From the NCBI GenBank assembly GCA_037127815.1, contig JBAXXP010000001.1, positions 232,174 through 296,173 of the forward strand: a DNA stretch of 64,000 bases, given 5' to 3'. Source of the stretch: a bacterium (GTDB taxonomy: Bacteria > Patescibacteriota > Minisyncoccia > Phycocordibacterales > CAIZLB01). Of the stretch, positions 1 through 64,000 are shown piece by piece. How positions within the stretch are numbered: position 1 is the stretch's first letter; each line of letters opens with the position of its first letter. The position numbers were made by a program, and so were the translations under genes. The notes below the pieces were generated by a model. That model did not search any database. It was not told the DNA's origin and saw only the letters and a program-made list of their open reading frames with translations.

Positions 1-2
1 AG

Positions 3-2135
3 CTTAAGGAAAAAATTAGACAAAGCTCAAATAATAATAAGTATGTACTAATGCGACACGGTGAATCCGAGTCCAATGTACATGACATTATAAATTCACA
101 CGATCTTAACCTTTATGGTCTAACTGAAAAAGGTGTTGCTCAAGTTGAGGCTGCTGCAAAACTTTTAGACGCTACTGGTGTTGTATCAAATGCTGTAAAC
201 AGCGATGCTGAGGAAGGTTCAAATGACAGTGTAGATAAAACAGGAGCGAAGCGTCCAATAACAAAAATGTATTGTTCAGATTTTAGAAGAACAAAAGAGT
301 CTGCGAAAATTTTGGCAAAGACTTTGGGAATTGATGAATCGAACATAATCTATGACGCAAGACTTAGAGAGTGTGATGGTGGCGAGCTTGAAGGTCGTTC
401 TTGGAATGAAAGGCTTACATGCTTTATGACAGAATGGCAAAAAGTATTTCTAAAGCCATATGGAGGGGAGTCAACTTTTGATATTAAAAAGAGAGTTGCT
501 AATTTTCTTTATGAAACTGACTCTGCAAACAAGGACGAGAATATCTTGATTGTTACACATGGACTTCCTGCAAGAATGATAAAGGAAGTTGCTAAAGGGC
601 GAACAACAAGAGATATGATAAGAAGTGGATGGCAGGATCGTTCTGATATAAATGCTTCACTTCACTACATTGATTTCGTTCAATGGCCTCACGATGATAA
701 TTTTGAACTTGATATTCACAGACCTTTAATTGATGCTGTAACTTGGAAAAATGAAGAAGGTGAATTAATGAAAAGAATTCCAGATGTTTTTGATGTTTGG
801 TATGACTCTGGTTCTATGCCTTTTGCTTCTCAGCATTATCCTTTTGAAAACAAGAAGGAGTTTGAAATGCCAGATAGTAAGATATTCCCAGCTGATTATA
901 TTGCCGAAGGATTGGATCAAACAAGAGGTTGGTTTTATTCTCTACTTTGTCTTGGTGTTGGATTGTTTGATAAGTCACCATTCAGAAATGTTTCAGTAAA
1001 CGGACTTGTTCTAGCAGAGGACGGCAAGAAGATGTCAAAGAGTCTTAATAACTTCCCAGAGCTTATGGGGGTAGTTGAAAGATATGGCGCTGACTCACTT
1101 AGATATGCATTGGTCACATCGCCCGTTGCACAAGCTGAGGATTATGCCTTTTCTGAAAAAGCATTAGATGAAGTTAATAAAAAGCTATTCAATAGATTGG
1201 ATAATGTTTATACATTCTACAAAACTTATCGTGACATGTTTGGAGGTGAAATTGAACAAAGTTTTTATCAGCTTGTTTCCAAAAATGTCTTAGATCAATG
1301 GATTGTGGCAAGACTTAAGAAATTGAGTAATGACATGACGAGGGATCTTGATGCGTATCTGATATCAAAAGCTATTCGTCCAATAAATCAATTTATCGAT
1401 GATCTATCAACTTGGTATTTAAGAAGATCAAGAGACAGATTCAAAGGTGATGATGTTGAAGATAGAAACTATGCGATTTCAACAATGAGATTTGTCTTAA
1501 TTAATCTTTCTAAATTAATAACACCAGTAACACCATTTTCAGGAGAGGATTTGTATCAAAAGATTAAATTAGATAATATTGGTGATTTAAAATTAAGTGT
1601 GAACCTAGAGGAATGGCCAAATCTTGGCGAGCTTTCTGATGAAGAAGAGACACTGCTTGCTAATATGGAAACAGCGAGATCTCTTGTTGAAACTGGATTG
1701 TCTCTTCGTGCAAAATTTCAGATAAAAGTTAGACAACCTCTTGCTTCATTTGTTTATGCAAACAAGGAAGGAGAAACTCTACCGGTGAGCATTGAGGAGA
1801 TTATTAAAGATGAACTAAACGTTAAGTCTGTTGTAGCGGGCAGTGCTGTAGCACTCGATATAAACCTAACACAAGAATTAAAGGAAGAGGGGATGTCCAG
1901 AGATCTAATTAGAGCTATTCAGGAGGCTAGAAAAGCTTTTGGTTTTTCTCCACAAGATAAAATTATTCTGGAATTAGAAGATAATGCTGTTGGAAAAATG
2001 TTAGAGTCTAAGTATTCTGCCTCAATTGCAAAAACTGTTCTCGCAAACAGTTTGGTGCTTATGGATTTTGAGGGAGGAGAGGCTGTGTCTATTGGAGATC
2101 AAGAAATACATTTCACAATTAAGGCTGTTGTATAA
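3..2135 (+). CDS. ileS: Isoleucyl-tRNA synthetase, C-terminal portion; the reading frame is open to the window edge so the gene starts upstream. It contains an embedded histidine-phosphatase (phosphoglycerate-mutase-like) domain
   Basis: DVWYDSGSMPF, DQTRGWFYSL and KMSKS motifs of class I IleRS (type-2-like HRPLID segment). N-terminal about 215 aa of the listed ORF shows LMRHGESESN ... LIVTHGLPAR histidine-phosphatase signature. No in-frame stop between nt 3 and 51. Confidence 0.8.
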   Translation, partial: LKEKIRQSSNNNKYVLMRHGESESNVHDIINSHDLNLYGLTEKGVAQVEAAAKLLDATGVVSNAVNSDAEEGSNDSVDKTGAKRPITKMYCSDFRRTKESAKILAKTLGIDESNIIYDARLRECDGGELEGRSWNERLTCFMTEWQKVFLKPYGGESTFDIKKRVANFLYETDSANKDENILIVTHGLPARMIKEVAKGRTTRDMIRSGWQDRSDINASLHYIDFVQWPHDDNFELDIHRPLIDAVTWKNEEGELMKRIPDVFDVWYDSGSMPFASQHYPFENKKEFEMPDSKIFPADYIAEGLDQTRGWFYSLLCLGVGLFDKSPFRNVSVNGLVLAEDGKKMSKSLNNFPELMGVVERYGADSLRYALVTSPVAQAEDYAFSEKALDEVNKKLFNRLDNVYTFYKTYRDMFGGEIEQSFYQLVSKNVLDQWIVARLKKLSNDMTRDLDAYLISKAIRPINQFIDDLSTWYLRRSRDRFKGDDVEDRNYAISTMRFVLINLSKLITPVTPFSGEDLYQKIKLDNIGDLKLSVNLEEWPNLGELSDEEETLLANMETARSLVETGLSLRAKFQIKVRQPLASFVYANKEGETLPVSIEEIIKDELNVKSVVAGSAVALDINLTQELKEEGMSRDLIRAIQEARKAFGFSPQDKIILELEDNAVGKMLESKYSASIAKTVLANSLVLMDFEGGEAVSIGDQEIHFTIKAVV

Positions 2136-2197
2136 GCTGTATATAAGTGAAAGTGTGTTTACTACAACCCTATTCCTAAGTTATTTAATTTACTACT

Positions 2198-2794
2198 ATG
2201 TCATATAGAATTTATCACACCGATGGATATATAATAGATAGTTCAAGCTCGGGGGAGTCTAATAAAGTTTTTACAATTCTAACTGCAGAGCTAGGTACTA
2301 TTATTGCTATCGCACAAGGGGTGCGTAAATTGCAATCAAAACTAAGATATAGTTTACAGGACTTGAGTTTTGCTAAATTTGCCTTAGTTAGGGGAAAGGA
2401 CATTTGGAGAATTACGGGGGCGGAAAAAATCGTTAATATTTATGACAAAAAAGTTCCAATTCAAATTAGACAATCCTTGGCTAGAATTCTAACTTTCATT
2501 AAAAGGCTTTCGCCGGGTGAGGCTGTAAACAAAAAAGTATTTGAGGAGTTTGGAAAACTACATAAGGTTTTAATCTCATCGAAGCTTGTAAGAGATAGGA
2601 ATGATTTAATTGCAATAGAAACGCTTGCATGCCTTAGGGTTGCTCATCATTTTGGATATGGAACACCAAGTGAAAAATTGAAGGACATTGTTTATTCATC
2701 AGTTTGGGATGAGGGAGTGAGAGACTCGACATTAATTTCAATTGAGGAAGCTAAGAGAGAGCTGTCTTCTGTCTTGGCTGAAGCTCAACTTTAA
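2198..2794 (+). CDS. recO: DNA repair protein RecO (short form)
   Basis: N-terminus GYIIDSSSSGESNKVFTILTAELGTIIAIAQGVRKLQSKL matches the RecO OB-fold pattern (cf. B. subtilis [40 protein letters not shown]). Confidence 0.6.
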   Translation: MSYRIYHTDGYIIDSSSSGESNKVFTILTAELGTIIAIAQGVRKLQSKLRYSLQDLSFAKFALVRGKDIWRITGAEKIVNIYDKKVPIQIRQSLARILTFIKRLSPGEAVNKKVFEEFGKLHKVLISSKLVRDRNDLIAIETLACLRVAHHFGYGTPSEKLKDIVYSSVWDEGVRDSTLISIEEAKRELSSVLAEAQL

Positions 2795-2857
2795 TTTGTA
2801 ATTAGTTTATCTAAATAGCACTATATGTGACTGATGGCTGTATCCCCGCTTCTGTGA

Positions 2858-2943
2858 GGTGATTTAGTAAAATCACCTACTGGGTGATTTAGCCAAATCA
2901 CCTACTGGGTGGTTTAGCCAAATCACCTACTGGGTGATATAAT
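2858..2943. repeat. Three tandem copies of a 25/26-bp unit, each containing the palindrome AATCACC-N5-GGTGATT. A -10 TATAAT (2938-2943) overlaps the last unit
   Basis: Direct reading: palindromes at 2871-2889, 2896-2914, 2921-2938 plus a half-site at 2858-2865. ATG of downstream gene at 2951. Confidence 0.85.
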
Positions 2944-2950
2944 TTATGAT

Positions 2951-4882
2951 ATGAATGATGAAGAAAAAATCGAAGAGCTGAAAAAAAAGCTTTACTCTCG
3001 AGTAGATAATCTACCAAAAATGAAACATGCCAAACTGCATGAGCATCATGTCTTGGTAAACAGAGACTGGGATGAAAAGGGGGAGCAGGCAGGGATACCA
3101 AAAATTGAATATGGAAAAAATAAAACTCACTCATTCCTAAAAGGTATGGCTGTTTTTGCTGTAATATTTTTCTTGATTGCCGCTGCAATAGCTTATTATT
3201 TTTTCATGGTCAGCCCCAATACAATTTCTAATGCAAATATTGGAATAAACATATCAGGGCCTATTACAGTTTCTGCAGGCCAAGAACTTTCACTGGACGT
3301 AAGTATATTCAATAATAATAGTGTAGCAATTGAATCAGCAGACCTTGTTGTTACATACCCAGAAGGAACAAGAAATTCTGTAGATAAGGTGACGAGCCTT
3401 GTAACCGATAGGACTCCAATAGGAGATATAGCGGCCGGCGCTAATCAAAGAGTTACAATAAAGTCTATTCTTTTGGGGGAGGAAGGCTCAACAAAAAATA
3501 TATCTATTGCTTTGGAGTATAAAATGCCTGGTACAAACAGTCTTTTTATTAAGCAAAAAGATTATCCAATAGGCATAGGAACAGGTCCTGTTTCCGTGAC
3601 CGTTGATTCTGTTAAGGAAATCACCCCAGAACAAAATACAAAATTTACTGTATCTGTTAAATCTAACTCTTCAGATGTTATCAGAGATGTTGTTCTTAGG
3701 TCAGAGTATCCTTTTGGATTTAATTATATATCTGCAGTCCCTGGTCCGTCATCATCAAATAATAGTTGGAGACTGGGAGACATCGCACCAGGTGAGGTGA
3801 AGAAAATTGTGGTAGAAGCAAAGATTTTTGGGCAAGCTAATCAAGAGAGAACTGTTAGATTCTATGCTGGAACTGCGCAAGCCAAGGATCCAAATGAAAT
3901 AGACACGACCTTCGCTTCATATTCACAGACGGTTAATTTGAAGGATCCATTCTTAGGGGCTGATGTAGCTATAAATGGCAAGGGGTCAGAAATCGTTATT
4001 GTTAACAGTGGGCAGTTTATTCAGGGCGATATTCTGTGGAAGAATAATCTCGATGTTTCTGTTCATAATGTTCAAATTCTAGGTGTTCTAAATGGTGTAA
4101 GCGTAGACAGAAGCTCAATTATTGCAGAAGGTGGATTTTATAAATCTAGCGATGATACCTTATCTTGGGAAAAGAGTACCAATCCAGAACTGGAAGACAT
4201 CGCACCCAATCAAAGTGGCTCAGTCCATTTTAATATGAAAGTTTTTGATTTAACAAAGGATCTAGCCTCAAATTTAAGAAGACCAGAAGTAACATTGGTT
4301 TTTTCGGTTAAGGGAACTAGATTAAATGAAAATAAAGTTTCTGAGGAAGTGACTTCACAGGCCTCAAGAAAAATAAGAGTTGCGAGTGATCTAGCTCTAG
4401 ACACAAGGTTGCTTTACAATGATGGACCATTTGAAAACACAGGTCCATTGCCCCCAAGAGTAGATAGTAAAACAACTTACACGGCAAATGTGAAGATTTC
4501 AAACTCATATAATAATGTTAGGGGTGTAATTTATACGGCCTCGCTACCGATATATGTAAAATGGCTGGGGAATGTAAGTCCAATGACCGCCAGTTCAACA
4601 GTTGTTTATGATGCTGAGAACAGAACTGTGACTTGGAATGCAGGGGACATTGCACCTGGTACTGGTTATATTTCTAATCCAAAAGAAATGACATTTCAAG
4701 TTGAGTTGTTGCCAAGTCTTTCTCAGCAGGGCCAATCTCCAATTATTGTAAGTAATCAAAGAATAGCTGGTACTGATAGTTTTACTAATACAGTTGTTAC
4801 AGCCAATGGGTACTCCTTAAACACCCAAATTAAGCTAGATTCAAAATATGATATGGATTTGGACAAGGTGGTTGGGAAGTAG
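2951..4882 (+). CDS. Hypothetical membrane-anchored surface protein: short cytoplasmic N-terminus, one TM (MAVFAVIFFLIAAAIAYYFF), large extracytoplasmic domain
   Basis: Long ORF, single N-proximal hydrophobic helix, no recognisable catalytic motifs. Confidence 0.5.
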   Translation: MNDEEKIEELKKKLYSRVDNLPKMKHAKLHEHHVLVNRDWDEKGEQAGIPKIEYGKNKTHSFLKGMAVFAVIFFLIAAAIAYYFFMVSPNTISNANIGINISGPITVSAGQELSLDVSIFNNNSVAIESADLVVTYPEGTRNSVDKVTSLVTDRTPIGDIAAGANQRVTIKSILLGEEGSTKNISIALEYKMPGTNSLFIKQKDYPIGIGTGPVSVTVDSVKEITPEQNTKFTVSVKSNSSDVIRDVVLRSEYPFGFNYISAVPGPSSSNNSWRLGDIAPGEVKKIVVEAKIFGQANQERTVRFYAGTAQAKDPNEIDTTFASYSQTVNLKDPFLGADVAINGKGSEIVIVNSGQFIQGDILWKNNLDVSVHNVQILGVLNGVSVDRSSIIAEGGFYKSSDDTLSWEKSTNPELEDIAPNQSGSVHFNMKVFDLTKDLASNLRRPEVTLVFSVKGTRLNENKVSEEVTSQASRKIRVASDLALDTRLLYNDGPFENTGPLPPRVDSKTTYTANVKISNSYNNVRGVIYTASLPIYVKWLGNVSPMTASSTVVYDAENRTVTWNAGDIAPGTGYISNPKEMTFQVELLPSLSQQGQSPIIVSNQRIAGTDSFTNTVVTANGYSLNTQIKLDSKYDMDLDKVVGK

Positions 4883-4898
4883 TACTAACTGAAATTTT

Positions 4899-5213
4899 TT
4901 ATTCACCAATACAGTAATAATCTGGGAATGTTTCCGTGATGCCATTATAGGTATAACTAAATTTTTCTCTCAAAAGAGAATCTAAATTATAGTTTGGTGA
5001 ATTAAAATATAGAAGCCATTGAACAGTTCTGCCTCCGCACATTCTGGGATACCCAGCATTAATTAATACTAAAGGTCCACTGTAGTTAATTGAGATTTGG
5101 GAAGTGTCTCCACCGCTATTAATTTGTATTAAACCTTTTGCTAGTTCCGGAGATTTTGAAATAGCTTTATCTAAAACTAGATCATTAAAAAAGTCAATCT
5201 CATTTTCGCCCAA
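4899..5213 (-). CDS. Hypothetical protein; may be the C-terminal remainder of the upstream pilin gene after a frameshift or stop
   Basis: Same strand, 32 nt downstream of the pilin N-terminal ORF. Combined length about 175 aa is typical for pilins. Contains Cys pair. Confidence 0.3.
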   Translation of the reverse strand: MGENEIDFFNDLVLDKAISKSPELAKGLIQINSGGDTSQISINYSGPLVLINAGYPRMCGGRTVQWLLYFNSPNYNLDSLLREKFSYTYNGITETFPDYYCIGE

Positions 5214-5245
5214 AGCGAGGTCTACTTCACTATACGGGTCTACGT

Positions 5246-5461
5246 CTAAATAGTGGCCATTTTTTGTATAATATATTTCTTGAGCGTAATTAAATTTTTA
5301 AGATTTTCAACAAAAGTTATAGCTTGAGCTCGCTGTCTAGCCTTACTTACAGATACAAGCACAACGCTTGAAAGAAGAGCAATTATTGAAATAACAACCA
5401 ATAACTCGATAAGAGTGAATCCTCCCGCTTTTCTTATTTTAAAACAAGATGTCGGCTTCAT
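5246..5461 (-). CDS. Type IV pilin/pseudopilin-like protein (prepilin N-terminal methylation motif); possibly only the N-terminal part of a disrupted gene
   Basis: KAGGFTLIELLVVISIIALL, classic class III signal peptide / N-methylation motif (G-F-T-L-I-E). Confidence 0.6.
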   Translation of the reverse strand: MKPTSCFKIRKAGGFTLIELLVVISIIALLSSVVLVSVSKARQRAQAITFVENLKNLITLKKYIIQKMATI

Positions 5462-5547
5462 GTATATATATTAACACATAAATATTGTATTAATTAAGTA
5501 GTCGGTATCATTTTTGATTAATGTGAAAAAACTGGTACTATATTGCT

Positions 5548-6906
5548 ATGGAAGAAATAATTGCTTTAGCTAAAAGACGTGGATTTATATACCAAGGTTC
5601 TGAGATATATGGAGGTCTTGCTGGTACATGGGATTATGGCCATTTGGGCCTAGCTCTTAAAAACAACATCAAAGCTCTTTGGTGGAAGCGTTTTGTGCTA
5701 GATAGAGAAGATATGTATGGAGTTGACGCTGCCATTTTAATGAATCAAAATGTTTGGAAGGCGAGCGGTCACGTTGCTGGATTCTTTGACCCACTTGTTG
5801 ATGACCTAAAGACAAATAAAAGATACAGAGCTGACTCATTGCTTGAGGAAGCGGGCCTTAGTATTAAAGGTATGTCTATTGAAGACATGAATAATCTAAT
5901 TAAGGAGAAGGGGATTAAAAGCCCAGAAGGCAATCCTCTTGGAGAAGTTAGACAATTTAGAATGATGTTCACTACTCACGTTGGGGCAAATCAAGATGAA
6001 GATTCAGTTTCATACTTACGTCCTGAAACAGCACAAGGAATGTTTGTAAACTTCAAAAATATTATAGACTCATTTCATCCAAAGCTTCCTTTTGGAATGG
6101 CACAAATTGGTAAGGCATTCAGAAATGAGATTGCACCAAGAGATTTTATATTTAGAACTCGTGAGTTTGAGCAAATGGAAATAGAGTATTTTGTTTATCC
6201 TGTTGCCTGGGAGGTTTCCTTTGAGCTTTTTAGAAAAGAAATGCATGCCTTTGCCTCAGATGTTGGTCTGAATCCTGCAAAAGTTCATGAGCTGGAAATT
6301 GCGCCTGAAGACCTTGCTCACTATTCAAAAAGAACAATAGACTTTGAGTTTGATTTCCCAATGGGAAGGAAAGAGCTGTACGGTCTAGCTTACAGAACTG
6401 ATTTTGACCTTAAGAGTCACACAAATGCTTCAAAGGTAGATCTTTCTTTTTTCGATGAGGAAACAAAAGAACGTTTTTTTCCACACTGTATTGAGCCATC
6501 GCTTGGAGTAGACAGAACTGTTCTTGCTGTGCTAACAGATGCATATTCAGAAGATATTGTGGGTGAAGAAAAAAGGGTTTATATGAAGATTTCTCCTAAA
6601 ATCTCCCCTGTGTTAATTGCTGTCTTTCCACTCTTGAAGAATAAGCCTCAATTAGTTGAAAAGGCAAGAGAAATTTATAGTACATTAAGAAAAGCTTTTC
6701 CTGGAAGAATAATGTTTGATGATAATGGAAATATTGGAAAGAGATACAGAAGACAAGACGAAATAGGAACTCCTTATTGTATAACTGTTGATTTTGATAC
6801 CTTAGAAAAGGATCAAAAAGTGACTCTAAGATATAGAGATTCAGCCTTACAGGACAGGCTTTCAATGGAGCAAATAATGGATGTTATTAAAGATACTTTG
6901 CAGTAG
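5548..6906 (+). CDS. glyQS: Glycine--tRNA ligase (alpha2 type)
   Basis: N-terminus RRGFIYQGSEIYGGLAGTWDYGHLGLALKNNIK is a diagnostic GlyRS motif. Confidence 0.9.
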   Translation: MEEIIALAKRRGFIYQGSEIYGGLAGTWDYGHLGLALKNNIKALWWKRFVLDREDMYGVDAAILMNQNVWKASGHVAGFFDPLVDDLKTNKRYRADSLLEEAGLSIKGMSIEDMNNLIKEKGIKSPEGNPLGEVRQFRMMFTTHVGANQDEDSVSYLRPETAQGMFVNFKNIIDSFHPKLPFGMAQIGKAFRNEIAPRDFIFRTREFEQMEIEYFVYPVAWEVSFELFRKEMHAFASDVGLNPAKVHELEIAPEDLAHYSKRTIDFEFDFPMGRKELYGLAYRTDFDLKSHTNASKVDLSFFDEETKERFFPHCIEPSLGVDRTVLAVLTDAYSEDIVGEEKRVYMKISPKISPVLIAVFPLLKNKPQLVEKAREIYSTLRKAFPGRIMFDDNGNIGKRYRRQDEIGTPYCITVDFDTLEKDQKVTLRYRDSALQDRLSMEQIMDVIKDTLQ

Positions 6907-6932
6907 AGTTAATCTAGTGGTATTCTGTAGAT

Positions 6933-8006
6933 GTGCCTGATAAAAGTAATTCGTTAAATATAAAAATAAGCTTTAAAACTCTATTTAAGATAGCTGCTTT
7001 TTTGCTTGGTATTTATTTTCTTTATCTTCTAAGAGGGCTTGGTTTGGTCATCCTTACTGGAGTTGTTATTGCTTCAGTTATAGAACCTGCTGTTAAGTGG
7101 TTTGTTAAAAGAAACATACCAAGAGTGCTTTCTGCAATACTTGTGTATGCATTGATTATTGGGGCTGTTGCTGGGATGTTTACTTTTGTTATACCGCCTC
7201 TTTTGGGAGAAATGGTCTCAGCTATAAGTAGTGTTCCAAAATATGTAAAGACAATAGATATATTTACACCAATAAACAGAAGTGCATATAGTGGAACAAA
7301 ACTTCTATTCCCTGATATACCAAGCACTATTTCAGTAGGAGATATAATCTCAAACATAACAGACACTATCTCTACCTTCTCGGGAGGAATGTTTGATACA
7401 GTTGCTGGATTCTTCGGAGGAATCATTAGTGCTGTACTTATGATGGTTATTGCATTCTACTTGTCAGTTAGAGAAGACGGTGTGGGGGAGTTCCTATCCA
7501 TCGTTACTCCGCCTGAATATGAAAGATACGTAAGAGGTTTGTGGCAACGTGCGGAGAACAAAATTGCACGATGGATGCAAGGGCAACTCGCTCTTGGGTT
7601 AGTCGTGTTTATATTTATATACATAGGTCTACTTATAATTGGTGTTAAGCACCCGCTACTTCTTGCTTTGGTTGCTGGGGTATTTGAATTAATCCCCGTA
7701 ATTGGAATGACAATTTCTGCAATTCCAGCTTTCTTCCTGGGGGTACTAGATGGTGGTATTGGTGTTGGACTTTTCATACTAGGCTTATATTTTGTTGTGC
7801 AACAATTAGAGGCTCATGTTGTATATCCATTAGTTGTTAAAAAATTAATTGGTGTTCCACCACTTTTGGTTATTATCTCACTTGTTGCGGGGGCTGAGCT
7901 CGCTGGAATTGTAGGTGCACTTCTTGCTGTGCCTGTATCTGTTGCGCTCATGGAATACATAGATGATGTAGAAAGACGCAAGAAAGATGCTTTAGTAAAA
8001 GAATAG
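6933..8006 (+). CDS. AI-2E family transporter-like membrane protein (UPF0118)
   Basis: Multi-TM protein with the GLLIIGVKHPLLLALVAGVFELIPVIG segment typical of the family. Confidence 0.55.
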   Translation: MPDKSNSLNIKISFKTLFKIAAFLLGIYFLYLLRGLGLVILTGVVIASVIEPAVKWFVKRNIPRVLSAILVYALIIGAVAGMFTFVIPPLLGEMVSAISSVPKYVKTIDIFTPINRSAYSGTKLLFPDIPSTISVGDIISNITDTISTFSGGMFDTVAGFFGGIISAVLMMVIAFYLSVREDGVGEFLSIVTPPEYERYVRGLWQRAENKIARWMQGQLALGLVVFIFIYIGLLIIGVKHPLLLALVAGVFELIPVIGMTISAIPAFFLGVLDGGIGVGLFILGLYFVVQQLEAHVVYPLVVKKLIGVPPLLVIISLVAGAELAGIVGALLAVPVSVALMEYIDDVERRKKDALVKE

Positions 8007-8063
8007 AGACAGTATCAATAGAAAAGATTGAGTTAGCAGGGAATAAAGATTAAGAATAAACCG

Positions 8064-9545
8064 ATGACACAGAATAAAAAAACTTTTTACATCACCACAA
8101 CATTACCTTATGTTAATGGTGATCCACATATAGGATTTGCATTAGAAATTATTAGAGCTGATGTTATCGCTAGGTACAAAAAAGCCCTAGGCTATGATGT
8201 ATTTTTTAATACAGGAACAGATGAACATGGTCTTAAGCTTTACGAAGCTGCAAAAGAAAAAGTGGTAGATATAATGGACTATTTGGATGAAGTGTCAGCA
8301 AAGTATAGAAATATTTTAACGGAATTGGATATTTCCGAGGATATTCATTTTATAAGAACAACGGATGAGCATCATAAAAAAAGTGCTCAAGCCCTTTGGA
8401 ATAGAGTGTTTGAAAATGGTTATATCTATAAGAAAAACTATCAAACAAAGTACTGTGTAGGTTGTGAGGAGAATAAGACTGATTCAGAGTTAGAGGAAGG
8501 AAAATGCCCATTGCATCCTAATCGTCAAATTGAATTGATCGATGAAGAGAATTATTTCTTCAAGCTTTCCGCTCTTCAAGATGATCTATTTACGCTTTTT
8601 GAGTCTAATCCAGAAATTGTGGTACCAGAAACTAGATTAAATGAAATGAGAGGTTTTGTTAAAAGAGGCCTTGAGGATTTTAGTATTTCAAGATTGAAAT
8701 CAAAAATGCCTTGGGGAATAGACGTGCCAGGGGATGAGAATCAAGTTATGTATGTTTGGTTTGATGCTCTTACAAATTATATCTCAACATTAGGATGGCC
8801 TGAAAATGAGGGCGATGAGTTGGGAGATTTTAATAAATACTGGGTTAATGGAACACCTGTTCAATATTGTGGAAAAGACAATACCAGATTCCAGTCTATT
8901 ACATGGCAATCAATGCTTTTAGCTGCTGGCTTGCCTACAACCCATAAAATTATAATAAACGGTTGGATAACTGGAGAGGGTGGAGTGAAGATGTCTAAAT
9001 CGTTAGGTAATGTTATAAACCCATCAGACATTTGCTCAGAATTTAGCGCAGATGCTTTGAGGTTTTTTGTAACAAAAGAGTTACAGCCTTTTGAAGACTC
9101 ACCTTTTACAGTAAGTAAATTTAAAGAAATTTATAATGCTCACCTAGCAAATGGTATTGGTAATTTGGTTTCCAGAATGATGAAGATGGCAACTTCTTAT
9201 GAAGCAAAGCTTAGTGAGGATGAAATAATGGCAGTTCGTGAATCTGTGGATATTTTGAATGGTAGGGAAGATAAAAATATTGAGGCCTTTAGATTAGACC
9301 TGTATGTTCAAGATATTTTCGATGAATTTACAAAACTAGATCAATTTATTCAAAAAGAAGCACCTTTTAAGAAGTTTAAAATAGATCCGGAGGCAGCCAA
9401 AAAAGATTTAATATATTTACAGGAGCAATTATTGGCCGGAGCCTATAAACTATCTATCATAATGCCAAAGACCTCAGAAGTTATTGTTGATTGTATAGTG
9501 AATCATAAAATGCCAGAAGCACCTTTGTTTCTAAGAAAAGACTAA
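8064..9545 (+). CDS. metG: Methionine--tRNA ligase (short form)
   Basis: PYVNGDPHIGFA (HIGH-type motif), KMSKSLGN and a CxxC...C knuckle. Confidence 0.9.
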   Translation: MTQNKKTFYITTTLPYVNGDPHIGFALEIIRADVIARYKKALGYDVFFNTGTDEHGLKLYEAAKEKVVDIMDYLDEVSAKYRNILTELDISEDIHFIRTTDEHHKKSAQALWNRVFENGYIYKKNYQTKYCVGCEENKTDSELEEGKCPLHPNRQIELIDEENYFFKLSALQDDLFTLFESNPEIVVPETRLNEMRGFVKRGLEDFSISRLKSKMPWGIDVPGDENQVMYVWFDALTNYISTLGWPENEGDELGDFNKYWVNGTPVQYCGKDNTRFQSITWQSMLLAAGLPTTHKIIINGWITGEGGVKMSKSLGNVINPSDICSEFSADALRFFVTKELQPFEDSPFTVSKFKEIYNAHLANGIGNLVSRMMKMATSYEAKLSEDEIMAVRESVDILNGREDKNIEAFRLDLYVQDIFDEFTKLDQFIQKEAPFKKFKIDPEAAKKDLIYLQEQLLAGAYKLSIIMPKTSEVIVDCIVNHKMPEAPLFLRKD

Positions 9546-9555
9546 TTTCTAAAAC

Positions 9556-10395
9556 ATGGAATTTCAATATATAGATATTCACGCACATGTAAACTCGTCA
9601 GAATTTGATAATGACAGAGACGAGGTTATTACGAGGTCGTTAGATGAAAGTGTGTATGTTGTTAATGTGGGGACTGATATAGAATCTTCTAAACAGGCTG
9701 TTTTAATAGCTGAAAAATATGAAGAAGGCGTTTATGCCATAGTTGGCATTCACCCGCACGAGGTTATGAATCTTGAAAAGGGAGGTTTGATAGAAAGCAC
9801 ATTGGCAGAACTAAAAGAGATAGCTAGGAATCCTAAAGTTATTGGAATAGGGGAATGCGGTTTAGATTTCTTTAAAATGGAGGAGTATAACAAGGATGTT
9901 TTAAATGAAGCTGGAGAAGTTGATGTGAAAAAAATAAAATCAGTTCAGGAGAGGGTTTTTAGGGGGCAAATTGATATTTCACTAGAGTTAGACAAACCTT
10001 TAATGCTACATTCAAGGGAAAGCTACGGCAAAACTTTAGGAATTCTTTATGAATATACAACCCTCCCTAGTGTAAGGTTACGAGGGGATGCACACTTCTT
10101 TGCTGGTTCATTAGAACAAGCATTGGCATTCATTAGTTACGGATTCACGATATCATTCACGGGTGTCATAACGTTTGCTAAAAATTACGAGGAAATAATC
10201 AAGGGAATTCCTCTAAATAAGATTCTTTCTGAGACAGACTGTCCTTATGTAGCACCGATACCTTTCAGGGGTAAAAGGGCAGAACCTGTTCATGTTAAGT
10301 TGGTAGTTCAAAAAATTGCTGAAATTAAGGGAATTTCAACAGAAGAAGCACGAGAGCAAATAGAAAAGAACGTAAAAGAGATGTTTTTTAGCTAG
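9556..10395 (+). CDS. tatD: TatD-family metal-dependent hydrolase/DNase
   Basis: IDIHAHVN ... GIHPHEV ... GECGLDF ... ETDCPYVAP motifs. Confidence 0.8.
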   Translation: MEFQYIDIHAHVNSSEFDNDRDEVITRSLDESVYVVNVGTDIESSKQAVLIAEKYEEGVYAIVGIHPHEVMNLEKGGLIESTLAELKEIARNPKVIGIGECGLDFFKMEEYNKDVLNEAGEVDVKKIKSVQERVFRGQIDISLELDKPLMLHSRESYGKTLGILYEYTTLPSVRLRGDAHFFAGSLEQALAFISYGFTISFTGVITFAKNYEEIIKGIPLNKILSETDCPYVAPIPFRGKRAEPVHVKLVVQKIAEIKGISTEEAREQIEKNVKEMFFS

Positions 10396-10493
10396 ATTTG
10401 AAGTTGGGAGGTAGATTTTGGTTAAAAACCTAAATTATAGGTATTCGACCCCAGACCGTTGCTCATCCTGGCCTTTTGTGTTAATCTTCTGGC

Positions 10494-11057
10494 ATGGCAA
10501 AAAAAGTTGAACTTATACAAGAGGACCAACAGCTTGAAAACAGAGTATATGAACTCGGTTTTCACTTCATCCCTACAATTGCGGAGGATGAGGTCGCTGT
10601 ACAGTTCTCGCACCTTAAGTCACTTATTGAGAAGCGCGGAGGACAATTTATCGCAGAAGAAATGCCTAAATTTAAAAACCTTGCGTATCCAATAAGCACG
10701 ACAAATAAGGGTCAGAAGAAAAATCATTTAGCATCATATTTTGGATGGGTTAAATTTGAAATTAATCCAGAAGAGGTAATTGCGTTAGAAAAAGAGATAA
10801 AGGCTTTTGCCACAATGCTCAGATTTCTATTGATTAAGACTGTAAAAGAAAATACATTTCTTGGAGCAGTTGCAGAAATTAAGGCAGATTCATCAAGAGC
10901 TGTTAAGGCCGCTGATGAGGTTGCAGAAAGCGTAATTTCAGAGGAAGTTGCCACAGCTGTAGAAGCTAGTGATGCAACATCAAATGAAGCTATTGCTGAA
11001 GCTGTTGCAGAAGAAGTTATTGATACTGAGAAGGTAGGTGATATCGCAACTGAATAA
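10494..11057 (+). CDS. rpsF: 30S ribosomal protein S6 (bS6) with acidic/Ala-rich C-terminal extension
   Basis: YELGFHFIP...RGGQFIAEEMPKFKNLAYPI pattern; position in rpsF-ssb-rpsR operon. Confidence 0.75.
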   Translation: MAKKVELIQEDQQLENRVYELGFHFIPTIAEDEVAVQFSHLKSLIEKRGGQFIAEEMPKFKNLAYPISTTNKGQKKNHLASYFGWVKFEINPEEVIALEKEIKAFATMLRFLLIKTVKENTFLGAVAEIKADSSRAVKAADEVAESVISEEVATAVEASDATSNEAIAEAVAEEVIDTEKVGDIATE

Positions 11058-11123
11058 GCGGTCCAGAAGGATCACTTACGGGGTGACGTATTAATCAAAC
11101 TAATAAGTATTATATAAATCACT

Positions 11124-11612
11124 ATGTATTTAAACAAAGCGTTTGTTATCGGAAATCTTACTCGTGATCCAGAGCTTAAGGCTTTGCCATCAGGAATGAG
11201 TGTTACATCTTTCTCTGTTGCAACAAATAGAGTTTGGAAAGATAAAGATGGTTCAAAGCAAGAAGCTGCAGATTATCACAATATTGTGGTATTCGGCCGC
11301 CAAGCAGAAACATCAGCTCAGTACTTAAAGAAGGGAAGTAGTGTCCTTGTAGAAGGCAGAATGCAAACTCGTTCATGGGATGGAGCAGATGGTAAAAAGC
11401 TGTACAGAACAGAAGTTATCGCTGACAATATTCAATTTGGATCAAGAGCAGGAGATGCTGGAAGTACTGGATCTTTTGGAAACGGGGGATCAGAGGCAAA
11501 GGCCCCATCTGCATTTGCAAAGAAGGCTGATGATACTGGTAACGCACTAAATCAATTAGATTCAATAGAATATCCAGAGGAGGAAATAAATCCTGAAGAT
11601 ATCCCATTCTAA
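11124..11612 (+). CDS. ssb: Single-stranded DNA-binding protein
   Basis: OB-fold N-terminus, Gly-rich linker, C-terminal DIPF tail. Confidence 0.85.
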   Translation: MYLNKAFVIGNLTRDPELKALPSGMSVTSFSVATNRVWKDKDGSKQEAADYHNIVVFGRQAETSAQYLKKGSSVLVEGRMQTRSWDGADGKKLYRTEVIADNIQFGSRAGDAGSTGSFGNGGSEAKAPSAFAKKADDTGNALNQLDSIEYPEEEINPEDIPF

Positions 11613-11645
11613 TCCGGTTACTTAAAGGATAATTAAATTAAAAAT

Positions 11646-11849
11646 ATGACAAAACATTGTTATTTCTCACAAAACAACATCAAGCATGTTGACTATAAAG
11701 ATACAGAGCTTCTAAAGAAGTTTCTTAATCCTCACGCTAGACTTCTTTCAAGAAAGAAAACTGGTGTTAGTGCTAAAAGTCAACGTAAACTAGCGTTAGC
11801 AGTCAAGAGAGCAAGATACATGGCTATATTGCCATTCATCGCTCAATAG
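11646..11849 (+). CDS. rpsR: 30S ribosomal protein S18 (bS18)
   Basis: 67 aa basic protein, RLLSRKKTGVSAKSQRKLALAVKRARYMAILPF. Confidence 0.8.
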   Translation: MTKHCYFSQNNIKHVDYKDTELLKKFLNPHARLLSRKKTGVSAKSQRKLALAVKRARYMAILPFIAQ

Positions 11850-11902
11850 GCTGAATAAGCCCAAATAGGGCTATGCGCAAGGTGATGTTGGAGACAAGAC
11901 AA

Positions 11903-11940
11903 AAGCCGCAATCCATTATGGATTGCGGCTTTTGTTTTGT
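11903..11940. terminator. Bidirectional rho-independent terminator between rpsR (+) and efp (-)
   Basis: AAAGCCGCAATCCA-TTA-TGGATTGCGGCTTT stem followed by T-run, A-run on the other side. Confidence 0.7.
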
Positions 11941-11996
11941 TTGGACTAACTGTGTGTTTGTTCACACCTCCGATCCTTCGACCGACTTTTTGAACC

Positions 11997-12560
11997 CTAT
12001 TTAACGCGCTCTACGTATTCTCCTGTTTCAGTGTTGATTCTAACCGTATCTCCTTCAACAACGAACATTGGTACGTTTAGTCCAGCCCCTGTCTCAAGAA
12101 CCACTAGCTTGTTTCCACTTTTTGATGAATCTCCACGAAGTACAGGAGGAGCTTCCTTAACTAGTAGCTCAACCTTTATAGGTAGCTTTACATTAAAGAT
12201 GTGTTCATTAAAGATTGAGGCTTCAACAATTGAGTTTGGCTTTAAGAATTTTCCACTGTTTCCAAGGACACTTTCATCAATCTTAAAACGAGCTGCTGGA
12301 TTGTTCTCTTCACAAAACCACCATTCTCCTTTATTTGCATATAGAAACTTGATTTTTTTTGTATCGATCTCAGCTGTGTGAACCTTGTCAGTAGCACCAA
12401 AAGAGTGCTCGACAATTCTTCCGTTTAATAAATTTCTTAACTTAGTATCGTTAACTGGCTTTCTCATTTGCTTTCTGAAAATATGAGAACTCATAACTTC
12501 ATAAGGCTCACCCTCGAAAACGATAAACTTCCTAACTGTAATTTCATTATAATCGTACAT
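11997..12560 (-). CDS. efp: Elongation factor P
   Basis: C-terminal GDTVRINTETGEYVERV and overall KOW/OB architecture. Confidence 0.85.
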   Translation of the reverse strand: MYDYNEITVRKFIVFEGEPYEVMSSHIFRKQMRKPVNDTKLRNLLNGRIVEHSFGATDKVHTAEIDTKKIKFLYANKGEWWFCEENNPAARFKIDESVLGNSGKFLKPNSIVEASIFNEHIFNVKLPIKVELLVKEAPPVLRGDSSKSGNKLVVLETGAGLNVPMFVVEGDTVRINTETGEYVERVK

Positions 12561-12701
12561 AATATGGCCATTGTAGACTATTAAAGAGGGGATGTCTATG
12601 CCATATCTGTACGTGAATAGACCTCAGAGATATCTAAAAATATTGTATTTCTTTATAAATTCTTTATGAAAACTGAAGAGTTGTTCTGATAGTATTTAGA
12701 G

Positions 12702-13100
12702 ATGTTCAAAAAATTTATAGATTGGATGCATAGTAAGAAAAGAATTGACTCAAAAGAAAGGGCCGAAACGGTTATTAAAGAAAGAGAGGTCTACTGGTGT
12801 TCCCTAGGAGAAAATATTGGTGATGAAGAAAATGGTAAAGGCACGGTGTTTCGTAGGCCTGTACTAATATTTAAAAAATTTAACAACCGTATTTTTTGGG
12901 GAATACCAATGAGTACGAAAAACAAGGTAAACATTTACTATTTAAAAGTAAAACTAAGAGACATGGAGCAGTCAGTAATGCTTTCCCAGTTGAGGATTTT
13001 GGATACTAAAAGACTCGATACAAAAATAGGATATCTATCTGAAGGTGATTTTATAAAAATACAAAATTCTATAATGGATATTATAAAAAATAAACGTTAA
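12702..13100 (+). CDS. MazF/PemK/EndoA-family endoribonuclease toxin (paralog 1), about 25-aa N-terminal extension
   Basis: EVYWCSLGENIGDEENGKGTVFRRPVLIF...IPMSTK...SQLRILDTKRLDTKIGYLSEGDF aligns with MazF/EndoA ([23 protein letters not shown] ... EQIRTIDKQRLTDKITHLDDEMM). Confidence 0.7.
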   Translation: MFKKFIDWMHSKKRIDSKERAETVIKEREVYWCSLGENIGDEENGKGTVFRRPVLIFKKFNNRIFWGIPMSTKNKVNIYYLKVKLRDMEQSVMLSQLRILDTKRLDTKIGYLSEGDFIKIQNSIMDIIKNKR

Positions 13101-13183
13101 GCCCGAGCTCTTTTGGAGCTCGGGCGTACGGGATAACCCATTTGTACTTATAGTTTATCAAATAATTTTTGCTTGTCAAATTT
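13101..13183 (+). repeat. GC-rich hairpin (GCCCGAGCTC-TTTTG-GAGCTCGGGC) followed by a conserved about 50-bp element (ATAACCCATTTGTA...TTATCAAATAATTTTTGCTTGTCAAA); copy 1
   Basis: Repeated almost identically after the second MazF paralog. Confidence 0.6.
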
Positions 13184-13296
13184 TGCTGGTTCTACAAGCG
13201 TTATGTGGTGTATGGGCGACTGGTAAATATATTTTATCTTCGGATTTTCTTTAACTTTTCTTTCAAGAAATAACAGTGCTGGCTTGTTAATATACT

Positions 13297-13689
13297 TTGA
13301 TGTTTAAAAAATTCACAGAATGGATTCATGCAAAGATTAATATCGATGAAAAAGAAAGAAAATCTCAAATTAAAGTAATGGAAGTATATTGGTGTGCTCT
13401 AGGTGAGAATATAGGTGATGAAGAGAACGGAAAAGGGGATGATTTTTGCCGCCCTGTCTTAGTGTTTAAGAAGTTTAATAATAATATATTTTGGGGTATA
13501 CCCATGAGTACTAAAGAGAAAGAGAGCATTTATTATATAAAGGTCAGGCTTTTGGACTCTGTGCGGTCCGTAATGATTTCTCAGGTTAGAACTTTAGATA
13601 CAAAAAGGTTGCTTAAAAAGATAGGCTATATATCAAGGGCAGATTTTACAATCGTACAAGACGCAGTAATCGGAATCATAAAAAACTAA
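13297..13689 (+). CDS. MazF/PemK/EndoA-family toxin (paralog 2; tandem duplicate of 12702..13100)
   Basis: About 65% identical to paralog 1 over its full length with the same motifs. Confidence 0.7.
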   Translation: MMFKKFTEWIHAKINIDEKERKSQIKVMEVYWCALGENIGDEENGKGDDFCRPVLVFKKFNNNIFWGIPMSTKEKESIYYIKVRLLDSVRSVMISQVRTLDTKRLLKKIGYISRADFTIVQDAVIGIIKN

Positions 13690-13697
13690 TTTTTTAT

Positions 13698-13785
13698 CCG
13701 CGCCTTTTTACAGCGCGGACGGTCGGAATAATCCATTTGTAACTAAAGTTTATCAAATAATTTTTGCTTGTCAAACTTTACTTTG
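13698..13785 (+). repeat. Hairpin (CCGCGCC...GGCGCGG) plus conserved about 50-bp element; copy 2
   Basis: AATAATCCATTTGTAACTAAAGTTTATCAAATAATTTTTGCTTGTCAAA matches copy 1. Confidence 0.6.
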
Positions 13786-13934
13786 CGTAATGTTTCTAAA
13801 ATTATTATTTACACAAGAAGTTCATTTGAGTAGGTGATTAATAAAAAAAGCGCCAAATTAATGACGCTTTTTATATTTAGAATACTTACATTGCACAGAC
13901 TGGCTAGTCTAGGTTCGGTATCACAATGTTACTC

Positions 13935-15191
13935 CTAAAGCTCCTTCAAATGGTCTCTAATCTTCTTCAAAATTTCATTACTAATTTTTGAGTTAGATTT
14001 TAAGAACTGACGAGTAGCATCATATCCACGTCCTAGTTTTTCATCGCCATAAGCGTAACTTGTTCCACTCTTTGTAATTATTTTTAGTTTCTCACCAAGT
14101 GCAATAAGCTCACCCTCTCTTGAAATTCCTTCATTGTACATAAGATCAAATTCTGTCTGTCTAAAAGGTGCAGCAACCTTGTTCTTTACAACCTTAACAC
14201 GAACACGTCCTCCCATTATTTCTTCGCCTTTTTTAATCTGAGCAATTCTTCTAATATCTAATCTAACAGAAGTATAGAACTTCAATGCCTTTCCACCTGG
14301 TGTTGTCTCTGGATTACCAAACATAACTCCAATTTGCATTCTAATCTGATTAATAAAGATAACAATTGTTTTACTTCTTGCAACAATGGCTGTTAGTTTT
14401 CTAAGTGCCTGTGACATAAGTCTTGCTTGTTTACCCATATGAGATGCACCCATATCTCCTTCAATTTCATCTTTTGGAGTAAGAGCTGCAACAGAGTCAA
14501 TAACAATAACGTCGAGCTTTCCTGATCTCACAAGACTCTCAACAATCTCCAATGCCTGCTCTCCGGTGTCTGGTTGTGATATTAAAAGTTCATCAATTTG
14601 AACACCAAGTCTTTTTGCATACTCTGGGTCCATTGCATGTTCTGCATCAATGAAAGCACAAATACCATCTTTCTTTTGAGCTTCTGCAATAACATGAAGT
14701 GAAAGAGTAGTCTTTCCTGACGATTCTGGCCCAAAGATTTCTATGATTCTTCCTCTAGGAAGTCCTCCTACGCCAAGCGCAGCATCCAACCCAATTGATC
14801 CTGTTGAAATTGCATTAACATCAACTCTTGGTTTTTCTCCAAGGCGCATAATTGCGTCATCGCCAAACTTAGTTTTAATTTGAGCAATAGTATCTTTGAT
14901 AGAAGAATTTAAATCTCTATCCTTGCTTGCTTTTTTCTTTGAACCAAAAGATGAACCTGAGCCAGATGATAGTAATGAAGAAAGGGAAGGGGAGTCAGAC
15001 TTTTCTTCGTCCTTTTCCGCCTCCTCATTATTTTCATCATCTGTTGCAACAGCTTGCTTTACATCAGCTGCTGTAGTTTTTTTCTTCACCTCCTCCTTAT
15101 CAGCTTTCTTTACCTTCACTTCCTCAGGTTTTTTACCAGCTACTTTTTTGTCATCAGCTTTCTTTTCCGGAACTATTTTTTTGTTTACCAT
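13935..15191 (-). CDS. recA: Recombinase RecA with about 85-aa Lys/Glu/Ser-rich N-terminal extension
   Basis: [13 protein letters not shown] Walker [46 protein letters not shown]. Confidence 0.9.
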
Positions 15192-15249
15192 AGCATTAAA
15201 AAATTTATTGAATTATTTATATTAATTTTCATCCTGTCTACACGCAGTC

Positions 15250-15663
15250 TTACTTCACGTCCGTTGTTGTACCATCCTTTGTTTCAGTATCTATTTTACC
15301 ATCCGTATAAACTACTTGAAGCTCCTTTGTTACATGGGATCCAAACTTGTCTTTTGCTTCTAGTTTAATGACATTGTATCCAGGGTAGAGAAGTACTTTT
15401 TCTTTAAATTGGCCGAACTCATCTATTGGTATTAGTCTGTCATTCAACATAATTACTGAAACGTTTTTAACTATACCTTTGACGTCTACAGCGCTATTGT
15501 TGGCACTAGTTGTGCTTGGACTTTGTATTGTGATTTGAGGACCACTAATTATTTTTTTTGATTGAAAACCTGCGTAACTTCCTATAACGCAAACAGCAAG
15601 GACAATAAGAACATTTCTAATTATTGTTTTACCTTCCTTAATGTTTTTGCGCGTTCCTATCAT
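15250..15663 (-). CDS. Hypothetical small membrane-anchored/secreted protein
   Basis: ORF with N-terminal hydrophobic helix between recA and ftsK; no motifs. Confidence 0.35.
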   Translation of the reverse strand: MIGTRKNIKEGKTIIRNVLIVLAVCVIGSYAGFQSKKIISGPQITIQSPSTTSANNSAVDVKGIVKNVSVIMLNDRLIPIDEFGQFKEKVLLYPGYNVIKLEAKDKFGSHVTKELQVVYTDGKIDTETKDGTTTDVK

Positions 15664-15727
15664 ATAATGTTTGTTTAAAGTTTCTATAAAGAATTCCTAA
15701 AGAAATCCCAAATATTTAATGTAATAA

Positions 15728-18196
15728 TTAATCTTCCTCGACCTTATTTTCTATTATATCAGAATTATTACTTGAAGTGTTATATTCAGACACATTAATA
15801 TCGCTATCGTTATTACCTGTATTATTACCATTGTTTCCATTAAGAATATCATTACCAGAATTAGACCCGCTATTTTGCTGTCCTGCTCCACTGTATGTCA
15901 ATATTTCTCTTGGTCTTGCTCCATCGGCAGGCCCAACAACACCCTTGTCTTCAAGAATGTCCATCAGGCGAGCTGCTCTGGCGTAGCCAACTCGTAATTT
16001 TCTCTGAAGATATGATGTGGATGCTTTTCCAGCTTCAATTACTAATTCCTTTGCTTCCTCATACAAATCATCCTCATCTTCATCGTCAGATCCTCCAAAA
16101 GATGAACTAAATACAGCATCGGGTGTAACAGATGCGCCTTGCTCGCCATTAAATGATATCTCTTGTGGTAGGGAATCCATTGAGTCTACCAAGTATTTAA
16201 CCAGTTTCTTTGTTTCATTTTCTGTAACATAGGCACATTGAATTCTAATAGGAGTAGGTGTTTCACCAGAAAGGAAGAGCATATCTCCAGCACCTAACAA
16301 CTCCTCAGCTCCTCTCATATCCAGAATGGTTCTTGAGTCAATCTGAGAAGCCACTTGAAGTGCAATACGAGCAGGAACGTTGGCTTTGATAAGACCTGTA
16401 ATAACATTAACAGAAGGACGCTGTGTTGAGATAATAAGGTGAATACCTACAGCACGTGACATTTGAGCTAGTTTAACAATTCCTGATTCCAACTCTCTTG
16501 GATATGCCTGCATAATATCAGCTAATTCATCGAGAATAATCACAATGTAAGGCATTGTCTCAGGTGCCTCTTCTTCCTTTGTAAAACCATCGCTCTTTCT
16601 CTTATCAAGTAATGGCTTCAGTATGTTTTTGTGGTATGAGTCAATATCTCTAATTCCAAACTTCTCAAGTACGTTATATCTTCTTTCCATCTCTTTTGCT
16701 GCCCATTTAAGGGAAAGTATTGCTTTCTTCGCATCAGTAATAACAGGAGTCAGAAGGTGAGGTATTTTGTTATACATTGTTAGCTCAACTCTCTTTGGGT
16801 CAATCATGATGAACTTAAGGTTGTCAGCAGAGTTCTTGTATAGAAGGGAAGCAATGACTGCGTGAATCGTAACAGACTTTCCAGATCCAGTTGCTCCAGC
16901 GATAAGCATGTGAGGAGCCTTTGCTAAGTTTGTAAAATACGACTTTCCAGAGATGCCTTTTCCAAGTGCAACAAGTAATGGCTTTTCTGATTTTTGATAT
17001 TCTTCTTGCCCCAAAAGTGATCCCAGTCCAACTGTAGTTTTGATAGTGTTTGGAATTTCAATTCCAACAAGTGACTTTCCTGGAATAGGAGCTTCTATTC
17101 TAATAGGGTGTGCAGCTAATGCTAGCGATAGGTTATTTTGAAGACCAAGAATTTTTGAAAGCTTCACACCTTCTGCTGGCTTAAGTGCGTATCTAGTAAC
17201 AGAGGGTCCGATTGAAACCTCATCCATTTCTACGTCGATACCAAAATTTTGTAAAGTTCTTTTAATAATATTTGCATTCGCTTTGATGTCTCCAACGCCA
17301 GGCTTTCCTTTATCTTGCTCCAATATTGAAAGTGGGGGAGGAACAAAAGTTTTACCACTCCATGTGCTCTTTGCTTTAAGTTCAATTGATTCATCTTCCT
17401 TGATAGATTTTCCATCCACCTCTGTGCCTTTAGTTCTGTTCAGGGATTTTCCATTATCTGAATCCTCTCCATTTTTTCCACCATCTTTATTTCCAAATTT
17501 TGAAGAAACAGCATCTATTAAACCCTTACCTTGAGCTGCGTTTGCACTAGCTTCTGCATCTTTAATAGACTTTGAAATCTTTTCATCTTCTGTTCCTTTG
17601 ATTGTTCCATCCTTAGCGTTTTCTTCAGCCTCCTCGTCGCCTTCTTCCACTTTTTTATTGAATAGTCTCCAGAACATAATGTGTTCCTTCTTAAGTGACG
17701 AATCGTAAATTATAAGTACGGAAATTATGGAAAGAGCGATAGTTATCACATAACTAGTAGGGTAGTCAAAAAGGGCAATAAGTGGTTTTGCTACACCCTT
17801 ACCAACATAACCTCCACTCTCTAGGTTTATCAAACTAATCACCCCTAAAGATGATAGTAGGAACATTAATGCCCCTAGTGATTTTGATAAATAGAATTTC
17901 TTGTTTTTCTCACCAAAGAAGGCGATTGAAAGGAGAATGAATGTAATTGGTATTAGATAGTATCCAAGACCAAGGAGTTTTGAAAACATACTATATATAG
18001 TATTGCCAGCTGCCCCTCCTTTATTGAATGATGCGAAGAAGAAGAATATTGCTAATACAAACATAGCTATTCCCCAAACACTTTGTATAGTACTTGCTTT
18101 GAACATTGGTTCAGCAACTTCTTCCTCAACTGTGGATAATCTTGGGGTACGAGTCTTAATTTCTTTTTTGATTTTTTTCTTATCTCTATTTGCCAT
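15728..18196 (-). CDS. ftsK: DNA translocase FtsK/SpoIIIE
   Basis: N-terminal TM helices, GATGSGKSV Walker A, C-terminal gamma winged helix (YLQRKLRVGYARAARLMDILEDKGVVGP). Confidence 0.85.
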   Translation of the reverse strand: MANRDKKKIKKEIKTRTPRLSTVEEEVAEPMFKASTIQSVWGIAMFVLAIFFFFASFNKGGAAGNTIYSMFSKLLGLGYYLIPITFILLSIAFFGEKNKKFYLSKSLGALMFLLSSLGVISLINLESGGYVGKGVAKPLIALFDYPTSYVITIALSIISVLIIYDSSLKKEHIMFWRLFNKKVEEGDEEAEENAKDGTIKGTEDEKISKSIKDAEASANAAQGKGLIDAVSSKFGNKDGGKNGEDSDNGKSLNRTKGTEVDGKSIKEDESIELKAKSTWSGKTFVPPPLSILEQDKGKPGVGDIKANANIIKRTLQNFGIDVEMDEVSIGPSVTRYALKPAEGVKLSKILGLQNNLSLALAAHPIRIEAPIPGKSLVGIEIPNTIKTTVGLGSLLGQEEYQKSEKPLLVALGKGISGKSYFTNLAKAPHMLIAGATGSGKSVTIHAVIASLLYKNSADNLKFIMIDPKRVELTMYNKIPHLLTPVITDAKKAILSLKWAAKEMERRYNVLEKFGIRDIDSYHKNILKPLLDKRKSDGFTKEEEAPETMPYIVIILDELADIMQAYPRELESGIVKLAQMSRAVGIHLIISTQRPSVNVITGLIKANVPARIALQVASQIDSRTILDMRGAEELLGAGDMLFLSGETPTPIRIQCAYVTENETKKLVKYLVDSMDSLPQEISFNGEQGASVTPDAVFSSSFGGSDDEDEDDLYEEAKELVIEAGKASTSYLQRKLRVGYARAARLMDILEDKGVVGPADGARPREILTYSGAGQQNSGSNSGNDILNGNNGNNTGNNDSDINVSEYNTSSNNSDIIENKVEED

Positions 18197-18273
18197 ATCT
18201 CGTTATTTTAACACGTATTATCTCAGGTTAAAAATGAAAGCAAATTGCAACACATTGTCTTATACAAGGGGAC

Positions 18274-18301
18274 TTGTCATTGGGTATGACTTATATATAA
18301 T
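18274..18301 (+). promoter_or_regulatory. Sigma70-like promoter TTGTCA-16-TATAAT
   Basis: Direct reading in the ftsK/18391 divergent intergenic region. Confidence 0.45.
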
Positions 18302-18390
18302 GTCTCTGAACTTGCCATTCGGTTTTGACTTTTTAGGCAAATCTATCAAGGACAAAATTGGGTACAGGTATTAAAGACATAAAAAAGACT

Positions 18391-19350
18391 ATGAATAATC
18401 TATCAGACAACGGTTTGGAAAAAATAGTGGAATTGGGCTCATTGAGCTTCTTTAATTCTGACCCATATTTTAATTTTGTATACAAGAAATCAGAAAGGCT
18501 TTGCATGGCTATATATCTAATAACAGACTTCTTTCCATCTGAGGATTCAATAAAGGACAATATGAGAAAAGCTGGTGCTGAGCTACTTAAGGTGTCTTTG
18601 TCCTTGATAAACGCATCGTCTCCATTGAGAAGAAATATATTAAATGACATTAGTAGACTTTGCCTTGAGGTTACATCTTTATCTAAAATAGCATCTAACT
18701 TGGGAATGACATCTGGGCCAAACCACAACGTGCTGGAGAACGAAATTATGAATTTCATTTCAGTAATTGAAACCAGAGAAAGGCCAAATACTACAGGTCA
18801 GGGTTTTGTCCTTAATGAAGAATTGCTGGGAGGTAAGGATGATGATTCATCTAAACAATTTAATAAGTCCTTTTATCATGTAGATGAAAAGTCTGGGGTA
18901 AGCACCAATTCTTCAACAAGTGACCATTCCACTCAAAATATGGAAACTAATGAAGATGAAGAAAAGTCATCTAGTTTTGTTTCAAAAACGGAGATCCTTG
19001 TTTCACACGTTAAGAGTGAGAAAAAAGAAATATTAAATAATAATACCGAAGTGAATAACACTGACGTCTTAAACCATAGCGTAGAGTCGCTCAACATAAA
19101 TAGTATTAGTCCCGCCAATATAAATAGTATTGGTCCCGCTCCAGTTAAGTCTGTAATGCAAAAGAATGAAAGACAACAAATAATACTTGGTATAATCAAG
19201 GAAATAGGGGAATCGTCTATTAAGGACATTTCTGACAACATAAGGGATTGTAGTGAGAAGACAATACAAAGAGAGTTGAATACATTAATCTATGACGGTG
19301 TCCTTAAAAAGATAGGTGAAAGAAGATGGAGTAAATATATTTTAGCTTAG
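18391..19350 (+). CDS. Hypothetical protein with C-terminal DeoR-like winged HTH (ORF track start 18358 is TTG; first ATG at 18391)
   Basis: C-terminus IILGIIKEIGESSIKDISDNIRDCSEKTIQRELNTLIYDGVLKKIGERRWSKY resembles HTH_DeoR. Confidence 0.45.
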   Translation: MNNLSDNGLEKIVELGSLSFFNSDPYFNFVYKKSERLCMAIYLITDFFPSEDSIKDNMRKAGAELLKVSLSLINASSPLRRNILNDISRLCLEVTSLSKIASNLGMTSGPNHNVLENEIMNFISVIETRERPNTTGQGFVLNEELLGGKDDDSSKQFNKSFYHVDEKSGVSTNSSTSDHSTQNMETNEDEEKSSSFVSKTEILVSHVKSEKKEILNNNTEVNNTDVLNHSVESLNINSISPANINSIGPAPVKSVMQKNERQQIILGIIKEIGESSIKDISDNIRDCSEKTIQRELNTLIYDGVLKKIGERRWSKYILA

Positions 19351-19472
19351 TCTTTTGCTGCCCTCTATGAGATGTCTTTTATCACACAAAAAGGACAAAT
19401 AAAAGACACCTCAAAGTACAAAAAGTCTTTAATTAAAAAGCCCAAATAGAATTTGACTACATTTGATAACTG

Positions 19473-19501
19473 TTGACTAAAGGCCTGTTTTTCTGTAATA
19501 T
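19473..19501 (+). promoter_or_regulatory. Promoter-like TTGACT-17-TAATAT in long intergenic region
   Basis: Direct reading; followed by inverted repeats CTGTACAC/GTGTACAG and AAAGGCCT/AGGCCTTT plus T-run. Confidence 0.35.
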
Positions 19502-19853
19502 TATGCACTGTACACCGTCATTATGTGTACAGGTTGAGTTTTAGGCCTTTTTATGACATTTTGTTGTAAAATAAGGCTCTAAAAGCTATAATTGAAATAC
19601 CTGGAACTTTGACAATTAAATAGATAGTTCCTCATAAACAGTAATTCTGCCAATTATCTGCCAATTCAGTACTCAGAACCCCAACTAGTTATGTGCTTCC
19701 ACCTTATCTCAAGTCGACCCGTTTTATCTATTATTGATGGATTAAACCGTTAACATTGCATAAAAAGGAAATTGAGATGGGGAAGTAAACGTGATCTCTT
19801 GATTATGCATTTATTATGTGTAATTAAGTGATCACAAAATTCCTGTTATTCCG

Positions 19854-19871
19854 TTGACTGTATACAGTCAA
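19854..19871. promoter_or_regulatory. Perfect 18-bp palindrome TTGACTGTATACAGTCAA about 140 bp upstream of 20012 gene
   Basis: Direct reading; adjacent inverted repeat TGTGAACCC (19876-19884) / GGGTTCACA (19939-19947). Confidence 0.5.
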
Positions 19872-20011
19872 CAAATGTGAACCCATAAAGGCGCTTAATT
19901 TAATAGCAATAAGAAGCTGTAAAATTAAGTTTCTCTACGGGTTCACATAGTTAGTATTAAAAACCCGAGGATATTCTATTCCACACATTAATAATTTTAA
20001 AAGTTAAGTGG

Positions 20012-21892
20012 ATGAAAATATCTTTAATAAATTTTATAAAAATTCATATGAAAAGATTCTCAACAATATTAATGTTGGCTCTTGCATTTGCTTTTGCTAT
20101 TACAGCATCAGCTGCATCAGACACATTTACAAAGACTCTTAAGAAGGGTTCATCAGGTGCTGAGGTAGTTGCACTTCAAACTCTTCTAGAATCAAAGTCT
20201 CTACTTACAATGCCTGCAGGTGTTGCTAAGGGATACTTTGGTGCATTAACAGTGTCAGCTGTAAAGGCATACCAAGCTTCAAAGGGTATTGCTACAGTTG
20301 GACAAGTTGGTCCAGCTACTCGTTTGGCATTGAATGCTGAAGGAGCAGTTGTTTCAACAGGAGCAACAGCAACAGGAACAACAGCAACAGCTGCTACAAC
20401 TGGAATCACAACTCCTGGAGTTGAAGGAATCCTTTCTGTAACTTCTGGACCTATTACAACATCAGTTGCAAACATCGGACAGAAGATGGTTCCTATATTA
20501 GCAGTTAGAGCTCAAGCTCAAAACTCTGATATAGCAATCCAAAGAATTACTCTTAATCTAGGAACTGATACAAAGGTATACAATAAGGTATACTCAGCTC
20601 TATATGTTATGAATGGTTCAACTGTACTTGCTACTATCCCATTGAATTCAACAACAGTTGTACAAAATGGTTCAAGTTATGTTGTTAACGCAACAGGCTT
20701 CAATGTAATTGTTGCAAAGAACACTTACAAAGATATAACAATTGCAGCAGACCTTTATGGTGCAACTTCTCTAACATTGCCAACAACACAAACAATCTCA
20801 GTTGGTCTTAATGGAGTTCGTGGAGTTGATGGTGCTGGAATCGTACAATACGGTCCTGACAACAGTATAAACGGATCAATCACAATTAATTCAAGTTTGA
20901 CTGATAACGCACAAGCAAATGTTTCTACAGATCCATCATCCGCACAAACAAACCTAGTTCCAGTTACTGACACAACAAATGGTCAATACCTAGGACTTCC
21001 AGTTCTTACTTTTGCAGTTAATGCTCAAAATGACACATTGCATATTCGTAATCTAAAGGTAAACTTTGCAGTTGCTACATCTTCAGTTACACCTGCAACA
21101 GCTAGAGCAAGTGTTGCTTACCTATACCAAGGAGCAACAATGGTTCAATCAGCTTCAATCGTTTATACAAGTGGTACATCAGCATCTGCTACATTCAGTA
21201 ACATAATTAATGGAACAGCTGGAGCTTCAATCCCATTGAATACAACAGTTCCTTATACAGTTAAGGTTGATGTTTCAGGGGTTACAGCTGGTACACTTGC
21301 TGTCACAGCTACTCTTGATACTTCATCAGCTACAACATTCTTGAATTCTCAAGATGGTTCAGTTGCTGATAGTACACAAGGTGTAAATGCTAGAGTATTC
21401 GGTAGTGCAATTAGCTTTACACAAACTGTAGCCGGAAACGGACCTGCATTTGCATTAGCTTCAGCTCCTACATTGACAAAGGTTAATACAACAGCCGGAG
21501 GAGCAACAACAACACAAATGACATATACAGCACAATACTTGTTGAATGTTACTGCTGTTGGAACAGACCTACATATCGGTCTTGCAGCTTCAGGAACAGC
21601 TGCTGCATTTGGAACAGCTTCTACATCAGTTAGAACTTACGTTGGAGGTATTGCAACAACTACAGACTACAGTCTAGCAGTTAACTACAGTAAGCCAACA
21701 GGTACAACTGATGAAACTAATGGATTCATAATCGCAAGAGGACAAACAATACAAGTTCCAGTTACTTACACATTTGTTGTAACTAACCCAGGATCAAGTA
21801 CATTCTCTCTAGGATTATCAGGAATCAAGGTTAATGGAACAGTTCAAAACTTCATGGATGGCCTAACAAACTGGAGAACAAACGTTATTTAA
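20012..21892 (+). CDS. Secreted cell-surface protein with N-terminal peptidoglycan-binding (PG_binding_1-like) domain and Thr/Ser/Ala/Gly-rich repetitive body; signal peptide may start at internal Met (20048)
   Basis: MKRFSTILMLALAFAFAITASAAS signal; GSSGAEVVALQTLL...GYFGALTVSAVKAYQASKGI...VGPATRLAL PGB motif. Confidence 0.6.
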   Translation: MKISLINFIKIHMKRFSTILMLALAFAFAITASAASDTFTKTLKKGSSGAEVVALQTLLESKSLLTMPAGVAKGYFGALTVSAVKAYQASKGIATVGQVGPATRLALNAEGAVVSTGATATGTTATAATTGITTPGVEGILSVTSGPITTSVANIGQKMVPILAVRAQAQNSDIAIQRITLNLGTDTKVYNKVYSALYVMNGSTVLATIPLNSTTVVQNGSSYVVNATGFNVIVAKNTYKDITIAADLYGATSLTLPTTQTISVGLNGVRGVDGAGIVQYGPDNSINGSITINSSLTDNAQANVSTDPSSAQTNLVPVTDTTNGQYLGLPVLTFAVNAQNDTLHIRNLKVNFAVATSSVTPATARASVAYLYQGATMVQSASIVYTSGTSASATFSNIINGTAGASIPLNTTVPYTVKVDVSGVTAGTLAVTATLDTSSATTFLNSQDGSVADSTQGVNARVFGSAISFTQTVAGNGPAFALASAPTLTKVNTTAGGATTTQMTYTAQYLLNVTAVGTDLHIGLAASGTAAAFGTASTSVRTYVGGIATTTDYSLAVNYSKPTGTTDETNGFIIARGQTIQVPVTYTFVVTNPGSSTFSLGLSGIKVNGTVQNFMDGLTNWRTNVI

Positions 21893-21946
21893 TCAAGCCT
21901 AGGTTTGGTTGGAGATACGCTTAGTTAATCTAAGTTAGTAACAAAA

Positions 21947-21977
21947 AACACCCCGAAAGGGGTGTTTTTTGTTTTGT
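21947..21977 (+). terminator. Rho-independent terminator
   Basis: AACACCCCGAAAGGGGTGTT hairpin followed by TTTTTTGTTTTG. Confidence 0.75.
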
Positions 21978-22530
21978 TCGGTTTTTTAAAATTTTTATTA
22001 GTTTTATGAGTATGTAATTAATACGACATAGGTATTTTAGTTTGATTCACCTCAACCATTAGAAACTATGAAATAGCTGCTATTTTCACTAGTGATATTG
22101 TTAAGGTTCTACATGGTAGGTCTTGAAAGATTTTCTGAATCGGTACTGGAATACCTAAAGCCTATAGCAATTTGGTCTGATATTGCCTGGTATAATATAG
22201 GTAATTTTTTGCTTGGATGCCTTCCAGCTTTTACAATTGTTTATATTCTAGGGTACGCTGTTGTTACTTGCATAATGCTTTCAAATATTGATTTTAAAGC
22301 CTGAATGAAGATGGCAAAAATGCTAATGATTCTAGTTGACATCAAATATGAATTTTGATTAGAATATTGCTAGCCAAAACCAGCAGTATTTTTATGCTAT
22401 AATTTAAATAATGTTTGATAAAACTTCTTTTCAATTAATAGTCGGATTTCTTTCAATACTTTTAGTTGGTTTTATTGTGTTTATTTCTTCGGCAAATCTT
22501 TAGAATTTCTTTATAGAAAACTCATGTCTC

Positions 22531-25500
22531 TTGTTCATACTAGGGGGTATGAATAAAAAATATAGTGTTATGGTTAAATTAGTTTTTCTAATTTTATTGT
22601 GTTTAGTAATTATCAGAATTGTCATGGGCGGAAATAGGGTAGAGGCCTCGGCTGAGGTGGAAGTATTAGCTTTAAAGCCTGTTAAAATAATTGATGGAGC
22701 AGTGCCAATAACTGGTAATGAGTTTTGGTCAGCGGATTATGATTATAAAATTTCATCTCAACTTACAATCACATCAAGTTCATCACTTAGTATAGAAAAT
22801 GGGGCTAGAATATTAATAATTGATAATGGAGGTTTTGTTATAAACAATGGTGCGGTTTTGAATATTGGTTCATCTGTCAGTGACTTTATCCTTCCTCAAC
22901 CGCAGTCATCATCTCAAGCAAGACCTATAGATTTTCTTGCAGGGGTAAATAATTCTTCAGGAGGAACAATACTTCTTGCTCTTGCTGACGGAGTTTTTGC
23001 CTCATCTGTATATAAATCCTCAAATATATTAAATACTAAAATAGAAATATCTGGTTCAGGCTATAATCATGTTTTTGCATTAAATGGTGGAGCTATCTTG
23101 AATGCTAGAAAAGTAGATATTAGTGGTGTGCAAAACACTGGTGCTCAAAATGGTGTTTATAATGACATTAAAAGAACTATTTTTGGCTCATATACGGGTT
23201 CTAAGCTTAATTTATTTGAGGTAAATGTTAATAATATTAGAGCCTTTAATTATGGTGTTTTTTATGCAGGTGGGGGAAGTAGAACAGTAATATATAAATC
23301 AAACATTAATGGCTTTGTAGGGCAGACTTTTGCTGGCTTATACAACGGAGTAACAATGAATGTTTTTGATACAAAGATAAACAATTCAGTGGTAGACAAA
23401 GTATTTAATGTTTCATCGTTGAGTACATTAAATTTTCAAAAGTCTGCGGTCTCAGCAACTCAAATAAATATATTATCATCGAGCTCTGGAACATGTATTA
23501 CAGGCTTTGGAGGTACTACTGTAAATGTGTCAGACTCAGATATCGGACCATGCTTTATGGGTTTTAGTTTCTATGGAACGGGTAACTTTAAAGTAAATAA
23601 AAATAATCTTACCGGTAATGGAGATGCAGTAATAAATTTTAGTACAGGCGTTGATGTTAGTAATAATTGGTGGGGAAGTGCTACAGGTCCAAAGCCCGCT
23701 GATTTATCAAGCTTGGATCCTAATGGATACTCCACAGCAGATTACATAAGGGTAATCGCAAATCAAAATGCAATACATGATTTCAAAGGTACTGTAACGT
23801 CAACACCTTTTGCTTCCGCGCCATTCAGAGATTCTTTATGTTGTTCAAGCGTTCTCTTTATCCCCGGAATTCAAGCCAGTAGATTATATAAAAAAGGATT
23901 ACTGGGAATGGAAAATCAATTATGGGAACCAAATAGAAATAAGGACGTTGAATCTCTGTTTTTAAACTCCGTTGGAAAGTCTGTTAATTCCAATATTTAT
24001 ACAATGGATATAATTACAAAGACAAACTTTCTTGGACCTTTGGGGTCTTTAGATATATATCAAAGTGTGATTGATGTGCTATCTAAAGAAAAAACTGATG
24101 GAAATATATCTGATTTTCAAACACTTGCATATGATTGGAGGTTCCTACCTTCAAATATTCTCTCTGGTGGAATTAAAACGGATTCATATACTCTAATGTT
24201 GAAAGATAAGATTAAGGAAATGGCAAAAAAGTCTACATCAGGGAAGATAATAATTGTTGCCCATAGCTATGGCGGGCTTTTGGCAAAGGCTTTAGTTGAG
24301 GAATTAGAAAAGGAAGGATTAGACGATAAAATTGAGTCTGTGGTATTGGTTGCTGTGCCTGAATATGGTACCCCTCAATCAATACCTGCAATATTTTATG
24401 GCGACAATGAAGACCTCTTGGGTGGGCTTATACTAAGTAAATCAACTGCGGTGTCACTTGCTAAGAACATGCCCTCAGCACACCTTCTATTGCCATCCCC
24501 GGCCTATTTTACTCATGCAGACGGTATATATGATCAACAAAATATAATTAATTTAGATACCTGGACAGCCAATCATTTTAAACTTGGATTAACAAAATAC
24601 GACTCATTTCCTAGGGTGGCAGATTTTCTTAAAAATATGAAAATTGCATCTACTGATGGCATGAATGCTGCTATTTTTGATACGGCAGGGTCGGAACATG
24701 ATTTAATTGATAATTATTCCTCAGGCTTGTCTTCAAAGACTTATTCTATTGTTGGTGTTGGAATTCCAACTCTCTCCGGAATGACCTATGTTAAACCAAA
24801 GTGTAGAGGTTTTTTCTTTTGTGCACCAATCGGAAATAACCTTCCTGATTTTACAAGAAAATATTCTCTAATGGGTGATGGTGTTGTGATTGCACATAAT
24901 TTTGCATCAAGAACGGGATCTGTTTTTGCGGTGGATATTGGCAAAGAAAATGAAGTCAAAAAAACTGCTCCACTATTTTTTAGGGAGGATGCGATATCTC
25001 ATAAGGATATTTTTAGGTCATCAGGTGTTAAGGATATTCTGCATGCTATTTTAAGTAGATCAAAAAAGGAATCTGAGATGGTGAATTCTTTTGGGCAATT
25101 GCAAAATCCGTACGTATCGTATGTTTCTGGGTTATTATCTAAGCCAGGTCCGATACTTGGAAGTTATGGTAATTCATCTATACTTTCTGGAATTTCAAAA
25201 ATCGCAGAAGATGCAACTGACGCTGATTTCACTCAAAGATTTAAGAACAGCAAGATTTTGATTGTAGAAGCATATGGTCCGCTGGTTCTGAAAACTAATT
25301 TTAAAAATATTAGCGATTTGCAAAGTTTACCATTTGAACAACTAGGTCTACAGAATAGAATTATAAATTCAACAAAATATTCTGATAACAATAAGACTGG
25401 GCTTGTATCGGTTGTTTCCTGTGTCTATTCTAATTGTGAAGGTACTGCGGATAGTTTCTTTAAAGCAAATGTTTATGGACAGGGAGGGGGAGTGGGAACT

Positions 25501-26139
25501 GCACAAATCGTTCTTAAGATTGATAATAAGGAAATTATATATCCAAATATTTCTGTGACGCCATCAACGGGCGTTAAAATTGATTATTCTACAACAACAA
25601 TTTCTATAGATAATAACGCTGATGGAACAGCCGATAAAACAATTGTTCCAATTCAAATAAACATAGGTACATCTACGGATTCAGATACTGCCACAAGCTC
25701 AAAGACTGTGGAGGACCTTTTTGCGGAGGCTAGAGCAAAACTGCTTTCGTTCGGATTAGACACAGGTCCAGGTGCGAGCTCAAGTTCAAGTACAGTCTCA
25801 ATTAGTATAGGAACCACTTCTACGTATCTAATCTCCAAATACATAGATAAATTAGATGTTGCTGAAAGAAAATACCAGAAGGCGGGAATTTTGCAGTCTC
25901 TAAACATCCTTAAACCTTTCTATAATAACTTGGAATTAAATATGGGTGTGATTTCAAATTATATTAATACATACAATAAAGAACAGGGTTTTTATTCTCT
26001 TAATAATTTCTCTACTGGTAACAAAAGGATTGTGTTTTTGACTCAAAGGCAAAAGCAAATGAGAGAAGAGATTCTTGCATACACAGAAATATATTCAGTG
26101 TTCACAGAGTTAATTCAAGGGTTGGGGGAGGGGTTATAG
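22531..26139 (+). CDS. Large secreted protein: N-terminal parallel beta-helix-like repeats plus central alpha/beta-hydrolase (lipase/esterase-like, GxSxG) domain
   Basis: Signal-like N-terminus; N/G/S-rich repeats ending NNWWGSATGPKP; IIVAHSYGGLLAKAL nucleophile elbow. Confidence 0.55.
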   Translation: MFILGGMNKKYSVMVKLVFLILLCLVIIRIVMGGNRVEASAEVEVLALKPVKIIDGAVPITGNEFWSADYDYKISSQLTITSSSSLSIENGARILIIDNGGFVINNGAVLNIGSSVSDFILPQPQSSSQARPIDFLAGVNNSSGGTILLALADGVFASSVYKSSNILNTKIEISGSGYNHVFALNGGAILNARKVDISGVQNTGAQNGVYNDIKRTIFGSYTGSKLNLFEVNVNNIRAFNYGVFYAGGGSRTVIYKSNINGFVGQTFAGLYNGVTMNVFDTKINNSVVDKVFNVSSLSTLNFQKSAVSATQINILSSSSGTCITGFGGTTVNVSDSDIGPCFMGFSFYGTGNFKVNKNNLTGNGDAVINFSTGVDVSNNWWGSATGPKPADLSSLDPNGYSTADYIRVIANQNAIHDFKGTVTSTPFASAPFRDSLCCSSVLFIPGIQASRLYKKGLLGMENQLWEPNRNKDVESLFLNSVGKSVNSNIYTMDIITKTNFLGPLGSLDIYQSVIDVLSKEKTDGNISDFQTLAYDWRFLPSNILSGGIKTDSYTLMLKDKIKEMAKKSTSGKIIIVAHSYGGLLAKALVEELEKEGLDDKIESVVLVAVPEYGTPQSIPAIFYGDNEDLLGGLILSKSTAVSLAKNMPSAHLLLPSPAYFTHADGIYDQQNIINLDTWTANHFKLGLTKYDSFPRVADFLKNMKIASTDGMNAAIFDTAGSEHDLIDNYSSGLSSKTYSIVGVGIPTLSGMTYVKPKCRGFFFCAPIGNNLPDFTRKYSLMGDGVVIAHNFASRTGSVFAVDIGKENEVKKTAPLFFREDAISHKDIFRSSGVKDILHAILSRSKKESEMVNSFGQLQNPYVSYVSGLLSKPGPILGSYGNSSILSGISKIAEDATDADFTQRFKNSKILIVEAYGPLVLKTNFKNISDLQSLPFEQLGLQNRIINSTKYSDNNKTGLVSVVSCVYSNCEGTADSFFKANVYGQGGGVGTAQIVLKIDNKEIIYPNISVTPSTGVKIDYSTTTISIDNNADGTADKTIVPIQINIGTSTDSDTATSSKTVEDLFAEARAKLLSFGLDTGPGASSSSSTVSISIGTTSTYLISKYIDKLDVAERKYQKAGILQSLNILKPFYNNLELNMGVISNYINTYNKEQGFYSLNNFSTGNKRIVFLTQRQKQMREEILAYTEIYSVFTELIQGLGEGL

Positions 26140-26211
26140 AAATGAAGTGCTGGTCAACCTAAATAAATAAACTTAATCCCGAACAAACTAACTATAACAA
26201 ATAAAATAAGT

Positions 26212-26850
26212 ATGATAACCTACGCTTATATAGATGCTTCAAACCTATTTTACGGTGGTAAAAAAACTTTAGGATGGAGTATTGATTATGAAAAATTAAT
26301 AAAATATTTAAAATTTAGATTTGACGCATCTAATGTGTATTATTTTGGTGGAATAGAAATTAGTGGTTATAAATTTGATTACATGATTAATGATACAGTA
26401 GATTTGAATGCTCTGAAATTACATCTATTGGAACGTATTGATAGTTACAAGAAAGACACACTAGACAAAGTCGTTGTAGGCCTTAATCATCATCTAAAAC
26501 AAGTCCGTTTTTATCAAAAATTAGAGAAATTTGGATATCAGCTTTTTCTAAAGCCTGTAAAGATATATACGGATGATGCCGGCAATAAAAAACGGAAAGC
26601 AAATTGCGACGTTGAAATGACATTTTATCTAATGCATCACAAAAGCGAATTTGAAAGAATTGTTATTTTGTCGGGTGATGGAGACTTTTTGTCTGTATTA
26701 AAGTATTTGAGAAATATTGAAAATAAAGAAATTTTCATACTCGCTAGCGGGTCAAGAACATCAATGGAAATCAGGAGGTTTGTTGGAAATAAGTTCACAG
26801 ACATACTTAATTTAAAAGATTGTATAGAAATATCAGAAGAACATATCTAA
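26212..26850 (+). CDS. NYN-domain (LabA-like) predicted ribonuclease
   Basis: YAYIDASNLFYG ... RIVILSGDGDFLSVLKYLRNIENKEIFILAS matches NYN conserved Asp residues. Confidence 0.6.
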   Translation: MITYAYIDASNLFYGGKKTLGWSIDYEKLIKYLKFRFDASNVYYFGGIEISGYKFDYMINDTVDLNALKLHLLERIDSYKKDTLDKVVVGLNHHLKQVRFYQKLEKFGYQLFLKPVKIYTDDAGNKKRKANCDVEMTFYLMHHKSEFERIVILSGDGDFLSVLKYLRNIENKEIFILASGSRTSMEIRRFVGNKFTDILNLKDCIEISEEHI

Positions 26851-27292
26851 TAATTTAAGAGAGGCACCCCTTTTTAGGATACCTCTCGCGTGTGTTGTGA
26901 TAAATTATACCAGAATCGACACCTGCGTCAACTTGATTTTTGGAGCTTTGGTGTTGGAATAGAGATGTCTTTGCTTGATTTTTCACACACAGTAATGTAC
27001 TATCCACCTAAGACTTCAGATACCGTAGGTGATTTATAAGCTTATCAATATAAACTTATAAATCATAAACCCTGCGCAGAGGTTGAGAAATAAGGGTAGA
27101 TTTGCTTAATCGCAAAATTAAACCTCATTTTTCAAACACTCCTAACCCTGAAGTCCAGCGCAAAAAGCCTGTTGAAAGTACTAAATGTACAAACAATAAG
27201 CCAAAAGCACTGGATTTTTGTGTTTAGTCAAAGTCATTCGGTCGAACGGTTAAGTTTCAAATTACAAAATAAAACGCATTGCGTTCATTGAT

Positions 27293-27787
27293 ATGCCTAT
27301 ACAAAGAGCAAAAAAAGAAGAAATAGTTTCAAAGGTTAAGGATATTATCGATTCATCAAACAGTATGGTTTTTGTGAACTTTCACAAACTTCCAGTTACT
27401 CAAACAGGTGAGGTAAGACGTGAACTTCGTTCACATGAACTTGGATACTATGTAGCAAAGAAAACGCTTGTTAAAAAAGCTCTTTCAGACGCTGGTATCA
27501 AAGGGGAACTTCCTCCACTTGAAGGTGAATTAGCATTGGTATATGGTACAGATCTTTTAGCACCAGCTAGAGAAATCTTTGCTTTCCAAAAGAAAATGGA
27601 TAAGAAAATCTCAATTATGGGAGGTGTATTTGAAGGAGTATATAAGTCAAAGGAAGAAATGGAGTCAATCGCTTCAATTCCTTCAAGAGACGGACTATTG
27701 TCTATGTTCCTTAATGTCATCAACTCTCCAATTCAAGGTTTTGTTGTCGCATTAAATGCTATAGCAGATAAGATAGATTCAAAATAA
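27293..27787 (+). CDS. rplJ: 50S ribosomal protein L10
   Basis: N-terminal KKEEIVSKVKDIIDSSNSMVFVNFHKLPVTQTGEVRRELR pattern; directly followed by rplL. Confidence 0.85.
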   Translation: MPIQRAKKEEIVSKVKDIIDSSNSMVFVNFHKLPVTQTGEVRRELRSHELGYYVAKKTLVKKALSDAGIKGELPPLEGELALVYGTDLLAPAREIFAFQKKMDKKISIMGGVFEGVYKSKEEMESIASIPSRDGLLSMFLNVINSPIQGFVVALNAIADKIDSK

Positions 27788-27826
27788 GTTAGAAAAGTTA
27801 AAATTAAAAATAATTAATATAAATAT

Positions 27827-28324
27827 ATGGATGAATTAAACACAACAACTCCTGCTGACGTTACAACTGACGTTGTAGCTGACACAGCAGTAGAGACAGT
27901 AGCTGAAGTTAAGGCCGAGGCTAAGTCAGACAAAGCAGAAGTAGTAGCTGAGGTTGCTGTACCTGCACATTACAAGGCCCTTGTTGAATCAATAGAGAAA
28001 ATGACAGTTCTAGAACTGCATGACCTTGTTAAATTCCTAGAGAAGAGATTTGGAGTATCTGCAGCAGCGGTTTCTGTAGCAGGTCCTGCAGCAGGCCCAG
28101 CAGCTGAAGAGAAAACATCTTTCGATGTTAATCTTAAGGATGCCGGAGCAAACAAGATTTCTATCATTAAGGTAGTTAAGGAAGTTCTAGGTCTTGGTCT
28201 TAAAGAGGCAAAGGATCTAGTTGACGCTGCTCCTTCAACAATCAAGGCTGGAATGAAGAAGGAAGATGCTGATGCTCTTAAGAAGCAAATCGAGGATGCT
28301 GGTGGAACTGTAGAGCTTAAATAA
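27827..28324 (+). CDS. rplL: 50S ribosomal protein L7/L12 (about 40-aa acidic N-terminal extension if the annotated ATG is used)
   Basis: C-terminal domain [56 protein letters not shown]. Confidence 0.85.
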
Positions 28325-28433
28325 GCCTGGAGTACACAGTACGATTTACAAAGACACCCAAAGGTAACCCCCGAGGGTGTTTTTGTTTGCCTTAAAATTG
28401 CACCGTTAAATAATGTTGTTTTGAAATCAGAAG

Positions 28434-29063
28434 GTGCCAGCTAGCACTGTTGTCTTATATACTGTACTTTGCTACAGTATATACATGGATTATCTAGAAA
28501 AAATCTTCGGTGGCGCTCCAAGAGTTAAGCTTATGCGATTATTTTTGTTTAATGAGACTACTGCATTTCTTCCAACAGAAATTTTTGCAAGAACAAAAGT
28601 TGAGGCAACTCGCGCTAGAAAGGAATTAACATTTTTACTTAAGGTTGGTTTAGTTAAAAAAATAAATAGAAGTAATGGAAAGGTGGTTTGGTCTATAAAT
28701 GAAAAGTTTCCTTATCTTGTCGAGTTCCAACGACTACTCCTTCAAACAAGTTTGATTACTCCACAATCGATCCTTAAAAAATTATCTAAAATTGGTAAAT
28801 TAAAACTGGTGGTTCTCTCGGGTCTTTTTAAGGAACAAACAGATAGCAGATTAGATATTTTAATTGTCGCAGACAATGCAAAGAAAGGATCTACGGAATC
28901 TATTATGTCCAATATTGAAGCTGAGGTTGGAAAAGAAATCCGCTTTGCAGTACTTAATAGCGTTGATTTGAAATATAGATTAGGAGTAGGGGACAGATTG
29001 GTGAGAGATGTTTTGGACTACCCTCATGAAGTTGTTTTGGATAAGCTGAATCTATTTAGATAG
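28434..29063 (+). CDS. Hypothetical protein, possible N-terminal wHTH plus minimal nucleotidyltransferase-like motif (start may be Met at 28485)
   Basis: KLVVLSGLFKEQTDSRLDILIVAD resembles the pol-beta-type NTase motif; weak. Confidence 0.35.
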   Translation: MPASTVVLYTVLCYSIYMDYLEKIFGGAPRVKLMRLFLFNETTAFLPTEIFARTKVEATRARKELTFLLKVGLVKKINRSNGKVVWSINEKFPYLVEFQRLLLQTSLITPQSILKKLSKIGKLKLVVLSGLFKEQTDSRLDILIVADNAKKGSTESIMSNIEAEVGKEIRFAVLNSVDLKYRLGVGDRLVRDVLDYPHEVVLDKLNLFR

Positions 29064-29111
29064 TTTCGTAAAAAAACCAAAGATAGAGGTGCTCAAGAAT
29101 GATATTTAAAA

Positions 29112-29137
29112 ACAGACATCCCAGTGTCTGTTTTTTG
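29112..29137 (+). terminator. Rho-independent terminator
   Basis: ACAGACA-TCCCAG-TGTCTGT stem followed by TTTTTT. Confidence 0.7.
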
Positions 29138-29287
29138 TATATATTTGCAATTTAAATTATTGTTCGTGGTATAATATTACGTAAGGGTTGTCGCCCTTTT
29201 ATTAAAATAAATATTTTTCATTATGTAATTATTTATCACATTTGATTAATAATTCGAAAGAATTTATATTTTTTACAATTTATATAT

Positions 29288-29980
29288 ATGATTCAATTAC
29301 AAACTTGGGGAAGCGCAGTAAGAGATGTTTGGGTAAATACTGCATCTAACGTTATTTATGTTCTATTGAACATCCTTGTTGCAATACTAATTTTTTCAGC
29401 TGGATGGATTGCTGCAGATTTTGTTGGAAAGATTGTAGGCAAGATTATTGGAAAGCTGAAATTGGACAGATTTTTTAAGGAAATTGGACTAGAGAAAATT
29501 CTTGAAAAAGGCAATATCAGATTAAATACAGCTGGATTTGTAGAGGGAGCAATCAAGTGGTTTGTTATAGCTCTGTTCTTTATGGCCGCATTACAAGTCC
29601 TGGGATTAGATGCTGTTGCTGGCTTTATACAAACAGTTTTGGTCGGATATCTTCCAAAGGTGTTGATAGCCGTTCTGATTATGTTGGTTTCCCTTATTTT
29701 CGGGGAGGTTATTGAGAAGCTCGTGGTAGCTGTTTCATCAGCTGGACACCTTAATTCATCAAAGGCTTTGGGTGCATTGTCTAAATGGGCAATAGTAATT
29801 TTTGCAGTCCTTGCTTCATTGGTAGAGTTGGATATTGCTCCAAGTCTAATTCAAATTCTATTTATTGGTATCGTATCAGCACTATCTCTAGCATTTGGGC
29901 TGGCCTTTGGTCTTGGGGGAAGAGATCATGCTTCAAAGACTATAGAAAGTGTATGGGAAATGGTTTCAAGGAAAAAGTAG
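29288..29980 (+). CDS. Small membrane protein with two 'conserved TM helix' (MscS-associated type) repeats
   Basis: Two hydrophobic helices each followed by GxxxxK/E-rich amphipathic segment; weak family assignment. Confidence 0.4.
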   Translation: MIQLQTWGSAVRDVWVNTASNVIYVLLNILVAILIFSAGWIAADFVGKIVGKIIGKLKLDRFFKEIGLEKILEKGNIRLNTAGFVEGAIKWFVIALFFMAALQVLGLDAVAGFIQTVLVGYLPKVLIAVLIMLVSLIFGEVIEKLVVAVSSAGHLNSSKALGALSKWAIVIFAVLASLVELDIAPSLIQILFIGIVSALSLAFGLAFGLGGRDHASKTIESVWEMVSRKK

Positions 29981-30139
29981 TCCTCAAGCTTCAGTCTGAA
30001 CAAAATGCACCCTTTAAAATGGGTGTATTTTTATGCCTATTCCACGAAAGAAGGGTATCCCCAGAAAATAAAAAAAACGACCCCCAAAATAGCTTTTTAT
30101 ATAGCCGTATAATTAATGTATCCCCCAAAAGGCTTGTAG

Positions 30140-30167
30140 TTGACAATGAAACCTCTTTGAGTATAAT
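30140..30167 (+). promoter_or_regulatory. Sigma70 consensus promoter TTGACA-16-TATAAT, putative 23S-5S rRNA promoter
   Basis: Exact consensus hexamers; shares TATAATTACGAC with the 16S promoter at 40387-40420. Confidence 0.6.
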
Positions 30168-30242
30168 TACGACACCTGAATATGTTAATCGTCTTAAGAG
30201 CGCAAATCGTAATGATGCCTACAAAATAGGCTTATTATGAAA

Positions 30243-30280
30243 GACCGCTCTCTTGAAACGAGAGCGGTCTTTCATTTTGA
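30243..30280 (+). terminator. Strong hairpin GACCGCTCTC-TTGAAAC-GAGAGCGGTC followed by TTTCATTTTG, about 75 nt downstream of the rRNA promoter (terminator/attenuator-like leader element)
   Basis: Direct reading of a perfect 10-bp GC-rich stem plus U-rich tail. Confidence 0.5.
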
Positions 30281-31128
30281 AAAATCGCTCAACTTCAAGA
30301 AACGACGAACTCAGCATTCCTGAAATTTGAAAATTAAATTCTGTACCAGTTTTAGTGGATAACATTCATGTAGTTTAGGCCATGTGGCCGATGCTACCTG
30401 ATACGTATTCTGTTTGGTCTTTTCAATACTGGAGACAGAGCTCCATGAAGTACTACTTTAAGGGTAATGCTGCATGGGGTCGTTATCGTACTTACTCTCA
30501 AGGAGTATGATAACAAAACAGGTAACAAACAAAAGTGATTGTGGTCTTTTTATTTCCTAATAGGAAATATAAGGGCGTATGGTGGATGCCTTGACACAAC
30601 ATAGCGATGAAGGACGCAGCATGGCGGCGATACGCTTCGGGGAGGTGCCTAGCAACCTTTGATCCGGAGATTTCCGAATGGGGAAACCCAAGAGACTTGA
30701 TCTCTTATCTTACTTTTAAGTAAGGTGCGCACCCAGTGAAGTAAAACATTCTAGTAACTGGAGGAAAAGAAAACAAGTACGTAAGTACACAATTTCGTAA
30801 ATAGCGGCGAGCGAAAACGAAATAGCCCAAACCAGACTTCCACATTGGGGATGACATTTTATCGGTTCTTTAATTTATTAGGGAACTATCATTATGCTGT
30901 CTCCTATGTGGCAGTCTGGGGTTGTAAGATAATAATAGGATATTTATATCCAAAGAGTTACAAAATTTTTTGTTAACAGAACGCGTTGGGAAGCGCGACC
31001 AAAGAGGGTGACAGTCCCGTATGTGAAAATAAAAAATCTCTTCTTTATTACTCTTGAGTACCCCGAGACACGAGTGGCTCGGGGGAATCCAGCAGAACTA
31101 ACTGCTAAGGCTAAATATATGTTGTGAT

Positions 31129-31165
<37 letters not shown>

Positions 31166-32591
31166 CAGTCCGATGAGGACAGTGAAATAGACCTGAAACC
31201 ATATGCCTACAAGGAGTCAGAGCGGACGTATTTATACGATCCGTCATGGCGTGCCTATTGAAGAATGAGCCAACGAGTTAATATGTATTGCTCGGCTAAA
31301 TCCGCGAGGATGGAGCCATAGGGAAACCGAGTATTAATAGTGCGTCCGTATTACATATTAGACCCGAAGCCAATGCGAGCTATCCCTGGTCAGGCTGAAC
31401 TTTGTCGAAAGACAAAGGGAGGGCCGAACCCGTATGTCGTTCAACTCATTGGGATGAACTGGGGATAGAAGTGAAAAGCTAATCGAGCTTGGTAATAGCT
31501 GGTTCTCTCCGAAATAGCTTTTGGGTTAGCGTCGTGTGTTCCTCTTGGGGGTAGAGCACTGGAAGGACTCGACAGGGAGAAATCTCGCGAGTCCTATCAA
31601 ACTCCGAATACCAAGAACTAAAGCACGGCAGTTAGTCCGTGGGGGCTAAGCTCCACAGGACAAAAGGGAAACAGCCCTAGATCCATATTTAAGGTCCCTA
31701 AATCTATACTAAGTGCACTTAAGGTGGTGGAATTTCTGAGACAATGAGGAGGTTTGCTTAGAAGCAGCAATCCTTGAAAGATAGCGTAATAGCTCACTCA
31801 TCGAGAGATTCTGCGCCGCAGATTCGCGGGGCTAAAGTATAGTACCGAAACTTGGGGTGTCCTACTGCTTCGGCGGTAGGGCGCGGTAGGAGAGTGTTCT
31901 TGTCTGCGATGAAGGGGAAGAGGTGACTCACCCTGGAGCGTCAAGAAGTAAGAATGTTGGCACAAGTAACCACAATCGGAGTGAAAAACTCCGACGCCGA
32001 AAGAACAAGGTTTCCTTCGCAATGATTGTCATCGAAGGGTTAGTCGGGCCTAAGGGGATGGTGAGAACCGAACCCGACGGACACATGGTTAATATTCCAT
32101 GACTTCTGTATACAGTGATGAAATGACGGAGTGTAGTATGAACAGCGCATAATCGGATTTGTGTCCATGCTTTAAGGAAGTTCTCTAGGTAAGTCCGGAG
32201 AGCTGATTTTAATATCAATTCCAAATAGAGTGGAGACGTTAGGGGTTCGCCTCTAAATAATTGTTCAAAGCACGCTTCCAAGAAAATTTTCTAAACTTAT
32301 GTATGCGGAAACCGTACCGAAAACCGACACAGGTGTTCAGGTCGAGTAGACCAAGGCGAACGGGTGAGAGGTCTTCAAGGAACTCGGCAAAAAAGCAGCC
32401 GTAACTTCGGAATAAGGCTCGCCCTCCCTAAAAAGAGGGTTGCAACAAAAGTATCCCTGGCAACTGTTTATCAAAAACACAGCTCCCTGCGAACTCGTAA
32501 GAGTATGTATAGGGGGTGACACCTGACCGATGCCAGAAGGTTAAACGTTGAGGGTACTATCGCAAGGTAGTGCTGATTGATGTAAGCCCTG

Positions 32592-32626
<35 letters not shown>

Positions 32627-32987
32627 TCAGCATTTGTTTTTATTAATGAATGCTGAAGAACTAGGACTGTTCATAGATGTGTTGATAAATAATGAAGAAC
32701 CAAAGAATGCAAAGGAAAATTAGAGCTGCCTGTTTCAGTAAAATGAAGCGTTCAGACTGACTATATGCTGGTAAATCTGTGTGTGAAAAACACTGTAGTA
32801 TCTAACACTACTAAGTTATAAAATTCGAAAGAAAATTATTTCAAGTAAAAATGTGATTAGTGCAGACGATCAGCAGGAAAGACTAAAAAGTAATTTTTAG
32901 AATCCTCAGAAACCAAACGTCAGACTAAATAGTAATATTTAGAAGATAGAGTTCGATCTTTATAGCGATATAAAGTTAACATAAATT
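32627..32987 (+). mobile_element. Group I intron in 23S rRNA at the position equivalent to E. coli about 1931 (between CCUAAGGU and AGCGAAAUUCC); no ORF
   Basis: 361-nt insertion splitting a universally conserved 23S block. Contains group I core elements (CAGACTAAATA R-like, AGAAGATAGAGTTCGATC S-like). Boundaries +/- 2 nt. Confidence 0.7.
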
Positions 32988-33316
32988 AGCGAAATTCCTT
33001 GTCAGGTAAGTTCTGACGCGCACGAATGGTGTAATGACTGGGGAACTGTCTCGAAGACCCGCCCGGTGAAAATGCAATGGAGGTGAAGATGCCTCCTACC
33101 TGCAGCTAGACGAAAAGACCCCAGAAGCTTCACTGCAACTTGATATTGATTGTATGTTTTTACTGCGTAGAATAGATGGGAGAGGTTGAGATCCTGATTT
33201 CGGTTAGGGTGGACTCGTCAGTGAAATACCATTCTTTAAAAATATACATTCTAACCTCGACGGAAAAAACGTCGAGAGACAGTATCTGGTGGGCAGTTTT
33301 AGTGGGGCGCTATCCT

Positions 33317-33680
33317 CGAGGGTTTAAATTAATTTTTGAATCCTCGAACTATGGCGCCTCCAGAGATTTGTCATCTCGAAACAAATAAAAAAGGGGGACT
33401 GTAATAAGTAATTATTATTAGAAAAGTTAGTTATATGCTGGAAAATCTGTGTCTTCAATGACTTAGAATGCAAGCTACCTATTAATTTAGGTAACAATGT
33501 TTGCATGCAGACTATCAGCAGGAAAGATTTCTATCACAAAAAGTAAAATTGATGTAATAGAGAAATCCTCAGAGACTATACGCTAACCGTCCAGTAAAAT
33601 GGATGATGATATAGTCCGATCTTTATAGCGATATAAAGCTTACTGAAAAGTAAGGCTTAGTAAAATAAGTAACATAAATG
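33317..33680 (+). mobile_element. Group I intron in 23S rRNA inserted just 3' of the P-loop block (GGGGCGCUAUCCU | CCUAAAAAGUAACGGAGG; E. coli about 2260s); no ORF
   Basis: 364-nt insertion; 5' exon ends in U and intron ends in G. Shares core elements with intron 1 (TATATGCTGG-AAATCTGTGT, ATCAGCAGGAAAGA, GATGATATAGTCCGATC, AACATAAAT). Confidence 0.7.
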
Positions 33681-34066
33681 CCTAAAAAGTAACGGAGGAG
33701 TCTATTAAGGTCAGCTAGGCGCGAATGGAAACCGTGCCGATAGTGCAATGGCATAAGCTGGCTTGACTGTGAGGCGTAAGTGCCAAACAGACGCGAAAGC
33801 GGAGCATAGTGAACCGAGGGTCCGCATTAGATGCGGCCAAAGATTATCTGACAAAAGCTACTCTGGGGATAACAGGCTGGTTGTGCCTAAGCGTCCATAG
33901 CGACGGCACAGTTCGGCACCTCGATGTCGGCTCGACTTATCCTGGGGGTGAAGAAGCTCCCAAGGGTATGGCTGTTCGCCATTTAAAAAGTCACGCGAGC
34001 TGGGTTCAGACCGTCGTAAGACAGGTTGGTCTCCTATCTGCTGCAGGCGTTGATACTTGAGAGGAA

Positions 34067-34097
<31 letters not shown>

Positions 34098-34413
34098 TGA
34101 TCTCTGGTGTACCAGTTGTCTTGCCAAAGGCATCGCTGGGTAGCTATATCGGGAATGGATAAGCTCTGAAAGCATCTAAGAGCGAAGCCAACCTCAAGAT
34201 AAGGTATCGTTTGAGATCCGTGAGAGATTATCACGTTGATAGGCACTAAGTATAAGCATAGTAATATGTTCAGCTGAGGTGTACTAATAAATCGATTCTT
34301 ATTAGGAAATATGAAGATTCACGATCACTTTTGTTTGTGACCTAAATTACAAAATAATAATTCTGCAAGTTTTATTATAGAACCATGAAAAGACCTTTAA
34401 ATTGACCGTTTCG

Positions 34414-34523
34414 TTCTGGTGACTCGTCGGAGGGGCCACACCTGATCTCATTCCGAACTCAGAAGTTAAGACCTCCAGAGGCGATGATACTCACTTGTTG
34501 GGGAAAGTAGCTCGTCGCCAGAA
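34414..34523 (+). rRNA. rrf: 5S ribosomal RNA
   Basis: CCACACCTGATCTCATTCCGAACTCAGAAGTTAAG ... terminal helix TTCTGGTGAC / GTCGCCAGAA. Confidence 0.85.
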
Positions 34524-34637
34524 CATAGCGGTTAATTTAAATATTAAAAGAACTAGCCCATGAAATGAAAATTTTGTGGGTGTTTTTTTGTATTAATTTT
34601 GTATTTCTTCTGTATTGCTTTGTTGCTCATCTCAAAA

Positions 34638-34733
34638 AGATAAACACAAGCTATTTAGAGACTAGTGAGTTGCAACGAACTGAGAGGATTTTCAGCAGAA
34701 AATCATCGTACTCTAAATAGCTTGTGTTTATCT
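34638..34733. repeat. Perfect 23-bp inverted repeat (AGATAAACACAAGCTATTTAGAG ... CTCTAAATAGCTTGTGTTTATCT) separated by 50 nt containing a nested hairpin
   Basis: Direct reading; lies 115 nt downstream of 5S and 28 nt upstream of ATG 34762. Confidence 0.8.
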
Positions 34734-34761
34734 TTGTTACTAACTCTGCTAGAATGTATTT

Positions 34762-35517
34762 ATGAACTGGTCTATTCAAAAACAACTTATTTACGGTATT
34801 ACATTTGTAATGATTTTATCAGCACTAATTGGCTTACCATTGTATTTTAACTTCTTTAATAAGTCACCAACTTGTTTTGATAATAAGCGGAATCAGGATG
34901 AGACTGGAGTTGACTGTGGAGGTATTTGTACAAAGGCCTGCACAGCAGATGTAATTGGAACACCGTTGCTTTTGTGGTCTAGAGCTTTTACAATTGCTAA
35001 TGGAAAAAATAATTTAGTTGCGTATCTTCAAAATCCAAATCTAAATTACATTTCAGAGCCTTTTTCTTATGTATTTAATGTTTTTGATGATAACAATATT
35101 TTACTTGGAACAAGGGAGGGTGTTGTAAGTGCTACGAATGAGAAAAATTTTGTTGTCTTTGAACAAGCTTTTGATGCTGGGCAAAGAAAAATTGGTAAGG
35201 TTATTTTTGAGATAACATCTCCTGTTACATGGATCAGAAAACCATCAGAAAAGGCAAAGGTCACAGTATCATCGGATCAAATAATTTCTGTAGCTGGTAT
35301 ACCAACATTGACTTCAACGATTACTAATACAACAGTAAAAACGTACACTAATTTTTATGTTGTCGCAATTGTATATGATGTAGATGGAAATGCTAAGGTG
35401 GTATCAAGAACATTAGTCGATGAATTGAGAGGAAACGGAAAGGCTGATGTTGTGTTTACGTGGCCATATCTAACAGATTTAAAGTATTCTAAAATAGAAC
35501 TGTTGCCAAAGATCTAG
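34762..35517 (+). CDS. Hypothetical membrane-anchored protein with Cys-rich segment (CFDNKRNQDETGVDCGGIC)
   Basis: N-terminal TM helix; no catalytic motifs; precedes SEDS gene. Confidence 0.45.
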   Translation: MNWSIQKQLIYGITFVMILSALIGLPLYFNFFNKSPTCFDNKRNQDETGVDCGGICTKACTADVIGTPLLLWSRAFTIANGKNNLVAYLQNPNLNYISEPFSYVFNVFDDNNILLGTREGVVSATNEKNFVVFEQAFDAGQRKIGKVIFEITSPVTWIRKPSEKAKVTVSSDQIISVAGIPTLTSTITNTTVKTYTNFYVVAIVYDVDGNAKVVSRTLVDELRGNGKADVVFTWPYLTDLKYSKIELLPKI

Positions 35518-35565
35518 TTTTCAAACTTATAGAAATTAAATATTCTACAAATAACCTTTATTAAA

Positions 35566-36708
35566 ATGATTGTGATAGATGAAATATTATCCTCAAAGAA
35601 AAAATGGCGCCCAGATCTCTATATTTTAGGCGCTGTATTGCCAATATTAGGAGCGGGGCTTATAACAATGAAATCTTTTGTTGGCAGCAGTGATTATTTT
35701 GGTAGACAATTAGTTTGGATAATTGTTGCGTTAATGGCTTTTTTTGTATCAAGTAAAATAGATTTTAGAGTATTAAAGCGAACTTCAGTAATTGTTGTTT
35801 TATACGGCTTGTCTACATTAATGCTTGTTGCGCTGTTTGTTTTTGGATCTATTTCAAACGGAGCAAAAAGTTGGATAAATGTTGGGCTTTTTTCTATTCA
35901 ACCATCTGATCCCGCAAAATTAATTCTAATATTGCTACTAGCTAAGTATTTTTCTAGACGTCATATGGAAATTGCAAATATACGCCATATAATTGTTTCT
36001 GGGGCCTATACTTTTATTGTTTTCATTTTGGTGGCACTGCATCCAGACTTAGGTTCTGCTATTACAATTTTTGCAATTTGGTTTGGAATGGTTCTATTTT
36101 CTGGTATTTCAAAGAAACACCTCGCTATAGTTTTTTTAAGTGGTTCATTGGTATTTTTTGGGGCTTGGAATCTGGTTTTCAAGGAGTATCAAAAAAATAG
36201 AATCATTAACTTCATCACTCCCTCGGCTGATGTTAGGGGTAGTGGATATAATGCAAGACAAGCGATGATAACCGTTGGTTCTGGTGAATTATTTGGGCGT
36301 GGAATTGGCTATGGTACTCAATCAAGACTACAGTTCCTTCCTGAATATCAAACAGACTTTGTTTTTGCAGCTTTTGCAGAAGAATGGGGTTTTGTAGGTG
36401 TAATAATTCTAATGAGTTTATTTGCATTAATTATTGCCAGAATTTTATATATAGCTTCAAAAGGGGAGACAAACTTTGAGATATTATTTGGGGTTGGGCT
36501 CGCTATATTCTTTATGTCGCACTTAATAATTAATATAGGAATGAACATTGGCCTCATGCCGGTAACTGGTATTCCAGTTCCATTTATGAGTTATGGTGGG
36601 TCTCACTTGGTTACAGAATTTGTTGGTTTAGGTCTTTTGATGTCCATGAGGAAGTATTCTAGGCCTATACATAAGGACAGAACCAATAATGAGTTTCTGG
36701 GATACTAG
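35566..36708 (+). CDS. SEDS-family peptidoglycan glycosyltransferase (FtsW/RodA/SpoVE)
   Basis: Multi-TM; TDFVFAAFAEEWGFVG and PFMSYGGSHL motifs. Confidence 0.75.
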   Translation: MIVIDEILSSKKKWRPDLYILGAVLPILGAGLITMKSFVGSSDYFGRQLVWIIVALMAFFVSSKIDFRVLKRTSVIVVLYGLSTLMLVALFVFGSISNGAKSWINVGLFSIQPSDPAKLILILLLAKYFSRRHMEIANIRHIIVSGAYTFIVFILVALHPDLGSAITIFAIWFGMVLFSGISKKHLAIVFLSGSLVFFGAWNLVFKEYQKNRIINFITPSADVRGSGYNARQAMITVGSGELFGRGIGYGTQSRLQFLPEYQTDFVFAAFAEEWGFVGVIILMSLFALIIARILYIASKGETNFEILFGVGLAIFFMSHLIINIGMNIGLMPVTGIPVPFMSYGGSHLVTEFVGLGLLMSMRKYSRPIHKDRTNNEFLGY

Positions 36709-36847
36709 GCTTTCTGCTTTTTTTGTGTTCCATATCAATCTGTTCTTTACAGAGCTTTTGTTTTTATAATATATTTTATAACACTTCTATTGGCATAATG
36801 TACACCCTTGTCACAATTCTTTAAGTGAGTATAATTGGCGTTATCAT

Positions 36848-38347
36848 ATGAAAAAAGTCAGAATTAGCGCAATCTTACTGCTTATCTTCGGATTCGCAGT
36901 ACTAGGATTTGATTATTATTCACAAGTTCCGGGCCAAGGATTTATTTCTAATTTTCCTTTTAAACTTGGCTTAGATCTTAGCGGTGGATCACACTTGGTT
37001 TATCAAGCAGACCTTCAAAAATCTGGCTCCGTTGGGGGTGTTAAGGATGTTGATGGAGCAATGGAAAGTCTAAGGGGGGTTATTGAATCAAGAATTAACG
37101 CCTTTGGAGTTTCAGAGCCTATCATTCAAACAGAAAAATCTACAATTAACGGGCAAGAAGTTCGTAAATTAGTTGTAGAGCTTCCTGGTGTAACAGACCT
37201 GAAGAGTGCTATTGATACAATAGGAAAGACTCCAGTTCTTGAATTTAAGATTCAAAAAGAGGGGGTGGGAGAAGCTGATCTTACAAAAGCTACAGAGCTA
37301 CAAAAAGCCCTTAACGAGCTATCTACATCATCTAGCGCTTCAGCTGTAGCTTCAGCAAATGCTGTTGATGCAACAAGCTCATTAATTTCACTATTAACAT
37401 CAACAAGTACAAATAACCAAACAGCTAAAGCAACATCAACTGTTGCTGCTACAGTAGACTATTCAAAGCTATATGATGACGTTGGACTAACAGGTCAATA
37501 CCTTAAATCAGCGCAAGTACAATTTGATACAAACACAAGACAACCTCTTGTTGCAATTTCTTTTGATGAAACAGGAAAGGCAAAGTTTGCAGAGGTTACT
37601 GGAAAAAACATCGGAAAGATTTTAGCTATTTTCCTAGACGGAAAGCCAATTTCTACTCCAGTAATTAGAGATCAAATCAAGGATGGAAGCGCTGTGATTT
37701 CAGGAAACTTTACTCCAGAGGAGGCAAAGTCACTTGCTAGAGACCTAAGATATGGTGCTCTACCTGTTCCTATAACACTTATTGGAACTCAATCAATTGG
37801 TGCTTCTCTTGGTGAAAACGCACTTAAGGCTAGTGTTGATGCAGGACTTTGGGGATTCCTTATTATCGCAATATTCCTATTGCTATGGTATAGACTTCCT
37901 GGTCTTGTAGCTATTGTTTCATTATCAATGTATACAATATTCATGCTAGCAATATTTAAGATGATTCCGGTTGTTCTAACTTCAGCTGGACTTGCTGCCT
38001 TTATTCTATCTATTGGTATGGCGGTTGATGGAAATATTCTAATCTTTGAAAGAATGAGAGAAGAACTTGCAAAAGGCCACTCTCTTGAAGATGGTATAAG
38101 AGAAGGTTTTGCGCGCGCATGGCTTTCAATTAGAGATTCAAACTTATCAAGTATTATTACTGCTGTTATTCTTTATTTCTTTGCAACATCTGCATTAATT
38201 AAAGGTTTTGCATTAGTATTCTTAATTGGTGTGTTGGTTTCAATGTTTACAGCTATTACAATTTCAAGAACTTTCCTTCTTGCACTTGGTGTTAAGAAAC
38301 ACAAGGGAATTGTAAAGTTTTTATTCAGTAATGGCCTAAGACGCTAA
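36848..38347 (+). CDS. secD: Protein translocase subunit SecD
   Basis: LGLDLSGGSHLVYQAD motif, periplasmic domain, C-terminal 6-TM block. Confidence 0.85.
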   Translation: MKKVRISAILLLIFGFAVLGFDYYSQVPGQGFISNFPFKLGLDLSGGSHLVYQADLQKSGSVGGVKDVDGAMESLRGVIESRINAFGVSEPIIQTEKSTINGQEVRKLVVELPGVTDLKSAIDTIGKTPVLEFKIQKEGVGEADLTKATELQKALNELSTSSSASAVASANAVDATSSLISLLTSTSTNNQTAKATSTVAATVDYSKLYDDVGLTGQYLKSAQVQFDTNTRQPLVAISFDETGKAKFAEVTGKNIGKILAIFLDGKPISTPVIRDQIKDGSAVISGNFTPEEAKSLARDLRYGALPVPITLIGTQSIGASLGENALKASVDAGLWGFLIIAIFLLLWYRLPGLVAIVSLSMYTIFMLAIFKMIPVVLTSAGLAAFILSIGMAVDGNILIFERMREELAKGHSLEDGIREGFARAWLSIRDSNLSSIITAVILYFFATSALIKGFALVFLIGVLVSMFTAITISRTFLLALGVKKHKGIVKFLFSNGLRR

Positions 38348-38370
38348 TTTAAAAGACTAAAAATAATATT

Positions 38371-39351
38371 ATGTTTGTAGTTAAATACAGAAAAATTTTT
38401 TACACGTTATCAATACTCCTAGTATTATTCTCTATATTTTCAATTTCAAAATATGGACTAAATTACGGAATTGATTTCAAAGGTGGTTCAATTATTGAAG
38501 TTGAATACAAGGGCGCAAAACCATCTCATGATGAGATTACATCAATTGTTAAAAATGCTGGTGTCACAAGTGAAATAGTTGTAAGACCAACGGGGGATAT
38601 GGGTTATATTATTAGAACTGCCGATTTAGCATCTAGTACAATTGATTCAGTTACAGCGAGTCTAAAGACTGGAGTTGCTGGAACATCAACAGCCACAACT
38701 TCTGCTGTTGCCGCTTTTTCAGATTCAAATAACTCTGGTGTAGCAACATCAACAGCCATTAAAGGAGAAATAAAAAGAATGGATACAGTAGGACCGATTC
38801 TTGGTCAAGAGCTTCAATCAAAGGCTTGGACTTCAATTCTTTTTGTTATACTTGCGATTGTTTTGTTCATCACATTTGCATTTAGACATGTTTCAAAGCC
38901 TGTCTCATCATGGAAATATGGGCTGTCAGCCGTTATTGCACTTGCTCATGACGTATTGGTTCCAACTGGAATCTACGTGTTCCTAGGAAGGAATGGAGGC
39001 TTTGAAATCGACGCACTCTTTGTCACTGCTATTCTTGTTATACTTGGATTCTCAGTTCACGATACAATTGTTGTGTTTGATAGAACAAGAGAGAACCTAA
39101 AGCTAGATGATCATCATAAGGATGCATTTGATAAAACTGTTGGAAAGAGTATTAGTCAAACATTCACTAGATCTATAAACACTTCATTGGTTACAGTGCT
39201 AGCGTTGGTTGCTCTATATATCTTTGGGGCTGAGGCAACTAGAAACTTCTCATTGATATTGATTATTGGTATTGTTTTGGGAACATACTCATCAGTATTT
39301 CTAGGATCTCCACTTTTGGTTACTTTTTGGAAGGGACAAAAGAATAACTAG
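38371..39351 (+). CDS. secF: Protein translocase subunit SecF
   Basis: YGLNYGIDFKGGSIIEVEY motif and C-terminal TM block; adjacent to secD. Confidence 0.85.
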   Translation: MFVVKYRKIFYTLSILLVLFSIFSISKYGLNYGIDFKGGSIIEVEYKGAKPSHDEITSIVKNAGVTSEIVVRPTGDMGYIIRTADLASSTIDSVTASLKTGVAGTSTATTSAVAAFSDSNNSGVATSTAIKGEIKRMDTVGPILGQELQSKAWTSILFVILAIVLFITFAFRHVSKPVSSWKYGLSAVIALAHDVLVPTGIYVFLGRNGGFEIDALFVTAILVILGFSVHDTIVVFDRTRENLKLDDHHKDAFDKTVGKSISQTFTRSINTSLVTVLALVALYIFGAEATRNFSLILIIGIVLGTYSSVFLGSPLLVTFWKGQKNN

Positions 39352-39492
39352 TCTATTGAGCATGGGGCATTAGATTGCGGTCAGGTAATAGATTAGAAGA
39401 CAAACTGAGGTCAGACAATAGAAGATATGGTATAATCGTAAACATCAAACAATTAGTTTGGTGTTTATTGTTTTAATTTAACTAAAGTACCG

Positions 39493-40215
39493 ATGAATAA
39501 AATATCAGTTAAGATCTCATGGAAATCCGGTTTAGAGACATTCAAGAAAAATTGGCAAATTCTAATATATGCAGTAGCTGTACCGTTCCTTGTTGGTGTG
39601 GTTATGGACGAAGCTTTTAAAATTAATGATATGAAGAAGTTGGTAACTGAGTCTTTATATCCCTTGTTTGGGACTAAGGCTTTATACCCCTTAATGCTGC
39701 TTATTTTATACTATGTAGTCAAGTTTTTGATGCAGGTATTATTTAATGCAGGTCAAACAAAGATAAAACTAGATTCTATTGAAGGCAGTGAGACAAAATT
39801 TTCTGACCTATTCAATTCCCAGGGTGTATATTTGAGACTTATAGCTGTCACCGTGATTTATTCGCTTGCAGTCCTAGGGGGTATGATATTATTGATTATT
39901 CCGGGAATATACATAGCTATAAGATATTGTTTTGCTTCCACATTGATTGTAGACAAGAAGATGGGGATAGGGGAGGCTTTTGCTAAATCAAGAGCGATGA
40001 CTGAGGGGAAAATGGTGGAATTATTTCTGTTTTTCATATTGTCTGGCCTCCTAGTTCTATCTGGTCTAATTGCCTTGGGAGTCGGAATTGTTGTAACCTT
40101 TATAATCTTTGAGCTAGCATTCCTTCATTTATATAAATCTCTACTTAATCAATCTGAAGAGCAAGTGAGTGGTGGTCAAATGGAAATCGAGGAAATTTCA
40201 ACTTTAGAGCAGTAA
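39493..40215 (+). CDS. Hypothetical polytopic membrane protein
   Basis: Several hydrophobic helices; no motifs recognised. Confidence 0.4.
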   Translation: MNKISVKISWKSGLETFKKNWQILIYAVAVPFLVGVVMDEAFKINDMKKLVTESLYPLFGTKALYPLMLLILYYVVKFLMQVLFNAGQTKIKLDSIEGSETKFSDLFNSQGVYLRLIAVTVIYSLAVLGGMILLIIPGIYIAIRYCFASTLIVDKKMGIGEAFAKSRAMTEGKMVELFLFFILSGLLVLSGLIALGVGIVVTFIIFELAFLHLYKSLLNQSEEQVSGGQMEIEEISTLEQ

Positions 40216-40386
40216 TTATCTCGTAAAATTAGGTAAAATTATAAGAATTAGAAAATTGGTAGATTTTAAATTGAAAAAAGTGGAAAAAATTAGGTCATTC
40301 CATCTTTAAAATATCGTTATTTGTAGGGCTATAAGTGATATTTTAGGCTTAAAAAAAGGTTCTACATAAAGTCCATCCAAAAAGAC

Positions 40387-40414
40387 TTGACGGCAAGCGT
40401 TTTATGGCTATAAT
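40387..40414 (+). promoter_or_regulatory. Sigma70-like promoter TTGACG-16-TATAAT, putative 16S rRNA promoter
   Basis: Near-consensus hexamers about 190 nt upstream of 16S; discriminator TACGAC identical to the 23S promoter. Confidence 0.6.
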
Positions 40415-40602
40415 TACGACCACGCCACTGATGATTTTCACAAATCATTTGATTAAATCGCAGGGGGCCGTCCTAGGAATCTCCCAGGAATATTGAGTTA
40501 GGTAAAACTAATAAAATATTTCAGGCATTTCTAAAGACATCTTTGACAACTAAATGACAACCAACAAACGTCCTTTTTTTTGTTCTGTTTGAGTTTAATT
40601 TT

Positions 40603-42062
<1,460 letters not shown>

Positions 42063-42424
42063 GAACAATTCAATTTGAAAAATGCGTACATGAATTTCAT
42101 GTATTAGCTGAATACGGTTGATCGAACTTAATTTATTAAGCTCAATGAGATTATGCCTCGAGAATGCATAAGGAAGGTATAACCTAAATATACTGCCTCC
42201 TGGGAACAAGGCCAGGCCAAACAGAACAATAATAAGGACGGTTGAGGTTGTCATTTAGTCGCCAAAGTACATATTTTATATGATAAAAGTACTCCGCAAG
42301 CGGGGTTTTTTTATTGCTTTGTTTTTCTTAAAATAGTCTTTAAAATAGACTTGTTTTTAATGGGATAATTTGATACATTATAAACCACAAACAGCAAAGG
42401 TTTGACAAGTCTGTTTGTAAGAAT

Positions 42425-42498
42425 GCGTGTGTAGCTCAGCTGGTTAGAGCACTTCACTGATAATGAAGAGGCCGCAGGTTCGAGTCCTGCCACACGCA
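42425..42498 (+). tRNA. tRNA-Ile (anticodon GAU)
   Basis: GCGTGTGTAGCTCAGCTGGTTAGAGCACTTCACTGATAATGAAGAGGCCGCAGGTTCGAGTCCTGCCACACGCA; cloverleaf with CUGAUAA anticodon loop. Confidence 0.85.
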
Positions 42499-42594
42499 CA
42501 AAGTAAGTCTCAAGTTTGAATCTATAAGTTATAAAATCTGCAGGGTAACCTGTGGATTTTTTAATTGATTTTTGCAATATACCATATATGATAT

Positions 42595-44160
42595 ATGTAT
42601 ATGAAAAGCAAAACAGAGTTAAAAGTCAAAGTATCTACTAATCCTAAGGTAACAGAAAGTAATAAAAATTTGGGATTCTTTATTAAACAACTTCGAGAGG
42701 ATAGAAATCTAACTCAAACAGATTTTGCTAAGCTTTTGAAAACATCACAAAGTGCGGTAGCTAGGATTGAGAATGGGGGACAGAACATGACAACAGAAGA
42801 ATTGAATAGAATAAGTATTGCTCTTGGAAGAAAAATTATGACTATTTCAGATTCTATTGATGTAGAAATTAATGGGGGAAGAAAACTTTCTGGAACTATC
42901 GCAACGAATACATCTAAAAATGGGGCGCTTGGTCTTATTTGTGCATCACTTTTAAATAAAGGAAAAACTCGTCTGCATGGAATACCTCGTATTGAAGAGG
43001 TTCAAAGAATTATAGAATTAATGGAAAGTATTGGTATTTCAATAAAATGGATTGAAAAAAATACTTTGGAAATTATTGTTCCAAAAAAGTTAAAAACGGA
43101 GAATATGGATAAGGTCGCAGCAGGAAGAATTAGATCCGGCTTGATGATGATTGGCCCAATGATCCATCTAGAAAGTATATTTAAAATACCTCACTCAGGA
43201 GGTTGTAAAATGGGTCAAAGGACAATCTCTGCTCATAGATATGGTCTAGAAGATTTGGGTGTAAAAATTGATACAAAAGAGGATCATTATCTAATTCAAT
43301 CAAAAAAACTAGCGCCCGCTCATATTATAATGTCAGAGTCTTCCGATACTGCGGCCGAGAATTTATTAATGGCGGCAGCCCTAATAAAAGGGAAGACTAC
43401 AATTCAGTTTGCACCACCAAACTATCAGGTTCAGGAAGTATGTTTCTTTCTGGAAACCTTGGGTGTGAAAATTGAGGGCGTTGGTTCAACCACGTTAATC
43501 GTTCATGGAATTGATGAAATTAATATGGATGTTGATTATTATAATAGTGAAGATCCAACAGAATCTATGATGTTCATTACAGCAGGTATTGTAACTGGAT
43601 CTACTCTGACTATAACGAGATGTCCAATTGATTTTCTAGCCCTGGAAATGTTTAAGTTAAAAAAGATGGGATTGAAGTATAAGCAGACATCTGTTTATTA
43701 TGCTGTGAATGGTAGAACAAAATTAGTTGATATTACTATTTACCCATCAAAACTAGTTGCTCCACTTGATAAAATTTCAGCCCAACCATATCCTGGAATT
43801 AATACTGATAACCTGCCATTCTTTGTGCCAATTGCTGTGTTGGCTAAGGGGACAACTTTGATTCATGATTGGATGTGGGAGAATAGAGCAATTTATTTTA
43901 CAGAGTTAAATAGGCTTGGGGCCAATATCAACCTGGCGGATCCTCACAGAGTTTTTATTCAAGGGCCCACAGAATTGAAGGCTGCACAAATTGTTTGCCC
44001 TTTAGCACTACGCCCTGCAATGATTATTATGGTTGCCATGCTTGGAGCAAAAGGAAAATCTATTCTTAGAAACATTTACCCAATAAGCAGGGGGTATGAG
44101 GATATTGCTGAACGATTGAATGGAATAGGGGCGGACATTAAGGTGATAAAGGAGATATAG
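42595..44160 (+). CDS. murA: UDP-N-acetylglucosamine 1-carboxyvinyltransferase MurA fused to an N-terminal XRE/Cro-type HTH domain (about 85 aa)
   Basis: HTH: LTQTDFAKLLKTSQSAVARIENG. MurA: GGRKLSGTIATNTSKNGALGLICASLL, C-terminal RGYEDIAERLNGIGADI. Confidence 0.8.
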   Translation: MYMKSKTELKVKVSTNPKVTESNKNLGFFIKQLREDRNLTQTDFAKLLKTSQSAVARIENGGQNMTTEELNRISIALGRKIMTISDSIDVEINGGRKLSGTIATNTSKNGALGLICASLLNKGKTRLHGIPRIEEVQRIIELMESIGISIKWIEKNTLEIIVPKKLKTENMDKVAAGRIRSGLMMIGPMIHLESIFKIPHSGGCKMGQRTISAHRYGLEDLGVKIDTKEDHYLIQSKKLAPAHIIMSESSDTAAENLLMAAALIKGKTTIQFAPPNYQVQEVCFFLETLGVKIEGVGSTTLIVHGIDEINMDVDYYNSEDPTESMMFITAGIVTGSTLTITRCPIDFLALEMFKLKKMGLKYKQTSVYYAVNGRTKLVDITIYPSKLVAPLDKISAQPYPGINTDNLPFFVPIAVLAKGTTLIHDWMWENRAIYFTELNRLGANINLADPHRVFIQGPTELKAAQIVCPLALRPAMIIMVAMLGAKGKSILRNIYPISRGYEDIAERLNGIGADIKVIKEI

Positions 44161-44226
44161 TTTTTTAGATATATACAACTTAAGTAAGTGGTTTAGCGAG
44201 AGGTTTGATACAATTATTTTACATAC

Positions 44227-44255
44227 TTGCAAAATACATGCATTTTGCATATAAT
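44227..44255 (+). promoter_or_regulatory. Promoter TTGCAA-17-TATAAT with embedded operator palindrome TGCAAAAT-N6-ATTTTGCA; ATG of antitoxin 6 nt downstream of -10
   Basis: Direct reading. Confidence 0.55.
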
Positions 44256-44261
44256 ATATGT

Positions 44262-44537
44262 ATGACTACAAACGTACAAATAAGAGTAGACACAAAGTTA
44301 AAGAATGAGGCAGAAAAGACTTTGAATAAACTGGGTCTGGATTTACCTACGGCTTTTAGAATTTTCCTAAATAAAATAAACATTACTGGGGGAATACCTT
44401 TTCCTGTAAATAATGATAGTTATTTCAATTATACAAAAGAACAGGAGGATGAGATACTGGATGCCTATAAAAATGGTAAAAGATCAAAGGAGTTTAAAAA
44501 TGCCAAGGAATTAATTAAGCATCTAAGGTCTCAATAA
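44262..44537 (+). CDS. RelB/DinJ-family antitoxin (ORF track start 44205 is TTG; in-frame ATG at 44262)
   Basis: VQIRVDTKLKNEAEKTLNKLGLDLPTAFRIFLNKI resembles DinJ (ARIDEDLKNQAADVLAGMGLTISDLVRITLTKV). Confidence 0.6.
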   Translation: MTTNVQIRVDTKLKNEAEKTLNKLGLDLPTAFRIFLNKINITGGIPFPVNNDSYFNYTKEQEDEILDAYKNGKRSKEFKNAKELIKHLRSQ

Positions 44538-44540
44538 AAA

Positions 44541-44801
44541 ATGAAGATAGTTACTACAGATAAGTATGATAAAAAATATAAAAAACTAAGTAATAATCTA
44601 AAAGATAAGATAGATAGAGCACTGGAGAAATTTGCAAAAGATCCTTTTGACCCATCTCTACTAAACCATGGTCTACAAGGAGGACTTAATGGTTTTAACT
44701 CTATTAAGGCAGGTTTTGATTTAAGAATTATTCTTAAGGAAGAGAATGGTTATATATTGGTTTTACTGATTGATTTAGGAAAACATGATCATGTTTATTA
44801 G
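44541..44801 (+). CDS. RelE/YafQ-family mRNA interferase toxin
   Basis: 86 aa; basic N-terminus, HGLQGGLNGFNSIKAGFDLRIIL...LIDLGKHDHVY pattern typical of YafQ/RelE; 3 nt after antitoxin stop. Confidence 0.6.
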   Translation: MKIVTTDKYDKKYKKLSNNLKDKIDRALEKFAKDPFDPSLLNHGLQGGLNGFNSIKAGFDLRIILKEENGYILVLLIDLGKHDHVY

Positions 44802-44904
44802 ACCGTGTTATTATAAAACCTCTGTTAAATCCCTAAGGCCTTTATTTTTAGGCGTTTTTATGCTAGGATGTGAATCTAATTAAAAATAAATTAAATTAAA
44901 CATT

Positions 44905-46323
44905 ATGCACCTTGGTAAAAAGACTAAAATAGTGGCTACAATCGGCCCTGTTACGGAATCGACAGAACAATTAAAAAAGATGTTAAAGGCAGGAATGAAC
45001 GTTATGAGAATGAACTTCTCTCACGGAGATTTTGCTGAACATCAAGCAAAGTTCAATAACCTTAAAAAGGCTATTGAGGAAACAGGTATGCCTTGCGCAA
45101 TCATGCAAGACCTTTCTGGTCCAAAGTTTAGAATCGGAGATTTCTACCAAGATCGTGTAACTCTAAAAAAAGGAGATTTTATTACTCTAACTCCTGAGAA
45201 AATTGTTGGAGATGAAAAACGTGTTTCAATTAACTACCCAACACTTCACCTAGAACTTAAGGTGGGAAATATAATAATGGTTGATGATGGTAAGAAACAA
45301 TTCCAAGTTGTTGAAATAAAGGGAAGTGAGATTAAGTGTAAAATTCTAATCGGAGGTGAGACAAAAGGCAGACGTGGAGTAAATCTTCCAGGTGCATACC
45401 TTAAGGTTAGTTCTCTTACAGAAAAAGATAAGAAGGATATTGCTTTTGGAATCAAAAATAAAGTTGATATTGTTGCCTTTTCTTTTGTTAGAACAGGGGA
45501 TGACGTTAAAGAGCTAAGAGGAATTCTTGATAAAGCAAAGTCTAAAGCTATGATTATGGCAAAGATTGAAACACAAGAGGCAGTGGACAATATCGATGAG
45601 ATTATCGCACTTTCTGATGCTGTGATGGTTGCTCGTGGGGACTTGGCTGTGGAGATTGGATATGAAAATACACCACTTGTACAGAAGATGATTATCAAGA
45701 AGGCTAATGAAGCTGGAAAGCCAGTTGTTACTGCAACTCAAATGTTGGAATCTATGATTAAGTCTCCAGTTCCTACTCGTGCTGAGGTATCTGATATTGC
45801 CAATGCAATCCTTGATGGAACAGATGCTGTTATGCTTTCTGAGGAATCAACTCTTGGGGATTACCCAATTGAAGCTGTTGAAATGATGTCAACTATCGCA
45901 CTTAAGGTTGAGAATTCAGAACACCATGCAGAGATGTTGTGGGGAATGCAAGCGCATCACATAGGTGTTGGACATTCAACAACTCTTGCTGCTATGGAGG
46001 CTGCTGAGAAGGTTGATGCAAAGTATATTGTTACTCTAACTGAGTACGGATATGCTGCAAGAATGGTTTCAAGAAATAGAGGTCATCAACCAATTCTTGT
46101 TTTAACTCCAAATCCTGTTTTGTTTAATCAAGCATGTCTGATTTACGGTTGTTATCCAATAATGGATGCAAAGCATAAGACTTTTGAAGAAGCTTTTGCA
46201 AACGTTAGACCATTGCTTACAAAGAACAAGCTTGTAAAGAAGGGGGATAGAGTAGTAGTTGTATCTGGAATGCCATTTGCAAAGACTGAAGAGTCAAATG
46301 TTATGTTGATAGAGACAATCTAG
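44905..46323 (+). CDS. pyk: Pyruvate kinase
   Basis: KIVATIGPVTES...MNVMRMNFSHGD...VMVARGDLAVEIG motifs. Confidence 0.9.
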   Translation: MHLGKKTKIVATIGPVTESTEQLKKMLKAGMNVMRMNFSHGDFAEHQAKFNNLKKAIEETGMPCAIMQDLSGPKFRIGDFYQDRVTLKKGDFITLTPEKIVGDEKRVSINYPTLHLELKVGNIIMVDDGKKQFQVVEIKGSEIKCKILIGGETKGRRGVNLPGAYLKVSSLTEKDKKDIAFGIKNKVDIVAFSFVRTGDDVKELRGILDKAKSKAMIMAKIETQEAVDNIDEIIALSDAVMVARGDLAVEIGYENTPLVQKMIIKKANEAGKPVVTATQMLESMIKSPVPTRAEVSDIANAILDGTDAVMLSEESTLGDYPIEAVEMMSTIALKVENSEHHAEMLWGMQAHHIGVGHSTTLAAMEAAEKVDAKYIVTLTEYGYAARMVSRNRGHQPILVLTPNPVLFNQACLIYGCYPIMDAKHKTFEEAFANVRPLLTKNKLVKKGDRVVVVSGMPFAKTEESNVMLIETI

Positions 46324-46411
46324 TTTAAGGATTAAACTTAAAACATATAAAAAGTCATGTTTACAAAAGACCTCAGAGATGAGGTCTTTTGTATTAGTAT
46401 TTGGTTAATTT

Positions 46412-47302
46412 TTGAATAGATATAAAAATACATTCCTGGTGCATCTTGTGTCACTACATAAAATCTCCAGTTTTTCTTTAGAATTTCTTTATAGAAACTT
46501 TAGAACTATTTGCTATAGTATTCTGGTTATGAAAAATTCATCAAATAAATTAGTTCCTTATGTTATTAAAGATACAGACCTGATTATGTCATCAGTCCCA
46601 GAGCCTGGGGAAGGTAGCGTTCGTGTCTATGACTTACGCTTTAGAGATTTACCTCAAGAGGAAAAACCGCGAGAAAAATTAATTGCATACGGCCCAGCCC
46701 CACTTTCTCTAGCAGAGCTTGTTGCAATTGTTCTAAATGTTGGAACAAAAGCAGAAGACGTACTATCTATGTCCAAACGTCTTGTAAAGGAATATGGAGT
46801 AAGTGCATTGTCTTCACAAATTAATCCAGAACAACTTTCACAGGACTTGAATATTCCCTTAGGAAAAGCGTGTCAAATAGTTGCGTGCAGTGAAATTGGC
46901 AGGCGTCTTTATAAAAAGAATGATATCGGTCTTGCTGTTATAAGGACAGCAAAAGATGCCTATGATTATTTGGTAGATATGCATTCTTTACCCAAAGAGC
47001 AATTAAGAGGCATATATTTAGATACTCACAATAGAGTTATTCATGATGAGGTCATTTCTATTGGAACTATTAATACAAACATTGTTCACCCAAGAGAAGT
47101 TTTTAGACCAGCCCTTGAGTATGGTGCTGTTGCGGTTGTTTTGGCACATAACCATCCGTCAGGTGTAGTTACTCCAAGTACAGCGGACATTGAAATTACA
47201 AAGCAGTTGGTGCAAGCTGGAAGAATTATTGGTATTCATGTTTTAGACCATGTTGTAATTATTAAAGAAGGTTTTCAAAGCATAGGGGTTGATTATCAGT
47301 AA
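46412..47302 (+). CDS. radC: RadC-like JAB-domain protein (true start probably internal, around 46586)
   Basis: HNHPSGVVTPSTADIEITKQL JAMM motif; PREKLIAYGPAPLSLAELVAIVL N-terminal HhH region. Confidence 0.75.
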   Translation: MNRYKNTFLVHLVSLHKISSFSLEFLYRNFRTICYSILVMKNSSNKLVPYVIKDTDLIMSSVPEPGEGSVRVYDLRFRDLPQEEKPREKLIAYGPAPLSLAELVAIVLNVGTKAEDVLSMSKRLVKEYGVSALSSQINPEQLSQDLNIPLGKACQIVACSEIGRRLYKKNDIGLAVIRTAKDAYDYLVDMHSLPKEQLRGIYLDTHNRVIHDEVISIGTINTNIVHPREVFRPALEYGAVAVVLAHNHPSGVVTPSTADIEITKQLVQAGRIIGIHVLDHVVIIKEGFQSIGVDYQ

Positions 47303-47322
47303 AAATGTAATACAATCAGACT

Positions 47323-48030
47323 ATGTCAACACTTTATGTAGTCGGAACTCCAATAGGAAACCTAGAAGATATCACTATGCGCGCTATACGTGTATTAGGA
47401 GAGGTTGATTTGATTTTATGTGAAGACACTAGAACAAGTAGAACTCTACTAAATAAATATGAAATCAAAACAGCTACAATGTCTTTTCATACTCATAGTG
47501 GATTAGCTAAGATTGATAAGATAATAGAAATGTTAAAAGAAGGGAAGGACCTGGCGCTTATTACAGACGCCGGGACTCCCGCAATCTCTGACCCTGGATC
47601 TCTGCTTGTTTCAAAGGTAAGAGAGGTATTGGGTGATGATGTTGAAATCAAAGCTGTACCTGGACCATCTGCTTTAACTGCTGCACTTTCAATTGTTGGA
47701 CTTCCAGACCACCAATTTACATTTATTGGTTTTTTACCTCATAAAAAAGGTAGAGAAACTCTATTTAATAAAATTGCAGAAGCAAAGAAGGAATCTTTTG
47801 TGTTTTATGAGTCAACACACAGAATAGAAAAAACCCTGGAGTCATTAAAGGAATATTTTGAAAAGTCAGAAACTCCTAATAGAAAAATATACCTAGCCCG
47901 CGAGCTTACAAAAATGTTTGAGGAATGTGCTGTTGGAACCGCAGAAGAATTGATTGATAGAATAAAATTAGATAGCAATAAATTAAGAGGGGAGTTTGTT
48001 GTTATTGTTGGACCAAATTTTACACAATAA
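47323..48030 (+). CDS. rsmI: 16S rRNA (cytidine1402-2'-O)-methyltransferase RsmI (tetrapyrrole-methylase fold)
   Basis: MSTLYVVGTPIGNLEDITMRAIRVLGEVDLILCEDTRTSRTLL. Confidence 0.8.
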   Translation: MSTLYVVGTPIGNLEDITMRAIRVLGEVDLILCEDTRTSRTLLNKYEIKTATMSFHTHSGLAKIDKIIEMLKEGKDLALITDAGTPAISDPGSLLVSKVREVLGDDVEIKAVPGPSALTAALSIVGLPDHQFTFIGFLPHKKGRETLFNKIAEAKKESFVFYESTHRIEKTLESLKEYFEKSETPNRKIYLARELTKMFEECAVGTAEELIDRIKLDSNKLRGEFVVIVGPNFTQ

Positions 48031-48243
48031 ACGAAACGTATTAGAGTTGCCTAGGTTATTTTATAATCGCCCATGCGAGATAGTCTAAAATTGGAACTAT
48101 TATCAATTTTTGCTATACTGACTACATGAAAAAAATAAGGACTGTTCTCATTGTATTGGGTCTGGTTATTGCTTTGGTTCCGGTATTTCTATCAGTTGCA
48201 GGAGGCTTTAAGAATTTAGTAATTGAGGCACTCGGTTTATTAG

Positions 48244-49794
48244 TTGCTGTTTTATCTTATCTATACGTTCATGAACAGCAAAAAAAGAACTAACAGTTCA
48301 AAGAATCTAAAATATATTAAACATCTTCTTGGAGGCAAGAACGTGCCTTTTATTTTAGGTGGGTTATTTTTATTAACCATAGTTTTGTTTGTTTTACCTA
48401 ATATCCTTTCTGTAACTTTTGATGCGAGTCACATGAAGGCAAAGGTTAGTGATTCTGTTTCAGCATCAGCGTTAGGTCAATCAGCCTCAACGTCGAGCGA
48501 TACAAATCAGGTTCTATCGGCAAGCGCCATTGCATCTTCATCGTCAATTATTGCCTTTGATCCAAATAGTTCAATCATACAAACTCAAGCCGGCGCAACT
48601 CATTTAAAGACACCTGTAGCACTTAAGGCTGTCTATATGTCTAGTTGGGTTGCTGGATCAAATGATTTTAAAAATAGAATAAAAAAAATGATTGCGGATT
48701 CTGAATTAAATGCCGTTGTCATAGACTTTAAGGATTCAACAGGAATGCTTTCTGCAAAAACAGGTGTACCTGAAATTGATAATGAGGGATGTACCGAGAA
48801 TAGAATTAGTGACATCAAAGGTCTTATAAAGGAATTTCATGATTTAAATATTTATGTAATCGCAAGAGTCGCTGTTTTTCAGGATTCTTGTCTAGCTAAA
48901 AAACATCCAGAATATTCTGTAAAAAGAAAAAGCGATGGTCTTATTTGGAAGGATAGAAAAGGGATGTCTTGGATGTACGCTGGATCAAAAGAAGTTTGGG
49001 ATTACAATATAAAAATTGCCAGGGTTGCATATTCAATAGGTTTTGATGAAGTTAATCTGGACTATATAAGATTCCCGTCAGATGGAAACATGAAGGATCT
49101 AAGCTATCCGGTAGCTATTGTTAATGACCCAATTGCACAAAAACCAAAACCAGCTGTAGTTAAGGCGCCAAAGGTAAGCACTAAAGCTGGTACTAAAATT
49201 TCCAACAAAGCTTCTGTTATTGTAGCTGTTGCAGCTACTACCACTGAACTGATACCAATAACTGAAGCTACCGTTATCTCCACAACTACCATCGCATATG
49301 ATGATTTAAGTTTAAATACTAGGGCTAATATATTATCGAGATTCTTTACCTACATGGATGGCGAGCTTAGAAAAAGTGGAGACAATAGACCTAAAATTTC
49401 TGCTGATGTTTTTGGAATGGTTGCAACAAATACAGATGACTTGGGTATCGGTCAATTACTAGAAAAGATTTTACCTCATGTTGATTATGTTTCTCCTATG
49501 GTTTATCCATCGCACTTTGGACCAGGTTGGAACGGTTACACAAAGCCTGCAACCAGACCTTATGATGTTATATTTGTTTCAATGAGTAAGGCAGTTGCAC
49601 GAGCAAAGGCAATAGGTCAGGATCCTTTAAAATTAAGACCATGGCTTCAAGATTTTAATATGGGTGCAACATATACTCCCGCAATGGTTAAGGCTCAGAT
49701 TACAGCAGCATACGACGCTGGGCTTACTAGTTGGATGATGTGGGACCCCGGAAATAAATATAGTAGTACAAAACCTATTCTATTACAGAAATAA
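48244..49794 (+). CDS. Hypothetical membrane-anchored protein with putative glycoside-hydrolase-like (DUF4015-type) TIM-barrel domain split by a Thr/Ala/Val-rich linker
   Basis: YVIARVAVFQD...GMSWMYAGSKEVWDYNIKIARVAYSIGFDEVNLDYIRFPSDG pattern; TTG start in track. Confidence 0.4.
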   Translation: MLFYLIYTFMNSKKRTNSSKNLKYIKHLLGGKNVPFILGGLFLLTIVLFVLPNILSVTFDASHMKAKVSDSVSASALGQSASTSSDTNQVLSASAIASSSSIIAFDPNSSIIQTQAGATHLKTPVALKAVYMSSWVAGSNDFKNRIKKMIADSELNAVVIDFKDSTGMLSAKTGVPEIDNEGCTENRISDIKGLIKEFHDLNIYVIARVAVFQDSCLAKKHPEYSVKRKSDGLIWKDRKGMSWMYAGSKEVWDYNIKIARVAYSIGFDEVNLDYIRFPSDGNMKDLSYPVAIVNDPIAQKPKPAVVKAPKVSTKAGTKISNKASVIVAVAATTTELIPITEATVISTTTIAYDDLSLNTRANILSRFFTYMDGELRKSGDNRPKISADVFGMVATNTDDLGIGQLLEKILPHVDYVSPMVYPSHFGPGWNGYTKPATRPYDVIFVSMSKAVARAKAIGQDPLKLRPWLQDFNMGATYTPAMVKAQITAAYDAGLTSWMMWDPGNKYSSTKPILLQK

Positions 49795-49899
49795 TTTCAA
49801 TTTTAAAAGTAATGAATCTTGCAGAGGTGTGATATTCACATAGCGTTAAAACTTTTTTGGCATTATACTGTATACAGTAATCTATACATTAATTAATAT

Positions 49900-51990
49900 A
49901 TGCAAGACGATGAAAAAGTAACATACTTCGCAGAGACTGATGCTAGAAATAAGCATATTCGTTTTGGTATTAAGGCAAAGGATAGAGCTCGCCATGTTTA
50001 TACTATTGGAAAGACAGGTATGGGTAAATCAACTCTACTTGAAAATCTAGCTATACAAGACATTCAGAACGGTGAAGGAATTGCCTTTGTTGATCCACAT
50101 GGAAAGTCTGCGGATTTACTTTTAGAGTACATTCCAGAACATCGTAAAAAAGACGTTGTATACTTTGCTCCCTTTGACCTTGATTTTCCTATTGCTTTTA
50201 ATGTTCTTGAGGATGTTGGTATCACAAAGAGACACCTTGTTGCAAATGGTTTGATGAGTGCGTTTAAGACAATCTGGGCTGATGCTTTTTCTGCCAGAAT
50301 GGAATATATTTTAAATAATATAATGCTTGCTCTTTTGGAGTACCCTGGTTCAACACTGATGTCAGTTAACAGAATGCTTACAGACAAGGAATTTAGAGCC
50401 ACTATTGTTGCTAATGTTACAGACCCTACTGTTAAGGCTTTTTGGATTGATGAATATGGAAAGTATACAGAAAAATTTGCAGCAGAAGCGGCTCCTGCAA
50501 TTCAAAACAAAGTTGGACAATTTGTTGGTAACCCACTTGTTAGAAACATTATTGGTCAACCTGTATCTGGTTTTGATATTAGAGAGATAATGGATAATAA
50601 GAAAATTTTGATAATCAACTTATCAAAAGGACGAGTAGGCGAGGCAAATGCAAATCTTTTGGGAGCAATGTTAATTACAAAAATTTATCTTGCAGCTATG
50701 TCTCGTGCTGATTTGAAAGAGGAAGATATAAAAAAAGCACCTCAGTTTTATTTATATGTGGACGAGTTTCAAAACTTTGCAAATGACTCTTTTGCTGACA
50801 TTTTATCTGAAGCTAGAAAATATAAATTAAGTTTAACTATTGCAAATCAATACGTAGAACAAATGCCAGAAGAAGTTAGGGCTGCTGTTTTTGGAAACGT
50901 AGGAACAATGATTACTTTTAGAATTGGGGCTTATGATGCTGCCGTTTTTGAAAAGGAATACGCACCAGAGTTTACAGCAGAGGATTTGGTGAACCTGCAG
51001 CAATATCAAATGTATTTGAAGTTAATGATCGATGGAGTTACATCTCGTCCATTTTCTGCAATCGGCATGGCTCCAATTAAGAAGCCGGAGGTTTCCTATG
51101 TTGAAGAAATTCTTAATCTCTCGCGAGCTCAATTTGCTAACCCAAGAGAAAAAATTGAAGAAGACATCAGAAATTGGCACGTTGAAAAGATTGGCGTAAA
51201 GACACCTTCTAAAACATCAATAACTACTGGGTCTACAGATAGAGGTGATGACAGACCAAGTGCAAGAGCGAGTGATAGGGTTGCCGAGAGGGATGGCGAT
51301 AGATCCAGCTCAAGAACATCAAGTAGAGCTCGTGATGATGGTAGGTCCAGCATGGGGTCTGGTGATAGGTCAAGTCTTAGGTCTGGTGAAAGATCTGTAA
51401 GCAGACAGTCTGATAGACCTACACAAAGCTCAATTTCCGAAAGATTAGATGATAATAGACCTGATTTAAGATTGGTACAAAAACCTGTGGTTTCCAATGT
51501 TGAGAGGACAGCTGAAAAACCTAGAGAAAAAATAGTAAAATCTGAAAGTATACCTGCCAATGAAGTTATTTCATTGCCGCCGCAACAAAAAACACAGTCA
51601 ATCGCACAACATCCTGTGTATATACCTAAACCTGTATTAGTGCCACAGCCTGCATTGGTCAAACCACAACCCGTCCGCCCCGTTTCTTTGAATTCACTAG
51701 CTGGCGCAACTGAAAATAAATTTAAAAATAATCAAAAGGAAATCAAACCAGAAAATGTTGCCGCACTGAGGAATGCTTTGCTTTCGGTAATGGGGGAGAG
51801 TTCTTCATCTATTCAAAATGTAGAAAAACAAACAGAGCAGGGTTCAAAAAACGAATCAGTAAAAAGCGAACCTGAAAAAAATGAATCTGTAAATAATAAT
51901 AGAAGGGAAGCAGAACAAAATATTTCTAATAGAAGAAATGGTGAATTGACACCGGATGCATTAAAGAGAATATTGGATATTGAACAGTAG
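49900..51990 (+). CDS. VirD4/TraD/TraG-family (type IV coupling-protein-like) P-loop ATPase without TM segments, with about 280-aa disordered Arg/Ser/Asp-rich C-terminal tail
   Basis: Walker A GKTGMGKST; FYLYVDEFQNFANDSFADILSEARKYKLSLTIANQYVEQM (TraG-D_C-like); tail DRGDDRPSARASDRVAERDGDRSSSRTSSRARDDGRSS. Confidence 0.55.
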   Translation: MQDDEKVTYFAETDARNKHIRFGIKAKDRARHVYTIGKTGMGKSTLLENLAIQDIQNGEGIAFVDPHGKSADLLLEYIPEHRKKDVVYFAPFDLDFPIAFNVLEDVGITKRHLVANGLMSAFKTIWADAFSARMEYILNNIMLALLEYPGSTLMSVNRMLTDKEFRATIVANVTDPTVKAFWIDEYGKYTEKFAAEAAPAIQNKVGQFVGNPLVRNIIGQPVSGFDIREIMDNKKILIINLSKGRVGEANANLLGAMLITKIYLAAMSRADLKEEDIKKAPQFYLYVDEFQNFANDSFADILSEARKYKLSLTIANQYVEQMPEEVRAAVFGNVGTMITFRIGAYDAAVFEKEYAPEFTAEDLVNLQQYQMYLKLMIDGVTSRPFSAIGMAPIKKPEVSYVEEILNLSRAQFANPREKIEEDIRNWHVEKIGVKTPSKTSITTGSTDRGDDRPSARASDRVAERDGDRSSSRTSSRARDDGRSSMGSGDRSSLRSGERSVSRQSDRPTQSSISERLDDNRPDLRLVQKPVVSNVERTAEKPREKIVKSESIPANEVISLPPQQKTQSIAQHPVYIPKPVLVPQPALVKPQPVRPVSLNSLAGATENKFKNNQKEIKPENVAALRNALLSVMGESSSSIQNVEKQTEQGSKNESVKSEPEKNESVNNNRREAEQNISNRRNGELTPDALKRILDIEQ

Positions 51991-52038
51991 AAAAACTAAT
52001 TGAAAGAAACTGGATTGAAGAAAACACACTAATAACAG

Positions 52039-52056
52039 AAAAAAAAAGGGGGGGGG
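52039..52056. repeat. Homopolymer pair A9 G9 immediately 3' of the fucosyltransferase stop codon (between convergent genes)
   Basis: Direct reading: AAAAAAAAAGGGGGGGGG. Confidence 0.9.
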
Positions 52057-52938
52057 CTAGATCTTTATCCAACCAAGCGGAGTAACATCATTTGTATTTG
52101 CACGAGAGTCCTTAACCCATCTTTTTGGAGCTATTACAATCTTGTCTTTTTTTGGATTAAGCCATGCACCCCACCAACTAAAGGATGAGTTTGCTATAAT
52201 ATTGTGATTACAATATCCCATAAGAATAAGTTCCTCATGGTCTAAAATTTCTGGTCTTGAAACACAAACAAATGGTACATCTGTCTTTAGGTTCTCCTTA
52301 ACCCAGGATATATCATCTGAGAAGACAAATAAAACCAATTGCTTTCCACACAGCTTTGCTTGTAGGGTGGATATTGCTCTTTGATAATATGTCATATCAA
52401 GTGCACCATGATATGCCGCTGCATATTTATTTGTAGTATAATCACATCTTCTTATATGAACTGACGCGCTGACCCCACCGTTATCAGCAACTTGTTTTAT
52501 TCTATCTCTAAAAAGTTTTGCTTTCTCACCAAGTTTTTCTTTTAGAGTAAGGTCAGATCTTAATATGGTTTCAATATTAGAAAAATATTTTTCACTTTGC
52601 CAAAAACCCTCCACGTGTGAACCATCCTTAATGTCTAGATTTTCAGGTGTAAAGATATATCCATTATAAGGATTAGCTGTATTTTTTATCGCATTCTTTG
52701 CTTTTTCATACAATCTCTTGAAAAGACTAATATTGGAGTCATTAACATCATTTGATATTGACGCCTGCAGATTGAAGCAGTTTATTTGAAGCTCTCGTTC
52801 AGTGTCTATTTCTGACTGATTGTCATATCCAGATACGTCAAGAATAAGAGGGGTCTCCAGTTTTAGAGAAACAGCTCTACCGTATGCATATTGAAATAGC
52901 TGGTTTCCCAAACCGCCCTTTAATTTAACCGTTATCAT
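52057..52938 (-). CDS. Glycosyltransferase family 11 (alpha-1,2-fucosyltransferase-like)
   Basis: N-terminal GGLGNQLFQYAYG motif and C-terminal HxRRxD-like HIRRCDY. Confidence 0.75.
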   Translation of the reverse strand: MITVKLKGGLGNQLFQYAYGRAVSLKLETPLILDVSGYDNQSEIDTERELQINCFNLQASISNDVNDSNISLFKRLYEKAKNAIKNTANPYNGYIFTPENLDIKDGSHVEGFWQSEKYFSNIETILRSDLTLKEKLGEKAKLFRDRIKQVADNGGVSASVHIRRCDYTTNKYAAAYHGALDMTYYQRAISTLQAKLCGKQLVLFVFSDDISWVKENLKTDVPFVCVSRPEILDHEELILMGYCNHNIIANSSFSWWGAWLNPKKDKIVIAPKRWVKDSRANTNDVTPLGWIKI

Positions 52939-53053
52939 ATAATCTTAGTGTACGATTTTTAGCACTATTTTACAAATAGACAGATTGGCTAGTCTGTGTC
53001 TTTAAGCTTTTAATCCTGAAAATGGTAAACGACTATGATATACTTTTGCCATT

Positions 53054-55438
53054 ATGAATAAAACAAACAGTTCAATTTGCGAATTTTTGAAATACGCAAT
53101 AATCGGCCTAGTTTTTCTAGTGCCCTTCGCAGATTTAGTAATATCAGAGTCTCTATATTTCCCGTTTATAACAGGTAAGGGTTTTGTAGCCAGGGCAATA
53201 GTCCTAGTTATTGCTCTTCTTTATACATCTTTGGTTATCAGAGACAGAAGCTATTTACCTAAGAAAACGCCTGTTGTTTGGGCTGCAACAACTTTTATTT
53301 TGGTATTGCTAGCTTCAACAATAAACTCTATTGATCCATGGAAGAGTTTTTGGAGTAATCAAGAAAGAATGGAAGGTTTTGTCACACTAGCTGAAATGTT
53401 TGTTTTATTTATTGTATCAACTGGTGTTTTTTCAAATGTGTTTGCAAGAACCTCAAAAGAGAAAGGAATATCAACAGCTTCGCCTTCAGATTTTGGTGTT
53501 TGGAAATGGTTTTTAAATACAATGCTTGCACTCAGCGTTATTATGGGTATTTATGCATTCTCAAAAATGCAGAACGCTGATGATCGTATCTTTGGAACAT
53601 TGGGTAACTCTTCTTATTTGGGAGGTTACGCAATGGCGCATTTCTTCCTTGCAATGTATTTGGCGATAGACGTTATTAAAAGAATGTCATTATCTCTTAG
53701 AAAAATACCTGTTAAGGCTCGCGAGAATTTTATTTTCATTGATGTATTTCTTTCATTAATTTATGTTGCTGTAGGAATATTTAACCTTGCTGTGATGTAT
53801 CAAACAGGAACAAGAGGTTCTTTTGTTGGACTAGTAGCGGGGCTATTTATTACCGCCGTAATTTGGGCTATAGCTGAGAGAAAATTGCCAATATTTAGAT
53901 GGATTGGAATTGTGTCACTAGTTATAGTTGTGGCCATTGTTGCTTTCCTTGGAGTTAATAAAAATTCTAATTTTGTTAAAACTAACAATCAACTGAATAG
54001 ATTTGCTCAACTTATTACATGGGATGTAAGCAAGGTTCTGTCTGATCAAGGTCATTCAAGAACAATGCTTTGGAAAATGTCATACGAGGGTGTAAAAGAA
54101 AGACCGTTGTTAGGATGGGGACAAGATAATTTTCCTTATGTATTTGCAAAGTACTATGATCCAGCTATGTATGCACAAGAGTCATGGTTTGATAGAACTC
54201 ATGATGTATTCTTTGACTGGCTAATCGCAGCTGGATTTTTAGGCCTACTGTCATATTTGGCATTATTCTTGTCTGCGATATATACATTGTGGAAAAAAAT
54301 TAACGATGATTGGAGTGTGACAGAAAGGGCGGTGATTACCGGAATGCTTATTGCATACTTTGTTCACAATATATTTGTGTTCGACAACCTTGCAAGTTAC
54401 ATCTTCTTCTTCACAATTCTGGCGTTTATAAACACTCGTGGACAAGGGAATATTGAGTCAAAGAGTATTCCTTTGGTTAAAGGTAATTCTGTTTGGATTC
54501 TTGACGTTGTTGCTGTTATTTTAACTGGTTATGTAATATGGATTGCTGTTCTATCGCCATATAATTCAAGTGGACAGTTAATTCAATCTATGCAAGATAA
54601 GCAACAAACTCTTGTTGGTGGTAAGGCTCAGATAGTAGCAGCAGACCCTAAGGTTAGATTTGGACTAATTAAAGATGTTTTGAGTGCAAATAATCTAACT
54701 AGATCAGAAGCTCGCGAGAGATTGGTAGATATTTCTGTCGCAGCGATTACGCAGTCCGCAAAGACTGATCCAGCTTTTGCTAAAGAAGTTTATGATTATA
54801 CAGTGGATCAATACGGTAAAGAATTTGCTGCTTCAAAAATGGATCCAAGACCATACTTTTTCTATTCTATATTCCAACAAAAGCTTGGTATGAATGCAGG
54901 AGCGTTAGAGACAATTAAAAAAGCAGTGGATCTTTCTCCAACTAAGCAGTCATTCTTGTATACGGAAGGTCAATTGTTAATGACGTTAAACAGAAGAGAT
55001 GAAAGTACAGAAGTATTTAGAAAAGCTTACGAACTTGATAAAACAAACGTAGATGCTCTAAAGTATTATGCATATAGTCTAATAGAGAATAATAAAGCAG
55101 GGGACATAGATGCATTATTAAATGAACAAGTTAAGATTGACCCAACATTCAAAAATGATTCTGTTTGGGCTGATCCCATGGTCCTACAGGCGCTACTTGA
55201 TACAAAATCATTTGAAAAAGCAATTTCAATTGCAAAACAAAGAATCGTAAATAATCCGCAAGACATACAGGCTGTAATTTCACTATCTGCTATATATCTT
55301 AAGGCGGGTGATAGATATGCTTCTATAGAGGAACTAAAGAAAATAAAAGCACTTAAGCCTGAATATACAGCTGACGTTGATAAGTATATTAAGGATATAC
55401 AAGATGGAAAGGATCCTTCCTCACAACAGACTCAATAG
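53054..55438 (+). CDS. O-antigen-ligase (Wzy_C)-family polytopic membrane protein with C-terminal TPR repeats
   Basis: More than 10 TM helices, RTMLWKMSYEGVKERPLLGWGQDNFPYVF ligase loop, TPR-like C-terminus. Confidence 0.55.
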   Translation: MNKTNSSICEFLKYAIIGLVFLVPFADLVISESLYFPFITGKGFVARAIVLVIALLYTSLVIRDRSYLPKKTPVVWAATTFILVLLASTINSIDPWKSFWSNQERMEGFVTLAEMFVLFIVSTGVFSNVFARTSKEKGISTASPSDFGVWKWFLNTMLALSVIMGIYAFSKMQNADDRIFGTLGNSSYLGGYAMAHFFLAMYLAIDVIKRMSLSLRKIPVKARENFIFIDVFLSLIYVAVGIFNLAVMYQTGTRGSFVGLVAGLFITAVIWAIAERKLPIFRWIGIVSLVIVVAIVAFLGVNKNSNFVKTNNQLNRFAQLITWDVSKVLSDQGHSRTMLWKMSYEGVKERPLLGWGQDNFPYVFAKYYDPAMYAQESWFDRTHDVFFDWLIAAGFLGLLSYLALFLSAIYTLWKKINDDWSVTERAVITGMLIAYFVHNIFVFDNLASYIFFFTILAFINTRGQGNIESKSIPLVKGNSVWILDVVAVILTGYVIWIAVLSPYNSSGQLIQSMQDKQQTLVGGKAQIVAADPKVRFGLIKDVLSANNLTRSEARERLVDISVAAITQSAKTDPAFAKEVYDYTVDQYGKEFAASKMDPRPYFFYSIFQQKLGMNAGALETIKKAVDLSPTKQSFLYTEGQLLMTLNRRDESTEVFRKAYELDKTNVDALKYYAYSLIENNKAGDIDALLNEQVKIDPTFKNDSVWADPMVLQALLDTKSFEKAISIAKQRIVNNPQDIQAVISLSAIYLKAGDRYASIEELKKIKALKPEYTADVDKYIKDIQDGKDPSSQQTQ

Positions 55439-55514
55439 TAGGATGGATCTAGGTGAGGTAAAGTGAGATTGTACCAGCACGTCATTTCTCAATCGCACAA
55501 ATACCTAAATAAAC

Positions 55515-56552
55515 ATGACAATATTTTTTGGTCCGCACAGCTTAAGAAACAAAATTCACACACTAATGTCCAAAACCTGGCTTGGTGTGGTTTTTGAATT
55601 TACAATAATTATTTTTGCAATTATCGGACTTCTTTTTGCATCTGTTTTTGTAGGTATGCGATTTGGACTATTAAATGTTAAAGGCACAATAGATGAAAGA
55701 AATAAGTTTTTCATAGGTTCAGATACAGGTTCTACATCTACGTCCACGTCAATAGATTCAAATGCTCAAACAGGAGATTCAAGAGGTCTTAGTCCCGTGA
55801 GTATAAGTGATGAAAATACAAGATTAAATCTAGCTATAATTGGAAAGATAGAATCAGAGTTTAGAAAAAATATGACTGAGGTTAGAAAATCTATTTTTCC
55901 GGATATAAGTTTTGCATGGATAAATACAAGTGAATGGCAAACATTAACAGCGGCTCTGACAAAAGATAAAGAGGTGATTAAAAAAGCGGCTAATGACGCA
56001 TCTATTAGTCCACGTCTTTTAGTTGCTGTTGTTATCGCAGAGCAAATAAGATTTTTTACTTCTGACAGAGAAACATTTAAGAAGTTTTTTGAGCCTTTGA
56101 AAATACTAGGAACATTATCTCAGTTTTCACTAGGAGTTAGTGGTGTTAAACCAGATACTGCAAAGGCAATAGAAGATAATTTAAAAAACCCAAATTCTGA
56201 ATTTTATATTTCTAAAGAATATGAAAATCTTTTGGATTATGAGACTGTTCAGAATGATGCAGATAGGTATGCGCGCCTAACAGACAGTCACAATCATTAT
56301 TATTCTTATTTATATACAGCTTTGTTTATAAAAGAGATTGAATCACAATGGTCCAGAGCAGGCTATGATATCTCTAATAGACCAGAAATCATTTCAACAA
56401 TTTTTAATTTAGGTTTTTCAAAATCTATTCCTAAAAATAATCCTGAAGTTGCTGGTTCTGTAATAAACATTGGAGGAGAAAAAATTTCTTTTGGTAGATT
56501 GTCTTACGAGTTTTACTATTCAGGAGAGTTACTAGATATTTTTGGATTCTAA
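55515..56552 (+). CDS. Hypothetical membrane-anchored protein
   Basis: N-terminal TM helix; no motifs. Confidence 0.35.
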   Translation: MTIFFGPHSLRNKIHTLMSKTWLGVVFEFTIIIFAIIGLLFASVFVGMRFGLLNVKGTIDERNKFFIGSDTGSTSTSTSIDSNAQTGDSRGLSPVSISDENTRLNLAIIGKIESEFRKNMTEVRKSIFPDISFAWINTSEWQTLTAALTKDKEVIKKAANDASISPRLLVAVVIAEQIRFFTSDRETFKKFFEPLKILGTLSQFSLGVSGVKPDTAKAIEDNLKNPNSEFYISKEYENLLDYETVQNDADRYARLTDSHNHYYSYLYTALFIKEIESQWSRAGYDISNRPEIISTIFNLGFSKSIPKNNPEVAGSVINIGGEKISFGRLSYEFYYSGELLDIFGF

Positions 56553-56576
56553 TAATATTCTAACGCTTTGTAAATT

Positions 56577-56630
56577 AAAAAATAAATAAATAAAAAATAT
56601 TTTATAAAAATAAAAATAAAAATAAAAAAG
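56577..56630. repeat. Simple AT-rich microsatellite, (AAAAAT)/(AAAT) units
   Basis: AAAAATAAATAAATAAAAAATATTTTATAAAAATAAAAATAAAAATAAAAAAG. Confidence 0.6.
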
Positions 56631-56748
56631 TTATCCACAATTATTTTGTAAATAAAATTGTTATTAATTAAAAAATGTTAGATAATTAACTTAACTACAT
56701 GTGCATCGTCGGCGCGTGTAACATTAAAAAAATAATTTCAATAATAAT

Positions 56749-56892
56749 ATGGCAGCAAAAAAGAAAGTAGCAGCAAAGAAAGTAGTTAAGAAAGCTGTGA
56801 AGAAAGTAGTTAAGAAAGTTGCAAAGAAAGCTGTGAAGAAGGCAGTGAAGAAAGCAGCTCCAAAGAAGAAAGTTGCAGCAAAGAAGAAATAA
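56749..56892 (+). CDS. 47-aa Lys/Ala/Val-rich highly basic small protein (histone H1/Hc-like low-complexity); not in the ORF track because under 60 aa
   Basis: ATG at 56749 to TAA at 56890-56892, hand-translated as MAAKKKVAAKKVVKKAVKKVVKKVAKKAVKKAVKKAAPKKKVAAKKK; followed by terminator. Confidence 0.5.
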   Translation: MAAKKKVAAKKVVKKAVKKVVKKVAKKAVKKAVKKAAPKKKVAAKKK

Positions 56893-56922
56893 TCCAAAAG
56901 ATTTTTTCCACTTTAATAAGAA

Positions 56923-56950
56923 CCTCGCTTAGGCGGGGTTTTTATTTTGT
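56923..56950 (+). terminator. Rho-independent terminator
   Basis: CCTCGC-TTAG-GCGGGG stem followed by TTTTTATTTTG. Confidence 0.65.
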
Positions 56951-57050
56951 TTAAATATATTTATGTAAGAAGAAAGTAATTTACGCTCGGTATTCTCTTT
57001 CTTTTCTGTGGCCTTTATGAGGCGTCTATTTTGTGCTAAAATGGCCCTAT

Positions 57051-59633
57051 ATGAGTATTATATCTGATCTGTTTTCCATCTCTAAAAAGCAGGTGGCTAA
57101 GTATAGAAAAATCGTTGATATTATCAATGGATTTGAGCCTTCTATACAAGCCTTATCTGATGAGGAGTTAAAAGCAAAAACTGAGGAGTTTAGAAACCGT
57201 TTAAATGGCGGGGCTGTTTTGAATGACATTCTACCAGAGGCTTTTGCTGTTGTTAGAGAGGCTTCACACAGAACCCTTGGTCAACGCCATTATGATGTTC
57301 AGTTAATAGGAGGTCTAGTTCTTCACAATGGAAATATTGCAGAAATGAAAACTGGAGAAGGAAAGACTTTGATGGCAACACTAGCTGCGTACCTGAATGC
57401 AGTTTCAGGAAAAGGAGTTCATGTTGTAACTGTTAATGATTATCTTGCAAGAAGAGATGCTGCTTGGATGGGAGAAATTTATTATGCACTTGGATTATCT
57501 ACCGGTGTTGTTAATGAAGGGGAGTCTTACCTTTATGATCCAGCTGCTGTTGTAGAAAGATTAGGCGAAGAGGCAGAAGAAAAACTAGAGAAAAAAGAAG
57601 ATGAAGTCGGGGCATTTAAAATTGTCTATGAACTACTTAGACCAACAGACAAGAAGTCTGCGTACCTAGCTGATATAACTTATGGAACAAATAATCAATT
57701 TGGGTTTGACTATCTACGTGACAACCTAGAACAAAGACCAGATGATCTAAGACAAAGAGAATTTAATTATGCGATTGTTGACGAGGTTGACTCAATTTTG
57801 ATTGATGAATCAAGAACTCCCTTGATCATTGCATCTCCTTATGCTGATTCAGGAAACTTATATGTAACTTTTGCAGAACTATCAAAACATTTAGAAAAAG
57901 ATGTTCACTACGTTGTTGATGAAAAATTCAAAACAATATCTGTAACGGACGCTGGAATTGATGCTGCAGAGAAAAGCCTTGGAGTAACTAATATATATAG
58001 TGAGGGTGGTGTTAAGTATGTTCACCATATGGAAACCGCCATTAGAGCAAAGGCATTGTTCCATAGAGATGTTGATTACATAGTAAAGGATAATGAAGTT
58101 ATGATTGTTGATCCTTCAACAGGAAGACTTCAACCAGGTAGAAGATGGTCAGAGGGTTTACATCAAGCTATTGAAGCTAAGGAAGGAGTAGAAATTAAAA
58201 AAGAATCAAGAACTTATGCATCTATCACATTCCAAAACTATTTTAGAATGTATCCAAAGCTAGCTGGAATGACAGGAACTGGTCTTACAAGTCAGGAAGA
58301 GTTTTTGAAAGTCTATGGACTTGATGTTATTGAGGTTCCAACACATCGCGCAATTTCTCGTGTAGACAAAACCGATCTTATTTTTAGAACAGAAGCTGCA
58401 AAGTTTAGAGCTATTGCAAAAAAGATTAAAGAATTGAATCAAGTAGGACAGCCTGTTTTGGTTGGTACTGTTTCAATTGAAAAAAACCAATTGCTATCAG
58501 AGTTTCTAAAGAAAGAGGGAGTTCCTCATACATTACTAAATGCAAAACCAGAATTTGCAGAGAAAGAAGGAGAAACAGTGGCTCAGGCCGGAAAGAAGGG
58601 TGCTGTTACTATTGCAACAAACATGGCTGGACGTGGGGTTGATATTAAACTAGGAGGAGCACCGGGATCAAAGGATTTATATGAAGAAATAAAATCAGTT
58701 GGGGGGTTGTATATAATCGGAACAGAAAGACATGAAGCCAGAAGAATTGATAATCAATTAAGAGGAAGAGCTGGAAGACAAGGGGATCCAGGCGAAACTC
58801 AATTCTACGTTTCTTTTGAAGATGACTTGATGAGAATTTTTGCAAACGATTTTCTTAACAGTGCATTGGATAAATTGGGAATAGAAGAAGACCAACCGAT
58901 TGAAACAAGAATTGTGTCAAAACAACTTGAAAGTGCTCAAAGAAAGATTGAGGGTATTCACTTTGATTCCAGAAAACATACTCTTCAATATGACGATGTT
59001 TTAAATCAACAAAGAAGTAAGGTATATTCAAGAAGAAAGAGAATTGTTCTATCAACTCCCGAGGAAGTAGAAACAGAGCTTGCAATTTTCTTGACAACAT
59101 CAACAGACGAGGAAAAAATGGCAATAGAAAATAGACGTGCTCAATTTAAAGGACAAGCTATTGCAAATGGGTTTGCAGAAGCAGATGCTGAGAAACCTTT
59201 CTTGTATACTGCTAGAAATATAATTCTACAAACAATAGACCTGTTCTGGGTAGATCACCTAGAGATGATGGAGTACTTGCGTTCAAGTGTGTCGCTTAGA
59301 GCGTATGGACAAAGAGATCCTCTTGTTGAGTACAAAACTGAGGGACTAAGAATGTATAAGGATATGGAGCTTGGTGTTTCTGGAGAGATCACGAGACTGC
59401 TTCAATTGGTGAGTGGAGAAATAACAGTAAATAATACACCTGTAAAGACTGTTGGATTAAGAGCTGATAATACATTAGAGGATCAATCTCAATCTCAAGG
59501 AGTTTACTCTGGTGATGTATCAAATGCCGCAAACTTTGTTGCGTCTTCTGCTCATGGAGCTGATAAGGTTGGAAGAAATGATCCATGTCCATGCGGCTCT
59601 GGAAAGAAATACAAAAAATGTCACGGTCAATAG
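57051..59633 (+). CDS. secA: Preprotein translocase ATPase SecA (ATG at 57051; ORF-track start 57033 is an upstream GTG)
   Basis: MSIISDLFSISKKQVAKYRKIVDIIN N-terminus, DEAD-like motor motifs, C-terminal zinc finger CPCGSGKKYKKCHG. Confidence 0.9.
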   Translation: MSIISDLFSISKKQVAKYRKIVDIINGFEPSIQALSDEELKAKTEEFRNRLNGGAVLNDILPEAFAVVREASHRTLGQRHYDVQLIGGLVLHNGNIAEMKTGEGKTLMATLAAYLNAVSGKGVHVVTVNDYLARRDAAWMGEIYYALGLSTGVVNEGESYLYDPAAVVERLGEEAEEKLEKKEDEVGAFKIVYELLRPTDKKSAYLADITYGTNNQFGFDYLRDNLEQRPDDLRQREFNYAIVDEVDSILIDESRTPLIIASPYADSGNLYVTFAELSKHLEKDVHYVVDEKFKTISVTDAGIDAAEKSLGVTNIYSEGGVKYVHHMETAIRAKALFHRDVDYIVKDNEVMIVDPSTGRLQPGRRWSEGLHQAIEAKEGVEIKKESRTYASITFQNYFRMYPKLAGMTGTGLTSQEEFLKVYGLDVIEVPTHRAISRVDKTDLIFRTEAAKFRAIAKKIKELNQVGQPVLVGTVSIEKNQLLSEFLKKEGVPHTLLNAKPEFAEKEGETVAQAGKKGAVTIATNMAGRGVDIKLGGAPGSKDLYEEIKSVGGLYIIGTERHEARRIDNQLRGRAGRQGDPGETQFYVSFEDDLMRIFANDFLNSALDKLGIEEDQPIETRIVSKQLESAQRKIEGIHFDSRKHTLQYDDVLNQQRSKVYSRRKRIVLSTPEEVETELAIFLTTSTDEEKMAIENRRAQFKGQAIANGFAEADAEKPFLYTARNIILQTIDLFWVDHLEMMEYLRSSVSLRAYGQRDPLVEYKTEGLRMYKDMELGVSGEITRLLQLVSGEITVNNTPVKTVGLRADNTLEDQSQSQGVYSGDVSNAANFVASSAHGADKVGRNDPCPCGSGKKYKKCHGQ

Positions 59634-59643
59634 AGTTTCAAAC

Positions 59644-60594
59644 ATGTCTAAACGAGTAATAATTACAGGTGGTGCAGGCTTCATAGGTTCACATACTGTA
59701 GAAGAGTTTCTTTTACATGACTATGAGGTTGTTGTAATAGATAATTTGAGCTCAGGACTGAAAAAAAACCTAGAAAATGTTTCCGAAAAAATTAAATTTG
59801 TCGAAGGGGATATTCGCGACAAATCGTTGTTAACTGAAAATATAAGAAAAGGGGATATTGTGGTACATTTGGCTGGTTTTATATCTGTACCAGATAGCAT
59901 TCTAAGACCAGAGGAGTCACATGATATAAATGTAAATGGTACAAATACATTGTATGTTGTAGCAAAAGATATGGGTGCAAAGAGAGTTGTTACAGCTTCA
60001 TCTGCAGCAATATATGGCGAGCCGGAAATGATACCTCAAAATGAAAATAATAGTTTGAAATCTTTCTCTCCGTATGCGTTACATAAAACTATTATAGAAA
60101 AATATGCGGAATTATACTCTAGAATTTTTTGCGTAGAGCACGTAGCAATGAGATTTTTTAATGTATATGGTCCAAGGCAGGCATCATCAGGCGGTTACGC
60201 TGCTGTAATTCCAATATTCATGGAAAAAATTAAAAATGACATACCTGCTGAAATAAATGGCGATGGAAGTGCTGTGCGTGATTTTATATATGTTAAGGAT
60301 GTAGCGAGGGTTTTACGTCTTGCTGCTGAATTTGAAATGACTAAGGATGTTAGTAATTCTGCTGTTCCAGCTGTGCTTTTTAATTATTTCAATATAGCAA
60401 CAGGTAAACCATCAACTATAAATGAGCTTTGGTCTAATCTTTGTAAGATTATGGACAAGGATATACAGCCAATTTATAAACCATTTAGGATAGGGGATGT
60501 ACATACTAGTTTAGCGGATGTTTCAAAAGCAAAAGAGATGCTTAAGTTTGAGGCAGAGACATCTTTTTTTGATGGTTTGAAAAGTATGTTATAG
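59644..60594 (+). CDS. NAD-dependent epimerase/dehydratase (SDR; UDP-sugar 4-epimerase-like). Start placed at first ATG after the secA stop; the listed ORF extends upstream, overlapping secA
   Basis: RVIITGGAGFIGSH Rossmann motif, YxxxK (YALHKTI). Confidence 0.75.
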   Translation: MSKRVIITGGAGFIGSHTVEEFLLHDYEVVVIDNLSSGLKKNLENVSEKIKFVEGDIRDKSLLTENIRKGDIVVHLAGFISVPDSILRPEESHDINVNGTNTLYVVAKDMGAKRVVTASSAAIYGEPEMIPQNENNSLKSFSPYALHKTIIEKYAELYSRIFCVEHVAMRFFNVYGPRQASSGGYAAVIPIFMEKIKNDIPAEINGDGSAVRDFIYVKDVARVLRLAAEFEMTKDVSNSAVPAVLFNYFNIATGKPSTINELWSNLCKIMDKDIQPIYKPFRIGDVHTSLADVSKAKEMLKFEAETSFFDGLKSML

Positions 60595-60681
60595 AAACCC
60601 TTATTTAAATAACTCTAGGTTTGTTGGGTAGTTAATTGTGACGCAAGACCTAAAACTTTTTTTATTGTATAATATCAACAT

Positions 60682-61704
60682 ATGAACAATAAAAAACCAC
60701 AAATATTTTTTGGAGTAGCCTTAGCTATTGTCTTTGTGCTGTCAGCTTTGGTCCTCCTTCCTTTTTTAACAACATTGGTACTCGCTGTTATCTTATCAGT
60801 ACTGCTTAATCCTATATTTAAAAGAGTTACAAAACTATTTTTCAAGAATAAAACTATAGGAGCGTTAATGACTATTATTTTGTCATGTATTTTAATCTTC
60901 ATACCAATCGGCCTACTTTCATATCAGCTGTTTCTAGAGGCTCAAAGTGCATATAGTTCATTTGGAGCATCGGGGGCGTCAAATATCGTGACTCTGAATC
61001 AATCAATTAATGAGAACCTCAGATCAATGATACCAAGTATTGATGTTCATTTAGAAAAATATATTGGAGATTTGTATACATGGTTAATATCTAATCTAGG
61101 AAACCTGTTCTCTGGTACATTTGATATTTTCCTAAAGACTTTGATTATATTAGTATCAATGTTCTTCCTGTTGAAGGACGGGGAGTTTATTCAAAAGAAT
61201 ATAAAGGACATGATTCCAATTTCATCCGATGTTTATGATTACCTGGTCAAAAGCATGAAGGTAACAATAAATTCCGTGGTGTTTGGCTCTATTGCAATTG
61301 CCATTATTCAAGGAGTTTCATCGGGAATTGGATTCGCAATTTTTGGTATTCCTAATTCAACAATGTGGGGAACAGTAGCAGCAGCTGCTTCATTCATACC
61401 AGGCTTTGGTACTGGTATTCTCTTTGTGCCAATGATGTTGTATGCCTTTTTGTATGGTTCTCTTTTTCAAGTTTTCGGGTTATTATTATGGGCCATGATT
61501 TTTGTTAATGCTATTGAAACATTTTTGAGACCTATGATTATTCATAAGTCAGTCAATATTCATCCTCTGTTCATTATATTTTCAATACTTGGAGGAATTA
61601 GTTTCTTTGGACCAGTTGGTTCAATACTTGGTCCGCTAATTCTAGGTCTACTGTTTGCTATGATAAGGGTTTATAAAATGAAGGATATCTCAATCGCTAA
61701 ATAA
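60682..61704 (+). CDS. AI-2E family transporter-like membrane protein (second paralog in window)
   Basis: Polytopic; same architecture as 6933..8006. Confidence 0.55.
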   Translation: MNNKKPQIFFGVALAIVFVLSALVLLPFLTTLVLAVILSVLLNPIFKRVTKLFFKNKTIGALMTIILSCILIFIPIGLLSYQLFLEAQSAYSSFGASGASNIVTLNQSINENLRSMIPSIDVHLEKYIGDLYTWLISNLGNLFSGTFDIFLKTLIILVSMFFLLKDGEFIQKNIKDMIPISSDVYDYLVKSMKVTINSVVFGSIAIAIIQGVSSGIGFAIFGIPNSTMWGTVAAAASFIPGFGTGILFVPMMLYAFLYGSLFQVFGLLLWAMIFVNAIETFLRPMIIHKSVNIHPLFIIFSILGGISFFGPVGSILGPLILGLLFAMIRVYKMKDISIAK

Positions 61705-61706
61705 AA

Positions 61707-62813
61707 ATGATAAAAATACTAAAAAAAATAAAAAAAACATTAATACATAAAACAAAAAATATAGTTAATCTGGAAACAGGTAAGGCTGGAGGTCGCGATG
61801 CTAATCATATTTTAATTGCCACACACGGCTCTAATTTTCATCCAGATGATGTTTGTGCAACAGCGGCCGCGTTGCTATATTACGGAGTAGACAAGACAGG
61901 GTTGGGGAAATTTTTGCATGGCTTTAATGAGCTACAAGAAAAGCATAATGGAGAGTTTGTTAGGGTTGTTAGAACATTAGATAAAAAAGTAATGGACAAG
62001 GCTACTGTCCTAATGGATATAGGACGCGAGTATGATGAAAAAAGAAAGAGATTTGACCATCATCAAGAGGGTGGAGCAGGAAAGAGAGAAGACGGAACAC
62101 CCTACGCTTCATTTGGGCTGGTTTGGAAGAAGTTTGGTAAAAAAATAGTAGGTAATGCTGATGTTGCTGAATATGTAGACAAAATGTTCGTTAAACAAAT
62201 CGATGCAATGGATAATGGAATAAGTATTGCAAAAAGCATGTTCGCAGACGGTACCTCACCACTTCTTTTTGAGGACATAATTAGACTAGATTGTGACCTT
62301 GTCTTTGGATTAAACCTAGAACCTCAGGAGATGAATAAGGTTTTTGACAAGACTTTCTTTAAATTAGTACCTTTGGCCCAAAAGATGATTATAATGACAG
62401 CTCTCAAGGGTTATGCTATTGTGGAGGCTGACAAAAAGCTGGAGCAATTATACAATAAAGCCGTAGATAAAAGGGTGATAATTATGGACAAAAAGACACC
62501 TGTCAAGTTATCAAACTTCAAAGAGCCTTTGTTTATGGTATATCCTTCACTTAGGGGTGGTTGGAATGCCCAAGCTGTCAGAATAGGATCTGGGTCATAT
62601 GAGTCTAGAACTCACTTCCCAAAGAGCTGGGAAGCAAAGGATCCAGCTGATTTGCAAAAGATAACAGGCGTTCCGGATGCTACATTTTGTGCCTCAGGTA
62701 GATGGTTAGTTGCTGCTGGAAGCAAGGCTGGAGTCTTAAAACTCGTAGATCTAGCATTGAAAGAGATTGAGGCTGGTAGAGAAAAGGTTAAGATTGAGTT
62801 TGATCAAGAGTAG
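61707..62813 (+). CDS. MYG1/UPF0160-family metal-dependent hydrolase
   Basis: ILIATHGSNFHPDDVCATAAAL matches the THSGTFHADE signature. Confidence 0.55.
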   Translation: MIKILKKIKKTLIHKTKNIVNLETGKAGGRDANHILIATHGSNFHPDDVCATAAALLYYGVDKTGLGKFLHGFNELQEKHNGEFVRVVRTLDKKVMDKATVLMDIGREYDEKRKRFDHHQEGGAGKREDGTPYASFGLVWKKFGKKIVGNADVAEYVDKMFVKQIDAMDNGISIAKSMFADGTSPLLFEDIIRLDCDLVFGLNLEPQEMNKVFDKTFFKLVPLAQKMIIMTALKGYAIVEADKKLEQLYNKAVDKRVIIMDKKTPVKLSNFKEPLFMVYPSLRGGWNAQAVRIGSGSYESRTHFPKSWEAKDPADLQKITGVPDATFCASGRWLVAAGSKAGVLKLVDLALKEIEAGREKVKIEFDQE

Positions 62814-62875
62814 GTATATAGGGCTAGGTGCTATAGTAGGCCATCCCACTAAATTTAAATAATAACAAAAAATAT

Positions 62876-63901
62876 ATGGCGTTTATAGACGAAATGACAA
62901 TTAGGATGAAGGCTGGAAATGGAGGAGATGGAGTGGTTAGATGGTTGCATGAAAAGTTTAAGGAGTTTGGTGGTCCTTCTGGTGGAAACGGAGGAACTGG
63001 AGGTCATATATATGCAAAGGCTGTGAGAGATTCATGGCTGCTGTCTAGATATCGTCACACAAAAGAATTCGTTGCACAAAATGGTCAAGCTGGAGGAAAC
63101 AAAAGTATGCACGGATCAAATGGTGAGAACCTATATGTAGAAGTTCCTGTTGGAACAATTTTGAAGAACCTTACAACTGGGGAGGTTTTTAGACTTGATA
63201 AGGAAGGTCAAGAAACTATGATTTTAAAGGGAGGAAATGGAGGTCTTGGAAATGAAAACTTTAAATCATCAACAAACCAAACTCCAGAAGAACATACTCC
63301 TGGAAAGATTGGAGAAGAAGCAGATTTTCACATTGAAGTTGAAATTATTGCTAGTGCTGGACTAATTGGTTTACCAAACGCAGGTAAGTCATCACTTTTA
63401 AATTCACTAACACGCGCTGAAGCAAAGGTTGGTGCATATCAGTTTACAACACTAGAGCCAAACTTAGGTGATTTGTATGGTCACATTCTTGCTGATATCC
63501 CAGGTATTATTGAAGGAGCAGGGGAAGGAAAGGGTCTTGGTCATAAATTCCTAAAACACGTAAGAAGAACAAAAATGCTTCTGCACTGTATTTCTATTGA
63601 AAATGAAATAGAAAATCTGGGTGGACACATTGGAGGGATGGAAGAAATTTACGATGTTATAAGAGAAGAACTTGCTTCATTTGACGAGGAATTAGTTAAG
63701 AAGGAAGAAATAATTATCTTCACAAAATCAGACTTGCTACCACCTGGGGACGCACAAGAAATTGCAGAAAAATTTATGAAGAAAAAGTTTGCTGGAGAAC
63801 TAGCGGAGGGAAAGAAGTACTTTGTTATTTCTGTTTACGATGTGGACGCTATCAAGCATTTTTCTGATGAATTGATGAAGATTTTGGAGGTGTTGGACTA
63901 G
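62876..63901 (+). CDS. obg: GTPase Obg/CgtA
   Basis: FIDEMTIRMKAGNGGDGVVRW...GGPSGGNGGTGG Obg fold, G-domain GLPNAGKSSLL, DIPG. Confidence 0.85.
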   Translation: MAFIDEMTIRMKAGNGGDGVVRWLHEKFKEFGGPSGGNGGTGGHIYAKAVRDSWLLSRYRHTKEFVAQNGQAGGNKSMHGSNGENLYVEVPVGTILKNLTTGEVFRLDKEGQETMILKGGNGGLGNENFKSSTNQTPEEHTPGKIGEEADFHIEVEIIASAGLIGLPNAGKSSLLNSLTRAEAKVGAYQFTTLEPNLGDLYGHILADIPGIIEGAGEGKGLGHKFLKHVRRTKMLLHCISIENEIENLGGHIGGMEEIYDVIREELASFDEELVKKEEIIIFTKSDLLPPGDAQEIAEKFMKKKFAGELAEGKKYFVISVYDVDAIKHFSDELMKILEVLD

Positions 63902-64000
63902 GGGATGTTATAAAAGAGATAATAAAATAGTGGGTGCGGAGTATGGTGCTTAGCCCCCTTTATTTTTGCAGTGAAAATCTTTTGCTTTTCTTTATCAAAA

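Follow-up and report, generated by a model that had tools for sequence, protein, structure and literature searches.

The 23S rRNA gene described here carries, exactly after the position equivalent to Escherichia coli U2262, a 364-nt insertion that is a genuine but ordinary group I intron of the self-splicing type. Taken as a whole, the evidence is best explained, with high confidence on our part, by a group I intron at site L2262 that would splice by the mechanism proposed below, using a bipartite guide for its 5' exon, and that would be inherited vertically. The intron itself is of a well-known kind, and the bipartite exon guide is the sole feature that might be new. Throughout, 'the window' denotes the whole 64,000-nt stretch of DNA that was analysed, in which the insertion of interest (intron 2) lies downstream of a second large insertion in the same gene (intron 1). 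The host is most likely a low-GC bacterium of the CPR/Patescibacteria, resembling Paceibacterota, since the nearest named 23S rRNA belongs to a Candidatus Paceibacterota MAG (89.7%) and the rRNA genes are unlinked.

Position and boundaries of the insertion

Rfam models place the 23S rRNA gene at 30556-34308 of the window, the 5S gene at 34415-34523, and the 16S gene, followed by tRNA-Ile, at 40596-42075. When the 23S gene is aligned with E. coli rrl using MAFFT, two large insertions are seen: intron 1, of 361 nt (32627-32987), at E. coli 1930/1931 (site L1931), and intron 2, of 364 nt (33317-33680), at 2262/2263 (site L2262). The same extra 364 nt appear in the Rfam LSU alignment (377 nt against 13 consensus positions), and the two alignments together return exactly the coordinates proposed in the first-pass annotation of this DNA. 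The 5' exon closes with GGGGCGCUAUCCU, the intron runs from CGAGGG to AACAUAAAUG, and the 3' exon opens with CCUAAAAAGUAACGGAGG; U33316 as the last base of the 5' exon and G33680 as the last base of the intron, both noted at that first reading, can be read directly. Ligation of the exons is predicted to join GCUAUCCU to CCUAAAAAG, a junction that may also be written as GGGGCGCUAUCCU joined to CCUAAAAAGUAACGG.

The insertion site falls within the 5' strand of helix 81. Its earlier placing next to the P-loop (E. coli G2251-G2253, window 33305-33307) is roughly right, but 'immediately 3'' of the P-site tRNA contacts overstates the proximity, as 9 nt separate the site from G2253. The intron had also been called ORF-less, and the longest overlapping open reading frames, one of 60 aa on the minus strand and one of 70 aa lying mostly in exon, accord with this in having no Pfam match.

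We regard an assembly error, a chimera or an accidental likeness to group I introns as extremely improbable. The organism is uncultured and rRNA regions are prone to misassembly, but the same 364 nt occur base for base in three independent assemblies (ENA ERZ27300127, NCBI GCA_005795825.1 and JGI 3300020158), and therefore intron 2 is not an assembly artefact; the Rfam match has an E-value of 1e-17, and removal of the insertion at its precise boundaries restores conserved rRNA equal to the empty site of a close relative (locus L099, below).

Group I core and splice-site pairings

The Rfam family RF00028 (Intron_gpI) matches intron 2 over 33367-33638 with 70.2 bits (E about 1e-17), covering all 253 model positions and exceeding the gathering score of 50 bits; intron 1 reaches just 31.8 bits. 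The minimum free energy (MFE) of intron 2 has a z-score of -5.66 relative to 100 shuffles, and the MFE fold recovers H1, P2, P4, P5 with its extension, P6, P7, P8, P9, P9.1 and P9.2. A covariance model of the core, made from ten relatives and detecting 216 intron cores in 100 loci, scores intron 2 at 158 bits and intron 1 at 149 bits. Across a 150-row family alignment, the 37 core pairs (P3, P4, P5, P6, P8 and P9, with P7 added as a pseudoknot) are paired in 92% of cases, against 29-40% when the strands are slid, although this alignment was fitted to the model structure and its pairing percentages are inflated for the modelled helices, P7 excepted. Changes on both sides are found in 36 of the 37 pairs. 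P7, which lies outside the covariance model, is 92.5% paired over the 150 rows, with double changes at five of five pairs.

Within P7, the equivalent of the guanosine-binding pair is a canonical G-C (G33574-C33616), as it is in 100 of the 150 family rows. A terminal guanosine (omegaG) is present in all seven L2262 rows scored, each of which also has the G-C pair at the guanosine site; in this tally, 3' splice sites called by regular expression are trustworthy solely for L1931 and L2262, and the figures for the remaining sites, being noise, were disregarded. P1 is formed by the guide bases G33395-A33398 (GGGA) with exon UCCU at 33313-33316, placing a U.G wobble (U33316.G33395) at the 5' splice site, and P10 by A33392-G33394 (AGG) with the first bases of the 3' exon, CCU, at 33681-33683. 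Both helices are short, at just 4 bp for P1 and 3 bp for P10. Across L2262 introns the guide changes in step with the exon (GGGA with UCCU; GGGCG with CGCCU at locus L118; GGGCGGUC with GGUUGCCU at locus L075). The core helices are backed by covariation, and the original assignment to group I stands on the RF00028 score above threshold, a P1 with its U.G wobble, omegaG, an intact core and the lack of an ORF. The features of intron 2 are as follows; pairing percentages for modelled helices share the inflation described above.

33304-33316, + strand: 5' exon end, GGGGCGCUAUCCU, equivalent to E. coli G2250-U2262 (MAFFT alignment)
33313-33316 with the guide (P1), and 33304-33313 with intron 33351-33361, + strand: predicted exon pairings (P1 search; duplex of -16.8 kcal/mol)
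33317-33346, + strand: H1 hairpin, CGAGGGUUUAAA...UUUGAAUCCUCG, starting at intron nt 1 and lying in the P1 loop (RNAfold, -15 kcal/mol; MFE fold)
33351-33361, + strand: putative upstream-exon complement, AUGGCGCC(U)CC, pairing with exon G2250-U2259 (conserved in 8 L2262 introns)
33363-33377, + strand: H2 hairpin, GAGAU-UUGUC-AUCUC (compensatory changes in 8 of 8 introns of the L2262 subclass)
33378-33391, + strand: A-rich linker, GAAACAAAUAAAAA (conserved in the subclass as judged by eye, without formal alignment)
33392-33398, + strand: internal guide sequence, AGGGGGA (P10 and P1 pairings)
33399-33421, + strand: P2 hairpin with a GUAA (GNRA) tetraloop (RNAfold; MFE fold; compensatory changes across the subclass)
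33426-33431, + strand: P3 5' strand, GUUAGU, pairing with 33582-33587 (Rfam; covariation in the covariance-model alignment)
33436-33568, + strand: P4-P6 domain (Rfam; covariation; MFE fold)
33436-33441 with 33515-33520, + strand: P4 (97.8% paired)
33446-33450 with 33507-33511, + strand: P5 (main helix 95.7% paired)
33451-33506, + strand: P5a/b extension with a conserved AACAAUG bulge
33521-33568, + strand: P6/P6a
33574-33580, + strand: P7 5' strand, GACUAUA (G33574 pairs with C33616)
33582-33587, + strand: P3 3' strand, GCUAAC (Rfam; covariation)
33589-33604, + strand: P8 hairpin (93% paired; double changes at 5 of 5 pairs)
33610-33616, + strand: P7 3' strand, UAUAGUC (covariation)
33621-33638, + strand: P9 hairpin, CUUUAUAGCGAUAUAAAG, with a GCGA (GNRA) loop (98.8% paired; same as P9 of intron 1)
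33639-33654 and 33655-33670, + strand: P9.1 and P9.2 peripheral hairpins (MFE fold; missing from intron 1 by pairwise alignment)
33671-33680, + strand: 3' tail, AACAUAAAUG, with omegaG at 33680 (3' splice site before C33681, E. coli C2263)

Two other classifications were considered and set aside. A sub-threshold Rfam match to K10_TLS at 33306-33358 (21 bits) was dismissed as a hairpin composed of exon, H1 and exon complement. An intervening sequence excised by RNase III fits neither the full group I core nor the position of the insertion, which interrupts one strand of a helix instead of replacing its tip.

A candidate bipartite guide for the 5' exon

From the splice site to the guide, over about 80 nt, intron 2 and seven other L2262 introns follow one fixed plan: H1 begins at nt 1 and is succeeded by a linker of 3-5 nt, the motif RUGGCGCC(Y)CC, H2, an A-rich stretch, the guide and P2. 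H1 differs in sequence and length among these introns yet always pairs, eight L1931 introns have a hairpin of different, compensatory sequence at this place, and the P2 loop has four bases throughout the subclass, being of the GNRA type in six of eight. The motif RUGGCGCC(Y)CC is conserved in eight L2262 introns and is complementary, over 8-10 nt, to exon G2250-U2259, a stretch made up of the P-loop and the 3' strand of helix 80. When the intron 5' region was shuffled 1000 times, no shuffle attained the -16.8 kcal/mol of the predicted duplex. Were this duplex to form, two intron segments (the complement and the P1 strand of the guide) would between them pair with every exon position from -13 to -1, though in permuted order, and P1 and the long-range helix would formally cross, giving a pseudoknot with long connecting loops. 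Because the upstream exon is invariant within the L2262 subclass, the case for this helix at L2262 is built on conservation, energy and analogy with L1931 rather than on covariation.

Intron 1 and its L1931 relatives share the plan, with H1 from nt 1, a purine linker, and a complement of 9-13 nt to exon positions -5 to -13. At L1931, compensatory exon and intron changes are found at loci L006 (ACGAUCCUA with UGGGAUUGU), L053 (AUCGUCCUA with UGGGACGAU), L080 (ACCGUCCUA with UGGGACGGU) and L121 (AUAACGAUCCUAA with CUGGGAUCGUUAG). Of 34 introns screened whose 5' boundary could be used, only those of the L2262 and L1931 subclasses show strong complementarity to the upstream exon (z about -2.4 to -5.3), with one L2593 intron as a possible third case. 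GGCGCC is palindromic, and in the fold of the isolated intron the neighbouring CCUCC pairs with GGGGG of the guide, so the complement segment may serve instead to mimic the exon or may belong to an alternative (switching) conformer.

We tentatively suggest that introns 1 and 2 represent an undescribed structural subclass with a bipartite 5'-exon guide, in which a short P1 is supplemented by a second segment upstream of the guide. On this suggestion, whose chances we place a little short of even, the second segment would form a helix of 8-13 bp with exon positions of about -4 to -13 (to -16 at locus L121), stacked on P1 as a pseudoknot and, at L2262, sequestering the P-loop; a role for such a helix in splicing is a feature of the model. 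A shallow literature search found no description of the arrangement. If true, a two-part address would explain how one lineage could be retargeted among L1931, L2262 and perhaps L2593 through two short segments, and it could couple splicing to delayed folding of critical rRNA helices. If real, it bears on target-site recognition and switching by group I introns, as well as on the coordination of splicing with folding in the peptidyl-transferase region, and it may offer a design principle for trans-splicing ribozymes with longer and more specific guides.

Proposed mechanism

In the mechanism that we propose, intron 2 would be transcribed inside the pre-23S rRNA and would fold into the standard P3-P9 core with its P3/P7 pseudoknot. 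The 5' exon would be held by the bipartite guide, comprising the 4-bp P1 (UCCU with GGGA) and the adjacent helix of 8-10 bp between G2250-U2259 and approximately intron nt 35-46; the long-range helix and P1 together should prevent helices 80 and 81 from folding before splicing. An exogenous guanosine held by the P7 pair G33574-C33616 would attack after U2262, whereupon the terminal G33680 would occupy the guanosine site, P10 (CCU with AGG) would align the 3' exon, and ligation of the exons would restore helix 81.

Splicing of intron 2 itself is deduced from its sequence, and the insertion might instead be decayed and tolerated, being either kept in mature 23S rRNA or excised by an RNase without ligation to leave a fragmented 23S. 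Intron 2 has no endonuclease, and decay is expected at this stage; the L1931 intron of Simkania is reported as unspliced in the title of Everett et al. (1999); and bacterial 23S genes can contain intervening sequences that fragment the rRNA, as has been noted for the CPR sites 23IS2 and 23IS4 (PMC11270868). Nevertheless, we consider an unspliced insertion improbable. The core helices, the G-C guanosine site, the U.G wobble, omegaG and P10 are all intact in intron 2, and the L2262 introns of at least eight divergent hosts retain the same features, which implies purifying selection on splicing. Furthermore, helix 81 belongs to domain V and lies close to the peptidyl transferase centre, a region in which an insert of 364 nt or a break would be unlikely to be tolerated, and the insert is not the simple extended hairpin that typifies RNase III intervening sequences.

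Relationship between introns 1 and 2

The first-pass annotation had pointed to long blocks shared by the two insertions, and had seen in them two copies of one intron family homed into two sites of the same gene. Three blocks of 21-22 nt were searched, and each has exactly two occurrences in the window, one in either insertion, where none would be expected by chance: GCAGACNATCAGCAGGAAAGA at 32862 and 33507, TATATGCTGGNAAATCTGTGT at 32762 and 33432, and CGATCTTTATAGCGATATAAAG at 32954 and 33617. One of the blocks listed at that time, AGTCCGATC..., reads AGTTCGATC... in intron 1, one base different. The three blocks searched are real and, within the window, exclusive to the two insertions, but they do not support a special close kinship. 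Two of them are core elements found across the family (P4/J4-5/P5 and P5'/J5-4/P4'/P6), the J6-7/P7 block is likewise family-wide, as judged by inspecting the family alignment, and one block, GCAGACNATCAGCAGGAAAG, recurs across many phyla, in at least 120 species-representative genomes and at L1917, L1923, L1931, L2604 and other sites.

For the ranking of relatives we used the covariance-model alignment, as summed BLAST scores were misleading for loci with several introns; segment-wise local identities of relatives were not discriminating. Introns 1 and 2 have a core identity of 63.6% over 184 model columns, against a family median of 62.4% (46 full-length cores), and intron 1 ranks 18th of 62 among the neighbours of intron 2. 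The guanosine-site pair and terminal nucleotide are G-C and G in intron 2, and A-U and U in intron 1. The 5' domain of intron 2 is closest to those of L2262 introns from other hosts, being 82% identical to that of locus L138 over nt 27-131, with H2 and the A-rich linker nearly identical to theirs. This homology to L2262-specific introns makes another L2262 intron, rather than intron 1, its most likely source. Pairwise alignment of the two insertions also places P9.1 and P9.2 in intron 2 only.

These comparisons bear on the possibility that one intron is a recent intragenomic copy of the other, for instance by reverse splicing from L1931 into L2262, which we judge to be unlikely. Besides the window-exclusive blocks, such a copy would account for the 5'-domain architecture, which is rare and common to both introns, and for P9 (CUUUAUAGCGAUAUAAAG), the one private likeness of the pair, which is identical at 18 of 18 positions and whose exact sequence occurs elsewhere among the 150 rows only at locus L099. 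However, the closest P9 variants in the family are a single compensatory pair away and the common variants two compensatory changes away, and the identity could have arisen from parallel AT drift or from conversion over a short tract. Since core identity is at the family baseline, the 5' domain is nearest to other L2262 introns, and the guanosine pair and terminal base differ, the two introns belong to a single family and share an architectural subclass, but are unlikely to be recent duplicates. What holds of the original proposal is thus the broad family and the 5' architecture; close copies within one gene are not borne out.

L2262 introns in other genomes and the origin of intron 2

When species-representative genomes were scanned with one of the shared blocks, at least 120 loci came back. 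Mapping of their 23S exons to E. coli placed the insertions mostly at L1917, L1923, L1931, L1951, L2500, L2593 and L2604. L2262 is occupied in four of the 77 species-representative loci sampled (L069, L075, L084 and L118) and uninterrupted in the other 73. A metagenome scan with a relaxed 5'-domain pattern gave 38 loci, comprising nine real L2262 introns (L123, L138/141/151, L144, L147, L148 and L149/153) and chance matches in GC-rich DNA; a stricter pattern, TGGCGCCNCCAGAN{3,8}GTCATN{10,30}AAGGGGGACT, proved too strict and had zero matches in metagenomes. Counting the species-representative and metagenome sets, 12 further L2262 introns were found. All of these are preceded by U, end in G and are followed by CC(U/C)AAA, and the 3' ends of the others read ..AAC(A/G)..(A/U)UG ahead of CC(U/C)AAA. 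Three (L075, L084 and L118) are long versions encoding LAGLIDADG_2 endonucleases (Pfam, E 1e-43 to 1e-46). The recurrence of L2262 introns and the presence of these endonucleases indicate that L2262 is a homing site of which the window copy is an ORF-less member, a recurrent but rare site beside the P-loop served by LAGLIDADG_2 endonucleases. L2262 is presumably among the intron sites listed for organelles; a search of the literature for L2262 or L2263 as an LSU intron site found nothing relevant.

Empty sites are informative as well. Locus L099 has 23S exons 98.5% identical to those of the window, and its L2262 site is empty and equal to the predicted ligated exons of the window at 73 of 73 nt compared. 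Its L1931 intron is of the same kind as that of the window, and its L2500 site, which is empty in the window, holds an intron of roughly 880 nt. Such a mix of occupied and empty sites is what introns would be expected to produce, and the reversed occupancy of L2262 and L2500 in these two genes shows rapid intron turnover.

Without an endonuclease gene, intron 2 cannot home on its own, and it would be passed on vertically. It was probably gained either by recombination or homing from an allele occupied at L2262, in which relatives with LAGLIDADG_2 would have provided the cleavage, or by reverse splicing.

Comparison with known systems

Insertions are frequent in CPR rRNA genes and have been described as removed from the transcripts; 82% of CPR 23S genes carry them, and 433 of 968 such 23S insertions are group I introns, 222 of them ORF-less (Tsurumaki et al. 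2024, PMC11270868). That study, which cites an earlier groundwater-metagenome report on CPR 23S group I introns, finds ORF-containing and ORF-less versions sharing sites, LAGLIDADG_1/2 as the typical endonucleases, and clustering in domain V; it names sites 1917, 1931, 1952, 2593, 2604 and 2657, while 23IS9-11 appear in its figures only and its supplement does not carry their coordinates. Intron 2 lies in the same gene and, as far as the host can be assigned, in the same group of bacteria, and it adds one ORF-less group I intron to the hundreds catalogued there. RNA-structure analysis and a bipartite exon guide are not part of that work.

The IB4-type introns at L1917 and L1931 of Thermotoga, Synechococcus, Simkania and organelles (Haugen et al. 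2007, PMC1995217; PMC11019260) have core blocks in common with intron 2, namely R/S (...CAGAGACUA.../...GAUAUAGUC...), P4-J5/4 (GCAGACNAUCAGCAGGAAAG) and the GCGA loop of P9, as well as a complex P5 extension with a conserved (G/A)ACAAU bulge. They have been described as lacking P2 (PMC1995217), whereas intron 2 has a clear, GNRA-capped P2, and intron 2 differs further in its L2262 site, in the elaborated P1 loop of about 80 nt with its putative exon complement, and in having no endonuclease gene.

The long L2262 introns of L075 (Ca. Hinthialibacteria OLB16), L084 and L118 (Fimbriimonadales) occupy the same site as intron 2, with the same U before the intron, G at its end and CC after it, and with a guide that follows the exon; they score 99-117 bits with the same core model. 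Unlike intron 2, they measure 932-962 nt, contain an endonuclease ORF of 207-228 aa, and have a simple P1 near the 5' end with no exon complement.

For the long-range exon pairing, the nearest likeness is P(-1) of the Tetrahymena pre-rRNA, which Woodson and Cech reportedly described as a helix within the exon that competes with P1 and inhibits it. In both systems, pairing of the 5' exon upstream of P1 would affect the formation of P1 in the context of rRNA. In intron 2, however, the complement is supplied by the intron itself, and its pairing should make the exon end available to P1 and lengthen the pairing that holds the exon.

Organization of the rRNA genes

The rRNA genes of the window are unlinked and unusually ordered: the 23S and 5S genes come first, followed after approximately 6 kb by the 16S gene and tRNA-Ile. 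The interval between 5S and 16S holds five protein genes, all on the rRNA strand, encoding an unknown 251-aa protein, FtsW/RodA, SecD, SecF and a 240-aa UPF0259-like protein. The 16S gene has no insertion. Besides its introns, the 23S gene differs from that of E. coli by three short insertions and by deletions corresponding to E. coli 161-174, 1707-1725 and 2819-2828, which probably reflect peripheral helices that were enlarged or shortened in a lineage-specific manner.

rRNA features of the window (genes all on one strand)
30556-34523, 23S-5S
30831-30912, 82-nt insertion in 23S, after E. coli 271
30927-30966, 40-nt insertion in 23S, after E. coli 285
32249-32272, 24-nt insertion in 23S, after E. 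coli 1556
32627-32987, intron 1 of 23S (site L1931); key bases A32911, U32953 and U32987
34636-34660 and 34711-34735, arms of an inverted repeat
40596-42499, 16S and tRNA-Ile

The inverted repeat lies in the gap between 5S and the next ORF. It is perfect over 25 nt (AAAGATAAACACAAGCTATTTAGAG and its complement), with the arms 50 nt apart. Candidate explanations are a long stem serving in termination or processing, a small RNA, and a miniature mobile element.

Variation in intron content among related loci

Near-identical rRNA genes differ in intron content. The 23S exons of a close relative, L099 (CAINHC010000005.1), are 98.5% identical to those of the window, yet L099 lacks the L2262 intron and carries an insertion of approximately 880 nt that is absent from the window (oriented about 1812-2691, after ...GGCACCU), at a site that we take to be E. 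coli L2500.

The proposed bipartite guide, in which the 5' exon would be bound through P1 and by a second intron segment, may occur at a third rRNA site, since an L2593 intron on a metagenome contig (L138, 794-962, minus strand) likewise contains a stretch of 12-13 nt complementary to the exon that precedes it (GCUGGGUUCAGAC pairing with AGUCUGAAUCCGA; z -2.2). Two L2262 introns belonging to the same 5'-domain subclass as intron 2 have a small ORF in P6, one of 84 aa and coiled-coil-looking (L144, oriented intron nt 359-613), the other of 83 aa (L148, intron nt 251-502). Neither had a match in a Pfam search, and neither is a LAGLIDADG endonuclease.

Guanosine-site pair and terminal base of intron 1

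At the P7 position where guanosine is usually bound, intron 1 has an A-U pair in place of G-C (its R element is CUCAGAAACCAAACG and its S element AGAUAGAGUUC), a feature common to a subclass of L1931 introns in which the terminal intron base is U instead of G. Terminal U precedes AGCG in all seven A-U members (the window, L099, L006, L018, L025, L040 and L053), although these may form a single clade and should therefore be counted as one event, not seven. Terminal G is found in 29 of the 39 members with a G-C pair, and all seven L2262 introns scored combine G-C with terminal G. Because P7 of the A-U subclass has only about three good pairs, the combination of A-U pair and terminal U may reflect a decayed site; alternatively, the specificity for the nucleoside may have changed naturally, and a U.(A-U) triple in place of G.(G-C) would be chemically sensible.

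Follow-up and report, generated by a model that had tools for sequence, protein, structure and literature searches.

The window analysed here is the whole 64-kb stretch of DNA presented above (G+C content 36.6%), and the 16S rRNA gene that it contains is the gene we examined; CPR usually carry one 16S copy. The order of the rRNA genes is unusual, running from 23S and 5S through five protein genes (hypothetical, FtsW, SecD, SecF, hypothetical) to 16S and tRNA-Ile (30556–42499), so that the intervening protein genes leave 16S unlinked from 23S-5S. Judging from sequence, the 16S gene seems to be transcribed independently, between a candidate promoter in front of it and a terminator-like hairpin behind it. 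The features of this unit, together with the other RNA genes of the region, are as follows.

30556–34308: 23S rRNA gene, containing a group I intron (Rfam)
34415–34523: 5S rRNA gene (Rfam)
40387–40414, + strand: candidate sigma-70 promoter of the 16S unit, TTGACG-16 nt-TATAAT, matching the consensus at 11 of 12 positions, better than any other site in the region
40541–40596, + strand: leader (5′) strand of the pre-16S processing stem, abutting the mature 5′ end (inverted repeats, cofold)
40596–42075, + strand: 16S rRNA gene, limits from Rfam RF00177
42039–42062, + strand: helix 45, 10 bp with a GGAA loop, Paceibacteria-type variant CACGGCUAGCGGAAGCUGGUCGUG (Rfam alignment)
42063–42075, + strand: 13-nt 3′ tail GAACAAUUCAAUU, without the CCUCC anti-Shine-Dalgarno (anti-SD) motif (Rfam alignment to GAUcACCUCCUUu)
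42069–42079, + strand: mini-hairpin UUCA-AUU-UGAA, identified by covariation, with the 5′ arm where the anti-SD used to be and the 3′ arm immediately beyond the Rfam end
42086–42216, + strand: structured 3′ trailer of six hairpins (RNAalifold on the window and four close relatives)
42086–42104, 42105–42120 and 42124–42143, + strand: trailer hairpins 1 to 3 (RNAalifold)
42151–42171, 42172–42197 and 42199–42216, + strand: trailer hairpins 4 to 6 (RNAalifold)
42117–42122, + strand: GUUGAU, the window's version of a G(U/C/G)(C/U)GAU motif (top-ranked 5-mers in CPR trailers)
42196–42201, + strand: CCTCCT, a chance occurrence and not an anti-SD, pairing in hairpins 5 and 6 and not conserved
42214–42267, + strand: trailer (3′) strand of the pre-16S processing stem (inverted repeats, cofold, relatives)
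42291–42313, + strand: intrinsic-terminator-like hairpin ACTCCGCAAGCGGGGT followed by TTTTTTT, closing the 16S unit before tRNA-Ile
42425–42499: tRNA-Ile(GAT), after the 16S unit

Several other observations on the window are recorded here in their own right. The 23S gene is 3753 nt long, whereas the model has 2925 positions, and the roughly 830 extra nt exceed what the 272-nt match to the group I intron (RF00028, 33367–33638, 70.2 bits) explains. Genes for uL10 (27293–27787) and bL12 (27827–28324) are present, with no uL11 or uL1 directly upstream of them in this one window (26212–28324); the region upstream of uL10 is occupied by an NYN-domain gene and by some 440 nt in which no ORF reaches 50 aa. 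Beside the 16S unit, 42595–44160 encodes a 521-aa protein in which an N-terminal HTH_3 domain is fused to an EPSP-synthase/MurA-type domain, and of which an identical copy is found on 20 public contigs; a RelB/YafQ-type toxin-antitoxin pair (44205–44801) also lies downstream of the unit, and two adjacent PemK/MazF-type toxin genes are found at 12702–13100 and 13297–13689. The ORF at 51–2135 (694 aa) encodes a histidine-phosphatase domain (residues 66–191), an anticodon-binding domain and, of the class I (Ile/Val/Leu-type) tRNA-synthetase core, the C-terminal portion only; a synthetase that has been split or fused is one possible reading. An 88-aa minus-strand ORF (41988–42254) runs across the end of 16S, and we take it to be spurious.

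The 16S 3′ tail and its distribution

The bacterial small-subunit model of Rfam (RF00177, SSU_rRNA_bacteria) matches the 16S gene with 1377.5 bits, the gathering score being 50, and covers model positions 1–1533 of 1533, i.e. the full length. The 3′ sequence is as the preliminary description gave it, with AAGTCGTAACAAGG followed by helix 45 (CACGGCTAGCGGAAGCTGGTCGTG, 42039–42062) and then by GGAACAATTCAATTTG. Helix 45 itself is well supported, as 100% of cells are paired and six of its ten pairs covary across 66 distinct sequences. The gene remains a 16S gene, with helix 45 and its GGAA-type loop present, but the expected GAUCACCUCCUU tail is not found: after helix 45 stands GAACAAUUCAAUU where GAUCACCUCCUUu was expected. 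When the 3′ region is scanned alone, the SSU model sets GAACAAUUCAAUU opposite the consensus GAUcACCUCCUUu with maximal posterior probability (“*”) throughout. The preliminary description had claimed a tail without the CCUCC anti-SD and had proposed a covariance-model alignment as a check; the Rfam alignment puts no CCUCC in the 16S 3′ tail, and the claim stands.

A search of the GTDB species representatives for loci that combine the GTACTCACCGCCCGTCA variant with AAGTCGTAACAAGG returned 120 of them, mostly from Patescibacteria and Campylobacterota. The closest full-length 16S sequences among these representatives are those of a Ca. Taylorbacteria metagenome-assembled genome (L011, 90.3% identity) and of L113 (89.7%), and the helix-45 signature of the window is common to loci labelled Paceibacteria/Parcubacteria. 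Tail type sorts cleanly with helix-45 type in these loci: CCUCC is missing in 51 of 51 distinct sequences sampled with the Paceibacteria-type helix 45 (CACGG[G/C]TAGCGGAAGCTG.TCGTG), and GATCACCTCCTT is kept in the same sample by Magasanik-, Moran-, Uhr- and Falkowbacteria and by all Campylobacterota. A lineage-specific scan recovered six relatives on metagenome contigs (L123–L125 and L127–L129) with 16S identities of 97.6–98.9%, and the tail is identical in all six. Whether relatives share the tail was a question raised at the outset, and the close relatives (6/6) and the Paceibacteria-type sequences (51/51, same tail type) answer it in the affirmative. Since all of these sequences share the CCUCC-less tail, we regard the loss as real, old and clade-wide.

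Precursor stem, trailer and tail mini-hairpin

The leader and trailer of the 16S gene pair with each other over 47 intermolecular base pairs when cofolded, at −57.6 kcal/mol compared with −16.5 ± 3.6 kcal/mol for shuffled sequences, and the same pre-16S stem forms in five relatives (L124, L125, L127, L128 and L129). Applied to flanks of 200 × 500 nt, RNAduplex returned whole-length duplexes that were uninformative, and a local pairing alignment was used instead. The preliminary description was right that a precursor stem exists but had given it too small an extent (40550–40573 with 42236–42258); the real stem is larger, with 47 bp between 40541–40596 and 42214–42267. Because the shorter stem had been taken, about 173 nt were thought to be enclosed, a figure that has to be revised: the full stem encloses 151 nt after helix 45 (42063–42213), which become about 138 nt when counted from the Rfam end.

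This trailer had also been described as far longer than the usual length of about 30 nt, which is an E. coli yardstick and does not apply to the lineage, where 80–190 nt are typical. Among anti-SD-less Paceibacteria with a clear stem, the 3′ gap between 16S end and stem falls in that range (e.g. 157 nt in L011, 187 nt in L113, 189 nt in L030 and 147 nt in L073), and in other CPR with a clear stem it is 40–170 nt. The 5′ gap is often 0–40 nt, so that the window, with a 5′ gap of 4 nt and a 3′ gap of 141 nt, is typical, and the long enclosed trailer is not anomalous because such a length is the norm of the lineage.

The segment was said to contain several hairpins, which is borne out by the six that we find. 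In the RNAalifold analysis of the window and four relatives, four base pairs changed on both sides, and these are spread over three of the six hairpins. It is from these compensatory changes that support for the hairpins is taken, because, folded as a single sequence, the trailer gains no significant stability over shuffles (z = −1.18). An Rfam E-value scan of 41880–42420 returned SSU only, so that the trailer matches no Rfam family, and no tRNA was found in it. On account of the compensatory changes in the hairpins and the conserved stem, we consider the trailer a structured precursor spacer under selection; with the same high confidence that we give to the explanation as a whole, the roughly 140–150 nt that separate the 16S end from the 3′ stem strand are a transcribed precursor spacer folded into about six hairpins. 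The top-ranked 5-mers in the trailers are GTCGA (27 of 57 distinct trailers) and TCGAT (29 of 57), at a site 40–67 nt after helix 45, and a G(U/C)CGAU motif is strongly over-represented there in CPR trailers. As a separate observation, a G(T/C/G)(C/T)GAT motif is present in most Paceibacteria trailers (L004–L129) and is enriched in other CPR too (GTCGA in 12 of 25). A complement of this GTCGAT-like trailer motif was not found in the 5′ leaders.

By textbook values, the pre-16S of E. coli has a 5′ side of about 115 nt and a 3′ side of 33 nt. The window shows the inverse geometry, its 5′ side measuring 0–4 nt and its 3′ side, made up of hairpins, about 140 nt, and the 16S unit, unlike that of E. 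coli, is monocistronic with its own terminator, 23S-5S lying upstream and unlinked. What the two have in common is a long duplex formed by the sequences that flank 16S, and CPR retain the rnc gene (PMC12641178). In the processing scheme that we propose, the leader–trailer duplex would be cut, presumably by RNase III; the 16S 5′ end, which abuts the stem, would need almost no trimming; and removal of the structured trailer would probably take an endonucleolytic cut close to the mini-hairpin of the tail, together with 3′–5′ trimming. We infer these three steps because RNase III (rnc), RNase J and PNPase are retained by CPR (PMC12641178), and both the nucleases named as acting on pre-16S and the exact mature 3′ end are to be read in the same conditional sense.

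In most anti-SD-less tails, the bases that stand in for CCUCC pair with those that directly follow. The mini-hairpin at the end of the tail is drawn from comparison within the clade, elsewhere in which its arms read CUCA/UGAG, UCCA/UGGA, GUCA/UGAC, UUCC/GGAA or UCCU/AGGA. A MAFFT alignment of the tails was ungapped, leaving the 3′ arms out of register, and a small covariance model was used in its place; in the resulting model-fitted alignment each of the four pairs shows changes in both partners, and pairing is found in 96% of cells. Because a covariance-model alignment is fitted to the structure, we added a fixed-column test, in which GAA follows TTC in 24 of 28 sequences and GAG follows CTC in 4 of 5, compared with GAG in 0 of 28 sequences with TTC. 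CPR with a canonical tail have a homologous CUCC...GGAG pairing of the anti-SD with the trailer. The hairpin is thermodynamically marginal at 3–4 bp, the minimum free energy (MFE) structure of the window tail being an open chain, and another set of anti-SD-less tails, of the GAUCAAUUAAAUUU type, has it in only 1 of 12. A covarying mini-hairpin at the old anti-SD position, identified here from sequence comparison, is possibly new to the literature.

Loci from Peribacteria (L003, L012, L016, L064, L065 and L082) carry the variant anti-SDs CUUCC and UCUCC in their tails, and these covary with a downstream GGGAA or GGGAG in the trailer. As Peribacteria tails covary with the trailer too, a tail–trailer hairpin seems to be general in CPR.

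Translation initiation

Shine-Dalgarno (SD) cores (GGAG, GAGG or AGGA at −20 to −4) precede 2 of the 43 genes of the window, compared with 6.5 expected from coding-sequence composition. By duplex energy, the upstream regions of these 43 genes pair with a canonical anti-SD no more strongly than shuffled sequence does, and with the actual tail they pair no better than shuffles (−2.04 versus −2.58 kcal/mol for shuffles). Since upstream pairing to both tails is no stronger than that of shuffles, the window genes appear to use neither an SD nor a replacement for it. In CPR that keep the anti-SD, a crude SD count gives 0.11 against a background of 0.08, which is little enrichment; because this count does not separate anti-SD-less from canonical CPR, we did not use it as correlation evidence, and a lack of SD sites is not diagnostic on its own. 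The little enrichment found even in anti-SD-keeping CPR suggests that SD use may have been weak already before the anti-SD was lost.

A different signal is found close to the start codons. With ORF-based starts (first ATG), a simple TATAAT-like hexamer rule and an expectation taken from internal ATGs, −10-like hexamers located 5–9 nt before the ATG number 10 versus 1.6 expected for the 43 ORFs of the window (6.3-fold; 2.0-fold at 15–30 nt), and 50 versus 4.6 expected for 293 ORFs from loci of the anti-SD-less clade (10.8-fold; 1.7-fold at 15–30 nt). This pile-up of −10 boxes 5–9 nt before start codons points to leaderless mRNAs, and many first-in-operon mRNAs appear to be leaderless, with the predicted −10 box at that distance from the ATG. 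The ribosomes of the lineage would start translation without SD:anti-SD pairing, and the remaining genes would do so from A/U-rich upstream regions that have no complementarity to the tail. The start-codon context of the 43 genes is an observation of its own: 65% of them have T at −1 and 51% have A at −2, and between −20 and −4 there is hardly any G; this pattern is a possible non-SD start context.

Leaderless translation in Actinobacteria, Deinococcus and archaea resembles what is predicted here in that a −10 box stands at a fixed short distance from the start and an SD is missing. Those bacterial groups keep their anti-SD, however, and the leaderless starts of the window are predicted from sequence.

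Competing explanations and significance

That the gene is a pseudogene or an assembly artefact can be dismissed with near certainty. The covariance-model match to 16S is full-length, relatives at 98% identity show compensatory changes, and 42039–42320 is base-identical in four independent assemblies (an NCBI metagenome-assembled genome, GCA_964417855.1, in which the contig measures 413 kb; two JGI metagenomes; and one Logan SRA assembly), an identity that excludes an artefact. It was also proposed that the 16S 3′ end is interrupted by an intervening sequence and that the true terminus, with CCUCCU, lies further downstream. Under such an arrangement about 42069–42195 would be removed and GGAACA joined to CCUCCUGG, restoring the anti-SD in the mature rRNA, and the joining of GGAACA to CCUCCU would mimic GGAUCACCUCCU. 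The CCTCCT is located at 42196–42201, as had been stated, and a CCTCCT within 173 nt is expected by chance in only about 3% of cases, although the window as a whole holds 23 copies versus 22.5 expected. Against removal of the segment, the site reads ACTCCT in L127 (97.6% identity), no CCTCC occurs in the trailers of nine distant relatives with the same tail type (L011, L113, L108, L017, L096, L030, L073, L105 and L022), and the CCTCCT of the window is base-paired, partly at the foot of hairpin 5 and partly within the 5′ arm of hairpin 6. Moreover, the trailer matches no intron family in Rfam, and the genes are without SD sites with which a restored anti-SD could pair. The canonical flank that removal would restore is not conserved in relatives, and with a motif that is mutated, absent in distant relatives, base-paired and at chance frequency, we judge this explanation highly improbable.

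Genuine insertions in CPR 16S genes do exist, and count in favour of an intervening sequence to that extent; Brown and colleagues are said to have described CPR rRNA insertions and introns in 2015. An example among the close relatives is L124 (98.6% identity), which has an 885-nt insertion at 16S position 1350/1351 (L124:3310–4194), within the GTACTCAC/CGCCCGTCA decoding-centre region, that neither the window nor any of the other relatives shares and that carries a 149-aa LAGLIDADG-like ORF (VGLVDGEGSF) and a weak Rfam hit to group II D1–D4. The likeness to such insertions is confined to extra sequence tied to a CPR 16S gene. True CPR insertions interrupt the mature rRNA, vary among close relatives and often carry homing-endonuclease ORFs, whereas the trailer of the window is not part of the mature rRNA, occurs in every relative (6/6 close relatives) rather than as a presence/absence polymorphism like the L124 insert, and has neither an ORF nor an intron signature.

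Two further explanations concern the tail itself. The new tail AAUUCAAUUUG might be a replacement anti-SD that pairs with a new upstream motif such as CAAAUUGAAUU, and the tail is well conserved over much of the clade; nevertheless, the pairing of upstream regions with the real tail does not surpass that of shuffles, the tail covaries instead with the bases directly downstream, and no variant SD matching a variant anti-SD was found in any of 128 exceptional taxa (Amin et al., PMC6107228), which makes a replacement scarcely credible. Less far-fetched, though still unlikely, and compatible with the main explanation, is that the mini-hairpin at 42069–42079 is kept in the mature 16S as a functional 3′-terminal helix. 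The compensatory changes of its arms in several lineages and the homologous anti-SD/trailer pairing of canonical CPR argue for retention, as does the report that h26, which contacts the SD helix, is unusually conserved in Parcubacteria, for which no explanation is given (Tsurumaki et al., PMC9297842); its 3–4 bp, unstable alone in the window, and the GAUCAAUUAAAUUU-type tails that lack it argue against. A retained mini-helix may fill the SD-duplex pocket by h26 or protect the 3′ end. As a tentative extension that we hold to be no likelier, the ancestral CUCC...GGAG hairpin would have been kept by compensatory mutation after the anti-SD lost its role, serving either as a mature mini-helix in the SD pocket or as a determinant of the mature 3′ end.

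We therefore favour, with high confidence, the explanation that the gene is a functional 16S of Parcubacteria/Paceibacteria (CPR) from which the anti-SD has truly been lost, that the loss is ancestral to a large clade, and that initiation proceeds without SD:anti-SD pairing. True loss was one of the two possibilities offered by the preliminary description, and it is the one that holds up: the CCUCC-less tail is common to the whole Paceibacteria-type clade, the genes lack SD motifs, and a loss in a Parcubacteria subgroup is already reported in a published study (PMC9297842).

According to that study, the anti-SD motif is detected in only 48% of Parcubacteria and its loss overlaps with lineages that lack uL1 (Tsurumaki et al. 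2022, RNA 28:1041, PMC9297842). The want of uL11 and uL1 genes directly upstream of uL10 in the window would be in keeping with such an overlap, but is no proof of it. The window resembles the subgroup concerned in its CPR/Parcubacteria affiliation and in the absence of CCUCCU from the 16S 3′ end, and Parcubacteria-1 (Magasanik-, Uhr- and Falkowbacteria) keep the motif there as they do in the present sample. The paper gives only the motif rate and the uL1 overlap, and its passages located by term search describe no replacement tail, mini-hairpin, precursor stem or trailer, or promoter-proximal starts. Apart from this study, the literature searched held nothing specific on SD or leaderless translation in CPR. 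Taxa without an anti-SD are rare among bacteria (128 of about 20,600); they are also without SD motifs, and no new SD arises in them (Amin et al. 2018, PMC6107228). Other anti-SD-less bacteria, including some Flavobacteriia, Mycoplasma, Carsonella and Hodgkinia (Lim et al. 2012; PMC6107228), share with the window a CCUCC-less 13-nt tail and the lack of an SD motif or a compensating SD. They belong to different phyla, however, and here the loss defines a very large clade; compared with Hodgkinia, whose tail is reported to drift freely, the tail in the present clade is conserved and palindromic.

The loss of the anti-SD in this clade has thus been in print since 2022, and the window adds one more member. 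That loss marks a huge, mostly uncultured clade, and so is relevant to the way in which ultrasmall CPR cells initiate translation. The points that may exceed published work are the covariation of the former anti-SD bases with the first bases of the trailer, the strong leaderless-mRNA signature of the clade, and the inverted precursor geometry, in which the stem abuts the 5′ end and a 140-nt trailer carries a GUCGAU-like motif. Together, the covariation, the leaderless signature and the precursor geometry are leads on 30S maturation in CPR.
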